NCBI GenBank assembly: GCA_001778235.1
Contig: MFGJ01000008.1
Coordinates: 61,313 to 125,312, forward strand
Direction of reading: 5' to 3'
Length of the DNA stretch: 64,000 nucleotides
Source of the DNA: Candidatus Falkowbacteria bacterium RIFOXYC2_FULL_36_12
GTDB taxonomy: Bacteria > Patescibacteriota > Patescibacteriia > UBA11705
Shown: one piece after another, positions 1-64,000 of the stretch
How the letters are laid out: each line of letters begins with the position of its first letter
How positions within the stretch are numbered: position 1 is the first letter of the stretch
The notes under the pieces: generated by a model
The model's input: the letters and a program-made list of their open reading frames with translations, nothing else
Databases searched by the model: none
What the model was told of the DNA's origin: nothing
Translations under genes and position numbers: made by a program

Positions 1-1804
1 CAATAACTTTACTGGCTTTTTCCTCTGGCAAAACCTCGGCAATAAAGTCATCTACCCCCAATTGTTTGGCAATACTTTGAGCATTTGTCATTTTATCTCC
101 AGTTAGCATAATTACTTTCTTACCAGTTTGCTGTAATTTTTTTACTGCTTCAACTGAATTCTCATGAATCTGGTCTTCAACCTGAATCGCACCAATAACT
201 CCATCAACATCATGAGCAATAAAAACAATCGTTCCACCCATAGATTGAAATTGATCCATCCAAGCGATTACCACACCTTGCTCTTCAATCAATTTTCTAT
301 TACCTAACATTACCCTCCTACTGTGTTCACACTTAGCAATCACACCGCGACCAGATAATTCCTTTATATCATGAAACTTAGTATTAATTTCAATTTGCTT
401 ATTTACAACATAATTATAAATTGATTTTGATACTGGATGTTCTGAATTCATCGCAATTGACCCAGCGATTTTTAATAACTTATCTTCTGTATATTTTTTT
501 GCCGGATTGGAATAAACTTTTTTTACCATTAAATCTCCTTTGGTTAATGTTCCTGTTTTATCAAATATAACTGTATCAACTTTGTATGCGATTTCTAGAC
601 TTTGAGAATTTTTAATGAGAACACCCGCTTCAGCCCCTCGTCCAGTCCCAACAATAATCGCAGTTGGAGTCGCCAAACCAAGTGCGCAAGGACAAGCAAT
701 CACCAGTACTGCCACAGCATTGATTAAACTTGTAGCCAATCCGATTTGCAAAACAAAAAACCAAACAACAAAAGTTATTACTGCAATCCCAATCACAACC
801 GGCACAAAAACACCAGAAACCTGATCAGCCAACTTTTGAATTGGTGCTTTTGATGATTGAGCTTGCTCAACTAATTTTATGATTTGTGATAGCACCGTTG
901 CTTCGCCTACTTGAGTAACCTTTACTTTTATTACCCCACTTTGATTCATTGTTGCACCAAAAACTTTATCCTTTACTTTTTTATCGACTGGAATACTCTC
1001 ACCCGTCAACATTGATTCATCTATCGATGTTTCTCCCTCAATAATAATTCCATCAAGTGGTATTTTTTCACCTGCTTTTACCAAAACAATATCATCCACC
1101 TTTACCTTTTCAATTTCCATTTCAACAATTTTATCTCCAGCAAATACTTTAGCTTTTTTTACACCTAATTCCATCAACTTTCTAATTGCATTAGAAGCAT
1201 TACCCTTACTTCTGGCTTCTAAATATTTACCTAATAATATCAGTGTTATGATAACCGCTGCTGTTTCAAAAAAAGCATCCCCACCAACAAACATAGAATA
1301 AATACTAAATAAAAAAGCGGCTAAAGTTCCGATTGAAATCAGACTGTCCATATTAGCGGAAACATGACGCAGTTGCATTATCATTCCCTTATGAAATTGC
1401 CAACCTATTACAATTACTACAACAAAGGTTAAAACTGCAATTATCCATTTCTCGATTTCAACATTGAGCCAATTCATACCAAATTCTGGCATAAAGAACA
1501 TTGTTGAAAGCACCGGAATTGTTAGAATAGCCGACCAAATAAATTTTCGTTTTATTGATTTGAGATTATCATCATGATGCATTGAATCTCCTGCTTCTAC
1601 TATTTTATAATTTCCCAAGCTCTCAACAATTCCTCTGATTTTTTCCATTTCAATTAAATTTTCATCAAATTCAAAATATGCTTTTTCATTAGCATAATTA
1701 ACTACAGCTTTTTTTATTGCTGACTCCTTTAATAATGCCTTCTCAATATTTAGGGCGCAAGAAGCACAATGCATACCCTGTATCTGAAATGTTTGTTTTT
1801 TCAT
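1..1804 (-). CDS. copA: Copper/heavy-metal translocating P-type ATPase (CopA-like); the N-terminus lies at 1804 and the C-terminal part runs off the window start
   Basis: Own minus-strand translation from the ATG at 1802-1804 gives [23 protein letters not shown] (an HMA GMxCxxC motif), transmembrane segments, a CPC-type membrane motif (ACPCALG), the DKTGTLT phosphorylation motif and the TGD/GDG nucleotide-binding motifs. The ORF track misses it because it is truncated. Confidence 0.9.
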
Positions 1805-1859
1805 AAATAAATTAATTACATTTTAATAACCTTTTCAACACTAATTATTTAGCTACCTT

Positions 1860-3191
1860 CTATTCAACAATAAACTTTCCTCTCACCATCCCCATCCAAC
1901 AGCTGAAATTAACCGTACCAGCCTTTGTCGCAGTAAATTTTATCAGATTTTCTCCAGCCTCCAATTTTTTGCGAAAGTTCATACTTGGAATTATTATTTC
2001 ACTGGTACAACCAGAAAGCCGTTTAGCATTAATCACCCATTCAACTGGCACATCTTTTTTAATCCTAAATACATTTGGACTAAAACCATTAAAATCAATC
2101 TCCATCTTTATTCTTTGAACATCTGAATTTGAAATTTGCACTTGACCTTCTGTTTTGGAATCAAACAAATTAAAATTTATTCCCGCGACAGCTAAACCAG
2201 TAGAAAGTGTATAAATTGCAAATAAAATTACCACCATCCCAATAACCTTTTCCAATACTTGAAATTTCATGTTCTTAAATCTAGTTGTAGCTACACCAAG
2301 ACCGAGTAATACCGGCATTGTTCCTAGTGCAAATAAAAACATCGTCACCCCTCCAATCCAAAAGCTTCCCGAACTTATTGCAAACAACTGCATACTTTGA
2401 GTAAAACCACACGGCAAGACAAAAGTTATACCACCCAAGATCATCGGCGCCCAAGGATGTTCAGAATTTTTTAATTGATTCCAAGTTTTGAAACTGGATT
2501 TTGGTAGATGAAAAATAGTAGTTAGTGATGGCACAATACCCAAGATGTTTAACCCGAGCCAAACTAAAATTACTGCAATAAACACGGTAAAAATAACCAT
2601 AAAATTAGTTGACAAGCTAACCCAACTGCCAACAATTCCTAAGATTCCTCCAAGAATAAAAAAAGTCAAAAGCCTACCAAAATGAAACAATAAATGTGGT
2701 TTTAAATTTCTTTGATAAAAAGAAGTTTCGTTGGTTTCATATTTTGCACCAAAACTCATAACTACGGCACCGACAATTGCTAAACATGTGGACATTGAAG
2801 CAATTACCCCAATTAACAATGCCATACCCATACCTATCTCACCATCAAGGCCATTAAATACTCCCAAAGTTGAAAAATAACGAAAGACGATTACCAACAA
2901 GGCAACAATCAGTATTGCCATTAACCACTTTTGCCATGTGACTTTTTTCTTTTCAATTTTTTTTATTTCATTCCATGAAGGCTCATAACCAAGTTCGCGG
3001 ATTTTACTGAATAGTTTGTCATTTTGTATTGGTGCTTGAAGCTGAAAAATTGCTCGATGCGATTTATGATCAACCTGCAAATTTTTGATTTGCTCAAATT
3101 CCTTTAAACTTTCAGAAATCAAATTTTCACAAGAAACACATGTCATGCCAGAAATATATAAAATTTTTTGTTTGTTTTTGCTCTTTGACAT
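1860..3191 (-). CDS. Membrane protein with an N-terminal HMA domain (GMTCVSC), a multi-pass permease core (TauE/SafE- or CcdA-like) and a C-terminal cupredoxin-like domain with Cys/Met ligands
   Basis: A 443-aa ORF. It starts with an MxCxxC heavy-metal-associated motif, followed by 8-9 hydrophobic helices. The C-terminal roughly 90 aa contain SGCTSE and FSCWMGM motifs typical of small copper-binding beta-sandwich domains. It sits between csoR and copA. Confidence 0.6.
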   Translation of the reverse strand: MSKSKNKQKILYISGMTCVSCENLISESLKEFEQIKNLQVDHKSHRAIFQLQAPIQNDKLFSKIRELGYEPSWNEIKKIEKKKVTWQKWLMAILIVALLVIVFRYFSTLGVFNGLDGEIGMGMALLIGVIASMSTCLAIVGAVVMSFGAKYETNETSFYQRNLKPHLLFHFGRLLTFFILGGILGIVGSWVSLSTNFMVIFTVFIAVILVWLGLNILGIVPSLTTIFHLPKSSFKTWNQLKNSEHPWAPMILGGITFVLPCGFTQSMQLFAISSGSFWIGGVTMFLFALGTMPVLLGLGVATTRFKNMKFQVLEKVIGMVVILFAIYTLSTGLAVAGINFNLFDSKTEGQVQISNSDVQRIKMEIDFNGFSPNVFRIKKDVPVEWVINAKRLSGCTSEIIIPSMNFRKKLEAGENLIKFTATKAGTVNFSCWMGMVRGKFIVE

Positions 3192-3193
3192 AA

Positions 3194-3475
3194 TTATTTA
3201 TTTGATAATTTTGTTAATTGTAAAATTTCGTCAGTCATTTGTTTTTTCTTGGTTTCTGATTTTGATTCCATGACTTTTTTGAAACATGAGTTCAGATGAC
3301 CTTCCAAGAGTTGTTGGTTGGCTGATTTCAGCAAACCAATTACAGCTAAATTTTGTTGCATAATTTCAACGCAATACTTGTCATCGTCCGTCATCTTAAG
3401 TACCTTGTTTAACTGTCCGACAGCTTTCTTGAAACTGACCGCTACTTGATGTTTGTAACATTTATGTTTTTCCAT
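3194..3475 (-). CDS. csoR: CsoR/RcnR-family metal-sensing transcriptional repressor
   Basis: A 93-aa all-helical protein with conserved Cys/His positions (C..YCVEIMQQ..H..C) like DUF156/CsoR. It is the first gene of the csoR-HMA-copA operon on the minus strand. Confidence 0.75.
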   Translation of the reverse strand: MEKHKCYKHQVAVSFKKAVGQLNKVLKMTDDDKYCVEIMQQNLAVIGLLKSANQQLLEGHLNSCFKKVMESKSETKKKQMTDEILQLTKLSNK

Positions 3476-3602
3476 AATTTTTCAATTAATAAATAAAAAA
3501 AAATCACTTCACAATTCCCATAACCCCCTCCATAGGTTTAGGTATTGTATATCTTCTATAAAAAACAAGCAACTTTTTATCCACAAATATTTTTAAAACA
3601 AA

Positions 3603-3626
3603 AACACACCATAACTGGTGTATTTT
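3603..3626 (-). terminator. Putative intrinsic terminator just 3' of tRNA-Tyr
   Basis: On the minus strand, a short hairpin (acacc agttat ggtgt) is followed by a U-rich stretch immediately after the tRNA 3' end. Confidence 0.3.
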
Positions 3627-3713
3627 TGGTGGGCCGGGGCGGATTCGAACCACCGAAGGCACAAGGCCAGCAGATTTACAGTCTGCCGCGTTTGACCGCT
3701 TCGCTACCGACCC
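3627..3713 (-). tRNA. tRNA-Tyr (anticodon GTA) with a long variable arm and an encoded CCA
   Basis: The reverse complement reads GGGTCGGTAGCGAAGCGGTCAAACGCGGCAGACTGTAAATCTGC...GGTTCGAATCCGCCCCGGCCCACCA, a cloverleaf with anticodon loop CUGUAAA. Confidence 0.85.
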
Positions 3714-3870
3714 ATGATGGTAGCATTACTATCTTAATTAAATAACCCTACAATTTTGACTTTATCTTCTTCGCGTTTGACCGCGGAACCTGCCCTGAAC
3801 TAGTTTCAGGGCTACCGACCCATGATGGTAGCATTACTATCTTAATTAAATAACCCTACAATTTTAATCT
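3704..3870 (-). repeat. Direct duplication (about 55 bp, two copies) of the tRNA-Tyr 5' end plus leader. The second copy is a tRNA-Tyr 5' fragment interrupted by a 26-nt palindromic insert (CCCTGAAACTAGTTCAGGG...)
   Basis: The sequence ctaccgacccatgatggtagcattactatcttaattaaataaccctacaatttt occurs at about 3704-3768 and again at 3813-3868. Between the copies lies gcgtttgaccgc (a tRNA D-arm) carrying an inserted ccctgaactagtttcaggg hairpin of the same family as the ccctgaac..ttcaggg repeats elsewhere in the window. Confidence 0.55.
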
Positions 3871-3874
3871 TCTA

Positions 3875-3950
3875 TGGAGCCGTCATCCAGGGTTGAACTG
3901 GAGACCTCAGCCTTACCATGGCTGCGCTCTACCAACTGAGCTATGACGGC
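3875..3950 (-). tRNA. tRNA-Thr (anticodon GGT) with an encoded CCA
   Basis: The reverse complement reads GCCGTCATAGCTCAGTTGGTAGAGCGCAGCCATGGTAAGGCTGAGGTCTCCAGTTCAACCCTGGATGACGGCTCCA, with anticodon loop AUGGUAA. Confidence 0.85.
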
Positions 3951-4053
3951 AGGCAGGTACCAACAAAGCTATGACGGCGGATTTACAATTACAGTATCTA
4001 TAAAACCAACTTTTACAAACATCTAAAAAACTAAACCAATCCTTTAGCCGTTT

Positions 4054-4938
4054 TTATAACTCCGCAATCTTAAGCTTAAAATCTTTCAACTTCTGATTTT
4101 CAGGATTTACTTTTTCCAATTTTTGCAGGTAATCTAGTGCCGCTAATTTACTGCGCATTATTATAGCACTTTCTATCAATAAATCAAGTATTCTAGGATC
4201 ATTGTTATTCAGGATAAAAGCTTTCTGAAAAAACTCAAAGGCGCGCCTCTCATCACCTTTTTCCTCCAATATTTCACCAACTTTTATATAATTTTCCTTT
4301 TGTTCTTCAGCATTATCAACAGTCTTTATTTTACCACCATAGCCATCATCTTTGGTAATGACATTTGCTTTCTTCTTCGATAATTTCAATACAAACATCG
4401 CCGTTTGCAATGCCTGATCATAATCCTTTTGTTCAAGATACAAATTTACCAAACCTTTGTAAGCTCTAATATTTTGCGCATCATAACCAATTACTTCAAT
4501 GAAACTTTTTTCAGCCTCCTGATAATCTGCTTTGTCAAAAAATTCTTCAGCTTTCTGGAGAAATGAATTAATTTTCTGTTCATCAACCTTGTCATCTGTT
4601 TTGCTTTTCTGGACTGATTCTTTTTGATATTTTTTTTCAAGGTCAGAAATCCGCTTAAACATTTTTCGGCCAAAATTATTTATTCTACCACCAGCAGGCT
4701 TAACTAATTGCTTTATGATTTTTTTACCACTTTCAGCCCTTCTCCTCATTCTTTCAATCAAAATCCTTTCTCGCACTTGTGCTTCTTTTTCTTCAGAAAT
4801 AGTTTCAACATCAATAGTTTTTATCTGATGATACCTCCTTGCAACTACAATTCCAATCCCTATCAAAAAAACCATAATTACGCCCAGAGCAATAAAATTA
4901 TATATCATAAATATAACTAAATTATATAATGAAAGCAT
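4054..4938 (-). CDS. Membrane-anchored TPR-repeat protein
   Basis: An N-terminal transmembrane helix is followed by repeated 34-aa TPR-like helical motifs (AEEFFDKADYQEAEKSF..., AYKGLVNLYLEQKDYDQALQ..., YIKVGEILEEKGDERRAFEFFQKA). Confidence 0.6.
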   Translation of the reverse strand: MLSLYNLVIFMIYNFIALGVIMVFLIGIGIVVARRYHQIKTIDVETISEEKEAQVRERILIERMRRRAESGKKIIKQLVKPAGGRINNFGRKMFKRISDLEKKYQKESVQKSKTDDKVDEQKINSFLQKAEEFFDKADYQEAEKSFIEVIGYDAQNIRAYKGLVNLYLEQKDYDQALQTAMFVLKLSKKKANVITKDDGYGGKIKTVDNAEEQKENYIKVGEILEEKGDERRAFEFFQKAFILNNNDPRILDLLIESAIIMRSKLAALDYLQKLEKVNPENQKLKDFKLKIAEL

Positions 4939-4960
4939 TATATCACACCCTAGCTATCTT

Positions 4961-5704
4961 TCAAGCCTCAACTATTTGCCTAAATTTGACAAAATCAACA
5001 CTTCCTCCACCAATTAAATAACCTGAAATTTGAGGTAATTGACTTAATTCTGCCATATTGGTGGCATTAATGCTACCACCATAAAGAAGTTTGACTTTTC
5101 GCTGGAAATATTCTTCAGAACACAGAGTTGTGATGGCTCTTTTTATAACACGATAGGCTTCCTCACATTCATCAGCTCGCAAAGTTGTGCCGGTTCCAAT
5201 CGCCCAAATTGGTTCATATGATATTAATAAATTATGCTGATTCAAATTCGGGATATCACTCAAAGCTTGTTTTATCTCCTGGACCAACATCGCGGCTGTA
5301 TTTCCTGATTTTCTTTCTTGCATTGTTTCCCCAATACACAAAATTGGAATCAATTTATTTTTCAAAGCAATCTTTATCTTCTGATTTATCAAACTCCCAT
5401 CTTCGTGCAAATACTGTCGCCTCTCTGAATGCCCAATAATCACATACTTACAACCCAATTTTTTCAAATCTTGCCCCATCACTTCTCCAGTATAAGCACC
5501 AAATTCCCAAGCCGAAATGTCCTGTGCTACCAGACTAATATTGCTTTTTTTCAAAATTCGACCAACCGCCTCGAGACTAACAAAACTTGGAGCCAAAGCA
5601 ATATCATATTTTCGACTCTTTAAATTTTTTACTTTTTTTGCAAATTCAATTGCCTGTTCATGAGTAATTCTCATTTTCCAATTTGCCACTAATATTTTTT
5701 TCAT
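4961..5704 (-). CDS. tpiA: Triosephosphate isomerase
   Basis: The N-terminal VANWKM motif, the catalytic IGHSERR and the GGSI..N loop place it in the TIM family; 247 aa. Confidence 0.9.
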   Translation of the reverse strand: MKKILVANWKMRITHEQAIEFAKKVKNLKSRKYDIALAPSFVSLEAVGRILKKSNISLVAQDISAWEFGAYTGEVMGQDLKKLGCKYVIIGHSERRQYLHEDGSLINQKIKIALKNKLIPILCIGETMQERKSGNTAAMLVQEIKQALSDIPNLNQHNLLISYEPIWAIGTGTTLRADECEEAYRVIKRAITTLCSEEYFQRKVKLLYGGSINATNMAELSQLPQISGYLIGGGSVDFVKFRQIVEA

Positions 5705-5707
5705 AGG

Positions 5708-6982
5708 TTACAAATTAAGTAACTTTTCAAAATATTTTTCATCTTTAAATGGTCCAATCAAGGCTAAACTTGTTTTTTCTTTGACAAAAATCTCCTTCGC
5801 CACTTTCTTTATGTCTGCAACCGTCACTAAATCAAATTTTTTGAATTTCTGTTCTGGAGTTAATATTTGATTTTGCAAAAGCTCTTGTTTGGCATACCAA
5901 TCCGCCTGACTGGCAGTATCTTCCAAAGCCAAAACAACCTTACCTCTCAAATATTCTTTGGCTTTTTTCAATTCATCAACCGTTACGCCGGTACTTTTTA
6001 TTCGTCTTAATTCATTAACAATAGTCTCAATCGCCAATCCAACACGATGCTTATCAAGCCCTGACTGAATCACCAAACAACCAGTATCTTGATAAATATT
6101 AGGGTAACAACGAACAAAATATGCCAAACCTCTTTTTTCTCGGACAGAGATAAACAATCTTGAACTCATATTTCCACCAAGAATTACACTAAGCAAATTC
6201 AAAGCATAAACTCGTGGATCAAAATAACCATAAGCTGGAAATCCCAGTGCTACCTGCACTTGTTCGGTTTTTTTATAAATAATTTTTATTCTAGTTTCTT
6301 TCTGATCAAAAACAAAATCTTTATAACCTACTTGTTTCACTCCTTTTATTTTCTTATCAGTAGTTTGAAAATATTTTTTTACTAACCGTTCAATTGAATT
6401 ATCAATTTTACCAGCAATACCTATTACAGTTTTTTCAGGAACATAATGTGTATTTTTATAATCAAACAATTTTTTTCTTGAAATTTCTCTAATCACCTTT
6501 TTGGGACCAGCAATTTCCGAACCAAGAGTTGAACCTTTGAACACTACCTGTTCCAAGATATCTTCAATGTACATCAGGGGATTGTCTTGATACATATTTA
6601 TTTCTTCCAAAATAACACCTCTTTCTTTGTTAATCTCACCAGCATCAAACTTTGAATTGTAAATCATATCAGACAAAATATCCAAAGCCTCTTCTAAATG
6701 CCTACTATCTATTTTTATATAATAACCTGTCCAATCCTTCGAGGTTGCAGCATTGTATTCTGCACCAAAAGAATCAAGTGCCTTTGAAATATCCAGAGAA
6801 TTTGGTCTCTTCTTTGTTCCTTTGAACATCAGATGTTCAACAAAATGTGAAGCTCCATTGATATCTTTATCTTCATAACGAGAACCAACTGCAAAAAGAA
6901 CAAAAATCGTCACCGACCTGACAGAAAGATCAGGTATGGTTACCAGTCTCAATCCATTTTCAAATTGTTTTTTTTCTATCAT
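5708..6982 (-). CDS. M16-family zinc metallopeptidase (insulinase/pitrilysin-like)
   Basis: It carries the inverted zinc motif HFVEHLMFKGT (HxxEH) near the N-terminus; 424 aa with the typical two-lobe length. Confidence 0.8.
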   Translation of the reverse strand: MIEKKQFENGLRLVTIPDLSVRSVTIFVLFAVGSRYEDKDINGASHFVEHLMFKGTKKRPNSLDISKALDSFGAEYNAATSKDWTGYYIKIDSRHLEEALDILSDMIYNSKFDAGEINKERGVILEEINMYQDNPLMYIEDILEQVVFKGSTLGSEIAGPKKVIREISRKKLFDYKNTHYVPEKTVIGIAGKIDNSIERLVKKYFQTTDKKIKGVKQVGYKDFVFDQKETRIKIIYKKTEQVQVALGFPAYGYFDPRVYALNLLSVILGGNMSSRLFISVREKRGLAYFVRCYPNIYQDTGCLVIQSGLDKHRVGLAIETIVNELRRIKSTGVTVDELKKAKEYLRGKVVLALEDTASQADWYAKQELLQNQILTPEQKFKKFDLVTVADIKKVAKEIFVKEKTSLALIGPFKDEKYFEKLLNL

Positions 6983-7066
6983 ATTTTGACTTATTTAATT
7001 TAATTATAACTTAATTATTTATCTTGAACAAATAAAAAATACTCGTGTGAGTGCCTTTTTTTAAAT

Positions 7067-8104
7067 TTAATACTTTTTTAAAAAATTGTCCAGTTTGCTA
7101 AATAATTTTTGATTCGTAAATTTCGGATATTTTTTTAGATTTTTTTCATAGACTTCTAAATTCTGCAAAAAATTATCTATTTCTGTCTGATTGAAATTTT
7201 CACTATAAGTTCCAACCCCGATTTTCTCCAAGTAAACAGCATTTATAGTTTGCTCAAACTGATTTGCCACAGGAATAGCAAAATACGGTTTTTTCAGGAA
7301 CAAAGCTTCACTAATAAAAGTAAAGCCTGAATTGGCAATTACTGCTTTTGACTGACTTAAATCTTTTACAAATCCCTTACGACTGAATTCTTTCAAAATC
7401 ACATTACCATATTTCCCATTTTTATTCATTCCGTAAACCACAAATTTATATTTTGTTAATTTCTGTAATTGTTCAACAAGCTGACCATATTCAGAAGTCA
7501 AATAAACTAACACAAAATCACCTTTTTTGGCAGTTAGTTTGCTCACATCTTCTTGTACAATCGGCGGGAATAAAAATGTTTTTTTATCTTTTATCTTTTC
7601 CTTGGCAATGGTTGTAATAAAATACGCATCTGCCTTTGGCGTCATCGCCAAAGTTATGGCTTTTACCGTCAAATAATCACGATAATACTTTTTTGGAAAT
7701 TTAATTTCGCAGTTTGTAATAAAATGATGATTTCCGATTGACAGCAACGGCAAAGCATTTAAATGAGCTAAAATCGAACTCATCGGTTCATAATCAGAAA
7801 TTACCACCTCTGGTTCAAACTTATTAAATATTTTTGAGACTTGACTGAAACTTTGTAAAATTTTTGGAAATTTTTTACTATCTTTGATAATAGTTGAAAG
7901 ATAATCCACTTTATTATTTTTATAGACTAACTGCAAACCAACAATTTCATCAACTCTGACAAATTTTTTCAAATACGGCAAAGCCTGACCATAAGTCAAA
8001 ACCCTAACTTCATGACCTACTTGTTTCAGATGATCAATTATTACTTTTGAACGCATAGCATGACCAAATCCCTGGCCAGCTACACCATAAATTATTTTTG
8101 CCAT
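7067..8104 (-). CDS. Glycosyltransferase, MurG/UGT-like family (Glyco_trans_1_3-like N-terminus)
   Basis: Beginning at the internal ATG it reads MAKIIYGVAGQGFGHAMRSKVI, matching the YGVxGxGxGHxxRs signature of the MurG-like GT-B family. The stop of the upstream gene overlaps, so the start is set at the ATG at 8102-8104. Confidence 0.7.
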   Translation of the reverse strand: MAKIIYGVAGQGFGHAMRSKVIIDHLKQVGHEVRVLTYGQALPYLKKFVRVDEIVGLQLVYKNNKVDYLSTIIKDSKKFPKILQSFSQVSKIFNKFEPEVVISDYEPMSSILAHLNALPLLSIGNHHFITNCEIKFPKKYYRDYLTVKAITLAMTPKADAYFITTIAKEKIKDKKTFLFPPIVQEDVSKLTAKKGDFVLVYLTSEYGQLVEQLQKLTKYKFVVYGMNKNGKYGNVILKEFSRKGFVKDLSQSKAVIANSGFTFISEALFLKKPYFAIPVANQFEQTINAVYLEKIGVGTYSENFNQTEIDNFLQNLEVYEKNLKKYPKFTNQKLFSKLDNFLKKY

Positions 8105-8105
8105 A

Positions 8106-9137
8106 TTATAAATTCTGCATATTTGGATTAGCAATATATGCCTGCATAAAATCCCAAATTTCACTATCATTTTTTGTTTGTTTCAACCAATACCACCATT
8201 CAACACCCCAAAGATAAATTCCCGAAAAACCAGTCTTTCTGGCAAATTTAATATTACTCTCAATCTGATTTTTATCCATTTGTTCCTTCATTTTATCATA
8301 TGTAATATCCAGATTGTAGCCATCAGGCACCCATGGTTCAGCTTGTAATTCTGCTACTATTACATTTTCCAGTGCTAATCCGTTTATACCAGCTTTTATT
8401 CGATAAAATGATGCCGGAAGCATATATTTTGAAAAACCCAACAACTCACTATAAACACTTCTATACATAGTATGACCAAATTTATCACCAAGATTGCCTG
8501 TTTTAAACCATGAGCTCAATTCTCCGCTATCGGTTATCAAAATCGGTCGATCATCCAAAGTTTTTACCAAAGCTATTTCTTTTTTTACTTGGGATAAACT
8601 AAATTCAGGACATTCACCAAATTCTGTCAAAAATGGTTCATTCTCAACCTGCCACATTTTTATATTATCTTTAACCTTGAAATGTTCAACAACCGTCTGA
8701 ATCATTTTCAATTGTTCAATTTCTATTTTTTCTGCTGGCAAAGGACTAAGCCAAACAGGATCATGGCATTCTGGCCACCTCGGCACTCTTCGACCAACAA
8801 CCAAAATAACTTTTACATTCCTTTGTGCTGCTTGGTCTATCATCCAATCAAGATGATTAAAATTAAATTGATTAAATTCTGGTTCAACTTCATTCCATTG
8901 GGCAATCAGTCTAATATTTTCAACTTTTAAATCATCAATAATAGCCAAATAAGTTTTTTGCCAATCCAAACCTAAACTTTCGGCGTAAGCTTTACTAAAT
9001 GTCACACCAATCTCTGGATTTTTACCTTTACCAAAATCTTTGAAATAAACCAACATGCAAAAAGTCACAAGCTCAACTATTATTAAAAGTAATAGAAAAA
9101 AAATGATTTTTCCACGATGACTTTGGTGAACCTTCAT
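8106..9137 (-). CDS. Membrane-anchored glycoside hydrolase, clan GH-A (GH5/GH113-like)
   Basis: An N-terminal transmembrane helix, a WNE motif, an acid/base motif WQVENEP and a likely nucleophile in AELQAEPW are consistent with a TIM-barrel retaining glycosidase. Confidence 0.6.
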   Translation of the reverse strand: MKVHQSHRGKIIFFLLLLIIVELVTFCMLVYFKDFGKGKNPEIGVTFSKAYAESLGLDWQKTYLAIIDDLKVENIRLIAQWNEVEPEFNQFNFNHLDWMIDQAAQRNVKVILVVGRRVPRWPECHDPVWLSPLPAEKIEIEQLKMIQTVVEHFKVKDNIKMWQVENEPFLTEFGECPEFSLSQVKKEIALVKTLDDRPILITDSGELSSWFKTGNLGDKFGHTMYRSVYSELLGFSKYMLPASFYRIKAGINGLALENVIVAELQAEPWVPDGYNLDITYDKMKEQMDKNQIESNIKFARKTGFSGIYLWGVEWWYWLKQTKNDSEIWDFMQAYIANPNMQNL

Positions 9138-10030
9138 AAACTTGATGCTAAAATTGCAATTCCACTAATTATTAAAATGATCCCGGCCGATTTTTGGATT
9201 AATTCCAATCCTTCAATTTTTTCTTTGACCAATCTTGGGAACAATCTACCCCCAATTATTACTAAACCAACCAGTAAAACATACTGCGATCCTTGCAGAG
9301 CATTGGCCAAGGTAACACTACCCAGACTAAATGCATAATTTAATAAAACAAAAGCTAAAGCCGCCAAAACCATAGTGCCAGCAAAAGCGAAAAATTTTCC
9401 CCAAGAAAGCTTTTTGAAAAGTTTTACAATATCATTACGAGCGTCAAAATCGAAAATCAAGACAATAGCTGCCAGCAGTGAACCAGCTCTCATCCAGATA
9501 AAAGCACTCCAAAAATCCTGAATCTCAAAAGCATATTTTGTCAGAAAATATGAAAAAGCAAACAATAACCCAGCCCAAACAGTCGTCATAAACGCCTTGG
9601 CAGTAAACTTTTTTTGATCTTTTGCCATTGTAATAACAACCGTTCCCAAAACCAAAAGTAAAAAAGCAACAGTTTCCGTCAACCCCAATCTTTCATGCAA
9701 AAAAACAAAGGCCAAAATCAGAGTCACAATCGGTATGGTCGCACCTGAAATCGGAACAACAGTTGAGGCATCAAATTTTTTCAACACTAAATACAAATAA
9801 TATAAAGCAAAAATAAAACTTGCGCCTGCTAAAATATTTATAAAAAATTCAAAACAACTTGGCACCTGGAGCAACCATGGAGCAACTATAAAAGCCAAGG
9901 CTCCAAGACCGCCAATTAAAATCGCAAAAACTTTTTCATTTGAAATAAGTTTTTCCAAAATAACTTTAGTTAAAATAAAAACTAAAGCATTTAAACAATG
10001 AGCCACCAGAACAATTAATAACCAAATCAT
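9134..10030 (-). CDS. EamA/DMT-superfamily permease (10 TM)
   Basis: About ten hydrophobic helices in two repeated halves; 298 aa. Confidence 0.6.
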   Translation of the reverse strand: MIWLLIVLVAHCLNALVFILTKVILEKLISNEKVFAILIGGLGALAFIVAPWLLQVPSCFEFFINILAGASFIFALYYLYLVLKKFDASTVVPISGATIPIVTLILAFVFLHERLGLTETVAFLLLVLGTVVITMAKDQKKFTAKAFMTTVWAGLLFAFSYFLTKYAFEIQDFWSAFIWMRAGSLLAAIVLIFDFDARNDIVKLFKKLSWGKFFAFAGTMVLAALAFVLLNYAFSLGSVTLANALQGSQYVLLVGLVIIGGRLFPRLVKEKIEGLELIQKSAGIILIISGIAILASSL

Positions 10031-10031
10031 A

Positions 10032-10469
10032 TTATACAGCTATTGGCATGCGATCATGCCCAGTAAAATTAATAAATTTTTGATCAGCCTTTTCTGTCAA
10101 GACATACACTCTAGATATATTATGAAACCGTACCCTCAAACCCCAAATACCCTTTGGCGTCTTAAACCATTTATTTTTTTCATATCCCATCTCGCATGGA
10201 ATAATCACTTTTTTTGGTGCCAACCAATCCCATTTACCATCTCGCACCGATTCAATTCTTGCCCAACCAGTTTTCGGTAATTTCAACTCTCGCTCTCGAC
10301 TACCCCAGTCATACAATTTGACCACAGCATCTTCTTTTACTGGCACAAAAGGTTTCCTATCCCAATAAAACACCTCCACTAAACTACCCTTTAAATGCTT
10401 GTCCAATTCTACAGGAGTAAAAAATCTTTTCAGCTCTGATTTATCAATTGATTCAATGGAAAATGACAT
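10032..10469 (-). CDS. Hypothetical protein
   Basis: An ORF with the most plausible ATG at 10467-10469 (MSFSIESIDKS...). The track ORF starts earlier at an alternative start that would overlap the upstream gene. No recognisable family. Confidence 0.45.
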   Translation of the reverse strand: MSFSIESIDKSELKRFFTPVELDKHLKGSLVEVFYWDRKPFVPVKEDAVVKLYDWGSRERELKLPKTGWARIESVRDGKWDWLAPKKVIIPCEMGYEKNKWFKTPKGIWGLRVRFHNISRVYVLTEKADQKFINFTGHDRMPIAV

Positions 10470-10482
10470 GCCCGCACACATA

Positions 10483-10830
10483 TTATTGCAATCTATTTCT
10501 ATGAAACATCTCATTTTGCACTGCGCCAGCAACAAAATCACTTCTCTTCAATTCAGCCAGTTGTTCCTTGGCTTCTGATTCTTCATTCAAATATTGTCTA
10601 GCATCAGGCAACACAGCTTTGACTCGAGCACTCCATTTTTTAAATTCATCTTCAGTCAACACCCCCAAAACTGAAACAAAAACCTCTCTTTTCGCTTGGT
10701 TATAAAAATCAATAATTGGGATTTTCTTATCCTCTCTTTTTTTTAATAACTTTTGATGTTCGATTATCATCACCGCCAATCGGAAGGCTTTATTATCAAT
10801 TTTCATATATCCCAATTTAATCATCTTCAA
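10483..10830 (-). CDS. Hypothetical protein
   Basis: A 115-aa ORF tightly packed in the minus-strand gene run; no recognisable motif. Confidence 0.45.
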   Translation of the reverse strand: MKMIKLGYMKIDNKAFRLAVMIIEHQKLLKKREDKKIPIIDFYNQAKREVFVSVLGVLTEDEFKKWSARVKAVLPDARQYLNEESEAKEQLAELKRSDFVAGAVQNEMFHRNRLQ

Positions 10831-10835
10831 AAAAA

Positions 10836-11228
10836 TTATTTTTCATCCAACTCCTTCCAAATCTCCTCAAAATCCTCCACATCCGCCTCAATTTCTTTAT
10901 TTGACTTTTTATGTTGTTCCTCTTCATCGTCAAATTCTTCCACTTCTTCAATTTTCTCTTTTGGCTCTTCTTTTTGCTTTTTTATTTTTTTATTTTCTGC
11001 TTTATTCTCTTTTTTAACCCAAGAATGTTTTTCCTTATTAAAAATCTTTTCCTGACTTGACCGCAAATAACCCCAAATCAAATTTACAAACCCCAACAAA
11101 TCAAAAATCAAAACCAGCCATAAATAATTTGACTTATCGCTGAAATAGACAATATAAGCTATTAACAATAAACTAAAACTGATTATTGTCCTAATTAACA
11201 ATTCTTTTTTTGCATCTATTTTCATCAC
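10836..11228 (-). CDS. Hypothetical membrane protein with an acidic C-terminal tail
   Basis: Two N-terminal transmembrane helices followed by a K/E-rich tail. Confidence 0.45.
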   Translation of the reverse strand: MMKIDAKKELLIRTIISFSLLLIAYIVYFSDKSNYLWLVLIFDLLGFVNLIWGYLRSSQEKIFNKEKHSWVKKENKAENKKIKKQKEEPKEKIEEVEEFDDEEEQHKKSNKEIEADVEDFEEIWKELDEK

Positions 11229-11842
11229 ATTGTTCTATTCCAATTATACCATTAAATTTGATGATAAACAAAAATCCCGCACAAACTGGGGATTTCTTTA
11301 CAAATCAAAATAAACCAAATATCACACACAATATTTCAACATCACAATATTACAAACTCTTTCCAACCACAAACAATCTCATCCAAACCCACATATTTAA
11401 AGCATCGAAAGTGAACATCACGGGGGTCTGGGGGGATTCTGCGCGTAATCAATGCAATAGGGATGAACAATGCAATTCGCATTGAATCCCCCCAGCACTT
11501 TTTCGTCCTTTTTGGTGTCAAAAAGGACCCGCAACGCGGAACCGAAACAAATATCTCTATATCTCAATAGCAATGGTGACAAAAGCATGCACCGAACTTG
11601 CTCGCCCTGTCGCATGACAGGGCTTGCCATGCAATTAAACTTATTTACAGTGCGCAGTTTCGGTGTAACACGCAGAGCGCCTGCCTACCCTGCCTACCCT
11701 GCCTACCGGCAGGCAGGCGGCAGGCAGGTAACCAATTACTTTACAAAAAGAATAACCCCCACAAATTAACAAAAAACCTTACTAAATCGTAAGGCTTTTT
11801 TCTAACCATATTTCCGACTTTATTTCCAACTTATTTCATCTT
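11229..11842. repeat. Mosaic intergenic repeat region with members of the window-wide GC-rich palindromic repeat families
   Basis: Contains aagcatcgaaagtgaacatcacgggggtctggggggattctgcgcgtaatcaat (compare 42941-43000 and 54909-54940), hairpins caatgc..gcattg and gtccttttt..aaaaaggac, and cctgcctaccggcaggcagg (compare 43419-43440). No ORF is credible here. Confidence 0.6.
11771..11802 (-). terminator. Bidirectional intrinsic terminator downstream of the 11843..13219 gene
   Basis: The hairpin ccttac-taaatc-gtaagg is flanked by an A-run and a T-run (aaaaaaccttactaaatcgtaaggctttttt). Confidence 0.6.
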
Positions 11843-13219
11843 TCAATACTTCATTTCCGTTTTACACTCTAGACAAAATTCAGGTTTTGCACTGATTATT
11901 TTCTGTATATTATATGTTCCATATTTCGGTGCTTCGAGGAAACCCTGCATTGAAGCTTCAGCAAACCAACCAGTTTCGAGCAAATCATACAACCACTCAT
12001 TGGTATAGATTGGGTTTTCTTGCTCAACCCCAGAACCAATTTTAAAAAGCCAATTTCGGTTAAATTTTTCTTGGGACCCAATAGTTGGCGCCATAATGAT
12101 CGGCAATCCAAGTGCAGTATAAAAACTCAACTCACTCGGTTTTGTCCACAAAATATCAGTTTCTTTCAACGCCTTATTAAATTTTTTGAAATAATCTTCT
12201 TTTGCCGGAGAATGAATAATTCTAATTCCTTTATTTAAATATTTATTCATTTTTAACTTTCTAAGCTCTGATTTATAATATTGTTCTATATCCTTATGTG
12301 TTCCTGCCACCAAATATATACGCAAATCACCACTCTTTATTGTTTGAAATAAACTTTTTATAATTTCAATGCCTATTTCCTTTTGCGCACCAGCACCACC
12401 AACCGCAAACATCAAAGTCAATTTATGATTACTCTTTGTTCGAGGATAATTTTTCTCACCTAGATGTATTCTGATGGATTCATCAAATCGATTTAAATAT
12501 TTTTTATTTGGATCAAGATTTATCAAACGATTTGCTACATCATATTTCAAAACATCCAAATCAATACTTCCGAGATTTTCAACTGGCAAAGGAAAACCTG
12601 TATGAAAAATTCTTTCATCTGGCACTCCATACAATTTTAGTCTTTCAACCGCTCTAGTACTCGGAGCCAAATATTTTATTCTACTCATTCGTGGGTCAAG
12701 TGCTACCCAAGTTCGGCTAATATCTGTATCAGTCACCACGGCAAAAATTTCTCCAGGGTAATCAAATTTTTCAGCCATAAAAGCTGTAACAAAAAAAGTT
12801 GTAATTAAAGGCAATGGCTTTTTGCCCATTTTTTTTATCAAATGCTCTCCCCACTTATATTTCTCAATCATGTGATACATGTATTTCAGTTGCATATTTG
12901 GTGCAGACAAATCCCGTTTTGGATAAAATTCAGGTATCTCTTGAAATTTATCAAACAAATCAAAAGCTGCTTGACCAATAAGTGGAACTTTTTTAAATCT
13001 AGAAATAAACTCGTAAAATCTCCGACTCTCTTTCCAAACTTTCAAATCTTTTTCTGGAATGCCAGGATAATTATTAGCGTTTATAACCTTTTTTTTGTAA
13101 GCAATTTTTTTCAGTGGTGCTGCAGCTCGCTGATGACCATATCCCATATCAACCGCCACTACCCAAGCCTTTTGATGATTTAATTTCATATTTATTTTTA
13201 CAAGCAAAAAATTATTCAA
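11843..13219 (-). CDS. Putative glycosyltransferase (MGDG-synthase/GT28-like N-terminal motif)
   Basis: A 458-aa protein with VVAVDMGYGHQRAA, resembling the GxGH(x)RAA motif of the MGDG-synthase/MurG-like GT-B family. The start may instead be the internal Met (MKLNHQ). Confidence 0.4.
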   Translation of the reverse strand: MNNFLLVKINMKLNHQKAWVVAVDMGYGHQRAAAPLKKIAYKKKVINANNYPGIPEKDLKVWKESRRFYEFISRFKKVPLIGQAAFDLFDKFQEIPEFYPKRDLSAPNMQLKYMYHMIEKYKWGEHLIKKMGKKPLPLITTFFVTAFMAEKFDYPGEIFAVVTDTDISRTWVALDPRMSRIKYLAPSTRAVERLKLYGVPDERIFHTGFPLPVENLGSIDLDVLKYDVANRLINLDPNKKYLNRFDESIRIHLGEKNYPRTKSNHKLTLMFAVGGAGAQKEIGIEIIKSLFQTIKSGDLRIYLVAGTHKDIEQYYKSELRKLKMNKYLNKGIRIIHSPAKEDYFKKFNKALKETDILWTKPSELSFYTALGLPIIMAPTIGSQEKFNRNWLFKIGSGVEQENPIYTNEWLYDLLETGWFAEASMQGFLEAPKYGTYNIQKIISAKPEFCLECKTEMKY

Positions 13220-13333
13220 TTCAATTATACCACATTCTTTGTATTAAATTCTAGATTGATTTTTTTTAAAACAAATAAATTACCTTCATCGGTAATCTAA
13301 ATATAAAATAATCAGTAAAAAACCATTTAATTC

Positions 13334-14491
13334 CTATTTTTTAACTTTTATAAAATACGCCGCCAGTATAGTTGCAATCGGCACAGCCATAGCCAATCCA
13401 ATACTTCCAACAAAGGCTCGAACGATTTCCGTTGCAATCATTTCATTATTAATGATTTGTGAAAAACTTACAAACGGATCCTGACGAACAGAAAAAATTA
13501 ATAGCAACGGCATTGAAGCCCCAGCATAAGCCAAAAACAAGGTATTGGTCATCGAACCAATGTGTGACACCCCGATTTTCATCGATCTTTTAAATACCTC
13601 GTAATTCGATAAGCTGGAATTAGCTTTTTTTATTTCATCAACAGCTGCAATTTGAGAAATCACTCCATCATCAAGTGCACCAAGAGTACCGATCATTATA
13701 CCAGCCAGTAGCAATCCACGAAAATTAATAATTCCTTTACCCAATCCAATCAAAAACATTGCTTCTTCATCAGAACTACCAGTCAACCTCGCCATATTAG
13801 TGAAAAAAATTGCCAATAAACCTGTTAACAGCAAGGAAATTACAATACTTGCAACTGCAAGATGAGATTTCCTATTCCAACCTTCAGTCAAATAAACAAT
13901 GATGAAAATAATAAAAACCGAACCAATTATTGTTATAAGCAATGGACTATCTCCAATCAATATACGAGGAATAATAAACCAGAGAATTACAAAAAAAGTC
14001 AAAACCAGACTTAGCAAAGCCTTTATCCCCTTCCACGATGCCACAAACACAATCAGCAAAACAAAAAATGCAACTAACCAAACTAAATAACCCTGACGCA
14101 CATAATCAGTAATAAAAAAGATATCATTGCCATCAGTATCAGGAGAATATAGCGCCAAAACCTTATCATCCTTTTTATACACATTACCACCAACAACATC
14201 CAGCTCACTTATCCCGAAATACTCAAACTCTTTACCAGCCCAATTACCATCCAATCCTTTTAATTTAAGATTTTGCTGAATAACAACCGAGCCGTCGCTT
14301 CTAGTCAAATCTCTCTGATCCATCACTTCAAGCACTTGTGCCTGAAAAACTTCCTGTTCAACTATTGGCGCTTGTTCAGCCTCCATCTCCACATTTACAA
14401 TTGAAACATTCTGCTCATTTGCAATTTCTTGTGCCAAAACATTATAGGGGAAAAAAGTCAGCAACATTAATATGATTAATAATTTTTTCAT
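13334..14491 (-). CDS. YibE/F-family membrane protein
   Basis: A signal peptide, an extracytoplasmic domain, then a multi-pass region with Gly-rich motifs (GLGKGIINFRGLLLAGIMIGTLGALDDG) typical of YibE/F. Confidence 0.7.
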   Translation of the reverse strand: MKKLLIILMLLTFFPYNVLAQEIANEQNVSIVNVEMEAEQAPIVEQEVFQAQVLEVMDQRDLTRSDGSVVIQQNLKLKGLDGNWAGKEFEYFGISELDVVGGNVYKKDDKVLALYSPDTDGNDIFFITDYVRQGYLVWLVAFFVLLIVFVASWKGIKALLSLVLTFFVILWFIIPRILIGDSPLLITIIGSVFIIFIIVYLTEGWNRKSHLAVASIVISLLLTGLLAIFFTNMARLTGSSDEEAMFLIGLGKGIINFRGLLLAGIMIGTLGALDDGVISQIAAVDEIKKANSSLSNYEVFKRSMKIGVSHIGSMTNTLFLAYAGASMPLLLIFSVRQDPFVSFSQIINNEMIATEIVRAFVGSIGLAMAVPIATILAAYFIKVKK

Positions 14492-15570
14492 AATTTATTT
14501 TCCAAATCCTGATTTTTTAGAATAATTTTATCCTCCAAACTTGAATCATGAACTTTTAGTCCATCTTTTTTAACCAATTGATTTATATTTTCAGCAATTT
14601 GTTCCAGTTCATCATTTGTTGGTATAATCAAATTAAATTCAGTATTACCTTCTGATAAAATTTTTATACCTTCAATTAATTTATTCAAATTATTGGAAAC
14701 CCGATTAGAATAAATTAAACTAACAATCACCACAATAAACAATGCTATCAGACTCACAAGACCTATTTGAATCAAATTCACTTGCATTACTTGATAAATG
14801 TCCACTGCCGGCCATTCAACTACCACTAACCAATTCAAATTACCAATCTCACTCACCGAGCCACTAACAATTTTTGAGCTAAGACCAATATAACTTTTGC
14901 CTGAAAGTAAATCAGTTTCTATGACAGAATAATCAAAGTTATTCAGATCAGCCTCTCCCAAATAGGCCAAAATATTTCTGTCACTGTCAACTATATAAGC
15001 ATAAGCTCCGGGAGCAACCAAGACTTCAGGTAAAAAACTTTCCAAATTTTTCAATTTTACTTTTGTTTTTATTACTCCGACTACAGTTTTCAAACTATTA
15101 ACTACTGGAGTTGCAATGATGATGTTTTGCTGATCTTCATCAGCTCTTCCGAGAAAATAATCACCACCAATTGCTCGCTTAAACATTTGATCTCCAACAT
15201 ACTTTTTATTTGTAACCACAAAATCAGAACTCCTAGTCAGAAGCAATCCCTCAACTCCACGACTATTGATAAATGAAACTTCTTGAATATCTGAATCCTT
15301 GTTTAAAATTTCTTGTAAAACATACCTTTGCTGTTCATCGGTCACCATTCCAATATTATCTTGAATTACCTGAACACTTGTTACTTCAAATTTTTGTTGA
15401 AAATAATCAGCTATATTTTCATTAATATTTTGCTGAATCTGAAGCTGAATTGTTTCTAAATTTTTTTCCTGAACCTGTTTTAAACTATAAATTGCCCAGC
15501 CACTTGAAATCACCAAAGGAATAATCGCCACCAGAAAAAAAAGCATGAGTGTTTTATAACGCATTTTCAT
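14488..15570 (-). CDS. Hypothetical membrane protein with a Cache-like extracytoplasmic domain between two transmembrane helices and no output domain
   Basis: TM1 lies at residues about 8-30 and TM2 at about 265-287, with a roughly 230-aa domain between them. The short C-terminus is coiled-coil. Confidence 0.45.
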   Translation of the reverse strand: MKMRYKTLMLFFLVAIIPLVISSGWAIYSLKQVQEKNLETIQLQIQQNINENIADYFQQKFEVTSVQVIQDNIGMVTDEQQRYVLQEILNKDSDIQEVSFINSRGVEGLLLTRSSDFVVTNKKYVGDQMFKRAIGGDYFLGRADEDQQNIIIATPVVNSLKTVVGVIKTKVKLKNLESFLPEVLVAPGAYAYIVDSDRNILAYLGEADLNNFDYSVIETDLLSGKSYIGLSSKIVSGSVSEIGNLNWLVVVEWPAVDIYQVMQVNLIQIGLVSLIALFIVVIVSLIYSNRVSNNLNKLIEGIKILSEGNTEFNLIIPTNDELEQIAENINQLVKKDGLKVHDSSLEDKIILKNQDLENKL

Positions 15571-15635
15571 ATAATCTAAATATATTTATAACAATATAAT
15601 AACACAAAAGCGCTCGACTGGCGAACGCTTTACCC

Positions 15636-15989
15636 CTAATTCATTTTTTTAAATTTGACTGAAAACACAGGCTCATAATTTGATTCGTATTTATCAGTTA
15701 TTTCAATCGGTTCACCTTTCATTATCGTAGTCAAAGCCAAATCACTTAACATTTGATTGTCCGTATCAATATCATCTTTTATATCTTCTAATTGCTGAAA
15801 TTCTGAACTAAAGTCCTCCTGTACTGACAATTCTAATTCTTTCTTCTTGGCTCGAGCAGTCTGAAGATTTTCCACCGCTTCCTTGTAACCTGGAGTTGTC
15901 TCGAGCGCGTCTTTGTAGGACATTTTTAATTCTTTTTGCTTTTGTTTTTTTTCTTGAATCCGATCAAAAATCTCTTGGATGTCTTTCAT
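15636..15989 (-). CDS. Hypothetical coiled-coil protein
   Basis: A 117-aa ORF, charged and helical. Confidence 0.45.
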   Translation of the reverse strand: MKDIQEIFDRIQEKKQKQKELKMSYKDALETTPGYKEAVENLQTARAKKKELELSVQEDFSSEFQQLEDIKDDIDTDNQMLSDLALTTIMKGEPIEITDKYESNYEPVFSVKFKKMN

Positions 15990-16143
15990 AATGTATAACT
16001 ATATGATGAATAATAATCGCATTATAACACAATATAATTATCATTTACAAAACATCTTAATAACTCTCTATTGACAACCACTGCATTTTGTATTATATTA
16101 TTATTTTCCAAGTGCATCGCCAAGCAGGAAGAGGAGCTAACCA

Positions 16144-16428
16144 ATGTGGATGCGCGAAGATGATAATATGCCTCATGGACCAAGGTTTGTAAGGAAAATC
16201 GCCAATGAAACAATTGTCATTCTTGTTCTTTTCTCTGATGATATCATTGCTTTTACCATCAATAACGGACAAATCGAGAGACTCTCGAGAAAAACCAATC
16301 AATCTGAACCTGAATCTGAACAAGATTTTTTGAAGCGTGCTATTGCTCACTGCGACTCACTTCTCTCTGTGCACAACATTGAACCAGAGCATGAACAATT
16401 TCTCCAAACAGCCTTTATCCAAGTTTGA
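16144..16428 (+). CDS. Hypothetical small protein (94 aa), a lone plus-strand gene
   Basis: The RBS aggaagaggag lies 8 nt upstream of the ATG. A perfect hairpin terminator (agtttgag-taacat-ctcaaact followed by tttttt) overlaps the stop codon. Confidence 0.45.
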   Translation: MWMREDDNMPHGPRFVRKIANETIVILVLFSDDIIAFTINNGQIERLSRKTNQSEPESEQDFLKRAIAHCDSLLSVHNIEPEHEQFLQTAFIQV

Positions 16429-16449
16429 GTAACATCTCAAACTTTTTTG
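16422..16449 (+). terminator. Intrinsic terminator of the plus-strand small gene
   Basis: A perfect 8-bp stem with a 6-nt loop and a T6 run. Confidence 0.6.
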
Positions 16450-16473
16450 AACCAGATTAATTTATTTTAAATT

Positions 16474-17568
16474 TTATCCATTGATGAAATCTCTTTTTTT
16501 CCCTATTTTCGAAGACAGCCTTCTCTCATATTCAGCCAAAGCAGAACTCACGACTTCACTTATTGAATTCCTAATCTCAAAAATTTTAGCTTCTCTTTTC
16601 TCTCTATCACCACTAACTAATTTGTCCAAATATCCCTTTTTCCCAGCCTCTCGCATAATTTCATCAACATAAGATTTCCTTTTATTTACAATCATTTGTT
16701 CAGGACTAACATATTCGCGGGTTTGCCTATCAAGCTCTTCTTTATTTTCAAATTTTAATTTAGTCAACTCATCTGAAGTTATCTTTTTACCATCTGGCAA
16801 TACAAATTTTCCTTTACTAAATAAACCAGTTGCTGGAGCCGCAGCATCTAACTCTTCAGATTTTTTACGAGCCTTATCAATAGATCCTTCCAAATTAACA
16901 AACTTAAAAGCATCGAACTCTCCTACTTGCTGTTCAAGATCAATTTTTGCTCTATCCATTATAGATCTACTAATATCATTTATCGCTTTTCTTGTTGAAA
17001 TTTCACTTTCCTTAGCTATTCCATCATTTTTTTTATCCTGTTTTTCTTTTTTTCTTCTACCAATATTCTCAACACTACTTTCAAGTTTAGATTTGAATCC
17101 TTTAAGAATTTCTTGTGCCGCACGAACTTCGTTAGCTTTCTTTTCACTCATACCACGAGTCCTATCAACATGAGCTTTCCAACCCTCATTTTTATCCAGA
17201 CTTACACCCGTTGCAGCTTCTCGACTTTTCTTGAGTTGAGTCAATCCCTCCTCAACCCGAACCTGGTCTGTCTCTGCCAAATTCAATTTACCAGCAAATT
17301 TATCAAGTGGGACTGTAAGTCTACTTATAATTTCATTCAAACCATTTTCAAATTGTGCTAACTCATCATCGCTCAAAGATCCTTCATTGTTTTGTAATCT
17401 TTGAATCATTTCTTCAGCAGTGCCTTTCAACGCATCAACAATTTTCTTAGCTTCCTGCATTTCTACGCTTAATTGTTCAGGCTTTACATTTTTCTCATTT
17501 TCAAAATTTTTAGTCCCCTCTTGTTTAACATCCACATTTTCACCTGCGAAAACCATATTATTAATCAT
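16474..17568 (-). CDS. Hypothetical coiled-coil protein (364 aa)
   Basis: Long charged helical segments; no catalytic motifs seen. Confidence 0.5.
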   Translation of the reverse strand: MINNMVFAGENVDVKQEGTKNFENEKNVKPEQLSVEMQEAKKIVDALKGTAEEMIQRLQNNEGSLSDDELAQFENGLNEIISRLTVPLDKFAGKLNLAETDQVRVEEGLTQLKKSREAATGVSLDKNEGWKAHVDRTRGMSEKKANEVRAAQEILKGFKSKLESSVENIGRRKKEKQDKKNDGIAKESEISTRKAINDISRSIMDRAKIDLEQQVGEFDAFKFVNLEGSIDKARKKSEELDAAAPATGLFSKGKFVLPDGKKITSDELTKLKFENKEELDRQTREYVSPEQMIVNKRKSYVDEIMREAGKKGYLDKLVSGDREKREAKIFEIRNSISEVVSSALAEYERRLSSKIGKKRDFING

Positions 17569-17716
17569 TATTAATATTTTTTCTTAATTCAATTATCTTT
17601 TTATCATTAATTTTTTGTTTATAATCAGCAAATAATCTTTTCATTTCATTTTCTAAATGATCTATTTCTCTTTTAAATTCTCTTTTGTATTGATTTAATT
17701 CTTTTTGATTAATCAT
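17561..17716 (-). CDS. Possible small protein (51 aa), below the ORF-track length cutoff
   Basis: Own translation gives MINQKELNQYKREFKREIDHLENEMKRLFADYKQKINDKKIIELRKNINND. The stop overlaps the start of the downstream gene by 8 nt, which suggests translational coupling. Confidence 0.3.
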   Translation of the reverse strand: MINQKELNQYKREFKREIDHLENEMKRLFADYKQKINDKKIIELRKNINND

Positions 17717-17907
17717 AAATTTAATAATTTTATCTGACTATTTTATTAAACAAATGTCTATTATATATGTTATCATATAATCATAAAAATGTCCTAATAC
17801 TCAAATACAGCTTAAAAAACAAAATAATCTGCGTCTCTACCTCCATTTCAGTAACATCTCAAATTTTTTTATTTAACAAAAAAACCAAATTAATAAGGTG
17901 TTTTATT

Positions 17908-17983
17908 TGGCTCCCAGACCAGGACTCGAACCTGGAACTTCGCGTTAACAGCGCGATGTTATACCGATTTTACTATCCGGGAA
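17908..17983 (-). tRNA. tRNA-Asn (anticodon GTT) with an encoded CCA
   Basis: The reverse complement reads TCCCGGATAGTAAAATCGGTATAACATCGCGCTGTTAACGCGAAGTTCCAGGTTCGAGTCCTGGTCTGGGAGCCA, with anticodon loop CUGUUAA. Confidence 0.8.
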
Positions 17984-18151
17984 TAATATTGACAAAAAAA
18001 GCCAGCTTTTGCGCTGACTCTCTTTTTTATATGAAATAAAATTACGAGAACAGCGCTGGCCGACTATTATTATTGTTATTATCTAAATTTTTTCTTGAAT
18101 ATTTCATACAATAATACTTTAACACTATTTTCCTATCTCTGTCAAATAATC

Positions 18152-19003
18152 CTAGGGTTCTAATATCCCTTCTGTTTGTCCATTAATGGAAATTACAACC
18201 GAATTAATCGTAGTAAACTGTTTCAATGTTTGCTCAATTTCAGCATAAATACCTTGAATCCGACAAGAACCAGCTACTTGATAATTTAACTGATGATCAA
18301 AATCAACTCTTGCCACTCCATTATCAATTGCAAGCGAATTCAATTTAACACCATCATTAATCATAGTCGTATAACCCTGATCCAATTCATTTTTTGTCGG
18401 ACCCGCCAATAACTGATCCAAAGTAGCTTCTTCCATCATTTGTGACAATTGTATCTGCCTTTCAAAAGGGAAAACTTCAGTACAATTTGTGCTATAAATT
18501 TTCGGGAAAAATACATTAGCTTTCACTGTTCTCTGCATCACTCCCAGATTAACAAAAAACGAATAAGATTTATCCATACTTGAATCACCAGAGGGATTAT
18601 CTTTCTTGAAAATAATTTTCAATTTTGTTGCTTCAACCGGTGGAACAAATTTTAATTCAGCCTGAAAAGGCACAAAATCATCTGTCATCCAATCCCCATC
18701 AGCCGTCGCTATTCCCGTTGCAACAGTTTGTCCGACCTGATCCTCCACTTCAATCGGAAAATCACCTTCAAAAAACCAATTACCTCTAGCTTTACCACGA
18801 ATTTGAATCGGCAAATCCACTTCCGATTCAGGGACAGGATAATCAATAACAATATCAACTTCCTCACCTTCAATAACATCAGTCAAACTATTAGGCACAT
18901 TTTCATCTATTTCCTGTGTAAACATATACAACCCAGCCACAATCAATAAAACCATGACCGACAGAATAATAACATAGCTTAATGTTTTCATAAAATTATT
19001 CAT
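18152..19003 (-). CDS. GerMN-domain protein with an N-terminal transmembrane anchor and an Ig-like (Gmad2-type) domain
   Basis: It has a Gmad2-like segment (IQIRGKARGNWFFEGDFPIEVEDQVGQTVATG) and a C-terminal GerMN-like segment (DQLLAGPTKNELDQGYTT...ARVDFDHQL). The start is set at the internal Met (MNNFMKT). Confidence 0.6.
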   Translation of the reverse strand: MNNFMKTLSYVIILSVMVLLIVAGLYMFTQEIDENVPNSLTDVIEGEEVDIVIDYPVPESEVDLPIQIRGKARGNWFFEGDFPIEVEDQVGQTVATGIATADGDWMTDDFVPFQAELKFVPPVEATKLKIIFKKDNPSGDSSMDKSYSFFVNLGVMQRTVKANVFFPKIYSTNCTEVFPFERQIQLSQMMEEATLDQLLAGPTKNELDQGYTTMINDGVKLNSLAIDNGVARVDFDHQLNYQVAGSCRIQGIYAEIEQTLKQFTTINSVVISINGQTEGILEP

Positions 19004-19050
19004 TATATTATATTTAAAACTTACACCATACAGCAAAATAACTCAATATT

Positions 19051-19081
19051 TAAAAATAAAAAATGAGAGCTGTTTCTCTCA
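19051..19081 (-). terminator. Intrinsic terminator after the 19082..19423 gene
   Basis: On the minus strand the hairpin tgagag-aaacag-ctctca is followed by tttttatttttaaa. Confidence 0.5.
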
Positions 19082-19423
19082 CTATTTTGTACTAATTGCC
19101 AACTTATTTGGTTTACCAGCCTTAGCATCTTTTATGCCATCATAAAAAAATCCTTCAATTACAATAAAATCTCTGATTTCTTTGACACTAAATTTATGAT
19201 CCAGACAAAATTTCCTCACCGAAAATATTCTGATATCATTATCCTTCTTCGCTATCTGCAATGAGTAACCCAGGTTATAAGCATCATCACATATTTTCCT
19301 CAACCTCTCGGGTACGATCTTTTGCTTCTCTCGCAATACTATCACTGCTTTCGTATTCCTCTTTACCAACCAGATAAAAAATGCTAGCACAACAATAATT
19401 CCAACAACCAGATAGTTTGTCAT
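19082..19423 (-). CDS. Hypothetical membrane-anchored protein
   Basis: A 113-aa ORF with an N-terminal transmembrane helix. Confidence 0.45.
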   Translation of the reverse strand: MTNYLVVGIIVVLAFFIWLVKRNTKAVIVLREKQKIVPERLRKICDDAYNLGYSLQIAKKDNDIRIFSVRKFCLDHKFSVKEIRDFIVIEGFFYDGIKDAKAGKPNKLAISTK

Positions 19424-19815
19424 ACTGCACCTCCATCCAGATTATCAATCACCCGACTTTCCCGATCAAATTGCTCCCATTCTTCAAATCCGATTTCTTG
19501 CAATTTATTCCTCGCAAAATTTTTCTCACCTCTCTGGCAATCATTAAAACCATCATGGAAAGCCTGTCTGATCAGTTGCAAATCTTCCAAATTTTCAATT
19601 CGGTTATTTTTCACAATCTGCCATCGCTTTATATCATCAATAGTAAAACCAACTGCTCTATTATTTTCAATTGAAGCCTGAAAATACCCGGCATCATAGG
19701 CCAATGCCCTAAGATAATCAATCTGTGAAATCCTGCATTTGTTTTTATAAGAAATTATTTTCACTAAAATAACCAGGCAAATCAAACACCAAACAACTTT
19801 CATCCATAGATCCAT
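19420..19815 (-). CDS. Hypothetical membrane-anchored protein
   Basis: A 131-aa ORF with an N-terminal transmembrane helix; its end overlaps the next gene by 4 nt. Confidence 0.45.
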   Translation of the reverse strand: MDLWMKVVWCLICLVILVKIISYKNKCRISQIDYLRALAYDAGYFQASIENNRAVGFTIDDIKRWQIVKNNRIENLEDLQLIRQAFHDGFNDCQRGEKNFARNKLQEIGFEEWEQFDRESRVIDNLDGGAV

Positions 19816-19901
19816 TGGCTCTCCTTTCTCTTTACAAGGAACAAAATATATTACAGCTTATCAACAAAAATTAATTTTGTCAATCAAAAAACTCCCAATT
19901 A

Positions 19902-20081
19902 TTAATAAGAAGTTTTTAACATCTTTATTACTTGACGCAAATCGCGAATCGTACTGCTAGTATGTAATACCATTACAAAATCACGATTAATCACATATTT
20001 CCAGAAATTTCTGCGAGCGGCTATGAGCTGAAATTCCAATTCAACCATACTCATCTGCGATACAAATAATCCTGCAAGCAT
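19902..20081 (-). CDS. Hypothetical small protein (59 aa)
   Basis: A strong RBS, ggaaggagg, lies 5 nt upstream of the ATG (MLAGLFVSQ...), directly after the stop of the 20097..20639 gene. Confidence 0.45.
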   Translation of the reverse strand: MLAGLFVSQMSMVELEFQLIAARRNFWKYVINRDFVMVLHTSSTIRDLRQVIKMLKTSY

Positions 20082-20096
20082 CAAAGCCTCCTTCCG

Positions 20097-20639
20097 CTAA
20101 GCCGTGTTTCTACCAACTGTCGGCAAAAATTCCAGTTTTGATTTACCAATCGCCAATATCAATGGTTTGTCCAATTCTCGACCTTCATGGTTCATCAAGG
20201 CCAGAGCACAACTACGATGCATCCCCTCAATCACAAAATTTTTACCACCCACAGTCAAAACAGTAATGACTTTACTATCTGGAAAATTATTTTTCATAGC
20301 TTGAATCGTCGGAATTGCTACAATCTCTGACATCTCTGCCAATTCAACAAATTTCTTTGTTACTTCTCCACCATAATATTTTTCAATCCAAGTACGAAAA
20401 GGTCCGCCATACATTCCAGCAATTACTTCAGCTGGTTTGTCAATCTGATACAATCCCCAATCAGCATTCATGCAGTCAAATCGATCAGCATAACCACACA
20501 ATCTCCATTCAGCCCAAGAAGCAAAACCTCTTTCCATTGCCAATTTTTGCCAACTAGGATTTTCACCTTCATTCAAATACCAAAAAAGAAAAACCTCTTC
20601 CCATTTTAACCTACGAATTAGCTTAAATTCACTTTTCAT
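20097..20639 (-). CDS. Hypothetical protein (181 aa)
   Basis: Starts at the ATG at 20637-20639 (MKSEFKL) with the RBS aaagggaaagg. The longer track ORF would overlap tRNA-Gln and is rejected. Confidence 0.5.
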   Translation of the reverse strand: MKSEFKLIRRLKWEEVFLFWYLNEGENPSWQKLAMERGFASWAEWRLCGYADRFDCMNADWGLYQIDKPAEVIAGMYGGPFRTWIEKYYGGEVTKKFVELAEMSEIVAIPTIQAMKNNFPDSKVITVLTVGGKNFVIEGMHRSCALALMNHEGRELDKPLILAIGKSKLEFLPTVGRNTA

Positions 20640-20768
20640 GGTTAACTCGCCTTTCCCTTTATGGTTATATCTTTTTATAATTTTACAATGAATAAAAACT
20701 CTATAAACAGTGAAAGTTTTTCTTTTACTTACCATGTATTGACAGCCAACAAAGTTAGCAACTAATAC

Positions 20769-20842
20769 ATGGCTCGGAGGCAGGGACTCGAACCCCAATA
20801 GCCAGGACCAAAACCTGGAGTCCTACCATTAGACGACCTCCG
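20769..20842 (-). tRNA. tRNA-Gln (anticodon TTG) with a U1:A72 first pair and an encoded CCA
   Basis: The reverse complement reads TCGGAGGTCGTCTAATGGTAGGACTCCAGGTTTTGGTCCTGGCTATTGGGGTTCGAGTCCCTGCCTCCGAGCCA, with anticodon loop UUUUGGU. Confidence 0.75.
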
Positions 20843-21052
20843 AACAATATTTATTAATTTAAAATAAGACTCTTGCCTGCCGACCTGTCCACCGAAGCTC
20901 TAAAGAGCATAGGAGGAAGCTGAAGTTAGCGTAGGCAAGGCTTCCGAAGAACATCTTAACTTTTACAATTTTATATATAAAAAAGTTTAGATACAAAAAT
21001 ATACTACCAAAAAACCCAGCATAAGTCAATTCTATTTATAATATTAATCCAT

Positions 21053-21514
21053 TCAAACCCTCTCCTCAACAAACTCGCGTAATTCTTTACTTCTTAAATT
21101 AATTAAGGAAGCCTGCTTCTGCTCCTCTTCAGTATTTTTCCAATTCCTAGCCAAATATTCTGCTTCAGTCACCAATTTATTAAAAGCAGCTCTAGCGCGA
21201 TCAAAATCAGTATATTTTTTATGACTATTCATCCGAGCAGCAGTATATTGCAAAACACCTAAAAAATGAGCCACATGCCACAAATTTTCGTGTATATCCT
21301 GTCCAGTCATTAGTTCTACTTTAGCTTTTTCCAAATCTCTTTCAACCATATCCCTAAAATTATTTGACGGCCTGTCTGGATTCAAATCACCTTGCTGTTC
21401 AAGCACCACAGCATGAGCAAGTTGTTCATCAATATTACCCACTTTATAACCCTGACCTAATATTTTATCAACTGAATCCAGCTGACCTTGATTCTTTGGC
21501 TCTTCAACAGTCAT
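21053..21514 (-). CDS. Hypothetical protein (153 aa)
   Basis: A helical protein with no recognisable motif. Confidence 0.5.
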   Translation of the reverse strand: MTVEEPKNQGQLDSVDKILGQGYKVGNIDEQLAHAVVLEQQGDLNPDRPSNNFRDMVERDLEKAKVELMTGQDIHENLWHVAHFLGVLQYTAARMNSHKKYTDFDRARAAFNKLVTEAEYLARNWKNTEEEQKQASLINLRSKELREFVEERV

Positions 21515-21527
21515 ATTTTTTTATCAA

Positions 21528-21968
21528 TTAATTAAAATAAGCTAAACCGATTATGAGCAAAAATAGCCCAGCAATAATGATCTCAATCGGTATTGCAATA
21601 TGTTCAGCATAAAAGTAAGCTATTTCAGGTTTATTTCTGTTATAAAAAATTTGTGCTTGTTCAGGAATTTTCTTCAACAATTTTTGCGCTTTATTTTCAG
21701 TCAATAGATGGTTTGAAGGAAACAATTTTTCGCCTTTATATTGCTTTCCATCTACTGAATATTCAAACTCAACCGCTACTTCGTACACCGATTTTAACGA
21801 CCCAGCTCGCGCTGCTGGATGTTTTGAAAAAACTACCTCCTTATTTAAAACTTTAGCTTCAGTCCTCGGCCATTTTTTTATTTTTAACACCTTTATGCCG
21901 TACAACAAACCAGCAAAAAACATTACCAGACCAAGCAAAAAAGAAATTAAATACCCAATTTTGTCCAT
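21528..21968 (-). CDS. Hypothetical two-TM membrane protein (DUF3592-like architecture)
   Basis: An N-terminal transmembrane helix, a roughly 90-aa soluble domain, then a C-terminal transmembrane helix. Confidence 0.45.
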   Translation of the reverse strand: MDKIGYLISFLLGLVMFFAGLLYGIKVLKIKKWPRTEAKVLNKEVVFSKHPAARAGSLKSVYEVAVEFEYSVDGKQYKGEKLFPSNHLLTENKAQKLLKKIPEQAQIFYNRNKPEIAYFYAEHIAIPIEIIIAGLFLLIIGLAYFN

Positions 21969-22000
21969 ACATTTTTATTTTATAAAATAATTATTTTACT

Positions 22001-22375
22001 TTATAAGCTTATAGCCGCAACTAAAATACATGCTTCTATTTCAATATTTAAATTCAAACTTTCTGCTTTTTTAATCACTTGTTCATCAAAGCTTCCAGGC
22101 TGAAACCACAGATTATCAAAACCCAACTCTTTTGCTTGCTCCACAATCTGTAAACTCACAGCTGGTGGAACCACTATAGATATTATATCAGGTTTTTCTG
22201 GTAATTCCTTCAAACTGTGCCAAACTCGTAAGCCACCAATACAATCTGCTTTAGGATTTACTGGATAAACTTTCACCCCCTTGACCTTCAAAGTATTCAA
22301 AATCTTATTGCCATACTTCTCCGGGTCAGCAGAGGCACCAACCACAGCTACAATTTTATTCTTTGTTAATCTCAT
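22001..22375 (-). CDS. CoA-binding domain protein (YccU-like)
   Basis: KIVAVVGASADPEKYGNKI followed by a Rossmann-like sequence typical of the small CoA-binding family. Confidence 0.7.
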   Translation of the reverse strand: MRLTKNKIVAVVGASADPEKYGNKILNTLKVKGVKVYPVNPKADCIGGLRVWHSLKELPEKPDIISIVVPPAVSLQIVEQAKELGFDNLWFQPGSFDEQVIKKAESLNLNIEIEACILVAAISL

Positions 22376-22738
22376 ATAATTTCTTAAGATATAACCACAA
22401 TCTTGAAAGCATTGGGGGCTAAAAATTTTATTTTGTCATCCTGAATCCTGTCTGCCGAAAGGCAGGTTGTTTCAGGATATAACAAAAATAATCAAACTAT
22501 CCCTTTATACTCTGAAATCCATCTTCGTTAAAACTTCGCTGGACAAGCAAGTTCAGAGTGACAAATTTACATGTAGAAACCAAAAATACCAGCTAACCTT
22601 CCTTGTCCGCCCTCATCATGCAGTCAAAACAGAGTCCGAGTGCTTTCTGAACTATAAACTACTCAATACCTTAACTAAATCATTATATCTCATCACTAAT
22701 TTTTGTAACCTTTTGTAATTATTTTGTATTTTTGTAAT
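22376..22738. repeat. Mosaic intergenic repeat region
   Basis: ctgaatcctgtctgccgaaaggcaggttgtttcaggat (compare 41821-41858) and atccctttatactctgaaatccatcttcgttaaaacttcgctggacaagcaagttcagagtgacaaatt (about 70 bp, nearly identical at 55059-55128; reverse complement partly present at 42139-42176). Confidence 0.65.
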
Positions 22739-24385
22739 CTAATCTATCAACCTCGGTTTCATCGACGCAACTCCTGCTTCAATCAAAGCATTAAACAACG
22801 GATGACCTTCAAGCGGACGAGACTTAAACTCTGGATGAAATTGCACACCAACAAAGAACGGATGCTCTGGCAATTCAATTATCTCTACCAATCTATTGTC
22901 TGGTGAAACCCCGGCGATTAACATACCAGCTTGTTCCATTTTCTGTCGAAAATCATTATTAAATTCATAACGATGTCTATGCCTTTCAGAAATATTTTTC
23001 TCTTTGTAAGCGATATAAGATTTCGACCTCTCATCCAAAACACATGGATAAGCACCAAGTCTCATAGTCGAACCATAATTGCTCTCTTCAATATTTTTTA
23101 CCTGATCAGCCATTAGATGAATAACTTGATTCGGAGATTGATCATTTATTTCAGTCGAAGTTGCATCATGTATACCCAGAACATTTCTGGCAAATTCAAT
23201 CGTAGCCAACTGCATACCATAACACAATCCCAAATAAGGTATCTTATTTTCTCTGACAAATTTTATTGCATTGATTTTACCTTCAATTCCTCTTGAGCCA
23301 AATCCTCCAGGTACAATTACCGCATGATACTGTCTCAAAGACTCCAAATTACTTTCATCTTGTTCAAAATCCCCAGAATCAAGCCAATCAATTTTTGGCT
23401 TCCGACCATGTTTCCAACAGGCATGCTTCACCGCTTCAATCACTGAAATATATGAATCAGTCAAAACATAATCACCAGTATGAAAATATTTACCCACAAT
23501 CCCGATTTTTATTTCCTCTGTTGCATTTTTTATTCTAGAAACTAACTGCTCCCAATTTTTTAAACCTGGAGCATTATATTTTTCTGACCAGCCAAACTTT
23601 TTTAAAATCAAATCACCCAAATTTTCTTTTTCAAAATTGAGAGGGACTTCATAAACATACTCAATATCAGGAGCTGAAATAATATGATCTTTGAACATAT
23701 TGCCATTCAAAGCAATCTTTTTCTTTCTGACATCATCAATTGGTTGTTCTGCTCGACAAATCACAAAATCTGGTTGAATACCAGCAGAATTCAAAGTCCT
23801 AATTGCATATTGTGTTGGCTTGGTCTTCATCTCCCCAATCTTTGACGGTATTGGCAGAAATGAAACCAAAACAAAAACCACATCACTGATATTATTCATC
23901 TTCATCATTCTAGCAGCTTCTAGAAATAGCATATTTTGATATTCACCAACCGTTCCTCCAACTTCCACAATTGTAATATCTGCATCAGCTTTTTTCCCAG
24001 CTTTGGTAATCCTATCAATTATTTCTTCTGGGATATGGGGTACAACCTCAACACATTTTCCGCCATATTCCAAATTTCTTTCTCTTTCAATCACTGACTG
24101 ATAAACTCGACCGGTGGTCATGTAATTTATTGAATATATATTTGTTCCCAAAAATCTTTCATAATTCCCCAAATCCTGATCAGTCTCATCCCCATCTTCG
24201 GTCACGAAAACTTCTCCATGTTCTGTCGGATTCATCGTCCCCGCATCAACATTTATATATGGGTCAATTTTTATAGCCGTCACAGAATAACCTTTTGCTT
24301 GCAAAATCCGACCAATTGAAGCCACCGCAATACCCTTGCCTACTCCGCTCATCACTCCTCCTACAACAAACACATATTTAGACAT
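22739..24385 (-). CDS. pyrG: CTP synthase
   Basis: The N-terminal MSKYVFVVGGVMSGVGKGI and the C-terminal GATase domain with GLCYGMQ and HPEF motifs. The start is set at the ATG (MSKYVFV) rather than the upstream TTG. Confidence 0.92.
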   Translation of the reverse strand: MSKYVFVVGGVMSGVGKGIAVASIGRILQAKGYSVTAIKIDPYINVDAGTMNPTEHGEVFVTEDGDETDQDLGNYERFLGTNIYSINYMTTGRVYQSVIERERNLEYGGKCVEVVPHIPEEIIDRITKAGKKADADITIVEVGGTVGEYQNMLFLEAARMMKMNNISDVVFVLVSFLPIPSKIGEMKTKPTQYAIRTLNSAGIQPDFVICRAEQPIDDVRKKKIALNGNMFKDHIISAPDIEYVYEVPLNFEKENLGDLILKKFGWSEKYNAPGLKNWEQLVSRIKNATEEIKIGIVGKYFHTGDYVLTDSYISVIEAVKHACWKHGRKPKIDWLDSGDFEQDESNLESLRQYHAVIVPGGFGSRGIEGKINAIKFVRENKIPYLGLCYGMQLATIEFARNVLGIHDATSTEINDQSPNQVIHLMADQVKNIEESNYGSTMRLGAYPCVLDERSKSYIAYKEKNISERHRHRYEFNNDFRQKMEQAGMLIAGVSPDNRLVEIIELPEHPFFVGVQFHPEFKSRPLEGHPLFNALIEAGVASMKPRLID

Positions 24386-24395
24386 AATAATATTA

Positions 24396-24827
24396 TTATT
24401 CAACAATAATTTTTATTTTGCTCTTAAATCCCTCTAAATTTATTTCAACCTCATATTCACCAACTTTACTAATCGGCTGATCTAACTTTACTTGTGATTC
24501 TTTGACTTCAAAACCACGCTGATTTAACATCTCAATTATTTTTCGATTATTTATTTTTGCAAACAAACTACCATGCTCATCAGATTTTTGTTCCAAATTC
24601 AAAATAAACCCCTTCAATCTGTTAGCTAATTTTTTCCAATCAAAATTTTCTTTTTTTCCAACCTGTTTTTTCTGCACCAAACTATTCGCCAAATCAATAT
24701 TTTTCTTTGTTGCAGGCAAAGCAACCATTTGTGGAATCAAAAAATTGATTGCAAAACCATCAGCCACCTCTTTCACCTCCCCCAATTTACCTGACTTACT
24801 ATTAACTTTTATAAATACAACTTTCAT
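24396..24827 (-). CDS. rplI: 50S ribosomal protein L9
   Basis: MKVVFIKVNSKSGKLGEVKEVADGFAINFLIPQ is a typical L9 N-domain, followed by a linker helix and a C-domain. Confidence 0.85.
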   Translation of the reverse strand: MKVVFIKVNSKSGKLGEVKEVADGFAINFLIPQMVALPATKKNIDLANSLVQKKQVGKKENFDWKKLANRLKGFILNLEQKSDEHGSLFAKINNRKIIEMLNQRGFEVKESQVKLDQPISKVGEYEVEINLEGFKSKIKIIVE

Positions 24828-24977
24828 ATTTTTTAAAATAAAAAGATGAATAAATTTCACCTCCTGATTGGATTGACAACCTCTAGCTATATTTTACCAC
24901 ACTTTAATCTGCATACAAACCCCTCTTAATCACTTGGTCAAACCAGTATCAAATGCCTAACTTATTACTATTCTATA

Positions 24978-25007
24978 ACAAAAACAAGGCAAAAAGCCTT
25001 GTTTTTA
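24978..25007 (-). terminator. Intrinsic terminator after ctpA
   Basis: The hairpin aacaaggc-aaaaa-gccttgtt with a flanking A-run and T-run. Confidence 0.55.
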
Positions 25008-25024
25008 TATAAATAAAATAAATT

Positions 25025-26263
25025 TTATTTCAAATACTCTAACGCTGCTTGAAGTTGATTATCCACCCCCTTGGCCAAAGCCTCTAAATCTAACTCTAAA
25101 TTAATATCAGGCTCAATACCTATATCACTTATTGAATTACCATTTGGTGTTAACCACTTAGCTGTTGTAATTTTCAACGAAGAACCATCAGACAATCTTT
25201 TTAATTCCTGAACAGAGCCTTTACCGTATGTTTTTGTACCAATCAATTTTGCAGTACCATAATCTTTAAATGCTCCAGCCACGATTTCAGATCCAGAAGC
25301 TGAACCTCCATTTACCAAAACAGCAGTTTTTATCCCTTCAAAAGTTGCTTTACCTTTTGCTTTATAAAATATTTGCCGTCCATCACTAAACTTTTCTAAT
25401 ACAATATCTGTATCTGATTTAAGCCATTTAGAAGCCACATCATTGGCAATATTTAATAATCCTCCAGGATTATTTCGCAAATCTAGAACAATGCCCTTTA
25501 TATTTTTACCTTTTGCTTCTTTCTCAATTTGCGCCATTAGACTATCAGTATCCTGATAAAAACCAGCAAGTTTTATATACAAAATATTATCCTTTCGAAA
25601 TTCCCATTTAACACTTTTTATCTCAATTTTTTCTCTTTTCACCACAATTTCCATTGGGTTTTCTTCATTTCGCAAAACTAGCAAAGTCACCGTCGTACCT
25701 TCTGGTCCTCGAATCAACTTAGCAGCTTTTTCAATCGTCATATCTGTCGTGTCAATATTATCAATAGAATAAATCTTATCACCACTGACCAAACCAGCTT
25801 TCTCTGCCGGAGAATCAGCCATTGGAGCAACTACCGTTAATCTACCATCTCTGATGCCAATCTCTGCTCCAATTCCTTCAAATTCAGCATTTATATCCTG
25901 GTCAAATTCTTTGGTTTTTTCAGGATCAAGAAAAACAGTATAAGGATCGCCGAGTCCACTGGCAAACCCTTCAATCGCTCCATAGTACAATTTGGAAACA
26001 TCAATATTATCCTTATCAACATAACTATTTTTTATATATCCCCAAACAACTCGAAGCAAATCACTATCCAACACTTTTGGCAATTCACTGGCAGATAAAC
26101 TATTTTCATAATAATTTACAACCTTGCTAAAACCTCCTGTATTTATTTTACCAACATAAAAACCACCACTAAAAGCAATCAACACCAAGACAACAATCAA
26201 ATACCATAATGTGAATTTTCGTATCGGCTTCGAACTATTTTTGTTATAAAAATCATTTTGCAT
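25025..26263 (-). CDS. ctpA: Carboxy-terminal processing peptidase (S41A) with a PDZ domain
   Basis: An N-terminal transmembrane helix, a PDZ segment (GIGAEIGIRDGRLTVVAPMADSPAEKAGLVSGDKI) and an S41 core. Confidence 0.85.
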   Translation of the reverse strand: MQNDFYNKNSSKPIRKFTLWYLIVVLVLIAFSGGFYVGKINTGGFSKVVNYYENSLSASELPKVLDSDLLRVVWGYIKNSYVDKDNIDVSKLYYGAIEGFASGLGDPYTVFLDPEKTKEFDQDINAEFEGIGAEIGIRDGRLTVVAPMADSPAEKAGLVSGDKIYSIDNIDTTDMTIEKAAKLIRGPEGTTVTLLVLRNEENPMEIVVKREKIEIKSVKWEFRKDNILYIKLAGFYQDTDSLMAQIEKEAKGKNIKGIVLDLRNNPGGLLNIANDVASKWLKSDTDIVLEKFSDGRQIFYKAKGKATFEGIKTAVLVNGGSASGSEIVAGAFKDYGTAKLIGTKTYGKGSVQELKRLSDGSSLKITTAKWLTPNGNSISDIGIEPDINLELDLEALAKGVDNQLQAALEYLK

Positions 26264-26265
26264 AA

Positions 26266-27519
26266 TTAATCAACTACTCTTTTTATTTCAGCCCCTAATT
26301 TTTGTAAGCGTTTTTCAATTTGAGAATAACCTCTATCAATCTGATAAATATTATCAATCTCTGTTGTTCCTTCGGCTACCAAACCAGCCAATACCATGGC
26401 AAACCCTGCACGAAGATCAGGGCTGGTCAACCTGCGACCATATAGTTTTGTCGGACCATTTACAATCACACGATGTGGATCACACATGATAATATTCGCA
26501 CCCATCATTTTTAACATATCAGTATAGAACAATCTTCCTTCAAAAATAGTTTCATGAACCAAACTCATACCATCAGCTTGAGTTAAGAGCACAGTAAACG
26601 GTTGTTGTAAATCAGTTACAAATCCTGGATATTCGTGAGTCTGAACATCAACAGCTTTTATTTTCACCCCACCAAAAACTTGAACCCAATCCTTGCCCAA
26701 TTGATAATCAATTCCCATCCGATCAAACATCGCCCAAAGAGATTCAAGATGATCAGGTCGACAATTTACTATTTTTATATCATCACCAATCAAAGCTCCA
26801 AGTATAGCAAATGATCCAGCTTCAATTCGATCAGGAATTACTTCATAAGTATCAGCGGTAAGTTCTTTTACACCCTCAATTTTAATCGTGTTTGTACCAG
26901 CTCCTTCAATTTTTGCACCAACACGATTCAAATATTCCGCCAATACTTGAATTTCTGGTTCACAAGCAGCATTTTTCAAAACAGTTGTTCCTTCAGCCAT
27001 TGTCGCTGCCATCATTAGCGCCTCCGTTACAGTCACTGAAATTTTCGGAAAAATGTAAGTCATGCCTTTAAACTTTTTGCACTTGAATGTATAGCCATCA
27101 TTATCCTCCTTTATTTCAGCACCCAATTTTTTATAACCTTCAATAAATAAATCTATTGGCCTTTGACCGATTGCACATCCACCGGGATGAGGCATTCTCA
27201 CCTCACCCGACCTGATTAACAACGGTCCAACCAAAAGAACTGAAGCTCTAATCTTTGAAACCAATGTGGGATCAAGCTCTGTTGTTGCTATTTCCTTTGT
27301 CTGCAAAGTCAATGTACTTCCTTCACGATGAACTTCTGTTCCAATTGCTTCCATCAATTCAAGCAAACGATTTATTTCCTCAATGTTCGGCACATTAGTC
27401 ACAATCATTTTTTTATCAGACAAAATTGAAGCAGCCAATATTTTCAGCGCTGCATTTTTCGCACCCATAACCTCAATTTCACCGCTTAATCTTTTACCCC
27501 CTGTAATAATAAATTTTGA
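26266..27519 (-). CDS. murA: UDP-N-acetylglucosamine 1-carboxyvinyltransferase
   Basis: FIITGGKRLSGEIEVMGAKNAAL is the MurA N-terminus; 418 aa from the ATG (MSKFII). Confidence 0.9.
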   Translation of the reverse strand, partial: SKFIITGGKRLSGEIEVMGAKNAALKILAASILSDKKMIVTNVPNIEEINRLLELMEAIGTEVHREGSTLTLQTKEIATTELDPTLVSKIRASVLLVGPLLIRSGEVRMPHPGGCAIGQRPIDLFIEGYKKLGAEIKEDNDGYTFKCKKFKGMTYIFPKISVTVTEALMMAATMAEGTTVLKNAACEPEIQVLAEYLNRVGAKIEGAGTNTIKIEGVKELTADTYEVIPDRIEAGSFAILGALIGDDIKIVNCRPDHLESLWAMFDRMGIDYQLGKDWVQVFGGVKIKAVDVQTHEYPGFVTDLQQPFTVLLTQADGMSLVHETIFEGRLFYTDMLKMMGANIIMCDPHRVIVNGPTKLYGRRLTSPDLRAGFAMVLAGLVAEGTTEIDNIYQIDRGYSQIEKRLQKLGAEIKRVVD

Positions 27520-27725
27520 CATAAAAATATTAAATTTAACCAATTTTAGTTAATTTCAAGTACTATTCCCTTAAAATAGATTATTGTTATTATATAAATT
27601 TATCCAACGAATAGCAAGTTTACTTTACCATATTCTCATCAAAATTTCAAGCCTGATTGAATCATCAAAGATTGAAAAATAATCAGAAATATGCTAGTAT
27701 ATAATCATGCAACTAATCATTAGTT

Positions 27726-29084
27726 ATGAATATACACTCTCGTAGATTTTTAGCCGGTTTTTTCATTTTAATTTTTATTATAATTGCACCACTTTTGATT
27801 TTGTATACAGCTGGCTACCGTTATAGTATCAAAAAACAAAGATTAACTTCTGCTGGTTCTCTTGTGATAGAAACCGAACCCCGTGATGCAACGGTTTATT
27901 TATCAAATCATGACAAGTCTTACAAAACACCCGCCAGAATCAACGACCTCACTTCAAACGATTATCAAATTACAATCACCAAAGATGGATATTATAATTG
28001 GAATAAAACTCTAAAAATTGAATCCCAACAAACAACTTTCGCCGAAAACATCATTTTATTTTCAAAAGCTTCAGCTACACCAATATTACAAAACATCTCC
28101 GGTAATATTTATCCTGACCACCAACATCAAAACATTATTTTTACCCAAGATTCAACCTTAAAAATTTATAATATTGAAACAAATAAAATCCTCACAATCA
28201 AGCAATTGGAAGATAACCAAATTGTCCAAGATATCAACTGGTCAATTAATAACAACTATTTCCTCATTCAATTACATGATAATGATATTATTCAGCACAT
28301 TGTTGCCAATAAAAACAACCCTACAAATACAATTACAATTGAAAATTATCTCCAAGACATCAAAAATCCTGTCGTCAAATTCAATCGAACCAACGATGAT
28401 CGTCTACTCATTCTAAATCAAAATAATTTATATGGCGCTAAAATAAACCTAAGTTCTCTCGAAATATCTACATTCTATAGTTTCCCCAAAGACTTGCTAA
28501 TATCTGATTATTTAGTTTACAAAGATCAAATATTTTTTCTCGAAAAAACCAGCGATAAGCAATATCTCAAAAAAATTGTCCCTACTAATAAAAACAACGA
28601 TAAAAATAATCGAATTCAGCTCTCATCTTCAGAATATCAGTTGATAGATTTCATTGACAATAAAATATTCCTCAAAGACTTTACAAAAAACACTACCTTT
28701 ATTATAAATTCCGGATTAGATAATGTCTTGTTCGAACAAAATGATTTAATTCAGTATGATTTCAATGCCAAATCAAAAAAATTGGCTATGACCACTCCAA
28801 GCGAAATAAATGTAGTAGATTTTAATAATTATCCCTTCAATGTAATAACTGTAATTCGTGTAAGCAATGGTTTGCAAAAAACCTTTTGGTATTTTGATCC
28901 AAACTATCTTATATTTCAAGAAAACAACCAATTAAAAACAATTGAACTTGACGAAAGAGATCAGCGTCACATTATTACCCTTTCACCAGAAAACACCTCT
29001 GATTTTTTTCTTGATTCAACCGGTAAATTTCTTAGTCTACTAACTTCAAATTCAACTTTTGAAAAACTGATACTAATACAATAA
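27726..29084 (+). CDS. PEGA-domain membrane protein with a C-terminal beta-rich domain
   Basis: An N-terminal transmembrane helix, then a PEGA-like motif (PRDATVYLSN...TPARINDL...YQITITKDGY). Confidence 0.6.
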   Translation: MNIHSRRFLAGFFILIFIIIAPLLILYTAGYRYSIKKQRLTSAGSLVIETEPRDATVYLSNHDKSYKTPARINDLTSNDYQITITKDGYYNWNKTLKIESQQTTFAENIILFSKASATPILQNISGNIYPDHQHQNIIFTQDSTLKIYNIETNKILTIKQLEDNQIVQDINWSINNNYFLIQLHDNDIIQHIVANKNNPTNTITIENYLQDIKNPVVKFNRTNDDRLLILNQNNLYGAKINLSSLEISTFYSFPKDLLISDYLVYKDQIFFLEKTSDKQYLKKIVPTNKNNDKNNRIQLSSSEYQLIDFIDNKIFLKDFTKNTTFIINSGLDNVLFEQNDLIQYDFNAKSKKLAMTTPSEINVVDFNNYPFNVITVIRVSNGLQKTFWYFDPNYLIFQENNQLKTIELDERDQRHIITLSPENTSDFFLDSTGKFLSLLTSNSTFEKLILIQ

Positions 29085-29093
29085 AACAATACA

Positions 29094-29127
29094 AAAAGAC
29101 AGACTTTCACAAGTCTGTCTTTTTTAT
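29094..29127 (+). terminator. Bidirectional intrinsic terminator between convergent genes
   Basis: The hairpin aagacagactt-tcac-aagtctgtctt followed by ttttttat. Confidence 0.6.
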
Positions 29128-29135
29128 TTAATTTG

Positions 29136-30005
29136 CTATTTATCCAATTGCCAAAATATTTTTAACATAAAACTATATACCACCGCAACCTTAAATCCTC
29201 GGAAAATCAATGAAACAACAATTAGCGTAATAAAACCAACAATCGTTATAATGAATGGCAATAGCCAACCAGAAAATATTAAAAGCAAGAATGCAACCAA
29301 GGCAAACGGCAATATTACCAAAATTATTACAAAAAATTCTGCAATATAGAAAACCAGCGCCAAAACCAATCGGATAACACCTGCTACCACTGATTCCCAA
29401 AAATTTTTAGCCAAGAACTGTATACCCATTTTATACGAATCAAATACCCCTCTATCATACAATACTAAATAAGCATAGCTATAATAACTAAACAAAACAA
29501 CAAATATTCCATAGATAAATAAAAACAACAATAAAGGGTAAAAGAGCCAATCCGTATCAAAATATCTAACCCCGAAAAACATCACAAATAATATGAACAA
29601 ACCCGGAACCAACAATAAAATATTTAGACCAAGCATCCGCCAAAATTTGGCTACACCAAACTTAACATTCCCCCAAAAACCAATTTTTATTCCTAGATTG
29701 TTAGTTCTATCTTTTACTGCCTTGATCAAACCAGTTGTACAAACCACAGAAAACAATGAAATTGCCACAACAATCACAAAGATTATAATAAGCAGTAATA
29801 AAATAGGTAATGTTTGGATTAGCGCAGATATTCTTGAAACAAAATACCCTTCATCAATCAAAGACCAAAATTGACCAACTTCTGTTTTCGTATAAGTCAC
29901 AAAAGAAACACTTGAAGCTACAAATATACCCAAAAACCACAAAACTTTATTCTTCCATGCCAGCATCAGTGAATCCAAGAATAATGGTTTAAATGAAATT
30001 TTCAT
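29136..30005 (-). CDS. Hypothetical polytopic membrane protein
   Basis: At least six hydrophobic helices; no motif recognised. Confidence 0.5.
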   Translation of the reverse strand: MKISFKPLFLDSLMLAWKNKVLWFLGIFVASSVSFVTYTKTEVGQFWSLIDEGYFVSRISALIQTLPILLLLIIIFVIVVAISLFSVVCTTGLIKAVKDRTNNLGIKIGFWGNVKFGVAKFWRMLGLNILLLVPGLFILFVMFFGVRYFDTDWLFYPLLLFLFIYGIFVVLFSYYSYAYLVLYDRGVFDSYKMGIQFLAKNFWESVVAGVIRLVLALVFYIAEFFVIILVILPFALVAFLLLIFSGWLLPFIITIVGFITLIVVSLIFRGFKVAVVYSFMLKIFWQLDK

Positions 30006-30014
30006 ACTTTATTT

Positions 30015-31745
30015 TTATTTTTTATTTTGAAATATTGACTCATCAAATCCTAATTTTTTTTTATATTCTTCAGCCGCCACAACATTTGCAGCTTTGAGCA
30101 AAGATTCAAAAGTCCCCGTATCAAGCCATCTGCCATTCACCATTCGGACATCAAGTTCATTCATCCCTCGATACGCATTCATCACCTCTGTAATATCTGT
30201 TTCAGGTCTCCATGTCGGTTTAATTCCTTTGGCAATATTACAAACTCGACTGTCAAAAATATAAATTCCTGGAATAGCATAATTACTTTTGGGATTTTGT
30301 GGTTTTTCTTCAATTGAAACCACTCTCATATTCGTATCAAATTCAACAACCCCAAATCTCTGTGGGTCAGGCACATCAACCGCAAAAATTCTGCCACCTT
30401 TTTCAAAACTTTGTATATCCTGAACAAAATCATGGTCAAAAAACAAATTATCACCCAATATCAAAGTCACATTATCATCACCAATAAAATTCTCTCCAAT
30501 TATAAATGCCTCTGGCAATCCTTTTGGTTCATCCTGAATTTCATATGAAATTTTTACTCCGAGATCCTTGCCCGAACCAAGCAATTGCAGGAATTGTCCA
30601 GCATAATCAGGTGCAACAATTATCAAAATATCTTTTATCCCAGCCTTAATTAAAGTTTCAAGCGGATACATGATCATTGGTTTATCATATACTGGTAACA
30701 ATTGTTTGCTGGTAATTTTTGTTAATGGCTTCAATCGTGTCCCCTTTCCTCCTGCGAGAATAATTCCTTTCATAACTTTATTATCACTTGTAATATTTAT
30801 TATACCACCTTTTTCAGCCTCCTGCTCATTTTTATCAATAATTTGTTCAACCTCTTTCAATTCTTTTACCTTTCCAACCTCTCCCTGTTTTTTCGTTTCT
30901 CCCATTTCTCCCTCTAACAAATATTCCTTCAAAGCTTCCTGCCAATTTCTCATCATTGGCATTTTTTCATTAATTAATACAGAATATCTTGGTCTGCGTG
31001 CTGGCCTTGGGAACATATCACTTCCCACCCTGCTAAGAACCATTTTCTTGTTCAATACTTTAAAAATTTCTTCAGCCAAACCATACCAAGTACAAGCACC
31101 ATTATTAGCCGCATGGTAAATGCCGTAATCATAATCTCCCTCAACAATTTCCTTTGTTCGATTAGCTACATCCAGAGCATATGTCGGACAACTAAACTCT
31201 TCATCAACCACATCAAGAGAATCTTTTTCTTCTGCCAATTTTCTCATTACATCAACAAAACTCTTTTTTGCTCCAACTGAAAGTGCTGGCTTACCAAACA
31301 ATCTTGATAAGCGAATTATATAATACTTTCCCCCAATTTCCTGCACTGCCAATTCACCCGCTAACTTTGATCTACCATACTCGCTTACAGGATTTGGAAT
31401 ATCTTCTTCTGTATACCCTTTTTCTTTTTCTCCTTCAAAAACATAATCAGTTGAATAATGAACAAACACAATCAAAAGCTCTTTGGCAATCATTGCCAAA
31501 TTCCTTGGACCACCAGCATTTACACTAAAGGCTAATTCTGACATTTCCTCTGCCTCATCTACAGCATTATAGGCCGCAGCATTGATAATCAAATCTGGTT
31601 TTAATAATCTTATTTTTTCATCAACCATTTGATTATCAGTAATATCAATATCCTCCCGATCCCAAAGTATTAAATCATCCCTAGCAAATACCTTGGCTAA
31701 TTCTTGTCCCAACATCCCCTTTGATCCTATTATAAGTGTTTTCAT
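30015..31745 (-). CDS. rfbD-rfbA: Bifunctional fusion: N-terminal dTDP-4-dehydrorhamnose reductase (RfbD) and C-terminal glucose-1-phosphate thymidylyltransferase (RfbA)
   Basis: N-terminal half: MKTLIIGSKGMLGQEL...YSTDYVF (NAD-binding RfbD). C-terminal half: MKGIILAGGKGTRLKPLT...QLLPVYDKPMI (nucleotidyltransferase GxGTRLxPxT). Confidence 0.85.
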   Translation of the reverse strand: MKTLIIGSKGMLGQELAKVFARDDLILWDREDIDITDNQMVDEKIRLLKPDLIINAAAYNAVDEAEEMSELAFSVNAGGPRNLAMIAKELLIVFVHYSTDYVFEGEKEKGYTEEDIPNPVSEYGRSKLAGELAVQEIGGKYYIIRLSRLFGKPALSVGAKKSFVDVMRKLAEEKDSLDVVDEEFSCPTYALDVANRTKEIVEGDYDYGIYHAANNGACTWYGLAEEIFKVLNKKMVLSRVGSDMFPRPARRPRYSVLINEKMPMMRNWQEALKEYLLEGEMGETKKQGEVGKVKELKEVEQIIDKNEQEAEKGGIINITSDNKVMKGIILAGGKGTRLKPLTKITSKQLLPVYDKPMIMYPLETLIKAGIKDILIIVAPDYAGQFLQLLGSGKDLGVKISYEIQDEPKGLPEAFIIGENFIGDDNVTLILGDNLFFDHDFVQDIQSFEKGGRIFAVDVPDPQRFGVVEFDTNMRVVSIEEKPQNPKSNYAIPGIYIFDSRVCNIAKGIKPTWRPETDITEVMNAYRGMNELDVRMVNGRWLDTGTFESLLKAANVVAAEEYKKKLGFDESIFQNKK

Positions 31746-31836
31746 AGTAATTTCAGTTTAGCAAATATTTTTCAAAAGTCAATCACAAAAATACAATTAA
31801 AAAAGAACCTTGTTAAAGATTCTCTATTTTAATTAA

Positions 31837-33030
31837 TTAATAATTAAGATCACCCCTAAGATCACCCCTAAGATCACCACAGATATCTTCACTGATACCA
31901 GGCAGAGATTTGAAAAAATCAGGTAAATTGATTAGCAAAGGAACAACATAGGTATGAAACCACAAATGATAAACCTGCATCATAACAAGAAATCCATTCA
32001 CCCAGCCATCTCTTGTTTCAGTCGGTAAACCACGAAGACGCTCAATCAATCCATCAGCCACAGTCGTACACCTGATCATTGGTTCCAATTTTTCAAGATG
32101 ATGTTTAATATTTTTAAATATAGGCCTTTCCAATTTTGAAACATCTTGAATTGCTGTGATGACAGAATACATCATTTCACGGTATTCATCTCTCAACTTA
32201 ACCATCCTCCCAAAATCATTTCTGCCATAGACTGAATCGTTGGTTTGTGAATCAGCAAACATTTTCATATGTCCAACAAAAGTCGTTGGATCAGCTGGGT
32301 CAATCACCATGTGCGCATCAAAATCAACCTGAAAAAATCCACTTTGCGCATATTCATAATGTTCATTTTCGAAACTCAAAGACAAAAAGTGCCTGACAAA
32401 ATAACTCGGGCCATTGCAGTCAAGCCTGTCAACCCAACGAGTAAACCACACTGCCCAAATTGGTCCTTGATCATCAGTATCAACATAAGGCTGAATAACC
32501 ACTTTTTCACCTGTACTGGTTTCAACTTCAAAATCTCGAGTATAATGAGTATGCGCTGCCACACAATATTCAATCAAAAACTTTTCTTCACGATTTAACC
32601 CTAACTTCTCACCAACTTCTTCAAAAACATAATGCAACAAAATCGCTGCTGCCTCTGCATGCCTGATAACCCTTGATCTTTCCTCATATCTCTGAACAAC
32701 CGCACAACCAATATCATGCAACACTCCAGCAATAAAACCAATAAACACCTGCTTCTGGTCAGCTTTTAGATGAGAAAAAAGTAGCAAAGCATTGACATAA
32801 TCCCGAATCAAATGACCTTTACCATGTCCTGGCTCCATTTTCTGAAAAGAAAAATCAACTTCTGACAAACATTCAAGTACACCCTTCACCACACTGACCG
32901 CTTCGACCAAAGTCAACAAACCTCTTGGACGAACCTCATCAAACAGTCTTCTTGAAAAACCAGTTCTTAATCCTTGGATATATTGTCTTGCCTTTTCATC
33001 TTCAAATCTTTTTGTCAAGTCTTGATACAT
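31837..33030 (-). CDS. HD-domain phosphohydrolase-like protein with a C-terminal GDLR x3 tandem repeat, inserted in the rfb cluster
   Basis: A His...HD motif (GHGKGH ... GVLHDIGC). The G/C richness looks higher than in the neighbours. The 3' end contains 3 tandem 12-bp units (gatcacccctaa) encoding GDLRGDLRGDL. Confidence 0.55.
   Translation of the reverse strand: MYQDLTKRFEDEKARQYIQGLRTGFSRRLFDEVRPRGLLTLVEAVSVVKGVLECLSEVDFSFQKMEPGHGKGHLIRDYVNALLLFSHLKADQKQVFIGFIAGVLHDIGCAVVQRYEERSRVIRHAEAAAILLHYVFEEVGEKLGLNREEKFLIEYCVAAHTHYTRDFEVETSTGEKVVIQPYVDTDDQGPIWAVWFTRWVDRLDCNGPSYFVRHFLSLSFENEHYEYAQSGFFQVDFDAHMVIDPADPTTFVGHMKMFADSQTNDSVYGRNDFGRMVKLRDEYREMMYSVITAIQDVSKLERPIFKNIKHHLEKLEPMIRCTTVADGLIERLRGLPTETRDGWVNGFLVMMQVYHLWFHTYVVPLLINLPDFFKSLPGISEDICGDLRGDLRGDLNY
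31849..31888 (-). repeat. In-frame tandem 12-bp repeat (about 3 copies) at the 3' end of the HD-domain gene
   Basis: ttaagatcacccctaagatcacccctaagatcacc. Confidence 0.7.
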
Positions 33031-33151
33031 TTTCCAGCCTCCTGTCGCTCCTGGGTGGTCAAAGAACCTTTAATAAACTTATTCCAATCTCAAAATTATG
33101 TCAATGAGGTAAATTGATAACCTCAATTCCCTAGATTATAACTATTTGAAT

Positions 33152-34216
33152 CTAAATTTCAATCCCAGAATTTTTTTCATTATTTTCCATATTTTTCTGC
33201 ACAACGACCACATTCTTCCGACCATACTGCTTTTCATAATATTCCAAATACTCACCGCTTTTTACCTTTTTCCACCAATCCTGATTTTCCCTATACCAAT
33301 TAATTGTTTGTTCCATTCCTTCCTCAAAACTTACCCTCGGTTTCCAGCCAAGTTCAGCCATGATTTTATATGGTCGAATAGCATATCTTCGATCATGTCC
33401 CTTACGGTCTTCAACATACTCAACCATTTCTTCACCAACACCCATCTTAGCTAAGATTAAATCCGTGATTTGTCGATTTGTCCTTTCGCTTTGCGCTCCA
33501 ATACAATATGTTTCACCAACTTTTCCTTCATGAATAATCAAATCAACCGCCTCATTATGATCTGAAACATGCACCCAATCTCTCACATTTTTTCCATCTC
33601 CATAGAGAGGTACTTTTTTTCCTTCGATTAAATTTGTAACAAACAAAGGAATCAATTTTTCAGGAAATTGATATGGTCCGTAATTATTTGAACAATTGGA
33701 AACTGTTATTGGTAGACCATGGGTATGATAATATGCGCGAACAAGATGATCTGATGCTGCTTTTGATGATGCATATGGGCTTCGCGGATCATACGGAGTA
33801 TCTTCATGGAATAACCCTTCAGCCCCGAGAGAACCAAAAACTTCATCCGTAGAAATATGATGAAATCTTTTTACATTATTTTTTTTAGCAGCTTCTAAGA
33901 CTGAAAAAGTTCCAACAACATTGGTCAGCACAAAAACATCCGCTTCCATGATTGATCGGTCAACATGCGATTCAGCTGCGAAATGCACAACCACATCAAC
34001 ACCTTTCATTATATAATCCAAAAGTTCTGTATTTAAAATATCTCCACGCACAAATGAATAATTTGGATGAGTTTCCAAATCCTTCAGATTCTCCAAATTA
34101 CCAGCGTAAGTTAATTTATCATAATTAATAACCGCGTAATACGGATATTTTTTCAAAATGTATTTAATAAAATTTGTCCCTATAAATCCTGCCCCCCCAG
34201 TAACTAACATTTTCAT
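33152..34216 (-). CDS. rfbB: dTDP-glucose 4,6-dehydratase
   Basis: MKMLVTGGAGFIGTNF and the SDR catalytic YxxxK (YASSKAASD). The RBS ggag precedes the ATG at 34214-34216. Confidence 0.9.
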   Translation of the reverse strand: MKMLVTGGAGFIGTNFIKYILKKYPYYAVINYDKLTYAGNLENLKDLETHPNYSFVRGDILNTELLDYIMKGVDVVVHFAAESHVDRSIMEADVFVLTNVVGTFSVLEAAKKNNVKRFHHISTDEVFGSLGAEGLFHEDTPYDPRSPYASSKAASDHLVRAYYHTHGLPITVSNCSNNYGPYQFPEKLIPLFVTNLIEGKKVPLYGDGKNVRDWVHVSDHNEAVDLIIHEGKVGETYCIGAQSERTNRQITDLILAKMGVGEEMVEYVEDRKGHDRRYAIRPYKIMAELGWKPRVSFEEGMEQTINWYRENQDWWKKVKSGEYLEYYEKQYGRKNVVVVQKNMENNEKNSGIEI

Positions 34217-34474
34217 ATACTCCAAATCTACAAATTTTTACCAATATTATTAACAAAGACATTTATAATTTATTGACCTGAAATTAACCATTCCTGTGAT
34301 TTGTAATTTTCATAATATTAGTATATTCGTAACACAATCTTTCTCCCCCCCCTTACCCCAAAGTTCATATAAAGTAAAATCTACTTCTGGGTACAATTAA
34401 TTTAAGGCTTCTATCAACTATACCCCATCAACTCTAATCTATCAACTCTTCTCGCGAACAATTTATTTATTCAA

Positions 34475-35035
34475 TCAAGAGTCTAGCTGAACACTTTTTT
34501 TACTCAAGTACTGTTTCAATCTATAATAAGCAGCAACCGATGGTGCGTCAGTGATTTCATTTCTCGCTATCATATTTTCAAATTCATCCAAGCTTACTTT
34601 TTTCATAGATAAGAACTCCGTATAAGACGGATTTGCACCAGTCTCTTTCAATTTTGTGGCAATATAAATATGGGCATTTTGCGAACTTATGCTATTATCA
34701 TAAAAAAAAGTACCAATTTTATCCCAATTTTCTGCTTCTACTCCGACTTCTTCCAGCAATTCTCTTTTAGCTGAACCAAGCACATCAGAATCATCCGCTT
34801 CCATTGTCCCCATTGGCAACTCCCAAGAAAATTTATGTATAGGATATCTATATTGACCGACAATGTACATCTCATTACTTTCATTGATTGCCGCAATAAT
34901 CACACCAACATTTCTTGATATGTATGTATATTTGCCAATCTGTCCACTCGGCATAATAATATCATCTTGAACCAATCTATACCAAGGATTTTTATGGACT
35001 TCCTGACTTCTAATCGTCTCCCAATGTTCATCCAT
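34475..35035 (-). CDS. NUDIX hydrolase (ADP-ribose pyrophosphatase-like)
   Basis: The NUDIX box GTMEADDSDVLGSAKRELLEEVGVEA (Gx5Ex7REUxEExGU). Confidence 0.75.
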   Translation of the reverse strand: MDEHWETIRSQEVHKNPWYRLVQDDIIMPSGQIGKYTYISRNVGVIIAAINESNEMYIVGQYRYPIHKFSWELPMGTMEADDSDVLGSAKRELLEEVGVEAENWDKIGTFFYDNSISSQNAHIYIATKLKETGANPSYTEFLSMKKVSLDEFENMIARNEITDAPSVAAYYRLKQYLSKKSVQLDS

Positions 35036-35444
35036 ATTTTTCTAAATTATTTCTCAATTGTTCTGTAATTTTTTCGACTTCACCTTCTTTATATTTATTT
35101 CCTTTAAATAAAACATGCCCATCGTTTTCAAATCTTGGCATAATATGAACATGCAAATGATCAACCTCTTGACCGGCAATTTTACCATTATTTATGTTCA
35201 GATTAAATGCTTGAGCTTTTGACACGACTAAAACCTCCGGAATTATTTTTTTGACAGCCAACATTATTTCCAACCACACTTTTTGTGTTGTTTTCTCAAT
35301 ATTGACAAAGTGTTCTTTCGGGATTACCAAAACATGACCCGGGTTTATCGGATTTATATCAAGAAAAGCCATTACACTATCATTTTCATAAACCTTATAA
35401 CAAGGAATTTCTCCTTTTACTATTTTACAAAATAAACAGTCCAT
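35028..35444 (-). CDS. HIT-family (histidine triad) hydrolase
   Basis: MDCLFCKIV..., then the HxHxHx motif VDHLHVHIMPR. Confidence 0.85.
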   Translation of the reverse strand: MDCLFCKIVKGEIPCYKVYENDSVMAFLDINPINPGHVLVIPKEHFVNIEKTTQKVWLEIMLAVKKIIPEVLVVSKAQAFNLNINNGKIAGQEVDHLHVHIMPRFENDGHVLFKGNKYKEGEVEKITEQLRNNLEKYG

Positions 35445-35445
35445 A

Positions 35446-36099
35446 TTATAAACCTCCTGAAATAATACTCAAAATTGCAAAAACCACTGCTAACCATAAA
35501 ACCCATTGAGCCACTACAATCAATATCGGCAGACTAAGCAACAAACCCAAAAATACCAAGGCAATACCACCGACCTGCAGATTAAGCTTTATTTTCCCCC
35601 ACACATTTGCCTTTATATCAAGCTTTGAACCACTGGCTTTCATAATAAGCCCCAATAATATTATAATTGCGTCCAAACCAACAACCAGTACAGCTAAAGG
35701 CAAATTGATTTTCAAAAGAATTATCAAAATTGCCGATCCGATTAATAATTTATCCGCCACAGGATCAAGCACTTTGCCGAGTTCAGTGATCTGATTCCTG
35801 CCTCGAGCCAGTGCCCCATCAAACATGTCAGTCAAAGCCAAAATAATAAATAAAATTAGTCCCAATACATATTGTTCATCCCAAAGTACATAAACCAAAA
35901 ATGGCACACCTATCAGCCTTGTCGTTGATAACATATTTGGCGTCAACCATTTAGGAATAATCGGGAAAAACAGCTTACAAAATGGATCAAAAACATCTTC
36001 AAAAAAACTTTTTGCTTTGACTTTCATAAACTTATTTTTTACACATAGATAAAATCTATGAATCTTATTATTTATTTTTTGTTGTCCAATCAAATCCAA
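35446..36099 (-). CDS. CDP-alcohol phosphatidyltransferase family protein
   Basis: Dx2DGx2ARx8Gx3Dx3D is present (DMFDGALARGRNQITELGKVLDPVAD). The true start may be the internal MKVKAKSF. Confidence 0.7.
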   Translation of the reverse strand: MDLIGQQKINNKIHRFYLCVKNKFMKVKAKSFFEDVFDPFCKLFFPIIPKWLTPNMLSTTRLIGVPFLVYVLWDEQYVLGLILFIILALTDMFDGALARGRNQITELGKVLDPVADKLLIGSAILIILLKINLPLAVLVVGLDAIIILLGLIMKASGSKLDIKANVWGKIKLNLQVGGIALVFLGLLLSLPILIVVAQWVLWLAVVFAILSIISGGL

Positions 36100-36523
36100 T
36101 CACTGGATCATCAAAAGAAATTCTTTCTTCATCCGGTTCATCAGGATTATAGGCTTGACTAGTATGATAAAACATTCCAACTTTGTCATTACCGAGTACT
36201 CTGTATCCGTGGGCCACATACGGTGGTATAGCTATCACCATTGGATTATTTTCACCTGAATAAATTACTTGAGTCTGTCCGAAAGTCACTGAATTTTCCC
36301 TCATGTCATGTAATACTACCTGCGCCATTCCCCTTACCACAAACCAAACATCCCACTGCTTCTTGTGCCAATGAAAAGCTTTGATCACTCCGGGATAAGT
36401 TTCCGTGTAACTTGTTTGCTTAACCTCTTGAAAAGTTTCTTCGCCTTCTTTCACTATTTCCTGAAAAAAGCCACGATCATCCGAAAACCTCTTTATTTGT
36501 TTAATTTTTACTCCTTCTATCAT
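36068..36523 (-). CDS. rfbC: dTDP-4-dehydrorhamnose 3,5-epimerase-like cupin
   Basis: FSDDRGFFQE ... HGYRVL motifs within a cupin-length protein, clustered with rfbB and rfbD-rfbA. Confidence 0.65.
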   Translation of the reverse strand: MIEGVKIKQIKRFSDDRGFFQEIVKEGEETFQEVKQTSYTETYPGVIKAFHWHKKQWDVWFVVRGMAQVVLHDMRENSVTFGQTQVIYSGENNPMVIAIPPYVAHGYRVLGNDKVGMFYHTSQAYNPDEPDEERISFDDPVIGFDWTTKNK

Positions 36524-36532
36524 AAATTAATA

Positions 36533-36946
36533 TCAATGCCCTCCAACAAAAGTATAATGCTTATTTATATTATAATTCCAGAGCAATACAATAAGTACTG
36601 CTACCAATTTTGCCCAGTTATACCACAAACCAACCCATTCAATCAAAATACTCATTATCCCTATATTCAATATTAACCCAATAAAACTAAAAAGCAAGAA
36701 CAACCCATATTGCTTAGCCACTTTTAATCTCTGTTTCTTTCCAAATATCCAATATTTATTCCACAAAAACGAATTGAAATTTGCGATTAGAAATGCCCCA
36801 ATCGCAGAATAATAAACACCCCAATCAGTAAAGAAAATAAAAATATTCAAAAAACTAAAATCAATTATAGAACTTACAATTCCAATTATACTATATTTTA
36901 TAAATTGTTTTGAACAAATAAACTTTTTATCTGAAATATACCTCAT
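36533..36946 (-). CDS. GtrA-family membrane protein
   Basis: A 137-aa protein with four transmembrane helices (KYSIIGIVSSIIDFSFLNIFIF...), sitting in a polysaccharide gene context. Confidence 0.65.
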   Translation of the reverse strand: MRYISDKKFICSKQFIKYSIIGIVSSIIDFSFLNIFIFFTDWGVYYSAIGAFLIANFNSFLWNKYWIFGKKQRLKVAKQYGLFLLFSFIGLILNIGIMSILIEWVGLWYNWAKLVAVLIVLLWNYNINKHYTFVGGH

Positions 36947-36949
36947 ATT

Positions 36950-38950
36950 TTATCTCACAACCACTTGGATACCAGCTGTGAAGCTAGCTTCATAAGCAAA
37001 AAATTCACTTAATAATTCAACATTTGTTGACCAAATTCTGATGTGCGGTCCACCTGTCTTACCTGGTGCAGTTATAATCTCATCAATACCATCTCCATTA
37101 AAGTCGCCAGTCGCCAATCTCACACCTCCACGAAAATTTTGATTATAGGCAAACAAACTTACTAAGCCTGTCCCATCAAACTCAATCACTCTGACATGAG
37201 GTCCGCCACCTTCACCTGCTCCAGCAACTAGCTCCATTTGACTGTCATTATCAAAATTTCCAGCACCAACATTCACTCCACCTTTAAATGATTGGGTAAA
37301 AGGCTGTATCTTTTTTAATAGCTGTCCTTCATTATTATAAATTTGAATTTCCGCTGAAATTCCTTCTGGTGATCCCACAATAATTTCTTCTCTTTCATCT
37401 CCTTGAACATCTGCCAATACAACATTCAAACCATCACATTCCACTCCATTAAATACTGAAAACTCTTTTTGCAAAGTTCCCTCATAATTAAATATTCGGA
37501 CAACAGACTTTCTCTTTGTTTGAGGTACAACCACATATGCAATATTTCCAGAGCCATCAACCCTGCCAGCAGTTACTTTGACACCTCCGCGAAAATCATT
37601 TTCAAAGGCTAAAAAACTCTCAATTAATTCTTCATCAATTGTCAGCCCACGAACAAATGGTAAATTATCAGGAGCAGATCCTGCCACAATATCTGACAAA
37701 CCATCATTATCCAAATCAGCCATATTAATATTTAAACCCTCAACTCCATCAAAAACTTCAATATCCTTTTGCCAAACAAAATTACCATCATAATTTACAA
37801 TTTTTCCATCTCGACCCTCATCAGGTGCAATAAAAAATTTCAAATCACCTTTCTGTTCATAGTTATTCAAAGTCTCCTTCACTGCTTCACCCGTATTAAG
37901 CAATCCAGCACCATATTTCCCGACCAAAAAACTGTCTTGAAAATCAATTTTAGTTGCAGTTTTTCGTAAAATTGTTAAAACATCATTATTTGATAAATTA
38001 TTATTAATTGATTTCATCAAAGCGATTGTTCCTGAAACCAAAGCAGTTGAAAACGAAGTACCATTAAACCCATCTTGAACATAATTTACTAATTCCGGTC
38101 TTTTTGAACTTTGGAAAACAATACTTATTATATTTTCCCCAGGAGCAGAAATATCAATTACTTCACCATAATTTGAAAAATGAGAAATTCGGTTTGATTG
38201 ATCAGTCGAAGCTACCCCAATGATAGCATTAGTATCCCACTCTTCATCATAACTGACTGGATAAATTTTTTTTTCTTCCAAATCAACTCCGCCATCAATA
38301 TTATTACCTGAAGCCGCTACCACGCTGACATTCTTGTTATTAGCTTTTAAAATTGCTGTGCGTAAACCATATTCTTTTGAATCATAACCACCAAAACTCA
38401 AATTTATAACATCAGCGCCATTATCCACGGCATAGTTTACTGCATCAGCCACAGCTTTAGACCCACCAAAACCAACCGCATTGAGCACAACTAATGGCAT
38501 TATCCTAACTTTTGAAGCAACTCCTTTGATCCCAAAATCATTATCATGTATTGCGGTAATCAATCCTGATAAAATCGTACCATGTTTTACTGCTTCCGAG
38601 TCATAAAAAGAATTAATCTGTGGTTCAACCAGATTATTATCATCCACAAAATTCCAGCCATAGACATCATCTATAAAACCATTATTATCATTATCCAATT
38701 CATCACCTGCAATCTCATCATTATTTTTCCAAATATTATCTTTCAAATCTGGATGATCAATATCTACTCCAGTATCCAATACTGCGACTATTATTTCAGG
38801 TTCTCCTTTTGTTATGTTCCAAGCTTGCTCCGCATTTATTTTACCCAAATACCACTGTTGATCTTCATTCGGATCAGCTGCAACTACACAATTTATTGAT
38901 ACAAACAAAAATAAGACCAAAATAACTAATATTTTCCTTTTTATTTTCAT
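36950..38950 (-). CDS. Secreted subtilisin-like serine protease (S8) with C-terminal FG-GAP/beta-propeller repeats
   Basis: The catalytic triad motifs AVLDTGVDIDHPD, HGT and GTSFSTALVSG are followed by repeated DNDG/FNGDG calcium-binding-like repeats. Confidence 0.85.
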   Translation of the reverse strand: MKIKRKILVILVLFLFVSINCVVAADPNEDQQWYLGKINAEQAWNITKGEPEIIVAVLDTGVDIDHPDLKDNIWKNNDEIAGDELDNDNNGFIDDVYGWNFVDDNNLVEPQINSFYDSEAVKHGTILSGLITAIHDNDFGIKGVASKVRIMPLVVLNAVGFGGSKAVADAVNYAVDNGADVINLSFGGYDSKEYGLRTAILKANNKNVSVVAASGNNIDGGVDLEEKKIYPVSYDEEWDTNAIIGVASTDQSNRISHFSNYGEVIDISAPGENIISIVFQSSKRPELVNYVQDGFNGTSFSTALVSGTIALMKSINNNLSNNDVLTILRKTATKIDFQDSFLVGKYGAGLLNTGEAVKETLNNYEQKGDLKFFIAPDEGRDGKIVNYDGNFVWQKDIEVFDGVEGLNINMADLDNDGLSDIVAGSAPDNLPFVRGLTIDEELIESFLAFENDFRGGVKVTAGRVDGSGNIAYVVVPQTKRKSVVRIFNYEGTLQKEFSVFNGVECDGLNVVLADVQGDEREEIIVGSPEGISAEIQIYNNEGQLLKKIQPFTQSFKGGVNVGAGNFDNDSQMELVAGAGEGGGPHVRVIEFDGTGLVSLFAYNQNFRGGVRLATGDFNGDGIDEIITAPGKTGGPHIRIWSTNVELLSEFFAYEASFTAGIQVVVR

Positions 38951-39069
38951 ATTTGATTTATAATTTTCTTATTTTAATTATACAGCAAAATTTCCCGAAC
39001 TCCAATCGCTACTTGACATCACAGCATGAATATGATATATTAATCTATACCAGCACAGGGGAGGCAATC

Positions 39070-39651
39070 ATGGCGCCAAAGAAAGTAATTTTTGTTGAAC
39101 CTCTGACTCATTTTGAAATCACTAGCGATATGGCTGCAAGGCTATTTCGCTCAAGAGCCAATGCAATTCTTGCCAAAAACTCGCCTCTAACCAAGTTCAT
39201 TCAAAATCTATTTGATCAAAATTTCATTTCCCAAGATGATCGAGATCAACTTCTAGTCTGGATGGAAAAAACCGACCTTCGACTACGAATTTCGTGCAGC
39301 GCAACCGAATTAGTACAAAATGAATTAACCACAATCGGATTTCAGCAAATTATCGATGATGAACTTCAAGACTGGCACCAAATGTCCGAAAAAGAACTGC
39401 GAGATTGGGGAGATCATAACTTAATTGTTTTCAGACAAAGACTATGCAAGCACTGGCCGATTGAAATCAGTAATGTCAGAGCAATTAATAAAATGGCTGC
39501 ATTTACGACCAGACAACACGCTTCCAACTTTTTTGCTCCTTCAATGCAAATTTTCTTTGATGCCTTGGTAATTTGTTTTCTTGTTGCAAGAATGCAAAAA
39601 GCCATTGAACTGGCTGAAGATGTTACCGCTTGGGCAGTAGAATTGATCTAA
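39070..39651 (+). CDS. Hypothetical protein (193 aa)
   Basis: A strong RBS, acaggggagg, precedes the ATG at 39070. No family recognised. Confidence 0.5.
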   Translation: MAPKKVIFVEPLTHFEITSDMAARLFRSRANAILAKNSPLTKFIQNLFDQNFISQDDRDQLLVWMEKTDLRLRISCSATELVQNELTTIGFQQIIDDELQDWHQMSEKELRDWGDHNLIVFRQRLCKHWPIEISNVRAINKMAAFTTRQHASNFFAPSMQIFFDALVICFLVARMQKAIELAEDVTAWAVELI

Positions 39652-39664
39652 AAAATTTAAACTC

Positions 39665-39698
39665 AAAACGCTGGAAAACCTTCCAAGCGTTTTTTTGT
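39665..39698 (+). terminator. Intrinsic terminator between the convergent 39070..39651 gene and thrS
   Basis: aacgctggaaaaccttccaagcgtttttttg: an imperfect 9-bp stem with a T7 run. Confidence 0.55.
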
Positions 39699-39794
39699 TT
39701 AATGAAATCAATATTCTCTAACCTTTATTCTTTGTTCTTCTTACTCGCTTGCCCTGAAGTGATTCAGAACATCTACTTCAAGGCTGTACTCGCT

Positions 39795-41591
39795 TCACTT
39801 CTTCTTCTCAATCTTCTGCTTAACTTCATCAATTAATTGTTCCAATTTCAAGCTTCTCTGTTCATCTTCTCCCTTTAATCTTACTTGAAATTCCCCACTC
39901 TCAATTTCCTTATCACCAATTACCAACATATATGGCACTTTTTCTTGTTCAGCTCTACGAATTTTATTTCCCACAGTTTCATTGCTCATATCCATCTCCA
40001 CACGAAAATTTTCTTTTTTAAATTGATCAGCCAGATCCATAACATATTGATGATGCTTTTCTCCAACTGAAATCAATTTTATCTGACATGGTGAGAGCCA
40101 AACTGGAAATAGACCAGTATAGTGTTCAATCAATAAACCAATAAATCTCTCAAACGAACCAAACAATGCCCGATGAAGCATGTACGGTCTTTCATTTTCA
40201 CCATCAGCATTTACAAAAGTCATATCAAATCTTTCTGGTAAATTAAAATCAAACTGCAAAGTTGAACATTGCCATTCTCTGCCAAGAGCATCTCTTACCT
40301 TGTAGTCAAGTTTTGGTCCATAAAAAGCTGCTTCACCATACTCTTTTTCATATTCAATACCAAGATCTTTTGCCACTTTTTCCAATAAATTCTCTGTAAA
40401 TTCCCAACCTTCATCATTACCTGCATACTTATCTTTATTCTTTGGATCGCGCAAAGACAAATAAATCTTGTATTTAGCAAAACCAAATGAATCAAAAATA
40501 AACTTGATAAAATTCGCCACCCGTTTCAATTCTTCTTCAACTTGTTCTTTACTACAAATAATATGCGCGTCATCTTGAGTAAAACCTCGAACTCGAGTCA
40601 ATCCAGACAATTCTCCTGACTTTTCATAACGATAAACCGTACCACATTCAGCCCATCGAAGTGGCAAATCTCGATAAGACCATTGTTCAGACTTGAAAAT
40701 CTGTACATGAAAAGGACAATTCATTGGTTTGAGTAAATATTCTTCCTTTAGACCTTCAACTTGAATTCCTTCTTGTGCTTCTTTTAATGATTTACTCACT
40801 TCTAAAACCGGATACATTGAATCATTATAAAAATTCCAATGGCCAGAAGTCTCCCAGAGCTCTCTTGACCCAATATGCGGACTTCTTACGAGCTGATAAC
40901 CATTCTCGAGATGTGCTTTGTACCAAAAATCTTCAATAATTCGCCAGAGCATTGCACCCTTTGGTTTCCAACAAACCAAACCTTGACCGACTTTTCGATC
41001 AATCAAAAACAAATTTTTTCCAATCACCCTATGATCTCTTTTTTCAGCTTCTTTCAACATTTCCACATAATTATTCAATTCTTCTTCAGTGGCAAAAGCC
41101 AACCCATAGATTCTCTGCAACATTTTATTTTTTTCATCTCCCCGCCAATAAGCACCTGCCAATTTCTGAAGTTTAAATGCTCCAATTTGATTAGTTGAGT
41201 CAACATGAGGACCTCGGCACATATCCTCAAACACAACATTCCCATTACCATCAATATTTTTATAAAAGCTGATTTCACTTTCTCCCTGTTTTTCCAATTC
41301 TTCAATTAACTCCAATTTATACGGATTGTTTTTCAATTTTTCTTTTGCTTCTTCAATAGTCAGTTTACAATTTTCAAATTTCTGATTATTGGCAACAATC
41401 TTTTTCATTTCTTTTTCAATTTTTTTCAAATCTTCTGGAATAAAAGATTTATCACCCAAATCAAAATCATAATAAAATCCATTATCAATATCTGGCCCAA
41501 TTGCCAATTTTGTTTCTGGATAAACTTTTAATACTGCTTGCGCCATAATATGAGCAAGCGAATGTCTCATTTTTTCTAAATTTTCATTCAT
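39795..41591 (-). CDS. thrS: Threonyl-tRNA synthetase
   Basis: MRHSLAHIMAQAV (second additional domain), a class II core with motifs 2 and 3 (HRALFGSFERFIG) and a C-terminal anticodon-binding domain; 598 aa. Confidence 0.92.
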   Translation of the reverse strand: MNENLEKMRHSLAHIMAQAVLKVYPETKLAIGPDIDNGFYYDFDLGDKSFIPEDLKKIEKEMKKIVANNQKFENCKLTIEEAKEKLKNNPYKLELIEELEKQGESEISFYKNIDGNGNVVFEDMCRGPHVDSTNQIGAFKLQKLAGAYWRGDEKNKMLQRIYGLAFATEEELNNYVEMLKEAEKRDHRVIGKNLFLIDRKVGQGLVCWKPKGAMLWRIIEDFWYKAHLENGYQLVRSPHIGSRELWETSGHWNFYNDSMYPVLEVSKSLKEAQEGIQVEGLKEEYLLKPMNCPFHVQIFKSEQWSYRDLPLRWAECGTVYRYEKSGELSGLTRVRGFTQDDAHIICSKEQVEEELKRVANFIKFIFDSFGFAKYKIYLSLRDPKNKDKYAGNDEGWEFTENLLEKVAKDLGIEYEKEYGEAAFYGPKLDYKVRDALGREWQCSTLQFDFNLPERFDMTFVNADGENERPYMLHRALFGSFERFIGLLIEHYTGLFPVWLSPCQIKLISVGEKHHQYVMDLADQFKKENFRVEMDMSNETVGNKIRRAEQEKVPYMLVIGDKEIESGEFQVRLKGEDEQRSLKLEQLIDEVKQKIEKKK

Positions 41592-42216
41592 ATAATTTAT
41601 ATTATAAATATTTTTTATCTAAGTTATATTATTCAATTTCTCTCATGATAAAACCACGAACATGACCAAAATCGGAGCTTGCCTGCCGTAATCTTGATGA
41701 AGGCAAGTCTGGGGCGGTAATGCGCGCTACCAACATGGTAATTTGTCACCCTGAACTTGTTTCAGGGTATGATTCTACGCCCCTCACTTCTCACCCCTGA
41801 ACTAAATTCAGGGCAGGCTCTGAATCCTGTCTGCCGAAAGGCAGGTTGGTTCAGGATCTCCCAATTTGTCACCCTGAACTTGATTCAGGGTATGATTCTT
41901 CAAAATTCAAATTAATTTTTCCATTCCTTCCTCTAATGTCAATTCAGGAGACTCTGAAACAAGTTCAGAGTGACGGGACCACACACCACTCGTCATCCTG
42001 AACCCTACACTCGTCATCCTGAACCCTACACTCGTCATCCTGAACTTGTTTCAGGATCTCCGGGTACTGTTTTCAGGATCTCCCACTTGTCACCCTGAAT
42101 TTACTTGTCCATCGACTTGTCCGTCGAAGCTCCCAAAAGAGCGTAGTCGGAAGTTTTAACGAAGATGGATTTCAGGGTATAATTCTTCAAAATTCAAATC
42201 AAAACTTATACCCAAA
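41592..42216. repeat. Dense mosaic of short repeat modules, including a 21-bp tandem repeat
   Basis: Contains cacgaacatga...ggagcttgcctgccgtaatcttgatgaaggcaagtctggggcggtaatgcgcgctaccaacat (module B); gtcaccctgaacttgtttcagggtatgattc twice (module A); tgaatcctgtctgccgaaaggcaggttggttcaggat (module C); a tandem actcgtcatcctgaaccctac x about 2.7 at 41986-42050; and gaagttttaacgaagatggatttcaggg (the reverse complement of the module at 22514 and 55073). Confidence 0.75.
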
Positions 42217-42654
42217 CTACTTTTCCAAAATAAAGGTCGTCGGACCATCATTTATCAATTCAATTTGCATATATGACTGAAATTTGCCAGTAGCCACATG
42301 TAATCCTGTTTGCTCAAATTTTTTCACAAATTTTTCATACATTTCATTTGCTTTTTGTGCTTCTTCAGCCTGAAAAAAATCAGGTCGTCTTCCCTTGCTA
42401 CAATTCCCACTCAAAGTAAATTGAGAAACTATCATCACTTCTCCATTTATATCAATTAAACTTTTATCAAATTCACTTCCTTCTCCAGCAAATATCCGTA
42501 AATTTTTTATTTTATCAACCAAATAATCAATTTTATCATCTGTATCACCTTTATCAATTCCAAGTAAAATTAAAACTCCTTTGTTAATCTTACCAACAAT
42601 TTTTTCCTCAACCTTAACCACCGCTTCATTCACTCTTTGTAATACAACTTTCAT
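42217..42654 (-). CDS. dtd: D-aminoacyl-tRNA deacylase
   Basis: MKVVLQRV...SQFTL...NDGPTTF conserved Dtd motifs; 145 aa. Confidence 0.85.
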   Translation of the reverse strand: MKVVLQRVNEAVVKVEEKIVGKINKGVLILLGIDKGDTDDKIDYLVDKIKNLRIFAGEGSEFDKSLIDINGEVMIVSQFTLSGNCSKGRRPDFFQAEEAQKANEMYEKFVKKFEQTGLHVATGKFQSYMQIELINDGPTTFILEK

Positions 42655-43627
42655 AAATTTAATAAAAAAAGACTAAGAATACTTAGTCTTGGGGCCCTTC
42701 TAATCAGCTATCAGGATTACCTGACATCCGAAATTTCAACGAAGGGTGTTTCCACCCAAGTTTCTTGAATTACTCAAATCAATAATCCAAAACACTCAAT
42801 TTCTTCACTTGTTACGCAGTTTAGTTGATCTCTCAATCAATTTTCAAACCACAATAGTCTGAAAAAACAGCTTGGTAGTCTATTCAATCACTGCAATTTT
42901 AGTATAATATTTAATTTTAATCTTGTCAAATTTAACAACATACTTAAAGCATCGAACATGAACATCACGAGAGCCTGTGGGGATTCTGCACATAATCAAT
43001 CCCGTAATCTCAAAAGAACTTGCTTTAGCAAAATCAATCACTAACTTTAAACCCCACGAACCTGACGAACCTCGGGGCTTGCCTGCCGTAATCTTGATGA
43101 AGGCAGGTCTGGGGCGGCAATGCGCGCCACCAACATACTCACTTGTCACCCTGAACTTGTTTCAGGGTATAAACAATTCCTCTCGTGATAAAACCACGAA
43201 CACGGCAAGCCTCGGGGCTTGCCTGCCGTAATCTTGATGAAGGCAGGTCTGGGGGAATTCTGCATATAATCAAAACTTGCGTTAGCAAAACAATCACCTA
43301 ATTTATACCCCACGAATATGAAAAGCATCGGGGTCTGGGGTTTTCGTTGCTGTCATGAGCGCACAAAAGGGTGTTTAAAGGCATTCAATTAGAAAACCCC
43401 AGCGCTTTTGTTTCTTTTGCCTGCCTGCCGGTAGGCAGGGCGTCAAAAGAAATCGCAAAGCGAAATCAATCACTTAATCTCAAAAAAACCTGCTTTAGCA
43501 AAACAACAATTTACATTTAGATTTCATTAGTGGTCACTACATTCATTTGCTTCGCCTTTAAACGCAAACACCAGCTACTCTCTGGTAATTTTTAAAACAA
43601 AAAAGAGCTTTTCAGCTCTTTTTTGTT
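42655..43627. repeat. Large (about 970 bp) gene-free mosaic repeat region
   Basis: Two copies of module B (43071-43110 and 43211-43250, each about 40 bp, flanked by cacgaa..ctcgggg and followed once by gcggcaatgcgcgccaccaacat), module A (43145-43168), aagcatcgaacatgaacatcacgagagcctgtggggattctgcacataatcaat (compare 11400), cttgctttagcaaaa..atcac three times, and gcctgcctgccggtaggcaggg. ORFs here are repeat-derived. Confidence 0.75.
43594..43626 (-). terminator. Bidirectional intrinsic terminator after the 43628..44761 gene
   Basis: The hairpin aaaagagct-tttc-agctctttt flanked by an A-run and a T-run. Confidence 0.6.
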
Positions 43628-44761
43628 TTAATCTATTAATACTTCAATTGTAATATTGTCTATAATTGACGGCACACTTCTCACCCAAAACGGACTTAAT
43701 TTCACTTGAACATTTTCAATCTCATCAAAACTAGATAAATAAAGTTCAACACCCTTATCACTCAAACCAACGATTTTATCTTTATTTAATATCTCACTAT
43801 CTTCCCGTAAAACAGTCTCCGCTTCAGCGTGAATTTTTATACTAGCTGTTTTTTCCTCTGCATTATAATTTTGTACAACATATGTCAGATTCTCAATTTT
43901 CATTCTACCAAGTTCACTCTCTGGTGAAAGTTGTGTTCGAAGTCTTGTCGCTGCAATCGTTAATATCTCATCTTGAGCAATTCCAATCAGAGTTGCACTC
44001 ATTTTTTGTTTTACTTTGAAAGTATCAACAACATCATCTGCCCCAGCGCTGATTGTCTCCTCAATTATCTTTTTTGAAACCAAGACCGCAATATGATCTT
44101 TGCCCACTTCGTTTTTGAACTTCTCCACTGCATCTTCATAAAGCTTATTGGTCAGATCTTCTTTCGCTCTAGCAATATCAGATGCTTTTACAATTTTTAT
44201 TGAGGATCCACCACTTTTTAGAGTTGAATTACTTTCAGCATAAACTTCGACTTGCAATGATTCTGATAACCCTGGAATTGTAAATTTTGTCGGAGCCAAT
44301 GATTCAAAGTCCGCAGGATTATCTGCATAGACTTCAGCCGAGATCGAACCTCCGGCTGGTACATCTACTCTATTTTTCAATCGAAGCAACACCCCATCAA
44401 CAGAAAGCAATCTGGTTGTTGCCACCAATGGTTGACTTCTTGTTAATTTATTATAAATCATTACTTGTCCCAAAATATCTCCATCAACACTTTTTGAACC
44501 AGTAGCCTCAAATTCCATTTCCTTTTCAACTTCTGTTTCAAAAACAAACCCATTCAAACTCTCCCCTGTCACCTTATCACTTTGTGTTTCTATTCCAGCA
44601 ATAAAATCCGTTGTAGCCAACCCTTTTTTCGGAGTAATCTGAATCAAAGCCTTGCTGAATGTAAAATAAAAAATGACAAAAATAAGTGCGATTGAAAGAA
44701 TCACAAAAATCGCAATAAATTTAACATAATTTTTAGACACGCCAACTTTTTCACCACGCAT
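43628..44761 (-). CDS. Hypothetical membrane-anchored protein (377 aa)
   Basis: An N-terminal transmembrane helix followed by a large extracytoplasmic domain; no motif recognised. Confidence 0.5.
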   Translation of the reverse strand: MRGEKVGVSKNYVKFIAIFVILSIALIFVIFYFTFSKALIQITPKKGLATTDFIAGIETQSDKVTGESLNGFVFETEVEKEMEFEATGSKSVDGDILGQVMIYNKLTRSQPLVATTRLLSVDGVLLRLKNRVDVPAGGSISAEVYADNPADFESLAPTKFTIPGLSESLQVEVYAESNSTLKSGGSSIKIVKASDIARAKEDLTNKLYEDAVEKFKNEVGKDHIAVLVSKKIIEETISAGADDVVDTFKVKQKMSATLIGIAQDEILTIAATRLRTQLSPESELGRMKIENLTYVVQNYNAEEKTASIKIHAEAETVLREDSEILNKDKIVGLSDKGVELYLSSFDEIENVQVKLSPFWVRSVPSIIDNITIEVLID

Positions 44762-44854
44762 AAAATACTAAGTTATGAATCTAACCAGTCCTCCTAGCCA
44801 TATTATACAAAATTTACAACAAATCAGCAATAAATTGCTCCTATCTGACACAAA

Positions 44855-47800
44855 TTACTGTTTAATTTTAACTGAATTTTTACCCAAAAGGTCACATATC
44901 GCTTGATCAAAACCAGGACAATATTTGACTTGAAAATTTGTTTTTATTGTCTTATCACCAACCTTGAAATATAGCCCATTTGTCCCTGGAAATCGCCTGA
45001 AAACCACTTTTACTCTTTCTGCTAATTCATGACTTCCACCTTTAGGGTAATCTATTAAAATATTTTTCTTTTCAAGTCTTCTTGGTTGAAAACCTTTTAT
45101 TTGATTTAATAATCCTTGCAAATTATCTTTTGTCACTTCCCAAACCATATTTGCCAATATTTTATCATCATCATCTTTATCACTCAAATTACCATTAACC
45201 ACAATAATTTTTTCTTCTACCAACATACTACCAATTTCTTGATATAATTTTGGGAAAATCAAAACTTCCAATCCAAACAAACTATTTTCAATCCGTACAA
45301 ACAACATTGGATCACCTTTTGCCGTAATTATTTTATGCACATTTGTTATTACTCCAGCAGTTAAAATTTGTTTTTCTCCATTTTTATTTCTTAGTTCAAC
45401 AATCTTATGAAGAGGAACTATAATATCTGAAAAATATGGCTCAAATTCTGTAAAAGGATGCTCCGTAACATATAATCCGAGAAATTCTTTCTCCCATGAT
45501 AAACGCTGTTCCTTGGTTGCTGGCTCTATTTCAAGCAATTGCAATTTTGGCAACCCACTTTGTCCCTTTGTTGCAAATAAATTGGTCTGGACAGTTGTTC
45601 TTTCTCTCTCAACTTCTTTGATAAACAATAATATCCTATCAATATTTTCCAAGATTCTATTTCTCTCCTCAAAATTATCCAGAGCTCCACTTTTAGCTAA
45701 ACCTTCAAGTGATTTTTTATTAAAATCTTTTGATTGAATTCGTAGCAGTAAATCTTCAAAATCAGCGAAAACACCCTTTTCTCTTCTATTTTTTATAATA
45801 ACTTTTGCAATATTTTCTCCAAAATTTCTAATTGCCTGTAAACCAAAACGGATTGTCGGATTATTAGTCTTCAGTGAATCAGCTACCACAGTAAAAGTAC
45901 GAAAACTCTCATTGATGTCAGGCGGTAAAACCTCAATGCCCATTTGTTTACATTCATCAATCTCAATCGCCACTCTATCCATATTCTCCTGATCGCTGGT
46001 CAGAAGTGAAGCCATAAATTCAGCTGGATAATTTGCCTTGAGATAAGCAGTTTGATACGAAATCAAAGCATAGCAAGCAGCATGAGACTTATTAAATCCA
46101 TATTCTGCAAACTTCTCCATACTGGCAAAAGTGTCTTCAGCTAATCTCTTTGGCAATTTATTTTTTTCACAACCAGCAACAAACTCTACTTTCATTTTAG
46201 CCATCAAATCGGCGATTTTTTTTCCCATAGCCTTACGCAAAGTATCAGCTTGACCGCCAGTAAACCCAGCCATATCTTTTGACAACTGCATCACTTGCTC
46301 TTGATAAACAATTACTCCATAAGTATTTTTCAGAGACTCCTCCATTATTTTGTGAGCAAAGACTATTTCTTTTCGACCATGTTTACGATCAATAAATTCA
46401 TCAACCATGCCCGAATTCAATGGACCTGGACGATACAAAGCGACCATCGCCACCAAATCTTCAAATTGAGTTGGTTTTAATTTTCTTAAATACTTTTTCA
46501 TTCCACTTGATTCAAATTGAAAAACTCCGGTTGTCTTACCTTCTTGAAACAACTTATAAGTTTTTTCATTATCAAGCTCAATATTATCCAAATCAATTTT
46601 TTTACCGTGAATTTTATAAATAACTTCAAGTGCATGTTCAATAATCGTCAGATTTTTCAACCCGAGAAAATCCATTTTCAATAAACCAAGATCTTCAACC
46701 GGATGCAATGAATATTGAGAAACAACATCATTTTCTCCAGTTGCAGAATATTGAATTGGAGTATATTCAGTCAAAACTTTCGGAGTAATCAACACTCCGC
46801 AAGCATGAGTTGAACTATGTCTTGCCACTCCTTCAAGTTTTCTGGAAAAATTCAACAATCTTTTAGCATCAGAATTGGATTCATACAACTCTTTCAATTC
46901 AACAGTTTGATTTATTGCCGTATCAATTGTCATACCCATAGGAATCAATTTTGCCACTTTATCACAAAATGAATACGGTACATCTAACACCCGACCAACA
47001 TCTCGTACTGCCGCTCGCGCCGCCATTGTCCCAAAAGTTATAATTTGGGAAACATGATCTTTACCATATTTTTCTTCAACATATCGAATAACATCCACTC
47101 TCCTCACATCACCAAAATCAGTATCAATATCAGGCATAGATACTCGATCAGGATTTAAAAATCTTTCAAACAATAAATCATATTTCAATGGTTCTAAATT
47201 TGTTATCTGTGTCAAATAAGCCACCAGACTTCCAGCTGCTGAACCACGCCCCGGACCAACAAGTATATTATTATTCTTTGCCCAAGTAATAAAATCCTGG
47301 GTGATTAAAAAATAAGCAGCATAACCAGTTTTTTCAATCACCGACAATTCATAATTCATCCTGTCAACAATCTTTTTTTCCTCATCTGATTCAGGCTTAT
47401 CAGCCTCAAAGCCATATCTTTTTTGCATCCCCTTTTTACACTCTGTAACCAAGGCATCAAATGGCGACCTACCTTCAGGCAAATCAAAAACCGGTAACTG
47501 AATTTCTCCCAACTTGATTTCAACATTACACATTTCAGCAACTTTTATTGTATTTTCAACAACCTCTGGATTTGCTCGAAAATTATCAACCATCTGCTGC
47601 GATGTATACATTGAAAAATCTTCCCCCAAATAACTCATTCTATTTTCATCGGTAATTTTTTTCTTCGTCTGCAAACAAATCAAAATATCATGAGCTTCAG
47701 CATCTTCAGTATTTAAATAATGCACATCATTTGTCGCCACAATCGGAATATCCAATTTTTTCCCAATTTTGAATATCGCATCATTTACAATCTTTTGTTT

Positions 47801-48340
47801 TGCTAAGTTTGGATGATGCTGAACTTCCAAATAATAATTTCCTTTGCCAAACAACTCTAAATATTTTTCTGCAACTTTTTCTGCTTCTTCGATTGTTCGA
47901 TTCAAAATCGCATTGGCGATTTCTCCTGCTTGACAAGCAGACAAACATATCAATCCTTCTTTATATTTATTTAAAAGTTCCCAATCAATTCTTGGTTTAT
48001 AATAAAATCCTTCAATATGAGCAATTGAAGTCAACTTGATTAAATTCTTATACCCTTGATTATTCTTTGCTAACAAAATTACATGAAATCTTTTTTCTTT
48101 TGATGAATCTTTTACTTTCAAACCATGTTCGGCAATATAGGCTTCCACTCCAATTATTGGTTTTATACCTGCCTTATTACACTTTTGATAAAATTCAATC
48201 ACGCCATACATCACGCCATGATCAGTCAATGCCAAAGCAGGCATACTGTCTTCAGTTGCCTTCTGTACCAAATCATCAATTTTTGCCAAACCATCAAGCA
48301 AACTATAATGACTGTGAACATGTAGGTGTACAAATTTCAT
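44855..48340 (-). CDS. dnaE: DNA polymerase III alpha subunit
   Basis: An N-terminal PHP domain (MKFVHLHVHSHYSLLDG), polymerase core motifs and an OB-fold; 1161 aa. Confidence 0.92.
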   Translation of the reverse strand: MKFVHLHVHSHYSLLDGLAKIDDLVQKATEDSMPALALTDHGVMYGVIEFYQKCNKAGIKPIIGVEAYIAEHGLKVKDSSKEKRFHVILLAKNNQGYKNLIKLTSIAHIEGFYYKPRIDWELLNKYKEGLICLSACQAGEIANAILNRTIEEAEKVAEKYLELFGKGNYYLEVQHHPNLAKQKIVNDAIFKIGKKLDIPIVATNDVHYLNTEDAEAHDILICLQTKKKITDENRMSYLGEDFSMYTSQQMVDNFRANPEVVENTIKVAEMCNVEIKLGEIQLPVFDLPEGRSPFDALVTECKKGMQKRYGFEADKPESDEEKKIVDRMNYELSVIEKTGYAAYFLITQDFITWAKNNNILVGPGRGSAAGSLVAYLTQITNLEPLKYDLLFERFLNPDRVSMPDIDTDFGDVRRVDVIRYVEEKYGKDHVSQIITFGTMAARAAVRDVGRVLDVPYSFCDKVAKLIPMGMTIDTAINQTVELKELYESNSDAKRLLNFSRKLEGVARHSSTHACGVLITPKVLTEYTPIQYSATGENDVVSQYSLHPVEDLGLLKMDFLGLKNLTIIEHALEVIYKIHGKKIDLDNIELDNEKTYKLFQEGKTTGVFQFESSGMKKYLRKLKPTQFEDLVAMVALYRPGPLNSGMVDEFIDRKHGRKEIVFAHKIMEESLKNTYGVIVYQEQVMQLSKDMAGFTGGQADTLRKAMGKKIADLMAKMKVEFVAGCEKNKLPKRLAEDTFASMEKFAEYGFNKSHAACYALISYQTAYLKANYPAEFMASLLTSDQENMDRVAIEIDECKQMGIEVLPPDINESFRTFTVVADSLKTNNPTIRFGLQAIRNFGENIAKVIIKNRREKGVFADFEDLLLRIQSKDFNKKSLEGLAKSGALDNFEERNRILENIDRILLFIKEVERERTTVQTNLFATKGQSGLPKLQLLEIEPATKEQRLSWEKEFLGLYVTEHPFTEFEPYFSDIIVPLHKIVELRNKNGEKQILTAGVITNVHKIITAKGDPMLFVRIENSLFGLEVLIFPKLYQEIGSMLVEEKIIVVNGNLSDKDDDDKILANMVWEVTKDNLQGLLNQIKGFQPRRLEKKNILIDYPKGGSHELAERVKVVFRRFPGTNGLYFKVGDKTIKTNFQVKYCPGFDQAICDLLGKNSVKIKQ

Positions 48341-48548
48341 ATTTGCAAATAAATTACCTTCTTCAACCTACCTCGCCTAATCCGGCTCCGTTCGGTCTAA
48401 TCTCACGGTCGAAGGCTAGACAGAATCTTTATCTTTCTCGCTTCCAATTTTAACACATTTTACCCAGACACTCTAATAACCCAACTATCCCCAACCATTT
48501 TATCTAATTTTAGTCAAAAAAAACACCCCCCTTAAAAAATTAATTTGA

Positions 48549-48577
48549 TTGACAAATTTTATTTTTTATGCTAATTT
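48549..48577 (+). promoter_or_regulatory. Candidate sigma70-type promoter of the ubiquitin-like operon
   Basis: TTGACA at 48549-48554, a 17-nt AT-rich spacer, then TAATTT at 48572-48577. The RBS aaaggagcc precedes the ATG at 48623. Confidence 0.35.
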
Positions 48578-48622
48578 TAGATGAAATGTTCCTTACAACT
48601 AAACCCACAGAAAGGAGCCAAA

Positions 48623-51600
48623 ATGCGCATTCCAGACCTAGATTCCTTGAAATATTTTACTGGTAGCAAAATTAACCGAGAGGTGATTATTCCAAAGACT
48701 GAAATTGATGGCAATAAAATCGGTGATCAATTAATTGCACATCCTTCAAATACTAATTTTCGAGACGATCTCCGTGGTCACATCTATACAATAGTTGCTT
48801 TCACCAATGATACCTATAATAAAATATCTGCAATTATGCAATGTGGCGATTTATTGAATAAATGCTTTACATCAGTAGTTGCTGACCTACATGAAAAACA
48901 TATTAGAATCAGAAGTGGTAACACTTTTTTCAGCCAAAATGGAAATAGCTATATTGCCACAGACTCAACCAATCTAGCTGGTTTTTGCGTCAGAGACGAA
49001 CTAGTATGGAAAAATACAGCTGAAGTACCCCAGTGGTTACTATCACAAGATTTATGGCTTAAAAGAAAAGTTATTGTTGGATTCACAAATAGCGCTGAAG
49101 CAATTGTACAAGTTGATGACAAATATCATACCAAACTGACTCTCGACCAATTAACAAGCTTTAACCGAAAGACAAGTGTAATTAGTAGAAATAAAGAATT
49201 CCACTCAATTAGTAATACAGTAATCACTGTCACCGATACTCTTGAATACGAAGGTTACAAGGTAGGTCAAATACTCACATTAAAGACTGTAGATGCCCAT
49301 CCCCTTGTCAGAAACGCCTCAAAAATTGTTGTTGTTGGTTTTACTTCTATGAACGCTATCGTCAAGCAACTTGATTTAAATCTTTGTGTTTTGGATCATC
49401 TAATGGACACTAATAACTTTTTCCACAACACAGAAATAATCGCCCCAGAATTTCAGCATCTCTATCAAACAACACCAAGGGGAGAAACAGCCATGGACAG
49501 CTACTTCCTGCCAGACATTGTACCAAATCAGCAAAAAATTCTAACAGATAATGAAGTTGATTATACTTACTTTACCAATGTTAGAAATACTCAACTTAAT
49601 ATTGGACATGATGGTATTATCATCAATGATAAGTCTTCACTGGAAATGGCTTGCAACCTCCTAGGAATAATTGTTTCCGCCCAATACCCCACCAACTATG
49701 ACGGCCTGCTATGGTGTAGCTACCACAAAGCCAATGACACTGAATTGGCAACTCAAGTTAACACTCGATCTACCAAAATCAGAAAACACAGCTGGAACAC
49801 TGACACCAATCCATTCATCGCAATTATTCGAGAACACTTATTCCCGTACTTGCCTGAAACGATTGATACAGTCGTCTTGGAAGATGCCAATCATACATAT
49901 CGAGCCCCTACCAACAACAGTACTGAATTCCGCATTTTAAACTGGGCCACACCATCTGAAACTCAACAACTTGAACTCCCATCTCTAATCTTTGCTCGAG
50001 TCAGACCATCCTCAACTTCCTATGCTCAAAGTAATCTTGGTTTCGTCATCAGCTGTCCATATACAAAACACGATGTTGCCGAACTGATCGGAAATGATCT
50101 CTACATTCTATTCGATATTTGTCCACATGGTAGTGCCAATGAACTGGAAATTTTCCAAGAAATTATTATTAGAGTAGCAAAATTCTTGCAAATGCCTGAA
50201 GCAGAACAACGAGCCTATGAAAAAAAACTCTTTGACCGCAATAAAATTGTATTGATAAGTTGGAATAGAACTGGTGATAAAACCGAACAAGCCAAAGTCA
50301 CTGCTTCCCGAGCCTTTCATGAAATCACTGGAAAATTTAGCCAAATTAGAATAACTCCATGCACTAAAGAACAAATACCTCTACAAACAGCACAAAGAGC
50401 TGATCGTCCGGATATTCTATCAATTTATCTCTGGGCAGGTATTTCAGACACTACTCCATCCGTCCCATCTCCCAAAAATATTTTTGGTGTTCAAACTCCC
50501 TATCCAGGTGAAGCAGGCTTTTTTGGTTTTGATGCATCTAACATTAGTTATGTAATTTTTGATGGAGAAACAGCAATCGCTGAAATCCTTGGTAATTCTG
50601 TATATGTTCTTCATTCAATCTTCGCGAAGAATGAACCAAACGAACAAAAACTTTTAGAAATTATTTTTGGTAAAATCGCTGATTTCTACAAACTGTCTGA
50701 AGAAGAACAAAAACAAGCTTATACCGCCCAAGCCCCTATTAGAGATGAAATACAAAAAAAAGCCCAGCAGCTTAAAAAAATACAGATTGTAACCTTTGGC
50801 AACATGCGTGCAACAAAAGCAAAGACTATTGCCACCATCTATGAAGCCTTAATGCCAATTATTGAGAATTACCAGAAAATCAAATTTCACTACGGAAATG
50901 CTAAGACACTTAATAATGATGAAACAACCGCCATAGCCAATTCTGATGGTTGTCTAAACATCTATCTCTGGGCTGGTATTGCTGAATCAAATCCAAATGG
51001 TAAAACCGTCAAATCATTTAAAGAGAAGATGTTTGACATAGCAATCCCCCACTATTCTTCTGAACCTCGCTTCACGCCGTCATACAAAGAATATGTAATT
51101 TTTGATGACGACGAACCCATTGCTGAAATTATCAATGATACGATTATTATTCTAGCTCTAGTTTGTTTTGAAAATGACCCACACGAATATCAGTTACTTT
51201 CTGAAACCCTAAAAAGAGCTACTGCGTATTATGTCCTATCACCTGAACAAAAATCAGCACTTGTAGCTACGCAACGCAAACAAAAAAAATTCCGCTATTT
51301 CAATCTGTCATCATATGACCAGTTTAGGACTCAATTAACTTCTTCAGCCAAAACTCATCTTGTACCATTCCTACCCGACGATATACATATACTCAATTTT
51401 TCCTATGATCAAGTTAAAGTAAAAAATGAACATAAAGCCAAAGCAAAAGAATTTAGTGTCCATCTATACGCTTGCCCAGAAGAACAAATAGCCGACCAAG
51501 TTTATTGCCCGAAAACATTACTTGGGATTGCAGGCACTGATACAGACTACAAAGCTTTCACTCTTGAAGGTGAAAACTTTGCTGTAATAGATGATGATAC

Positions 51601-52426
51601 AAAGTTTATTGTCGCTGAATTAATTGGCAACGATCTCTACATTGGTCTGCCGATTCTACGCTTTCACCATGGTCAGGGCTACTCTACCTCTATCAGCTTG
51701 TGCGAAAAAATATTCCAGCAGATTTCTGTTTTTCTACGAATGACTCCAGAAGAACTAAAACTCTATCACGAAGAAAAACTAAAAAGAAATCGTGATCGTT
51801 ATATCTCTATCACTCTAAAACGGCTTGATACTGAAAGACAAGAACACCTTGATAAAATCAATAAAAATGCCGAAAAAATTCAATCCATGGAAAAAGAACT
51901 GATTGAGCTAAGAAGATCCCAAGCAAAAAGTAGCCGTGAATTACAAATGCTTGATAATGAAAATGATACATTCCGAGCAAAGTTAGCCGAAGAATTTGAT
52001 GCTATTATCAAATTCTCAAAAATTGTTGATATTAAAATTACTTCTGATGGAAATTATCTTGTCTGCACCACAAAAACAATCTATGCACGGCATCCTCAAA
52101 CAAAAAAATATCATCAGATTGGTGCTTTCAAAATCATCATGTCAACTCATGGCAGAATAGACGCAAAAATCGTAACCTTTATTAATCTGACAAAAACCAT
52201 TGTCGGGTATAATGGTGATAATTTTTATGCACCGCATGTCTCGGCCACTGGTCATCCATGTCTTGGAACCATTGAAGGAACTTTACCCCAACTTATTGCC
52301 AGTTATGATTTCAGCGCTGCCATAATTCTCTGTATCGGATTCCTCGAGCAAGTAAACATCCATGACAATTGGGGACGCCATATTGATAAATGGGTACCAA
52401 TCCTTGATCAACTGCCCACCACCTAA
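48623..52426 (+). CDS. Large (about 1267 aa) multidomain protein with a C-terminal E2/UBC-like domain (putative Ubl-conjugating enzyme), an N-terminal unknown region and about 4 internal roughly 160-aa repeat modules
   Basis: The C-terminal roughly 130 aa read ...IVGYNGDNFYAPHVSATGHPCLGTIEGTLPQLIASYDF..., which resembles the UBC active-site region (YHPNI..G.ICLDIL) with a candidate catalytic Cys in HPCLG. Repeated modules carry AE(L/I)(I/L)GN.(L/V)Y(I/V)L ... LSEEEQK / MPEAEQR / LSPEQK / MTPEELK. A coiled coil precedes the E2 part. The start is set at the ATG with an RBS; the track ORF begins 14 codons upstream. Confidence 0.55.
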   Translation: MRIPDLDSLKYFTGSKINREVIIPKTEIDGNKIGDQLIAHPSNTNFRDDLRGHIYTIVAFTNDTYNKISAIMQCGDLLNKCFTSVVADLHEKHIRIRSGNTFFSQNGNSYIATDSTNLAGFCVRDELVWKNTAEVPQWLLSQDLWLKRKVIVGFTNSAEAIVQVDDKYHTKLTLDQLTSFNRKTSVISRNKEFHSISNTVITVTDTLEYEGYKVGQILTLKTVDAHPLVRNASKIVVVGFTSMNAIVKQLDLNLCVLDHLMDTNNFFHNTEIIAPEFQHLYQTTPRGETAMDSYFLPDIVPNQQKILTDNEVDYTYFTNVRNTQLNIGHDGIIINDKSSLEMACNLLGIIVSAQYPTNYDGLLWCSYHKANDTELATQVNTRSTKIRKHSWNTDTNPFIAIIREHLFPYLPETIDTVVLEDANHTYRAPTNNSTEFRILNWATPSETQQLELPSLIFARVRPSSTSYAQSNLGFVISCPYTKHDVAELIGNDLYILFDICPHGSANELEIFQEIIIRVAKFLQMPEAEQRAYEKKLFDRNKIVLISWNRTGDKTEQAKVTASRAFHEITGKFSQIRITPCTKEQIPLQTAQRADRPDILSIYLWAGISDTTPSVPSPKNIFGVQTPYPGEAGFFGFDASNISYVIFDGETAIAEILGNSVYVLHSIFAKNEPNEQKLLEIIFGKIADFYKLSEEEQKQAYTAQAPIRDEIQKKAQQLKKIQIVTFGNMRATKAKTIATIYEALMPIIENYQKIKFHYGNAKTLNNDETTAIANSDGCLNIYLWAGIAESNPNGKTVKSFKEKMFDIAIPHYSSEPRFTPSYKEYVIFDDDEPIAEIINDTIIILALVCFENDPHEYQLLSETLKRATAYYVLSPEQKSALVATQRKQKKFRYFNLSSYDQFRTQLTSSAKTHLVPFLPDDIHILNFSYDQVKVKNEHKAKAKEFSVHLYACPEEQIADQVYCPKTLLGIAGTDTDYKAFTLEGENFAVIDDDTKFIVAELIGNDLYIGLPILRFHHGQGYSTSISLCEKIFQQISVFLRMTPEELKLYHEEKLKRNRDRYISITLKRLDTERQEHLDKINKNAEKIQSMEKELIELRRSQAKSSRELQMLDNENDTFRAKLAEEFDAIIKFSKIVDIKITSDGNYLVCTTKTIYARHPQTKKYHQIGAFKIIMSTHGRIDAKIVTFINLTKTIVGYNGDNFYAPHVSATGHPCLGTIEGTLPQLIASYDFSAAIILCIGFLEQVNIHDNWGRHIDKWVPILDQLPTT

Positions 52427-52443
52427 GGGAGGAGAACATAAAC

Positions 52444-53508
52444 ATGGCTGGAGAAAGCTTCTTTTCCGCAATGATGAAAGCTTTTTGGCTTGGTAGATCA
52501 ACTCCACCAGTACCTGTTCAAAGAAGATTATCAACCAGACAACCAACCTACTTTTCTCCAATTAAAACCTCACCTGAAATTTTTATCTCACAAGAAATCA
52601 TTCCACTAATTCTAATTAGCGCCAAAGCTTATGCCAAAATATGGTATTATATCAGAAGTGCTATGAATTTAAGAGATGAAGAAGTCAGTTGGTTTGGAAC
52701 AGTTGATTGGGACAAAAAAACTCACATCATGACCATTGACGATGTTTTCATTCTGAAACAAAACAATACAACCATGAGTACTTCAATTGCTCCCAATGCC
52801 CTCATTGAATTCTGGCAATCTCAACCTGAAGAAGTTACCGCTCGAATTGCTTTTTGGGGACACTATCACCCACATGGCTGTACAGATCCATCACCAAAGG
52901 ACAATGAACAACTATTAGAATTTGCTGACAACAATGATTTCTTCATTAGAGGGATTTTCACTGCTGATGGCAAACTTTGTTTCACGGTTATGCTGACATA
53001 CGACAATAAACCCAACATCATTGTTATGGATGCTCCATGGGATCATGTTGACCCGAGTAACTTCTTTGACTCATCAGTTCAAACCCAAACTGAAAAAGAC
53101 TTTGCAGATGCAGTAAAAACATTTGTGCCTCCACCCAATCGAAGAAGCCGAACACATCATATTCCTCCAAACGATAGAAGATTTGTTCAGGCAACAGATC
53201 CTATTATTCCACCGTATGCCTCCCAAAATGGAACTCATGATATTAAAGCATACCCACTTGCTGGCACAATTGATCATAGACTAAGCCCAGTTATTCCCAC
53301 TTTACCAAGCGCACCAATCACTCCAACTTTTACTTCACCACAAAGAACCGGCTCTGCGACTATAACATTTACCTCTAAACCATCACTCCCTTCCGAAAAC
53401 CATGAACAACCAGAACCATCTTCACCATCTGACCAAAGTCCAGTTGACACTTCTGAAGCACCCACTTCTGATGAAGATCCAGACACAACCACTCTCGAGG
53501 TAAACTAA
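52444..53508 (+). CDS. JAB/JAMM (MPN+) metallopeptidase with a long Pro/Ser/Thr-rich disordered C-terminal tail
   Basis: The conserved Glu (LRDEEVSW) and the JAMM motif H-x-H-x7-S-x2-D read as HYHPHGCTDPSPKD. The RBS gggaggag is present. The C-terminal roughly 150 aa are low complexity. Confidence 0.7.
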   Translation: MAGESFFSAMMKAFWLGRSTPPVPVQRRLSTRQPTYFSPIKTSPEIFISQEIIPLILISAKAYAKIWYYIRSAMNLRDEEVSWFGTVDWDKKTHIMTIDDVFILKQNNTTMSTSIAPNALIEFWQSQPEEVTARIAFWGHYHPHGCTDPSPKDNEQLLEFADNNDFFIRGIFTADGKLCFTVMLTYDNKPNIIVMDAPWDHVDPSNFFDSSVQTQTEKDFADAVKTFVPPPNRRSRTHHIPPNDRRFVQATDPIIPPYASQNGTHDIKAYPLAGTIDHRLSPVIPTLPSAPITPTFTSPQRTGSATITFTSKPSLPSENHEQPEPSSPSDQSPVDTSEAPTSDEDPDTTTLEVN

Positions 53509-54201
53509 ATGTCAACCACACTAAACGAACATCTCAACCTTGTCAGACATCAACAACTTTTCAATCCTGCTGACTTGGAAGATCAAGAAATTCATGTGAT
53601 TGGTGTTGGAGCTACTGGTTCTAGAATTGCCTTATTGCTTGCCGAACTTGGAATTGAGAATCTACATCTCTGGGACTATGATACTGTTGAAGCCCACAAT
53701 GTACCCAATCAAGCTTATGGTCTGCAACATGTTGGACAATTAAAGGTTGATGCTATGGCTGAAATCATTGGAAGAGACACCAAAGCCAAAGTCATTACCC
53801 ATAATGAAAAAGTTGATGGCACTCAACATTTCGAAGGTTATGTTTTCCTGCTTGTTGATTCACTTGAAGCTAGACGACAAATCTATCAAGGAGCTCTAAA
53901 ACTAAATCCTCATATCCAAGCAATAATTGAAACCAGGATGGGCCCATTTGAAGGCAGAGTTTATATTTTCAAGCCAATCAATGTCAAACATGCTAGACAA
54001 TGGGAAAGGTCTGTCACACCAACAGTCCCTGTCCTTGCTTCAGCCTGTGGTACTGTACCTACACTTGGTAGCACCGCTACTCTGATTGCAGGTATGGCAG
54101 TCAACCAATTCATGCGTTGGACAAAAAACTCACTTGAAGTTGAAAATGAAATGATTTTTGCCACAAATCCATGGACAATCTTGACATTTAATTGGGAATA
54201 G
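53509..54201 (+). CDS. E1-like adenylating enzyme (ThiF/MoeB/HesA family), translationally coupled to the JAB gene
   Basis: A Rossmann glycine loop, VIGVGATGSRIALLLAELG, with the conserved acidic pair (WDYD), a degenerate second motif EAHNVPNQ in place of SNLNRQ, and a candidate catalytic Cys in LASACGT. Its ATG directly abuts the JAB stop (taaatg). Confidence 0.75.
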   Translation: MSTTLNEHLNLVRHQQLFNPADLEDQEIHVIGVGATGSRIALLLAELGIENLHLWDYDTVEAHNVPNQAYGLQHVGQLKVDAMAEIIGRDTKAKVITHNEKVDGTQHFEGYVFLLVDSLEARRQIYQGALKLNPHIQAIIETRMGPFEGRVYIFKPINVKHARQWERSVTPTVPVLASACGTVPTLGSTATLIAGMAVNQFMRWTKNSLEVENEMIFATNPWTILTFNWE

Positions 54202-54276
54202 TTTATACTCATATATCAAACAATCAACTCCTTCAACCACCCCCAAACGCCCTTAACCAAGGGAGGGAGAAACACC

Positions 54277-54666
54277 ATGCCTGACACTAATGATGAGTTG
54301 AAATTCACAATTGGACAAACTCTAAGAGAAATTGCTAGAACTAATGGTCTTATCCCTGAAAACTTCAAATTCTGTGTTAATGGACGCCGAGTAACTCTTG
54401 ATTACAATGTCTTGGAAGGTGATGTTATTTCTGCTGAATCAATTGATGATTCAGTTATCACTGTCCGAGTCCAGAAAATTCCTGGCAAGGCTAACTACTT
54501 TGATCTTCCTCATGGTGCAACCGTAGAACAGGCACTTAATGTTGCCGGATATAGAAACCTCACATCAGAATTTGAAGTCAAACGAGGTACAGAATATGTT
54601 GCCCTCAATGCTGAAGTCTTTCATAGTGACACTATCGTACTAGCAAGACCAACTACTGGTAATTAA
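54277..54666 (+). CDS. Small tandem beta-grasp (ubiquitin-like) protein ending in Gly-Asn
   Basis: A 129-aa protein. Two roughly 60-aa segments each show ThiS/MoaD-like hydrophobic periodicity (KFTIGQTLREIA...VNGRRV...GDVIS and ITVRVQKIPGK...GATVEQAL...EVKRGTEYV...SDTIVLARPTTGN). A strong RBS, gggagggag, is present and it is the last gene before the terminator. The fold is assigned by inference only. Confidence 0.45.
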   Translation: MPDTNDELKFTIGQTLREIARTNGLIPENFKFCVNGRRVTLDYNVLEGDVISAESIDDSVITVRVQKIPGKANYFDLPHGATVEQALNVAGYRNLTSEFEVKRGTEYVALNAEVFHSDTIVLARPTTGN

Positions 54667-54672
54667 AAAAAA

Positions 54673-54701
54673 CTGACTATTTAATACAATAGTCTTTTTT
54701 A
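54673..54701 (+). terminator. Intrinsic terminator of the ubiquitin-like operon
   Basis: The hairpin gactatt-taatac-aatagtc followed by ttttttatttt, 8 nt after the stop. Confidence 0.6.
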
Positions 54702-54789
54702 TTTTCTCATTAATTCAAAATTCATACTATAAATACTTTCTCTCCTTACATTTTTTAATTTATTCACCTTGCAAATCATTTTCCACCGT

Positions 54790-55300
54790 ATTAAGCATTT
54801 ACTTTAATATTAAATCCCACGAACATGATAAGCCTCGGGGCTTGCCTGCCGTAATCTTGATGAAGGCAGGTCTGGGGGCTTTCTTGTCGTCAACACCACC
54901 ACTAAGAAAGCATCAAACATGAACATCTCAGGGGCTTGCCTGCCGTAATCTTGATGAAGGCAGGTCTGGAGCGGCAATGCGCGCTACCAACACGCTCATT
55001 TGTCACCCCTGAAATTAATTCAGGGCAGGCTCTGAATTTATTTCAGGGTATAATCAAGCTATCCCTTTATACTCTGAAATCCATCTTCGTTAAAACTTCG
55101 CTGGACAAGCAAGTTCAGAGTGACAAATTGAAATATATAAACAACAATAACAACTAACGCATCTTGCCCGTCTTCATCGTGAAGTCGAGACAGGCTATGC
55201 TTTCAGGCAGGGTGTCAAAAAAACTTGCTTTAGCAAAATGATAACTTACTTTAGTGAAACTTATCATCTTCTTTAATGTTAAATCCCACGAGCTGTCGCT
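54790..55300. repeat. Mosaic repeat region downstream of the ubiquitin-like operon
   Basis: Two module B copies (54833-54872 and 54932-54971) with cacgaacatga..ctcgggg and aagcatcaaacatgaacatctcagggg leaders; gcggcaatgcgcgctaccaacac; module A variants (cacccctgaaattaattcagggcaggctctgaatttatttcagggtat); a 70-bp copy of atccctttatactctgaaatccatcttcgttaaaacttcgctggacaagcaagttcagagtgacaaatt (identical to 22500-22570); and cttgctttagcaaaatgat. Confidence 0.75.
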
Positions 55301-55366
55301 AGTAATTTATGTTTATAACAAAAAAGTGCACTAAATTTAGTACACAATATTATTTAAACTCTATTC

Positions 55367-56719
55367 CTAATCGTCTCTACGAGAGTTCAGACGAAGTCTC
55401 GCCGTCCCCACACGACCGGACGGCAGTGCCGGCTGATCATTCGAAGGATTCAAAGCCGGTCCACTCACACCACCACCAAGGAGATTACTCTGTGCAGTTC
55501 TGGGTCGAATATCAGTCAAATCACTCTGCAAACTTCTCCAAGGAATGTCCATTGCAGTATAAAGCATAAACATGAGCATTCTTGTTTCCATTTGACTATT
55601 CGGAGGAAACTTGTCCCGATTACGAAGAAGCATAACAGCAGCAGCAAACTGCTTCAACTTCAATTCCATTCTCTCATGTTCCGAAGTCACATCGAGCAGA
55701 CCCCTTTCAACCAACATCAACTTCAATTCATCATCAGTAGTCGCTCCAACCATCAGAGGCAATTCCTTATTCTTCAACAAATTCTTCACATCCACAGATT
55801 CAGCCATCAATTCACGAGGAACTGGAAGAATCGGACCAGCAAACATCTTATTGAAATTCTGATGAGCCACATCAACCGCATCACGCACCATACCAGCGTC
55901 AACAGGTGAAGCAAAACTTACAAGAGAAGCAGTCGCGACAGAATTAGGATTAACCACCTTCTGCATACCAACTTCAATCGCATCATAAAATCTCTGCTGT
56001 CTGAAAACATCCGACGACTCAAACCACTTCTGAATCTGAACTGCAACATTATGCAAGGTTCTCCACAAAAACTTGTCAACTCGCTCATAGAAAACAGCTT
56101 TACGCGCATCATCAACAAAACTTCCATCCTTCGTGATTGCATCCAGAATGTGTCGGTACTGACGCCTTCTAATCTGTCGTTCCAGTGCGTAAAATGCAGG
56201 CTTCGACGGGGAGTCAATTTTCATCTGATGATCAAGCATCATCTTGTGCAAGACTGTTGGAATGCTAAAAAATCCCGTTCTATTAGCAAGTGCAACACTG
56301 ACTGCATAAACAACATCATTTGGCTCAATCAGATCGCGAAGTTCAGTGTCACGCTTCAAAACGCCAACAACAGTGTCATCATCAAAAGCAACATCTCCCA
56401 GCATATCTTCGACCTGAACATCTTCAACTACTTCAGCTTCTTTTTCATCAGCGCCATAAAGCATACCCAGATTCTTACGAAGCACAGCCTTGGGAACAAC
56501 CTTTGTATCAACCAATGCACCACACAAATCACCAAACGGAGCTGACTCTTGAGTCAAGTAATTTACAGCATCATCTTGGTAAATCTGGTCGAGGAAAAGC
56601 GGGTACAGACCATTAGCCAAAGTCTGAACATTCAGATGACATACTTCAGCAAATCTATTCAAACGACTAAGCATACTTTGGTGAAGTCTCTTTAGATCGA
56701 CAGAGACAACTTCGGTCAT
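55367..56719 (-). CDS. Hypothetical protein (451 aa) with G/C-rich codon usage, looking foreign
   Basis: The RBS ggagg lies 7 nt upstream of the ATG at 56717-56719 (MTEVVSVDLKRL...). Third codon positions are rich in G/C, unlike the neighbouring genes. No family recognised. Confidence 0.5.
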   Translation of the reverse strand: MTEVVSVDLKRLHQSMLSRLNRFAEVCHLNVQTLANGLYPLFLDQIYQDDAVNYLTQESAPFGDLCGALVDTKVVPKAVLRKNLGMLYGADEKEAEVVEDVQVEDMLGDVAFDDDTVVGVLKRDTELRDLIEPNDVVYAVSVALANRTGFFSIPTVLHKMMLDHQMKIDSPSKPAFYALERQIRRRQYRHILDAITKDGSFVDDARKAVFYERVDKFLWRTLHNVAVQIQKWFESSDVFRQQRFYDAIEVGMQKVVNPNSVATASLVSFASPVDAGMVRDAVDVAHQNFNKMFAGPILPVPRELMAESVDVKNLLKNKELPLMVGATTDDELKLMLVERGLLDVTSEHERMELKLKQFAAAVMLLRNRDKFPPNSQMETRMLMFMLYTAMDIPWRSLQSDLTDIRPRTAQSNLLGGGVSGPALNPSNDQPALPSGRVGTARLRLNSRRDD

Positions 56720-56889
56720 GACACACCTCCACACACCCTCCGCTGTCACCCCAGCGGGCAAGGTTCGCAGGTCCGCCTTGGCCTGCAAGTCTATTTTATT
56801 TAATTGTAATGACCTTCGCAGAAACCATAATTTACCAAAACTTTTCAACTTTGTCAAACAAATCACATGTTAAACAATTTTCTTCTATT

Positions 56890-58869
56890 TTAGTCAAAAA
56901 GCAAGTTAAACAACTCATCCATCTTTAGCTTACCATCATACACTAAACCCTGTCGAGAACCTGTTTGTGTAAAACTCTTTATATTTTGTTTAAATTGAAA
57001 ATTTAGGCTAATTTTCCACTCTTTTACCCCAGCCTGCTTCTGAATAAGTAGTTTATAATCCTTGTCCCGACTTGCTTCATAAACCGCTTTTGGTAGTTTA
57101 TATTTAATTACAATAGTTTTACTCTGTTTTGGTTCAACTTCAAAGAAAAAACCATAGGCTGATTTATTAAATTCCTTATAAAAATCAACTTCTTCATTTT
57201 TAACTACATCATTGCCTATTTTCAACTCTACAAGTTCACTGCCTTCTGGCACATATACTCGTGTATAACTACGATACCTTGTTGTGCGATAATCAAAAAA
57301 ACCATTATTAATATAAGTCAATTTCAATTCACTTGTATAGCCATTACCACTTTCCGATAATTTATAACTCATTTCTCTGTTCATCACTCTGTCAGTTTTT
57401 AGAGCTGCCAAATTTGCATCTACCACCATCAGATAGTCATCAGGAGTATATTCAATTTTTCCCGCCCATTTTTTTTCTTCAAAATATTTTTGCAAAGTTG
57501 TATCCTTGACATAAATCTGTATAAACTTTTCCTTCATATTTCTGGTAACAACATCAAACAGTTCTTCAAATCTATTTAACGGCAAATTAAACAATCTATT
57601 CTCGAGCTCTTTTGACAATTTGCCAATAATATCTTTTCTGTCACCTTCAGCATCTCCACCTTTTTCAAAATATGCTACTTCCACTTGATACTGCAATTCA
57701 TCTGTAAAATTTTCTTTGGAAAAAGTAACTCCGTCAATGGTTATATTACCAACTAAAGCAATTAGATCTTCTACTAGATTCGGATTGATTGCAATCACGC
57801 CATCAATATTTGCTTCAGGACCTCCCTCAAGATGATAAAACTGTTCAATCTTCTCGGCAGAAGTAGGAAAATCAGACCACCAATTTGCGTCTCGCATAAA
57901 CCATTCTGACATACCAAGATATTTTTTTATTGGTTCAGGTGGAACAGCTAAATTTTTATCTTTTATCTTTACATCCAGATTGTAAATATTATCAGTAGTA
58001 AAACTTTTCAAATCACCATTTTTTACTTTCATGATTCCATAAGTACCGATAAATCCTCCACTTGGACGAAGTTCATCATTATTTTGCAAAATAAATAAAT
58101 ATTTTTTCTCTTGGTCAAGCCCAACAAGGCTTGGCATAACATCTGAAACAGTCGTAAAGGCTTCAAAACCTTTTAACATTGACGGCACAATACTTACCAC
58201 CGCATCTTCAACCGGATCCCAAAAACCATATTTACCCTTACCAATAAAATTCGTATAGGCACTATCAATCTGATCAATTTCTACTTGTGAATGTTTTATC
58301 AGATCACCTATTTCCACTAACTTCTTCAAAATTTGGCTTCTTTCAGCTTCACTAATTTCTGAAAAACTTTTATTACTGGTCTGCCAATCAGCCAAGACAT
58401 TTTCACTTATAGAAAAAATTTCATTGGCTATCTTTGTGGCGTTTGAACCAATAACAATCAGATCTTCAGCCAAATCAACTTCTTTTTTAACAATCGGCAA
58501 ATTGAAAACTGCTTTTTGTTTTAATATTTGTAATTCTTGTTCAGCCGAAAACAAATTATTATTGGCGACTTCCAATCTTTCTTTGGCCGTCTTATAATCC
58601 TTTTGCTCCAAATACTGGGCAAATGCCTGCAGATTGTCTCTCGCATCCAAAACTTCAGCTGTAACTAACTGTATTGAATTCAAATACGGCAATGTTGACA
58701 AACCAAGCAATATTACTACAAGTAAAACCCCAGCCAAAATTAATCCAATAATCTGTGGCAAGAAATGCAATGGCAACAAAAAAAATCTGCTCCAATGAGG
58801 TTTTTCTTGATCCTCTAGTTGCTTTTTTTCAATAAAATTTTGTTTATTAAAACCCTCCATGTATTTCAA
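56890..58869 (-). CDS. DUF4012-domain protein (associated with cell-surface polysaccharide biosynthesis)
   Basis: An N-terminal transmembrane helix and a large domain with LRPSGGFIGTYG, characteristic of DUF4012. It lies next to GT2 genes. Confidence 0.65.
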   Translation of the reverse strand: MKYMEGFNKQNFIEKKQLEDQEKPHWSRFFLLPLHFLPQIIGLILAGVLLVVILLGLSTLPYLNSIQLVTAEVLDARDNLQAFAQYLEQKDYKTAKERLEVANNNLFSAEQELQILKQKAVFNLPIVKKEVDLAEDLIVIGSNATKIANEIFSISENVLADWQTSNKSFSEISEAERSQILKKLVEIGDLIKHSQVEIDQIDSAYTNFIGKGKYGFWDPVEDAVVSIVPSMLKGFEAFTTVSDVMPSLVGLDQEKKYLFILQNNDELRPSGGFIGTYGIMKVKNGDLKSFTTDNIYNLDVKIKDKNLAVPPEPIKKYLGMSEWFMRDANWWSDFPTSAEKIEQFYHLEGGPEANIDGVIAINPNLVEDLIALVGNITIDGVTFSKENFTDELQYQVEVAYFEKGGDAEGDRKDIIGKLSKELENRLFNLPLNRFEELFDVVTRNMKEKFIQIYVKDTTLQKYFEEKKWAGKIEYTPDDYLMVVDANLAALKTDRVMNREMSYKLSESGNGYTSELKLTYINNGFFDYRTTRYRSYTRVYVPEGSELVELKIGNDVVKNEEVDFYKEFNKSAYGFFFEVEPKQSKTIVIKYKLPKAVYEASRDKDYKLLIQKQAGVKEWKISLNFQFKQNIKSFTQTGSRQGLVYDGKLKMDELFNLLFD

Positions 58870-58879
58870 ATTTTAATTT

Positions 58880-59677
58880 TCAAATACTAAATAAACTTTT
58901 TCTATGCTTCAAGCTATATTTAAGCCAACTGTGTATATGTTGCCGTGTCAACTTATTACTAAAAATTTGAAAAATTCCTCCTTGGCTCATCTTCATATGC
59001 ATATGAATAGCTGTTATTTCTCCATGATATATCACTTTAAAATCTTTGTTCCTTATTCGTCTACACAAATCAGTGTCTTCAAAATACATAAAAAATCTTT
59101 CATCAAACCCTCCAACTTGTTGCCAAATTCTTTTTGGGACAAGAAAACATGATCCTTGGCACCAATCAACCTCCTGAATTTTTTCATGATCAACATCCTT
59201 CATCAAGAAATAATCCAATTCTTTTTGTATTGATTTAATTTTACCCAAAACAGTTCGGCGATAAAGTGGCGTTAGAAATTTATACCAACGATAACAAGTA
59301 TATTGCAAGCTTCCATCAGGATTTAGTAGCCTCGGCGCCAAAAACCCAATTTCGGGCTTGTCCTTAATGTAATCATACATTCGTTGAATGGTCTCCTCTG
59401 CGACATAAATATCTGGATTTAAAATGATTACATATTCTCCTTCAGATGCTTTTATTCCCAGATTATTACCCGGACCCATGCCTAAATTTTTGGTGGCAAG
59501 AATAAATTTTATGCCCTTGAACTCTTCAGCCATCATCTGAACTATACCATCATTCGAATCATTATCAACAACAATAATTTCATAAGGAACTTCTATTTTC
59601 GATGCTCTGATTTGCCGAATACAATTCCCAACCAACCGTTTGGATTTATAATTTAGAATCACAATCGAAATTTTCAT
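58880..59677 (-). CDS. Family 2 glycosyltransferase
   Basis: MKISIVILNYKS...VVDNDSNDG with DxD-type motifs; start at the internal ATG. Confidence 0.8.
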   Translation of the reverse strand: MKISIVILNYKSKRLVGNCIRQIRASKIEVPYEIIVVDNDSNDGIVQMMAEEFKGIKFILATKNLGMGPGNNLGIKASEGEYVIILNPDIYVAEETIQRMYDYIKDKPEIGFLAPRLLNPDGSLQYTCYRWYKFLTPLYRRTVLGKIKSIQKELDYFLMKDVDHEKIQEVDWCQGSCFLVPKRIWQQVGGFDERFFMYFEDTDLCRRIRNKDFKVIYHGEITAIHMHMKMSQGGIFQIFSNKLTRQHIHSWLKYSLKHRKSLFSI

Positions 59678-59681
59678 AAAA

Positions 59682-60680
59682 TTATTGTTTATACTCGTAA
59701 AACCATTTTTCAATTTCCGCATTTTGAATTTTTTGTTTTTCTTTTCTAGTTTTTCTTTTTGCAATAAATTTATGTCGATTTTGCCACACCTCTGGCAAAG
59801 CTTTCAAATTTCTTGACTCAAAAAATAAAATATATATAAATTTTGAAATTTCATAAGCAATTACCGGAAATAAATAATTCAAAGTTCGCTCTGGTAAATT
59901 TTTTATCAAAAAATACAAATGATTCCTATAAGATAAATAATTTGAAAAGCTGGATCGTTTTTTTCTATTAATTTTTATTTTATGAAAAGTTGAGCTATCA
60001 CTTGCCGCCAATGATCTCTCGTGATACGCCAAAGCTGTTGGTACTTTGTATATTTTCCAACCTAAATATCTCAAACGATATGATAAATCCACATCTTCTT
60101 TATAGTTAAAAAAATCCTCATCAAAAAACTGATTATTTTCCATCACACTTTCCAGAGCTTGCCTACGAATCAATGGCAAAGCCCCTGAAACACCAAAAAC
60201 TTCTGTTATTGCATCATATTGGCCTTCATCCTGTTCACCTGCTCCAAGTTCTTCAACTTTGTGTTTTTTGTAAATATTTATTCCCACAGAATCAATATAA
60301 TTTGTTTTTTCACCTTCATGCAATTTTCTAAGTTTTCCAGTCACTGCCCCAACTTCTGGCATTTTTTCCATAAAACTAACTAAATTCTTCAAATAGTCTG
60401 GTTCCAAAATCATATCTTGATTCAACAACAGCACATACTTACTTCGACTCCAATGAATAGCCTGATTATGTGCCTTAGCAAATCCCAAGTTTTCTTTGTG
60501 TTTAACAATTTTGAGTTGAGGATACTTATCCGTAATATAACTTAGAGTTTCATCAGTTGACCCATTATCAATTATCATTAAAGAAAAATCAGTATAAGTT
60601 TGATTAAACACAGAATCAAGGCAATTAATAATATATTTTGCCCCATTCCATGTCACAAGATTTATAGAAACTGTATTCAT
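59682..60680 (-). CDS. Family 2 glycosyltransferase
   Basis: VSINLVTWNGAKYIINCLDSVFNQTYTDFSLMIIDNGSTDET (a GT-A fold N-terminus). Confidence 0.8.
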   Translation of the reverse strand: MNTVSINLVTWNGAKYIINCLDSVFNQTYTDFSLMIIDNGSTDETLSYITDKYPQLKIVKHKENLGFAKAHNQAIHWSRSKYVLLLNQDMILEPDYLKNLVSFMEKMPEVGAVTGKLRKLHEGEKTNYIDSVGINIYKKHKVEELGAGEQDEGQYDAITEVFGVSGALPLIRRQALESVMENNQFFDEDFFNYKEDVDLSYRLRYLGWKIYKVPTALAYHERSLAASDSSTFHKIKINRKKRSSFSNYLSYRNHLYFLIKNLPERTLNYLFPVIAYEISKFIYILFFESRNLKALPEVWQNRHKFIAKRKTRKEKQKIQNAEIEKWFYEYKQ

Positions 60681-60762
60681 AGTAATATAATTTACTTGTT
60701 TACCCGATCTCAATCTCCAATCACGATCTTCAATCTTAATTTCTGTTCTCTGTTCTCGTTTA

Positions 60763-62253
60763 TCAACTTCTCTTTTTTGGAGTCACCCAGAATCCCAAAT
60801 GATATTTTTTACCAAGTGCCAATCTTGTTTGAGCATCAAGCGCGGGAAAAGCCCCAAACAATACCAAGGTAAATGGCAACAATATCCATTGAAAAATCAT
60901 CACCAGCCATCTTGATTTTGGATGAGATTCAGGTTTTGGCGGTAAAACTAATAAACTGAAAATAGCTGAAACAAATATACCTGTCATTGCCAGTCCCATA
61001 AGCCATTCAAGCACAAACGGAGTATTTTGCACCATCACCGAGCTTGATTCGTGGCCCAAACTTGCAACCCACAGAGGTAATCTACCTAAAATAAATATAA
61101 ATAATGGTGCAGTTGCCCAGAAAAACATCCCTTCAGTCGCATTCCACAAAAGTTTGAACTTCACCCATTTTGAAATTTTTGGATGTTCAAGAAATTTCTG
61201 TTTCATATATGGATAATGCTCAACTCCCCAAGCCCAGCGTCTTTGCTGTTTGTACAAATTCTTAGCACTTTGCCACATTGTATCAGCCTCAACATTGTCC
61301 ATTGAAACTGGTACATACATTGGCACCACTTCAAAATCTCCATCATAATGAAAAAATCCCTGTAAAAAAATCCTTGAATCATCAGTAACAATATCTTTTT
61401 GCCAAAAACCTACATCAACCAAAGCTTTATACGGCATTGAATGCGATGAAAAAGTCTGCATTCTTTCTGGTCTAACCAATTCAGCCATTAACCAAAATAC
61501 TGTACCAAAAGCGGTTACACGCGTAATAGCTGGTGATTCCCAGATGTTATTATTGTAAACTACTGCCGGTTGATAAGCTTTCCGTAAAGGATTTTCTGTT
61601 GTTAAATATTTATAAGTTAAATTAGAAAAATATGATGGATGGGCTTGAGTATCAGAATCAAAATACGAACAAATTACATCCTCATATGCAATTCCTAATT
61701 TATCTATTACCGCTTTACTTTCCATTCCTCCATAATGTGCATTTGCACCTTTTCCTTTCATTTCTCCAGGTAAGCCATCTGGATGAACAGTTCTGAAAAA
61801 TTTAAAAAATTTACTTGAATATTTTTTTTCAAGTTTTCGCCAATTCTCCAAAAATTGATCTTGGAATCTTTCTTCACCAGCCAAATGTACAATAAAATGA
61901 TCCAACGGAAAATCATTACGGGTTAAACTGTTTAAAGTTGTATCCAAAACTTCAAATGGTTCCCCCGCTGTTGGCAAAATAACATAATGATAAATGCGTT
62001 TCCAGTCTTTATTTTCTTGTTTCAATTTATCCATCCAATTTATTTTTATTTCCCGCCTAAAATTTTTCCATGAAAAATAAAGCAAAATTGAAAAATATGC
62101 AATTCGAATAAGCCAAAATAAATCAAAAACAATTACAAAGTATATTACCCAAAGTGGTTTTACAAAACTCAAAACAATTGAACCAATCAAAGCAGTCCAT
62201 GCCAATGAGGCTGGAAAAATTTCATTAATTCTTTTTCTAGTTTGTTTTTTCAC
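60763..62253 (-). CDS. Integral-membrane processive GT2 glycosyltransferase (cellulose-synthase-like, QRRW motif)
   Basis: Two N-terminal transmembrane helices, a cytoplasmic GT-A domain with D, DxD and QQRRWAWG (QxxRW) motifs, and 4 C-terminal transmembrane helices. Confidence 0.65.
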   Translation of the reverse strand: MKKQTRKRINEIFPASLAWTALIGSIVLSFVKPLWVIYFVIVFDLFWLIRIAYFSILLYFSWKNFRREIKINWMDKLKQENKDWKRIYHYVILPTAGEPFEVLDTTLNSLTRNDFPLDHFIVHLAGEERFQDQFLENWRKLEKKYSSKFFKFFRTVHPDGLPGEMKGKGANAHYGGMESKAVIDKLGIAYEDVICSYFDSDTQAHPSYFSNLTYKYLTTENPLRKAYQPAVVYNNNIWESPAITRVTAFGTVFWLMAELVRPERMQTFSSHSMPYKALVDVGFWQKDIVTDDSRIFLQGFFHYDGDFEVVPMYVPVSMDNVEADTMWQSAKNLYKQQRRWAWGVEHYPYMKQKFLEHPKISKWVKFKLLWNATEGMFFWATAPLFIFILGRLPLWVASLGHESSSVMVQNTPFVLEWLMGLAMTGIFVSAIFSLLVLPPKPESHPKSRWLVMIFQWILLPFTLVLFGAFPALDAQTRLALGKKYHLGFWVTPKKRS

Positions 62254-62313
62254 ATTGTATGTTTAATTTGAATATTATGATATTTTAGTTGAAATAAGCT
62301 GTTTTGTCAATCA

Positions 62314-63447
62314 TCACAAATCTATCAAAGTGACTATTACCCCGATTAAAAATAGCAACACCAAACCACTTCCAACCAAATAAAATTTAGGCAAGTTAAA
62401 GGCAGGTTTCTGGTCACCCTTGTTTTTTGCTCCCCAAAAAGCAAATACCACTAAAACTCCAACAACACCAAAAGTCAAACTACCTGCCAAACTTATCACT
62501 TCAATAAAATTATGGCTTATAAACAAAAATATCAACAATGGAACAACTATTACCAATATCCAAGCTAACCAAGCAGGGAGTTTGTAATCATACTGATAAA
62601 GTTGCTTCAACCCTATTCCTACAGTTAGGAAACTACTACCCATCACTAATACCGCAAATAAATTACCCATTATTACCACTTTATTTCCAAGTGCATTTCC
62701 CAGACCAACCGTTGCAACTTCTGTTGTTGACATACCTGTCACACCAACTACGAATAAAGCGAATAAAATATAGACTATAATCGGTAAGACGCTCCCAATT
62801 ATTATTGCTGGTTTAATCATCTTTTTATCACCAGCTAAAATTTCTTTAACTGAAAAAATTGCACCTGTACCACCAAAAGCAAATAGCAAAACTCCATAAG
62901 CCACAATTGCCTGTGATAAATCTACTGTTTGGAAATTAGCTATTTGTAATTGTGGCAGACTAAAAGCGCCTATAAACACCACAACAATTACTACCAACAA
63001 CACCATCCAAAATTCTAGGGCCTTTATTAACTTTAATCCAATAAACAATATCAAAGCGCTAAATATAAAAAAAATCCAAGAAAAAACAATACTATTTTCA
63101 GCTTGACCAAATAAAGCCGCCAAAACCTGTCCTTCACCGATTAGATAGGCCGTCAAACCGCCATATGCGCCTATAATCATGCCAAATGAAGCTATATGTT
63201 CCCAATTTACACCTATGTACTTTTTCACCAGACCACCAATCTGATGCCGAAATCTGGTACGAAGCATTATTTCAGCAATCATTAGATTTATAAGCAGTGA
63301 CGATATACCCAAAACTACTATTACAATCAAACCTGGCCAAAATCCAAGCCTAGCAACTACATACGGAATACCCAAAATGCCGGCGCCAATTATTGTGCCG
63401 ACCAAAGTTGCTACTGCTTGCCACAAATTTTTATATTTACTCAACAT
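62314..63447 (-). CDS. Aromatic amino-acid (Trp/Tyr-type) permease family transporter
   Basis: About 11 transmembrane helices with the N-terminal [19 protein letters not shown] motif typical of Trp_Tyr_perm/AAAP. Confidence 0.6.
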
Positions 63448-64000
63448 CTTTTATTTCAACCAAGTTAACTTTACCGCCTTTACCAACTGGTTCACCAGAT
63501 ATTATAATTACACTATCGCCTTTTTCAATCCTTTTATTTTTTTTCAAAAAACCAAAGGATCGATCAATCAATTCCTCCAAAGATTTACATGATGGTATGA
63601 GAAATGGGAAAATCCCCCAAGATAAAATCAATTGTCTCATTACCCGATCGTCATCACAGGCAACCATGATTGGCAATTGTGGTCTATATCTACTAATAAT
63701 TCTCCCGGCATAACCAGTTATTGAAGCAACCAAAATTAATTTTGCTTTGACTGAAGACGCCAAAATATTTGAAATCCTACCAACAGCTTCATCAGCTGGT
63801 TCAATCTTGTCAACATAACTTTTTACCACCAAATCATCATAAGCTGAAGCCTCGGTCTTTTCAATAATCTTTGTCATATAAGACACCACTTCTTCTGGAT
63901 ATTTTCCCGTTGCTGTTTCTCCTGATAACATCAATGCGTCAGCATGATCAATCACTGCGTTTGCCACATCACTCACCTCTGCTCTTGTCGGTCGTGGATT
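63437..64000 (-). CDS. pyk: Pyruvate kinase, C-terminal part (the N-terminus lies beyond the window end)
   Basis: [31 protein letters not shown] is the conserved PK motif near the end of the A domain, followed by a C-terminal alpha/beta domain. The ORF stays open to the window edge. Confidence 0.85.

Follow-up and report, generated by a model that had tools for sequence, protein, structure and literature searches.

A candidate four-gene ubiquitin-like conjugation cassette with a conserved Gly-Asn modifier tail in Patescibacteria and large uncultured phages

Ubiquitin-type tagging is taught as needing a C-terminal glycine. To our knowledge, all characterised systems that conjugate ubiquitin-like proteins (Ubls) to proteins use a C-terminal Gly, with no non-Gly precedent among protein modifiers, and all characterised JAMM peptidases cleave after Gly. 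The bacterial versions that we know of (CBASS Cap2, Bil and Bub) were worked out only in 2023-2024, all of them in antiviral defence. In BilA, the substitution G163L abolishes defence (10.1101/2023.09.04.556158), and the E1-like enzyme MccB activates a C-terminal Asn (PMC4010828, PMC11118369).

Here we analysed a 64,000-nucleotide stretch of a Candidatus Falkowbacteria contig (the window), which encodes a Ubl that departs from the usual superfamily tail ending Gly(-Gly). Its ORF ends Gly128-Asn129 followed directly by TAA, bearing out the original prediction of a non-GlyGly C-terminus (..ARPTTGN). The Ubl gene is the last of a cassette in which it is preceded, in order, by genes for a large protein with an E2-like domain, a JAMM peptidase and an E1:

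48581..52426, + strand: ORF for a 1281-aa protein with repeats, a coiled coil and a C-terminal E2/UBC-like domain
52444..53508, + strand: JAMM/JAB metallopeptidase, 354 aa, recognised by invariant motif residues
53509..54201, + strand: minimal ThiF/MoeB-type E1, 230 aa (Pfam ThiF, 1e-20), directly upstream of the Ubl gene
54181..54209, + strand: promoter-like site, TTGACA, 17-nt spacer, TATACT (11/12 consensus matches; a consensus match only)
54260..54269, + strand: strong Shine-Dalgarno sequence AGGGAGGGAG, read off the sequence, 7 nt from its end to the Ubl ATG
54277..54666, + strand: Ubl ORF, 129 aa, ATG start, ending ...LARPTTGN, TAA stop
54675..54701, + strand: terminator-like hairpin, GACTATT, 6-nt loop, AATAGTC, then a T-run, read off the sequence 3′ of the Ubl stop

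The Ubl ORF is a real gene. The promoter-like site lies shortly before the Ubl gene, inside the final part of the E1 coding sequence, and the downstream hairpin had been missed by the scan because its stem is AT-rich; Rfam gave no match in the non-coding gap downstream of the gene. The identical protein is recorded from 17 contigs as a hypothetical protein of Candidatus Falkowbacteria RIFOXYD2_FULL_35_9. A word-indexed homology search with the Ubl returned only the Ubl itself, and single-sequence scans of the Ubl, the JAMM peptidase and the 1281-aa protein against Pfam, PHROG, PADLOC and NCBIfam gave nothing usable, but a full HMMER scan of 1.84 billion proteins found 42 Ubl relatives at E<=1e-3.

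The same four genes recur in permuted order in ~240 fetched loci. They stand together on one strand in ~160 loci, among which the order of the window is the commonest (42 loci), and a JAMM peptidase is present with nearly every cassette. Carriers are IMG/VR viral contigs, many of 150-210 kb, and genomes of Patescibacteria and Melainabacteria. While a single E1 sequence as query found nothing in the viral collection, a search with the E1 alignment retrieved 282 relatives in IMG/VR and 107 in representative genomes. Cultured phages hold distant relatives only (E1 identity 26-30%), including a Xanthomonas jumbo phage with E2-like and E1 genes and no obvious Ubl. Searches of the literature accessible to us found no description of this cassette family, which is apparently undescribed.

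Within the window, the cassette lies in an island of distinct GC content:

48493..56900, no strand: island of ~8.4 kb that contains the cassette plus an unrelated 499-aa ORF
55367-56866, - strand: the unrelated 499-aa ORF
48493-48520 and 56873-56900: imperfect direct repeat at the island borders, 28 nt, 23/28 matching, weak and possibly a chance match

The GC content of the island is 0.38-0.43 against 0.31-0.36 in the flanks, and the cassette is oriented opposite to almost all of its neighbours. No tRNA that could mark integration was found near the island.

Structure prediction confirms a Ubl with two β-grasp halves, as originally predicted, with the qualification that the first half is truncated:

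54277..54450, + strand: Ubl residues 1-58, degenerate, N-terminally truncated β-grasp domain (AlphaFold2 secondary structure, unit-profile match)
54451..54666, + strand: Ubl residues 59-129 and stop codon, complete β-grasp domain with tail R-P-T-T-G128-N129 (AlphaFold2, unit HMM, profile register)
54658-54660, + strand: Gly128
54661-54663, + strand: Asn129
54664-54666, + strand: TAA stop

The AlphaFold2 model has a mean pLDDT of 86.3, and its best Foldseek matches in the PDB are ISG15, linear di-ubiquitin and FAT10 (E ~4e-6, probability 1.00), with MoaD also among the matches. At the sequence level, homologues match Pfam ThiS (6.5e-11), SAMP2 and Ub-Mut7C, and a profile of the β-grasp unit matches SAMP2 and ThiS in the PDB, SAMP2 being best (E 5.7e-6). 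The second domain is modelled as strand-strand-helix-strand-strand over residues 60-123 and matches the unit HMM at residues 58-129. The first lacks the first strand(s), aligns with the 74-position family unit profile at positions 27-65 alone (E 1.2e-4) and ends ..SAESIDDSV without a Gly-Asn tail; the first Ubl repeat of homologues ends in IKGN. This domain is a degraded unit that stems from a polyubiquitin-like repeat family, and the protein as a whole is best explained as a two-domain, ISG15-like derivative of that family which keeps a functional tail only on its second β-grasp domain. The tandem arrangement itself, initially regarded as unusual, is commonplace: bacterial Ubls often have two or three β-grasp domains (PMC11601603).

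The tail is strongly conserved across the family. In 165 units from 143 Ubl proteins, the Gly before the terminal residue, whose invariance among homologues had been singled out as worth checking, is nearly invariant (97%), and Asn comes next in 93%, with Ala in 8 units and Ser in 3. None of the 143 proteins ends in Gly. Among C-terminal units, the stop follows directly after Asn in 72 (62%), after one further residue in 29 and after two in 7. The seeds of the unit HMM were picked with a G[NA] filter, a possible source of bias; circularity is made unlikely by the GN that poly-Ubls carry at every internal junction and by the same Gly-Asn pattern in an independent, unbiased HMMER match list. Upstream of the Gly the window Ubl is atypical: 86% of the family have Lys or Arg before it and the consensus tail is I-K-G-N, against P-T-T-G-N (consensus positions T-T-G-N) here.

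Further evidence on the role of the Asn comes from its register. In profile alignments, the family Gly lies opposite the penultimate Gly of ThiS, SAMP2, MoaD and TtuB, and exactly one residue of these proteins, their reactive Gly, lies opposite the Asn; IKGN of the family aligns with IKGG of SAMP2. Pfam ThiS coordinates agree with a register of Asn on the terminal Gly in 4/5 proteins. Relatives of the GG type have the tails IKGG-A, VEGG-E, IKGG-R and VEGG-TS, that is, a variable cap after the second Gly, and it is this second Gly that occupies the position of the Asn.

The partner proteins carry the following putative domains and conserved residues:

51968..52426, + strand: E2/UBC-like domain (alignment and hhalign), with motif APHVSATGHPCLG
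52235-52237, + strand: invariant His1219 of the E2-like domain, in the same motif
52259-52261, + strand: invariant Cys1227 of the E2-like domain, in the same motif
52861-52902, + strand: JAMM motif HxHx7SxxD, found in 157/165 family members
53602-53625, + strand: E1 P-loop G32-V-G-A-T36-G-S-R39, with Thr36 at 53614-53616
54046-54048, + strand: E1 Cys180 in motif SACG, invariant in a 30-sequence alignment

The E1 consists of a single ThiF domain and begins at the Rossmann fold; in a PDB profile search it matches PaaA, ThiF, MccB and UBA5 at 1e-9 to 1e-8. PADLOC matched it only with CBASS E1-E2 models, over ~70 residues, and had no match for either the Ubl or the 1281-aa protein. The presence of a JAMM peptidase in the Ubl operon, as first proposed, is upheld by the motif E80...H140-x-H142-x7-S150-x2-D153, all five residues of which are invariant in a 32-sequence alignment. 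This peptidase has a catalytic core at ~50-215 and a C-terminal tail rich in Pro, Ser and Thr; Pfam gave no match at threshold, the PADLOC JAB match is weak (E 0.0035), and BRCC36 is the best PDB match (E 0.028).

The 1281-aa protein found no family match in Pfam, PADLOC, PHROG or NCBIfam. It contains four internal repeats at ~440-1060 (motif [VI]AE[LI][LI][GN][ND]) and a coiled coil at ~1065-1130, and 36 E2-carrying ORFs from related loci contain relatives of its N-terminal repeat region. At its C-terminus, His155 and Cys163 in alignment numbering are invariant in 37 sequences. A profile of this domain aligned by hhalign to four human E2s with a probability of 87% (E 4.1e-6, 116 columns), placing its Pro-His opposite the Pro-Asn of the HPN motif and the invariant Cys opposite the catalytic Cys. 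The E2 assignment rests on hhalign because the other approaches were uninformative: the structural model is poor (pLDDT 65, from a homology search yielding 3 proteins), as was the Foldseek search made with it, and a PDB profile search and Pfam run on all members returned coiled-coil noise only. On these alignments the domain appears E2-like.

The E2-like domain bears directly on whether the Ubl modifies proteins at all. It could instead be a ThiS/MoaD-like sulfur carrier, its E1 making a thiocarboxylate and its JAMM enzyme releasing the product as in CysO/Mec+ and QbsE/QbsD, or a purely structural β-grasp protein. The closest sequence families are ThiS, MoaD, TtuB and SAMP2, the E1 is of ThiF/MoeB size and type, and sulfur pathways that pair JAMM enzymes with ThiS/MoaD proteins are known (PMC1779556). 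Yet neither the window cassette nor its ~160 relatives include a sulfurtransferase, rhodanese or biosynthetic gene, whereas the E2-like domain with its invariant Cys and His is always there. Poly-Ubl genes and Ubl fusions would make no sense in a cofactor pathway, the carriers are mostly phages, and the tail does not end in Gly-Gly. We rejected the sulfur-carrier reading on the constant presence of the E2-like domain and the absence of sulfur genes, and consider any non-modifier role very improbable.

Comparison of tails with partner enzymes revealed a clear association between the post-Gly residue and the E1 P-loop. Across 137 unique E1s, a Thr or Ser at the P-loop position of Thr36 accompanies an Asn tail in 122, and Val, Leu or Ile accompanies Ala (7), Gly (4) or Ser (1); a single case clearly departs from the rule. 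Fisher tests give p = 2e-15 when unique sequences are counted and p = 1.4e-7 when they are clustered at 55% identity. Lineages without Asn are dispersed among Thr-plus-Asn relatives; the association is present in several independent lineages, and it held in 78 loci fetched later as a test. To judge from this pattern, the activating enzyme has co-evolved with the tail Asn. In the peptidase, G85 also covaries with the residue after Gly (p = 3e-5), and columns of the E2-like domain near the catalytic Cys show no covariation with it.

We thus favour, with about even confidence, a model in which the Ubl is the modifier of a four-component ubiquitin-like conjugation cassette and Asn129 is its activated C-terminus, replacing the terminal Gly of the SAMP2/ThiS type. 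Asn129 is preferred as an activated end over a disposable cap because it is 93% conserved, falls in the terminal-Gly register and covaries with a residue of the E1 P-loop. The original prediction had offered either a pro-Ubl that needs processing or a different conjugation chemistry; on balance our results point to the latter, in a modest version, and the former is less favoured.

The pro-Ubl would work as follows: Asn129 is a one-residue cap, the JAMM peptidase cuts between it and Gly128, and Gly128, once adenylated by the E1, reaches a target lysine by way of E1 Cys180 and E2 Cys1227. The conserved Asn would serve as a P1′ determinant for the peptidase or as a plug in the E1 ATP site until processing. 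There is direct experimental precedent in type II Bil, whose Ubl has a conserved Gly and extra residues: the JAB cleaves Gly97|Ala98, and the extra residue keeps the E1 from binding ATP (PMC10557695). The covariation, too, is possible under such trimming, because the type II Bil E1 structure holds the extra residue in its ATP site, and the covariation of JAMM G85 with the post-Gly residue fits the same scheme. All known Ubl conjugation runs through Gly and JAMM enzymes cleave after Gly, the Gly is the best-conserved residue of the tail, a peptidase accompanies nearly every cassette, and some relatives have Gly-Ala like the BilA of Ensifer aridi. However, trimming would leave a tail one residue shorter than those of ThiS, SAMP2, MoaD and TtuB, and a residue destined to be discarded would need to be kept at 93% and, in several independent lineages, to vary together with the E1 P-loop. 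No family member has a bare-Gly end, in contrast to type I BilA, and the supposed cap would always start with a lineage-specific N, A, S or G followed by variable residues. We regard trimming to Gly128 as the main rival, possible but rather unlikely.

A more radical alternative takes its chemistry from the Asn side chain. The E1 would adenylate Asn129 and the side-chain amide would attack to form a C-terminal succinimide, as MccB does with MccA, so that the outcome is a nucleotidylated end, an iso-Asn (β-linked) conjugate or self-cleaving links rather than a plain α-carboxyl isopeptide. A C-terminal Asn defines the MccA substrates of the E1-like MccB (PMC4010828, PMC12250964, PMC11118369), the family E1 profile matches MccB about as well as ThiF (1.6e-9 vs 1.1e-9), and the Asn is strongly conserved and tied to a hydroxyl residue of the E1. 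The 230-aa E1, however, lacks the N-terminal peptide-clamp domain of MccB and matches it at profile positions 12-97 only, while a thioester relay is suggested by the invariant Cys of the E1 together with the invariant His and Cys of the E2-like domain. In sister lineages the same cassette operates with Ala, Ser or Gly instead, residues unable to cyclise, and genes for a microcin-type transporter or immunity are absent from the locus. Asn-specific chemistry of this kind seems to us improbable.

Returning to Asn129 as a conventionally activated end, the fold, cassette, catalytic motifs, tail register and covariation computed here allow us to infer the following chemical steps, target and biological role. 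The E1 would bind the Ubl tail, with P-loop Thr36 reading the Asn side chain, adenylate the α-carboxylate of Asn129 and take the Ubl onto Cys180. The Ubl would then be handed to Cys1227 in the E2-like domain of the 1281-aa protein, the large variable N-terminal part of which presumably chooses the target, and a target amine would receive it. The JAMM peptidase would undo the link and, in relatives, may also trim residues after the Asn and cut poly-Ubl and fusion precursors; the window Ubl would need no processing because it stops directly after Asn. Given its distribution, the cassette probably acts in phage-host conflict.

Several observations count against this model. Gly is slightly better conserved than Asn (97% vs 93%), a C-terminal Asn, once activated, is prone to succinimide formation, as seen in MccB, no column near the catalytic Cys of the E2-like domain covaries with the tail, and the tail P-T-T-G-N of the window is atypical.

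The cassette family occurs commonly among large uncultured phages, Patescibacteria and Melainabacteria, and its putative attachment end is Gly-Asn. If Asn is the activated residue, this would be the first family of protein modifiers with a non-Gly, side-chain-bearing reactive end, with a natural E1/Ubl specificity switch (Thr with Asn, Val with Ala or Gly), and phages themselves would be shown to carry complete E1-E2-peptidase-Ubl systems. If Asn is a cap, the pro-form would be unusually strict and universally kept, inviting study of processing as a licence for conjugation. Succinimide chemistry, if real, would give phages and their hosts a ubiquitin-like code that is orthogonal in its chemistry both to Gly-based systems and to the enzymes that deconjugate them.

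Assignment to any described system was considered in turn. CBASS type II (Cap2/Cap3) was rejected on the absence of a CD-NTase or effector and on the separate E1 and E2. The Bub E1 and E2 have no catalytic Cys and form Tyr or Ser oxyesters, and those systems feature JAB-E1 or E2-E1 fusions and a DUF6527 serine protease, all absent here; membership was rejected since the E1 and E2 Cys are invariant, the genes are separate, DUF6527 gave no match and BubCD is a distant match (1.2e-5). MccA and MccB resemble the cassette in combining an E1-like adenylating enzyme with a ribosomal product that has an obligatory C-terminal Asn. MccA, however, is a short peptide and not a folded β-grasp protein, and MccB has a peptide clamp, needs no Cys or E2 and yields a phosphoramidate antibiotic. 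Microcin C membership was rejected: the C-terminal Asn is shared, but the MccB clamp and export or immunity genes are missing and the substrate is a folded 129-aa protein.

Type II Bil shares the four functions (Ubl, E2, JAB and E1), Cys-based E1 and E2 enzymes, and a Ubl with one or more residues beyond a conserved Gly. The post-Gly residues of type II Bil are not conserved and are trimmed by the JAB, whereas here the next residue is the 93% conserved Asn that covaries with the E1. BilD is a large E1 that combines an inactive with an active adenylation domain and carries an inserted CYS domain, in contrast to the 230-aa, single-domain E1 of the cassette, and the Bil E2 is a small stand-alone protein, in contrast to an E2-like domain at the end of a 1281-aa protein. 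The best 60 PDB matches to the family E1 profile include no Bil E1. Type I BilA and ISG15, the latter being the top structural match, also have two β-grasp domains, but type I BilA keeps a free, fully conserved Gly at its C-terminus and has two complete domains, unlike the window Ubl with its truncated first domain and Gly-Asn end. Bil membership was rejected on the lack of a free Gly end (type I), the 230-aa single-domain E1 and the PADLOC result for the Ubl and E2.

The archaeal SAMP2/UbaA/HvJAMM1 system likewise pairs a small single-domain ThiF-type E1 with a JAMM partner, and the SAMP2 tail ..L-R-L-I-K-G-G is like the family tail ..L-x-K-I-K-G-N save for the last residue. Sampylation has no E2, whereas the present cassette has an E2-like domain, tandem and poly-Ubl forms, and phage and bacterial carriers. 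Eukaryotic polyubiquitin precursors resemble the family in their near-identical head-to-tail repeats, a tail motif at each junction and a dedicated peptidase. The family repeat ends in Gly-Asn where polyubiquitin ends in Gly-Gly, and the window Ubl is a decayed two-repeat version of this arrangement with a single tail left.

The ubiquitin-like protein (Ubl) is encoded by the last gene of an operon that lies on the plus strand, whereas nearly all other genes of the region are on the minus strand. The operon falls within an island of ~8.4 kb with raised GC content (0.38-0.43 vs 0.31-0.36) and forms a four-gene cassette with the following features (window coordinates).

48581-52426, plus strand: 1281-aa protein with an E2-like C-terminus, first gene of the operon
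52444-53508, plus strand: JAMM (JAB) peptidase, 354 aa, with invariant motif residues (E80, H140-x-H142-x7-S150-x2-D153 in a 32-sequence alignment); best PDB match BRCC36
53509-54201, plus strand: ThiF/MoeB-type E1, 230 aa (Pfam ThiF 1e-20), invariant Cys180 in 'SACG'
54260-54269, plus strand: strong Shine-Dalgarno sequence upstream of the Ubl ORF, read from the sequence
54277-54666, plus strand: Ubl ORF, 129 aa, C-terminus ...LARPTTGN, stop TAA
54675-54701, plus strand: hairpin and T-run 3' of the Ubl stop, read from the sequence
55367-56866, minus strand: 499-aa ORF with GTG start, inside the island

A 28-nt imperfect direct repeat (23/28; 48493-48520 and 56873-56900) sits exactly at both island borders; it may mark an inserted element, as a duplicated attachment or target site, or match by chance. 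The 700-bp non-coding gap 3' of the Ubl gene contains a 54-nt direct repeat (54822-54875 and 54916-54969, 89% identity) with a hairpin (GCCTGCC...GGCAGG) inside each copy, for which Rfam gave no significant match. Searches of Pfam, PADLOC, PHROGs and NCBIfam gave no match for the 499-aa ORF, and the first 165 related loci (L001-L165) contain no relative of it.

The Ubl ORF is as originally predicted, and the two beta-grasp halves proposed for its product are also borne out. Seventeen contigs on record carry an identical Ubl, annotated as hypothetical and assigned to Candidatus Falkowbacteria RIFOXYD2_FULL_35_9 (Patescibacteria, CPR). A word-indexed homology search found no relative beyond the identical protein; when all 1.84 billion representatives were scanned with HMMER, 42 relatives emerged at E<=1e-3, 14 of which served as input for an AlphaFold2 model with a mean pLDDT of 86.3. 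The top PDB matches of this model are ISG15, linear di-ubiquitin and FAT10 (E ~4e-6, probability 1.00), viral ubiquitins rank first in BFVD, and Pfam matches among homologues include ThiS (6.5e-11), SAMP2 and Ub-Mut7C; on these grounds the Ubl is predicted to consist of two beta-grasp domains. Such a tandem, initially regarded as unusual, is ordinary among bacterial Ubls (PMC11601603). The second domain (residues 59-129) is a complete beta-grasp, and the first, which matches positions 27-65 only of the 74-position profile of one family repeat (unit) (E 1.2e-4), lacks its initial strand(s) and tail, its end reading ..SAESIDDSV. The second unit keeps G-N after an atypical P-T-T, and the window Ubl is a decayed member of its family.

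Proteins of this family have one, two or three units each. In multi-unit members the units end in ..[IV]-[KR]-G-N, with GN at 44 of 48 internal junctions, and one relative consists of three near-identical repeats with ..EPIKGN at each end. Across 143 distinct proteins the tail Gly is conserved in 160 of 165 units (97%) and the residue after it is Asn in 154 (93%), Ala in 8, Ser in 3 and never Gly. Among 117 C-terminal units, 72 stop directly at Asn, 29 have one extra residue, 7 have two and none ends in Gly. Seeds of the unit HMM were selected by a G[NA] filter; the unbiased Ubl hit list and the internal junctions display the same pattern. Since the C-terminus is clearly not variable and its Gly is conserved, the original prediction of a Ubl with a distinctive non-GlyGly end stands. 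Single-unit Ubls with a long Lys-rich or Arg-rich disordered tail ahead of the beta-grasp occur in Patescibacteria and one phage-like contig (loci L004/L089, 9749-10054 of L004, and L005, 9740-10108). At eleven loci (L109, L112, L123, L127, L140, L143, L145, L148, L150, L153, L154) an N-terminal Ubl unit continues beyond KGN into another 100-250 aa of unknown domains, an arrangement resembling that of ubiquitin-fusion precursors.

The register of the tail bears on which residue is activated. In the unit profile the family Gly falls on the next-to-last residue, also Gly, of E. coli ThiS, Haloferax SAMP2, MoaD and TtuB, and opposite the Asn stands exactly one residue, their reactive terminal Gly (IKGN in the family vs IKGG in SAMP2); for 4 of 5 proteins the Pfam ThiS coordinates give the same register. 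Counted from Asn, most Ubls have no extension and a minority short variable ones, the same pattern that type I Bil displays when counted from its terminal Gly. The partner E1 covaries with this residue: the fifth residue of its nucleotide-binding loop G-x-G-A-T-G-S (window Thr36) is Thr/Ser in 122 unique E1s with an Asn-tail Ubl, and Val/Leu/Ile in the 12 paired with Ala (7), Gly (4) or Ser (1) at the tail position, with one clear exception (Fisher p 2e-15 for unique sequences and, after clustering at 55% identity, 1.4e-7). Lineages without Asn are dispersed, each with Thr+Asn relatives nearest, and the switch therefore occurred at least five times. The rule also held for 78 loci fetched later as a test, which included GG-type relatives (tails IKGG-A, VEGG-E, IKGG-R, VEGG-TS) whose loop residue is hydrophobic, as is canonical, and whose tails carry a variable cap behind the second Gly. 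The JAMM residue beside the catalytic Glu motif (window G85) likewise covaries, being larger with a smaller tail residue (p 3e-5); no column near the catalytic Cys of the E2-like domain does so. The canonical E1 motif is D-x-D-x-V-x-x-S-N-L-x-R-Q; in its place residues 56-68 of the window E1 read D-Y-D-T-V-E-A-H-N-V-P-N-Q, where Asn67, invariant in the E1 family alignment, stands at the Arg.

The original prediction envisaged either trimming or a different conjugation chemistry. Because of register, length statistics and E1 covariation, we favour Asn129 itself as the activated C-terminus, at about an even chance, over Asn as a cap that the JAMM peptidase removes to expose Gly128. This cap reading, which we consider rather unlikely, has experimental precedent in type II Bil, where non-conserved residues follow a conserved Gly that JAB cleavage at Gly97|Ala98 exposes (PMC10557695). 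Known systems all rely on Gly, JAMM enzymes cleave after it, and the extra residue sits in the ATP site of the type II Bil E1 structure, which could likewise yield E1 covariation. An Asn-specific chemistry like that of MccB (PMC4010828, PMC11118369) fits the high rank of MccB when the E1 profile is compared with the PDB, but appears improbable given an E1 without the MccB clamp domain, Cys residues that favour a thioester relay, and Ala/Ser/Gly lineages running the same cassette. A sulfur-carrier role for the Ubl is very unlikely indeed. The simplest account would be that reactivity resides, across the superfamily, in whichever C-terminal residue follows the conserved Gly, Asn in the majority and Gly/Ala/Ser in a minority, with an E1 pocket tuned to it. 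With Asn129 as the reactive end, the E1 would adenylate it, Thr36 touching the Asn side chain, and form a thioester at Cys180; the Ubl would then be handed to Cys1227 of the E2-like domain and placed on a target, which the large N-terminal portion of the 1281-aa protein would select. The JAMM peptidase would undo the link and, in relatives, trim extensions and cut poly-Ubl and fusion precursors; the window Ubl would need no processing, as it stops at Asn.

The E2-like domain comprises the C-terminal ~150 residues of the 1281-aa protein, with invariant His1219 and Cys1227, and matches no Pfam family. A profile of 37 members compared with four human E2s gave a probability of 87% (E 4.1e-6, 116 columns), superposing its Pro-His on the HPN motif's Pro-Asn and its Cys on the catalytic Cys; the comparison was also made with a single E2-like sequence in place of the profile. 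As the predicted structure is poor and a fold search with it returned nothing, we regard the E2 assignment, drawn from sequence, as probable, not proven. The N-terminal 1060 aa (48581-51770) contain four ~180-aa internal repeats with the motif [VI]AE[LI][LI][GN][ND], a domain that 36 ORFs at other loci likewise carry ahead of their E2-like domain and that may be the substrate-selecting part. Many related cassettes (e.g. L098, L104, L113, L116, L124) have two E2-like genes or domains, the second with His changed to Arg, Tyr, Asn or Gln, or with Cys lost, which recalls inactive UEV-type E2 partners. A 259-aa database protein (P0164), in which the N-terminus of an ABC transporter is fused to a copy of the window E2-like C-terminus (identity 97% by the search table, 92% by alignment), is probably an assembly chimera.

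Relatives of the E1 at 40-48% identity are plentiful, with 194 at E<=1e-10. A search with an E1 alignment yielded 282 confirmed sites among IMG/VR viral contigs, many of these contigs being 150-210 kb long, and 107 in representative genomes, mostly Patescibacteria (Saccharibacteria, Paceibacterota and others) and Melainabacteria/Obscuribacterales. According to iterated HMMs run on fetched loci, nearly all of ~160 loci hold these four components on a single strand in varying order, the window's order (E2, JAB, E1, Ubl) being commonest (42 loci). Some related cassettes lie in a phage-like context, near genes for DNA polymerase A, SbcC-like proteins and helicases; others, including that of the window, are chromosomal. 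The distribution of the family may point to a role in phage-host conflict. One 188-kb viral contig (IMGVR_UViG_3300014204_000114) carries two E2-JAB-E1 cassettes (L014 and L031) ~7 kb apart, only one of which adjoins a Ubl gene. Relatives in cultured phages are distant: the jumbo phage PhiXhv-12 of Xanthomonas (L166; PV764601, 140754-144128) encodes an 892-aa E2-like protein with 'HPHM..GSLCLG' and Cys-rich ends, adjoining a ThiF-like gene annotated 'thiamine biosynthesis protein', with no recognisable Ubl downstream. PADLOC did not recognise the cassette, and a literature search found no description of the family.

In its predicted working the cassette resembles Ubl conjugation of the SAMP2 or Bil type. 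It differs from type I Bil, where membership was rejected, in its small E1 and a Ubl without a free Gly, and does not clearly belong to type II Bil given the small E1, the conserved Asn and the lack of model matches. Bub was rejected (Cys present, no fusions, no DUF6527), as were CBASS and the microcin C cluster by feature tests. The unusual features are the family-wide Gly-Asn end, the register of Asn on the reactive Gly, the co-evolution with the E1, and a distribution mainly in phage, Patescibacteria and Melainabacteria.
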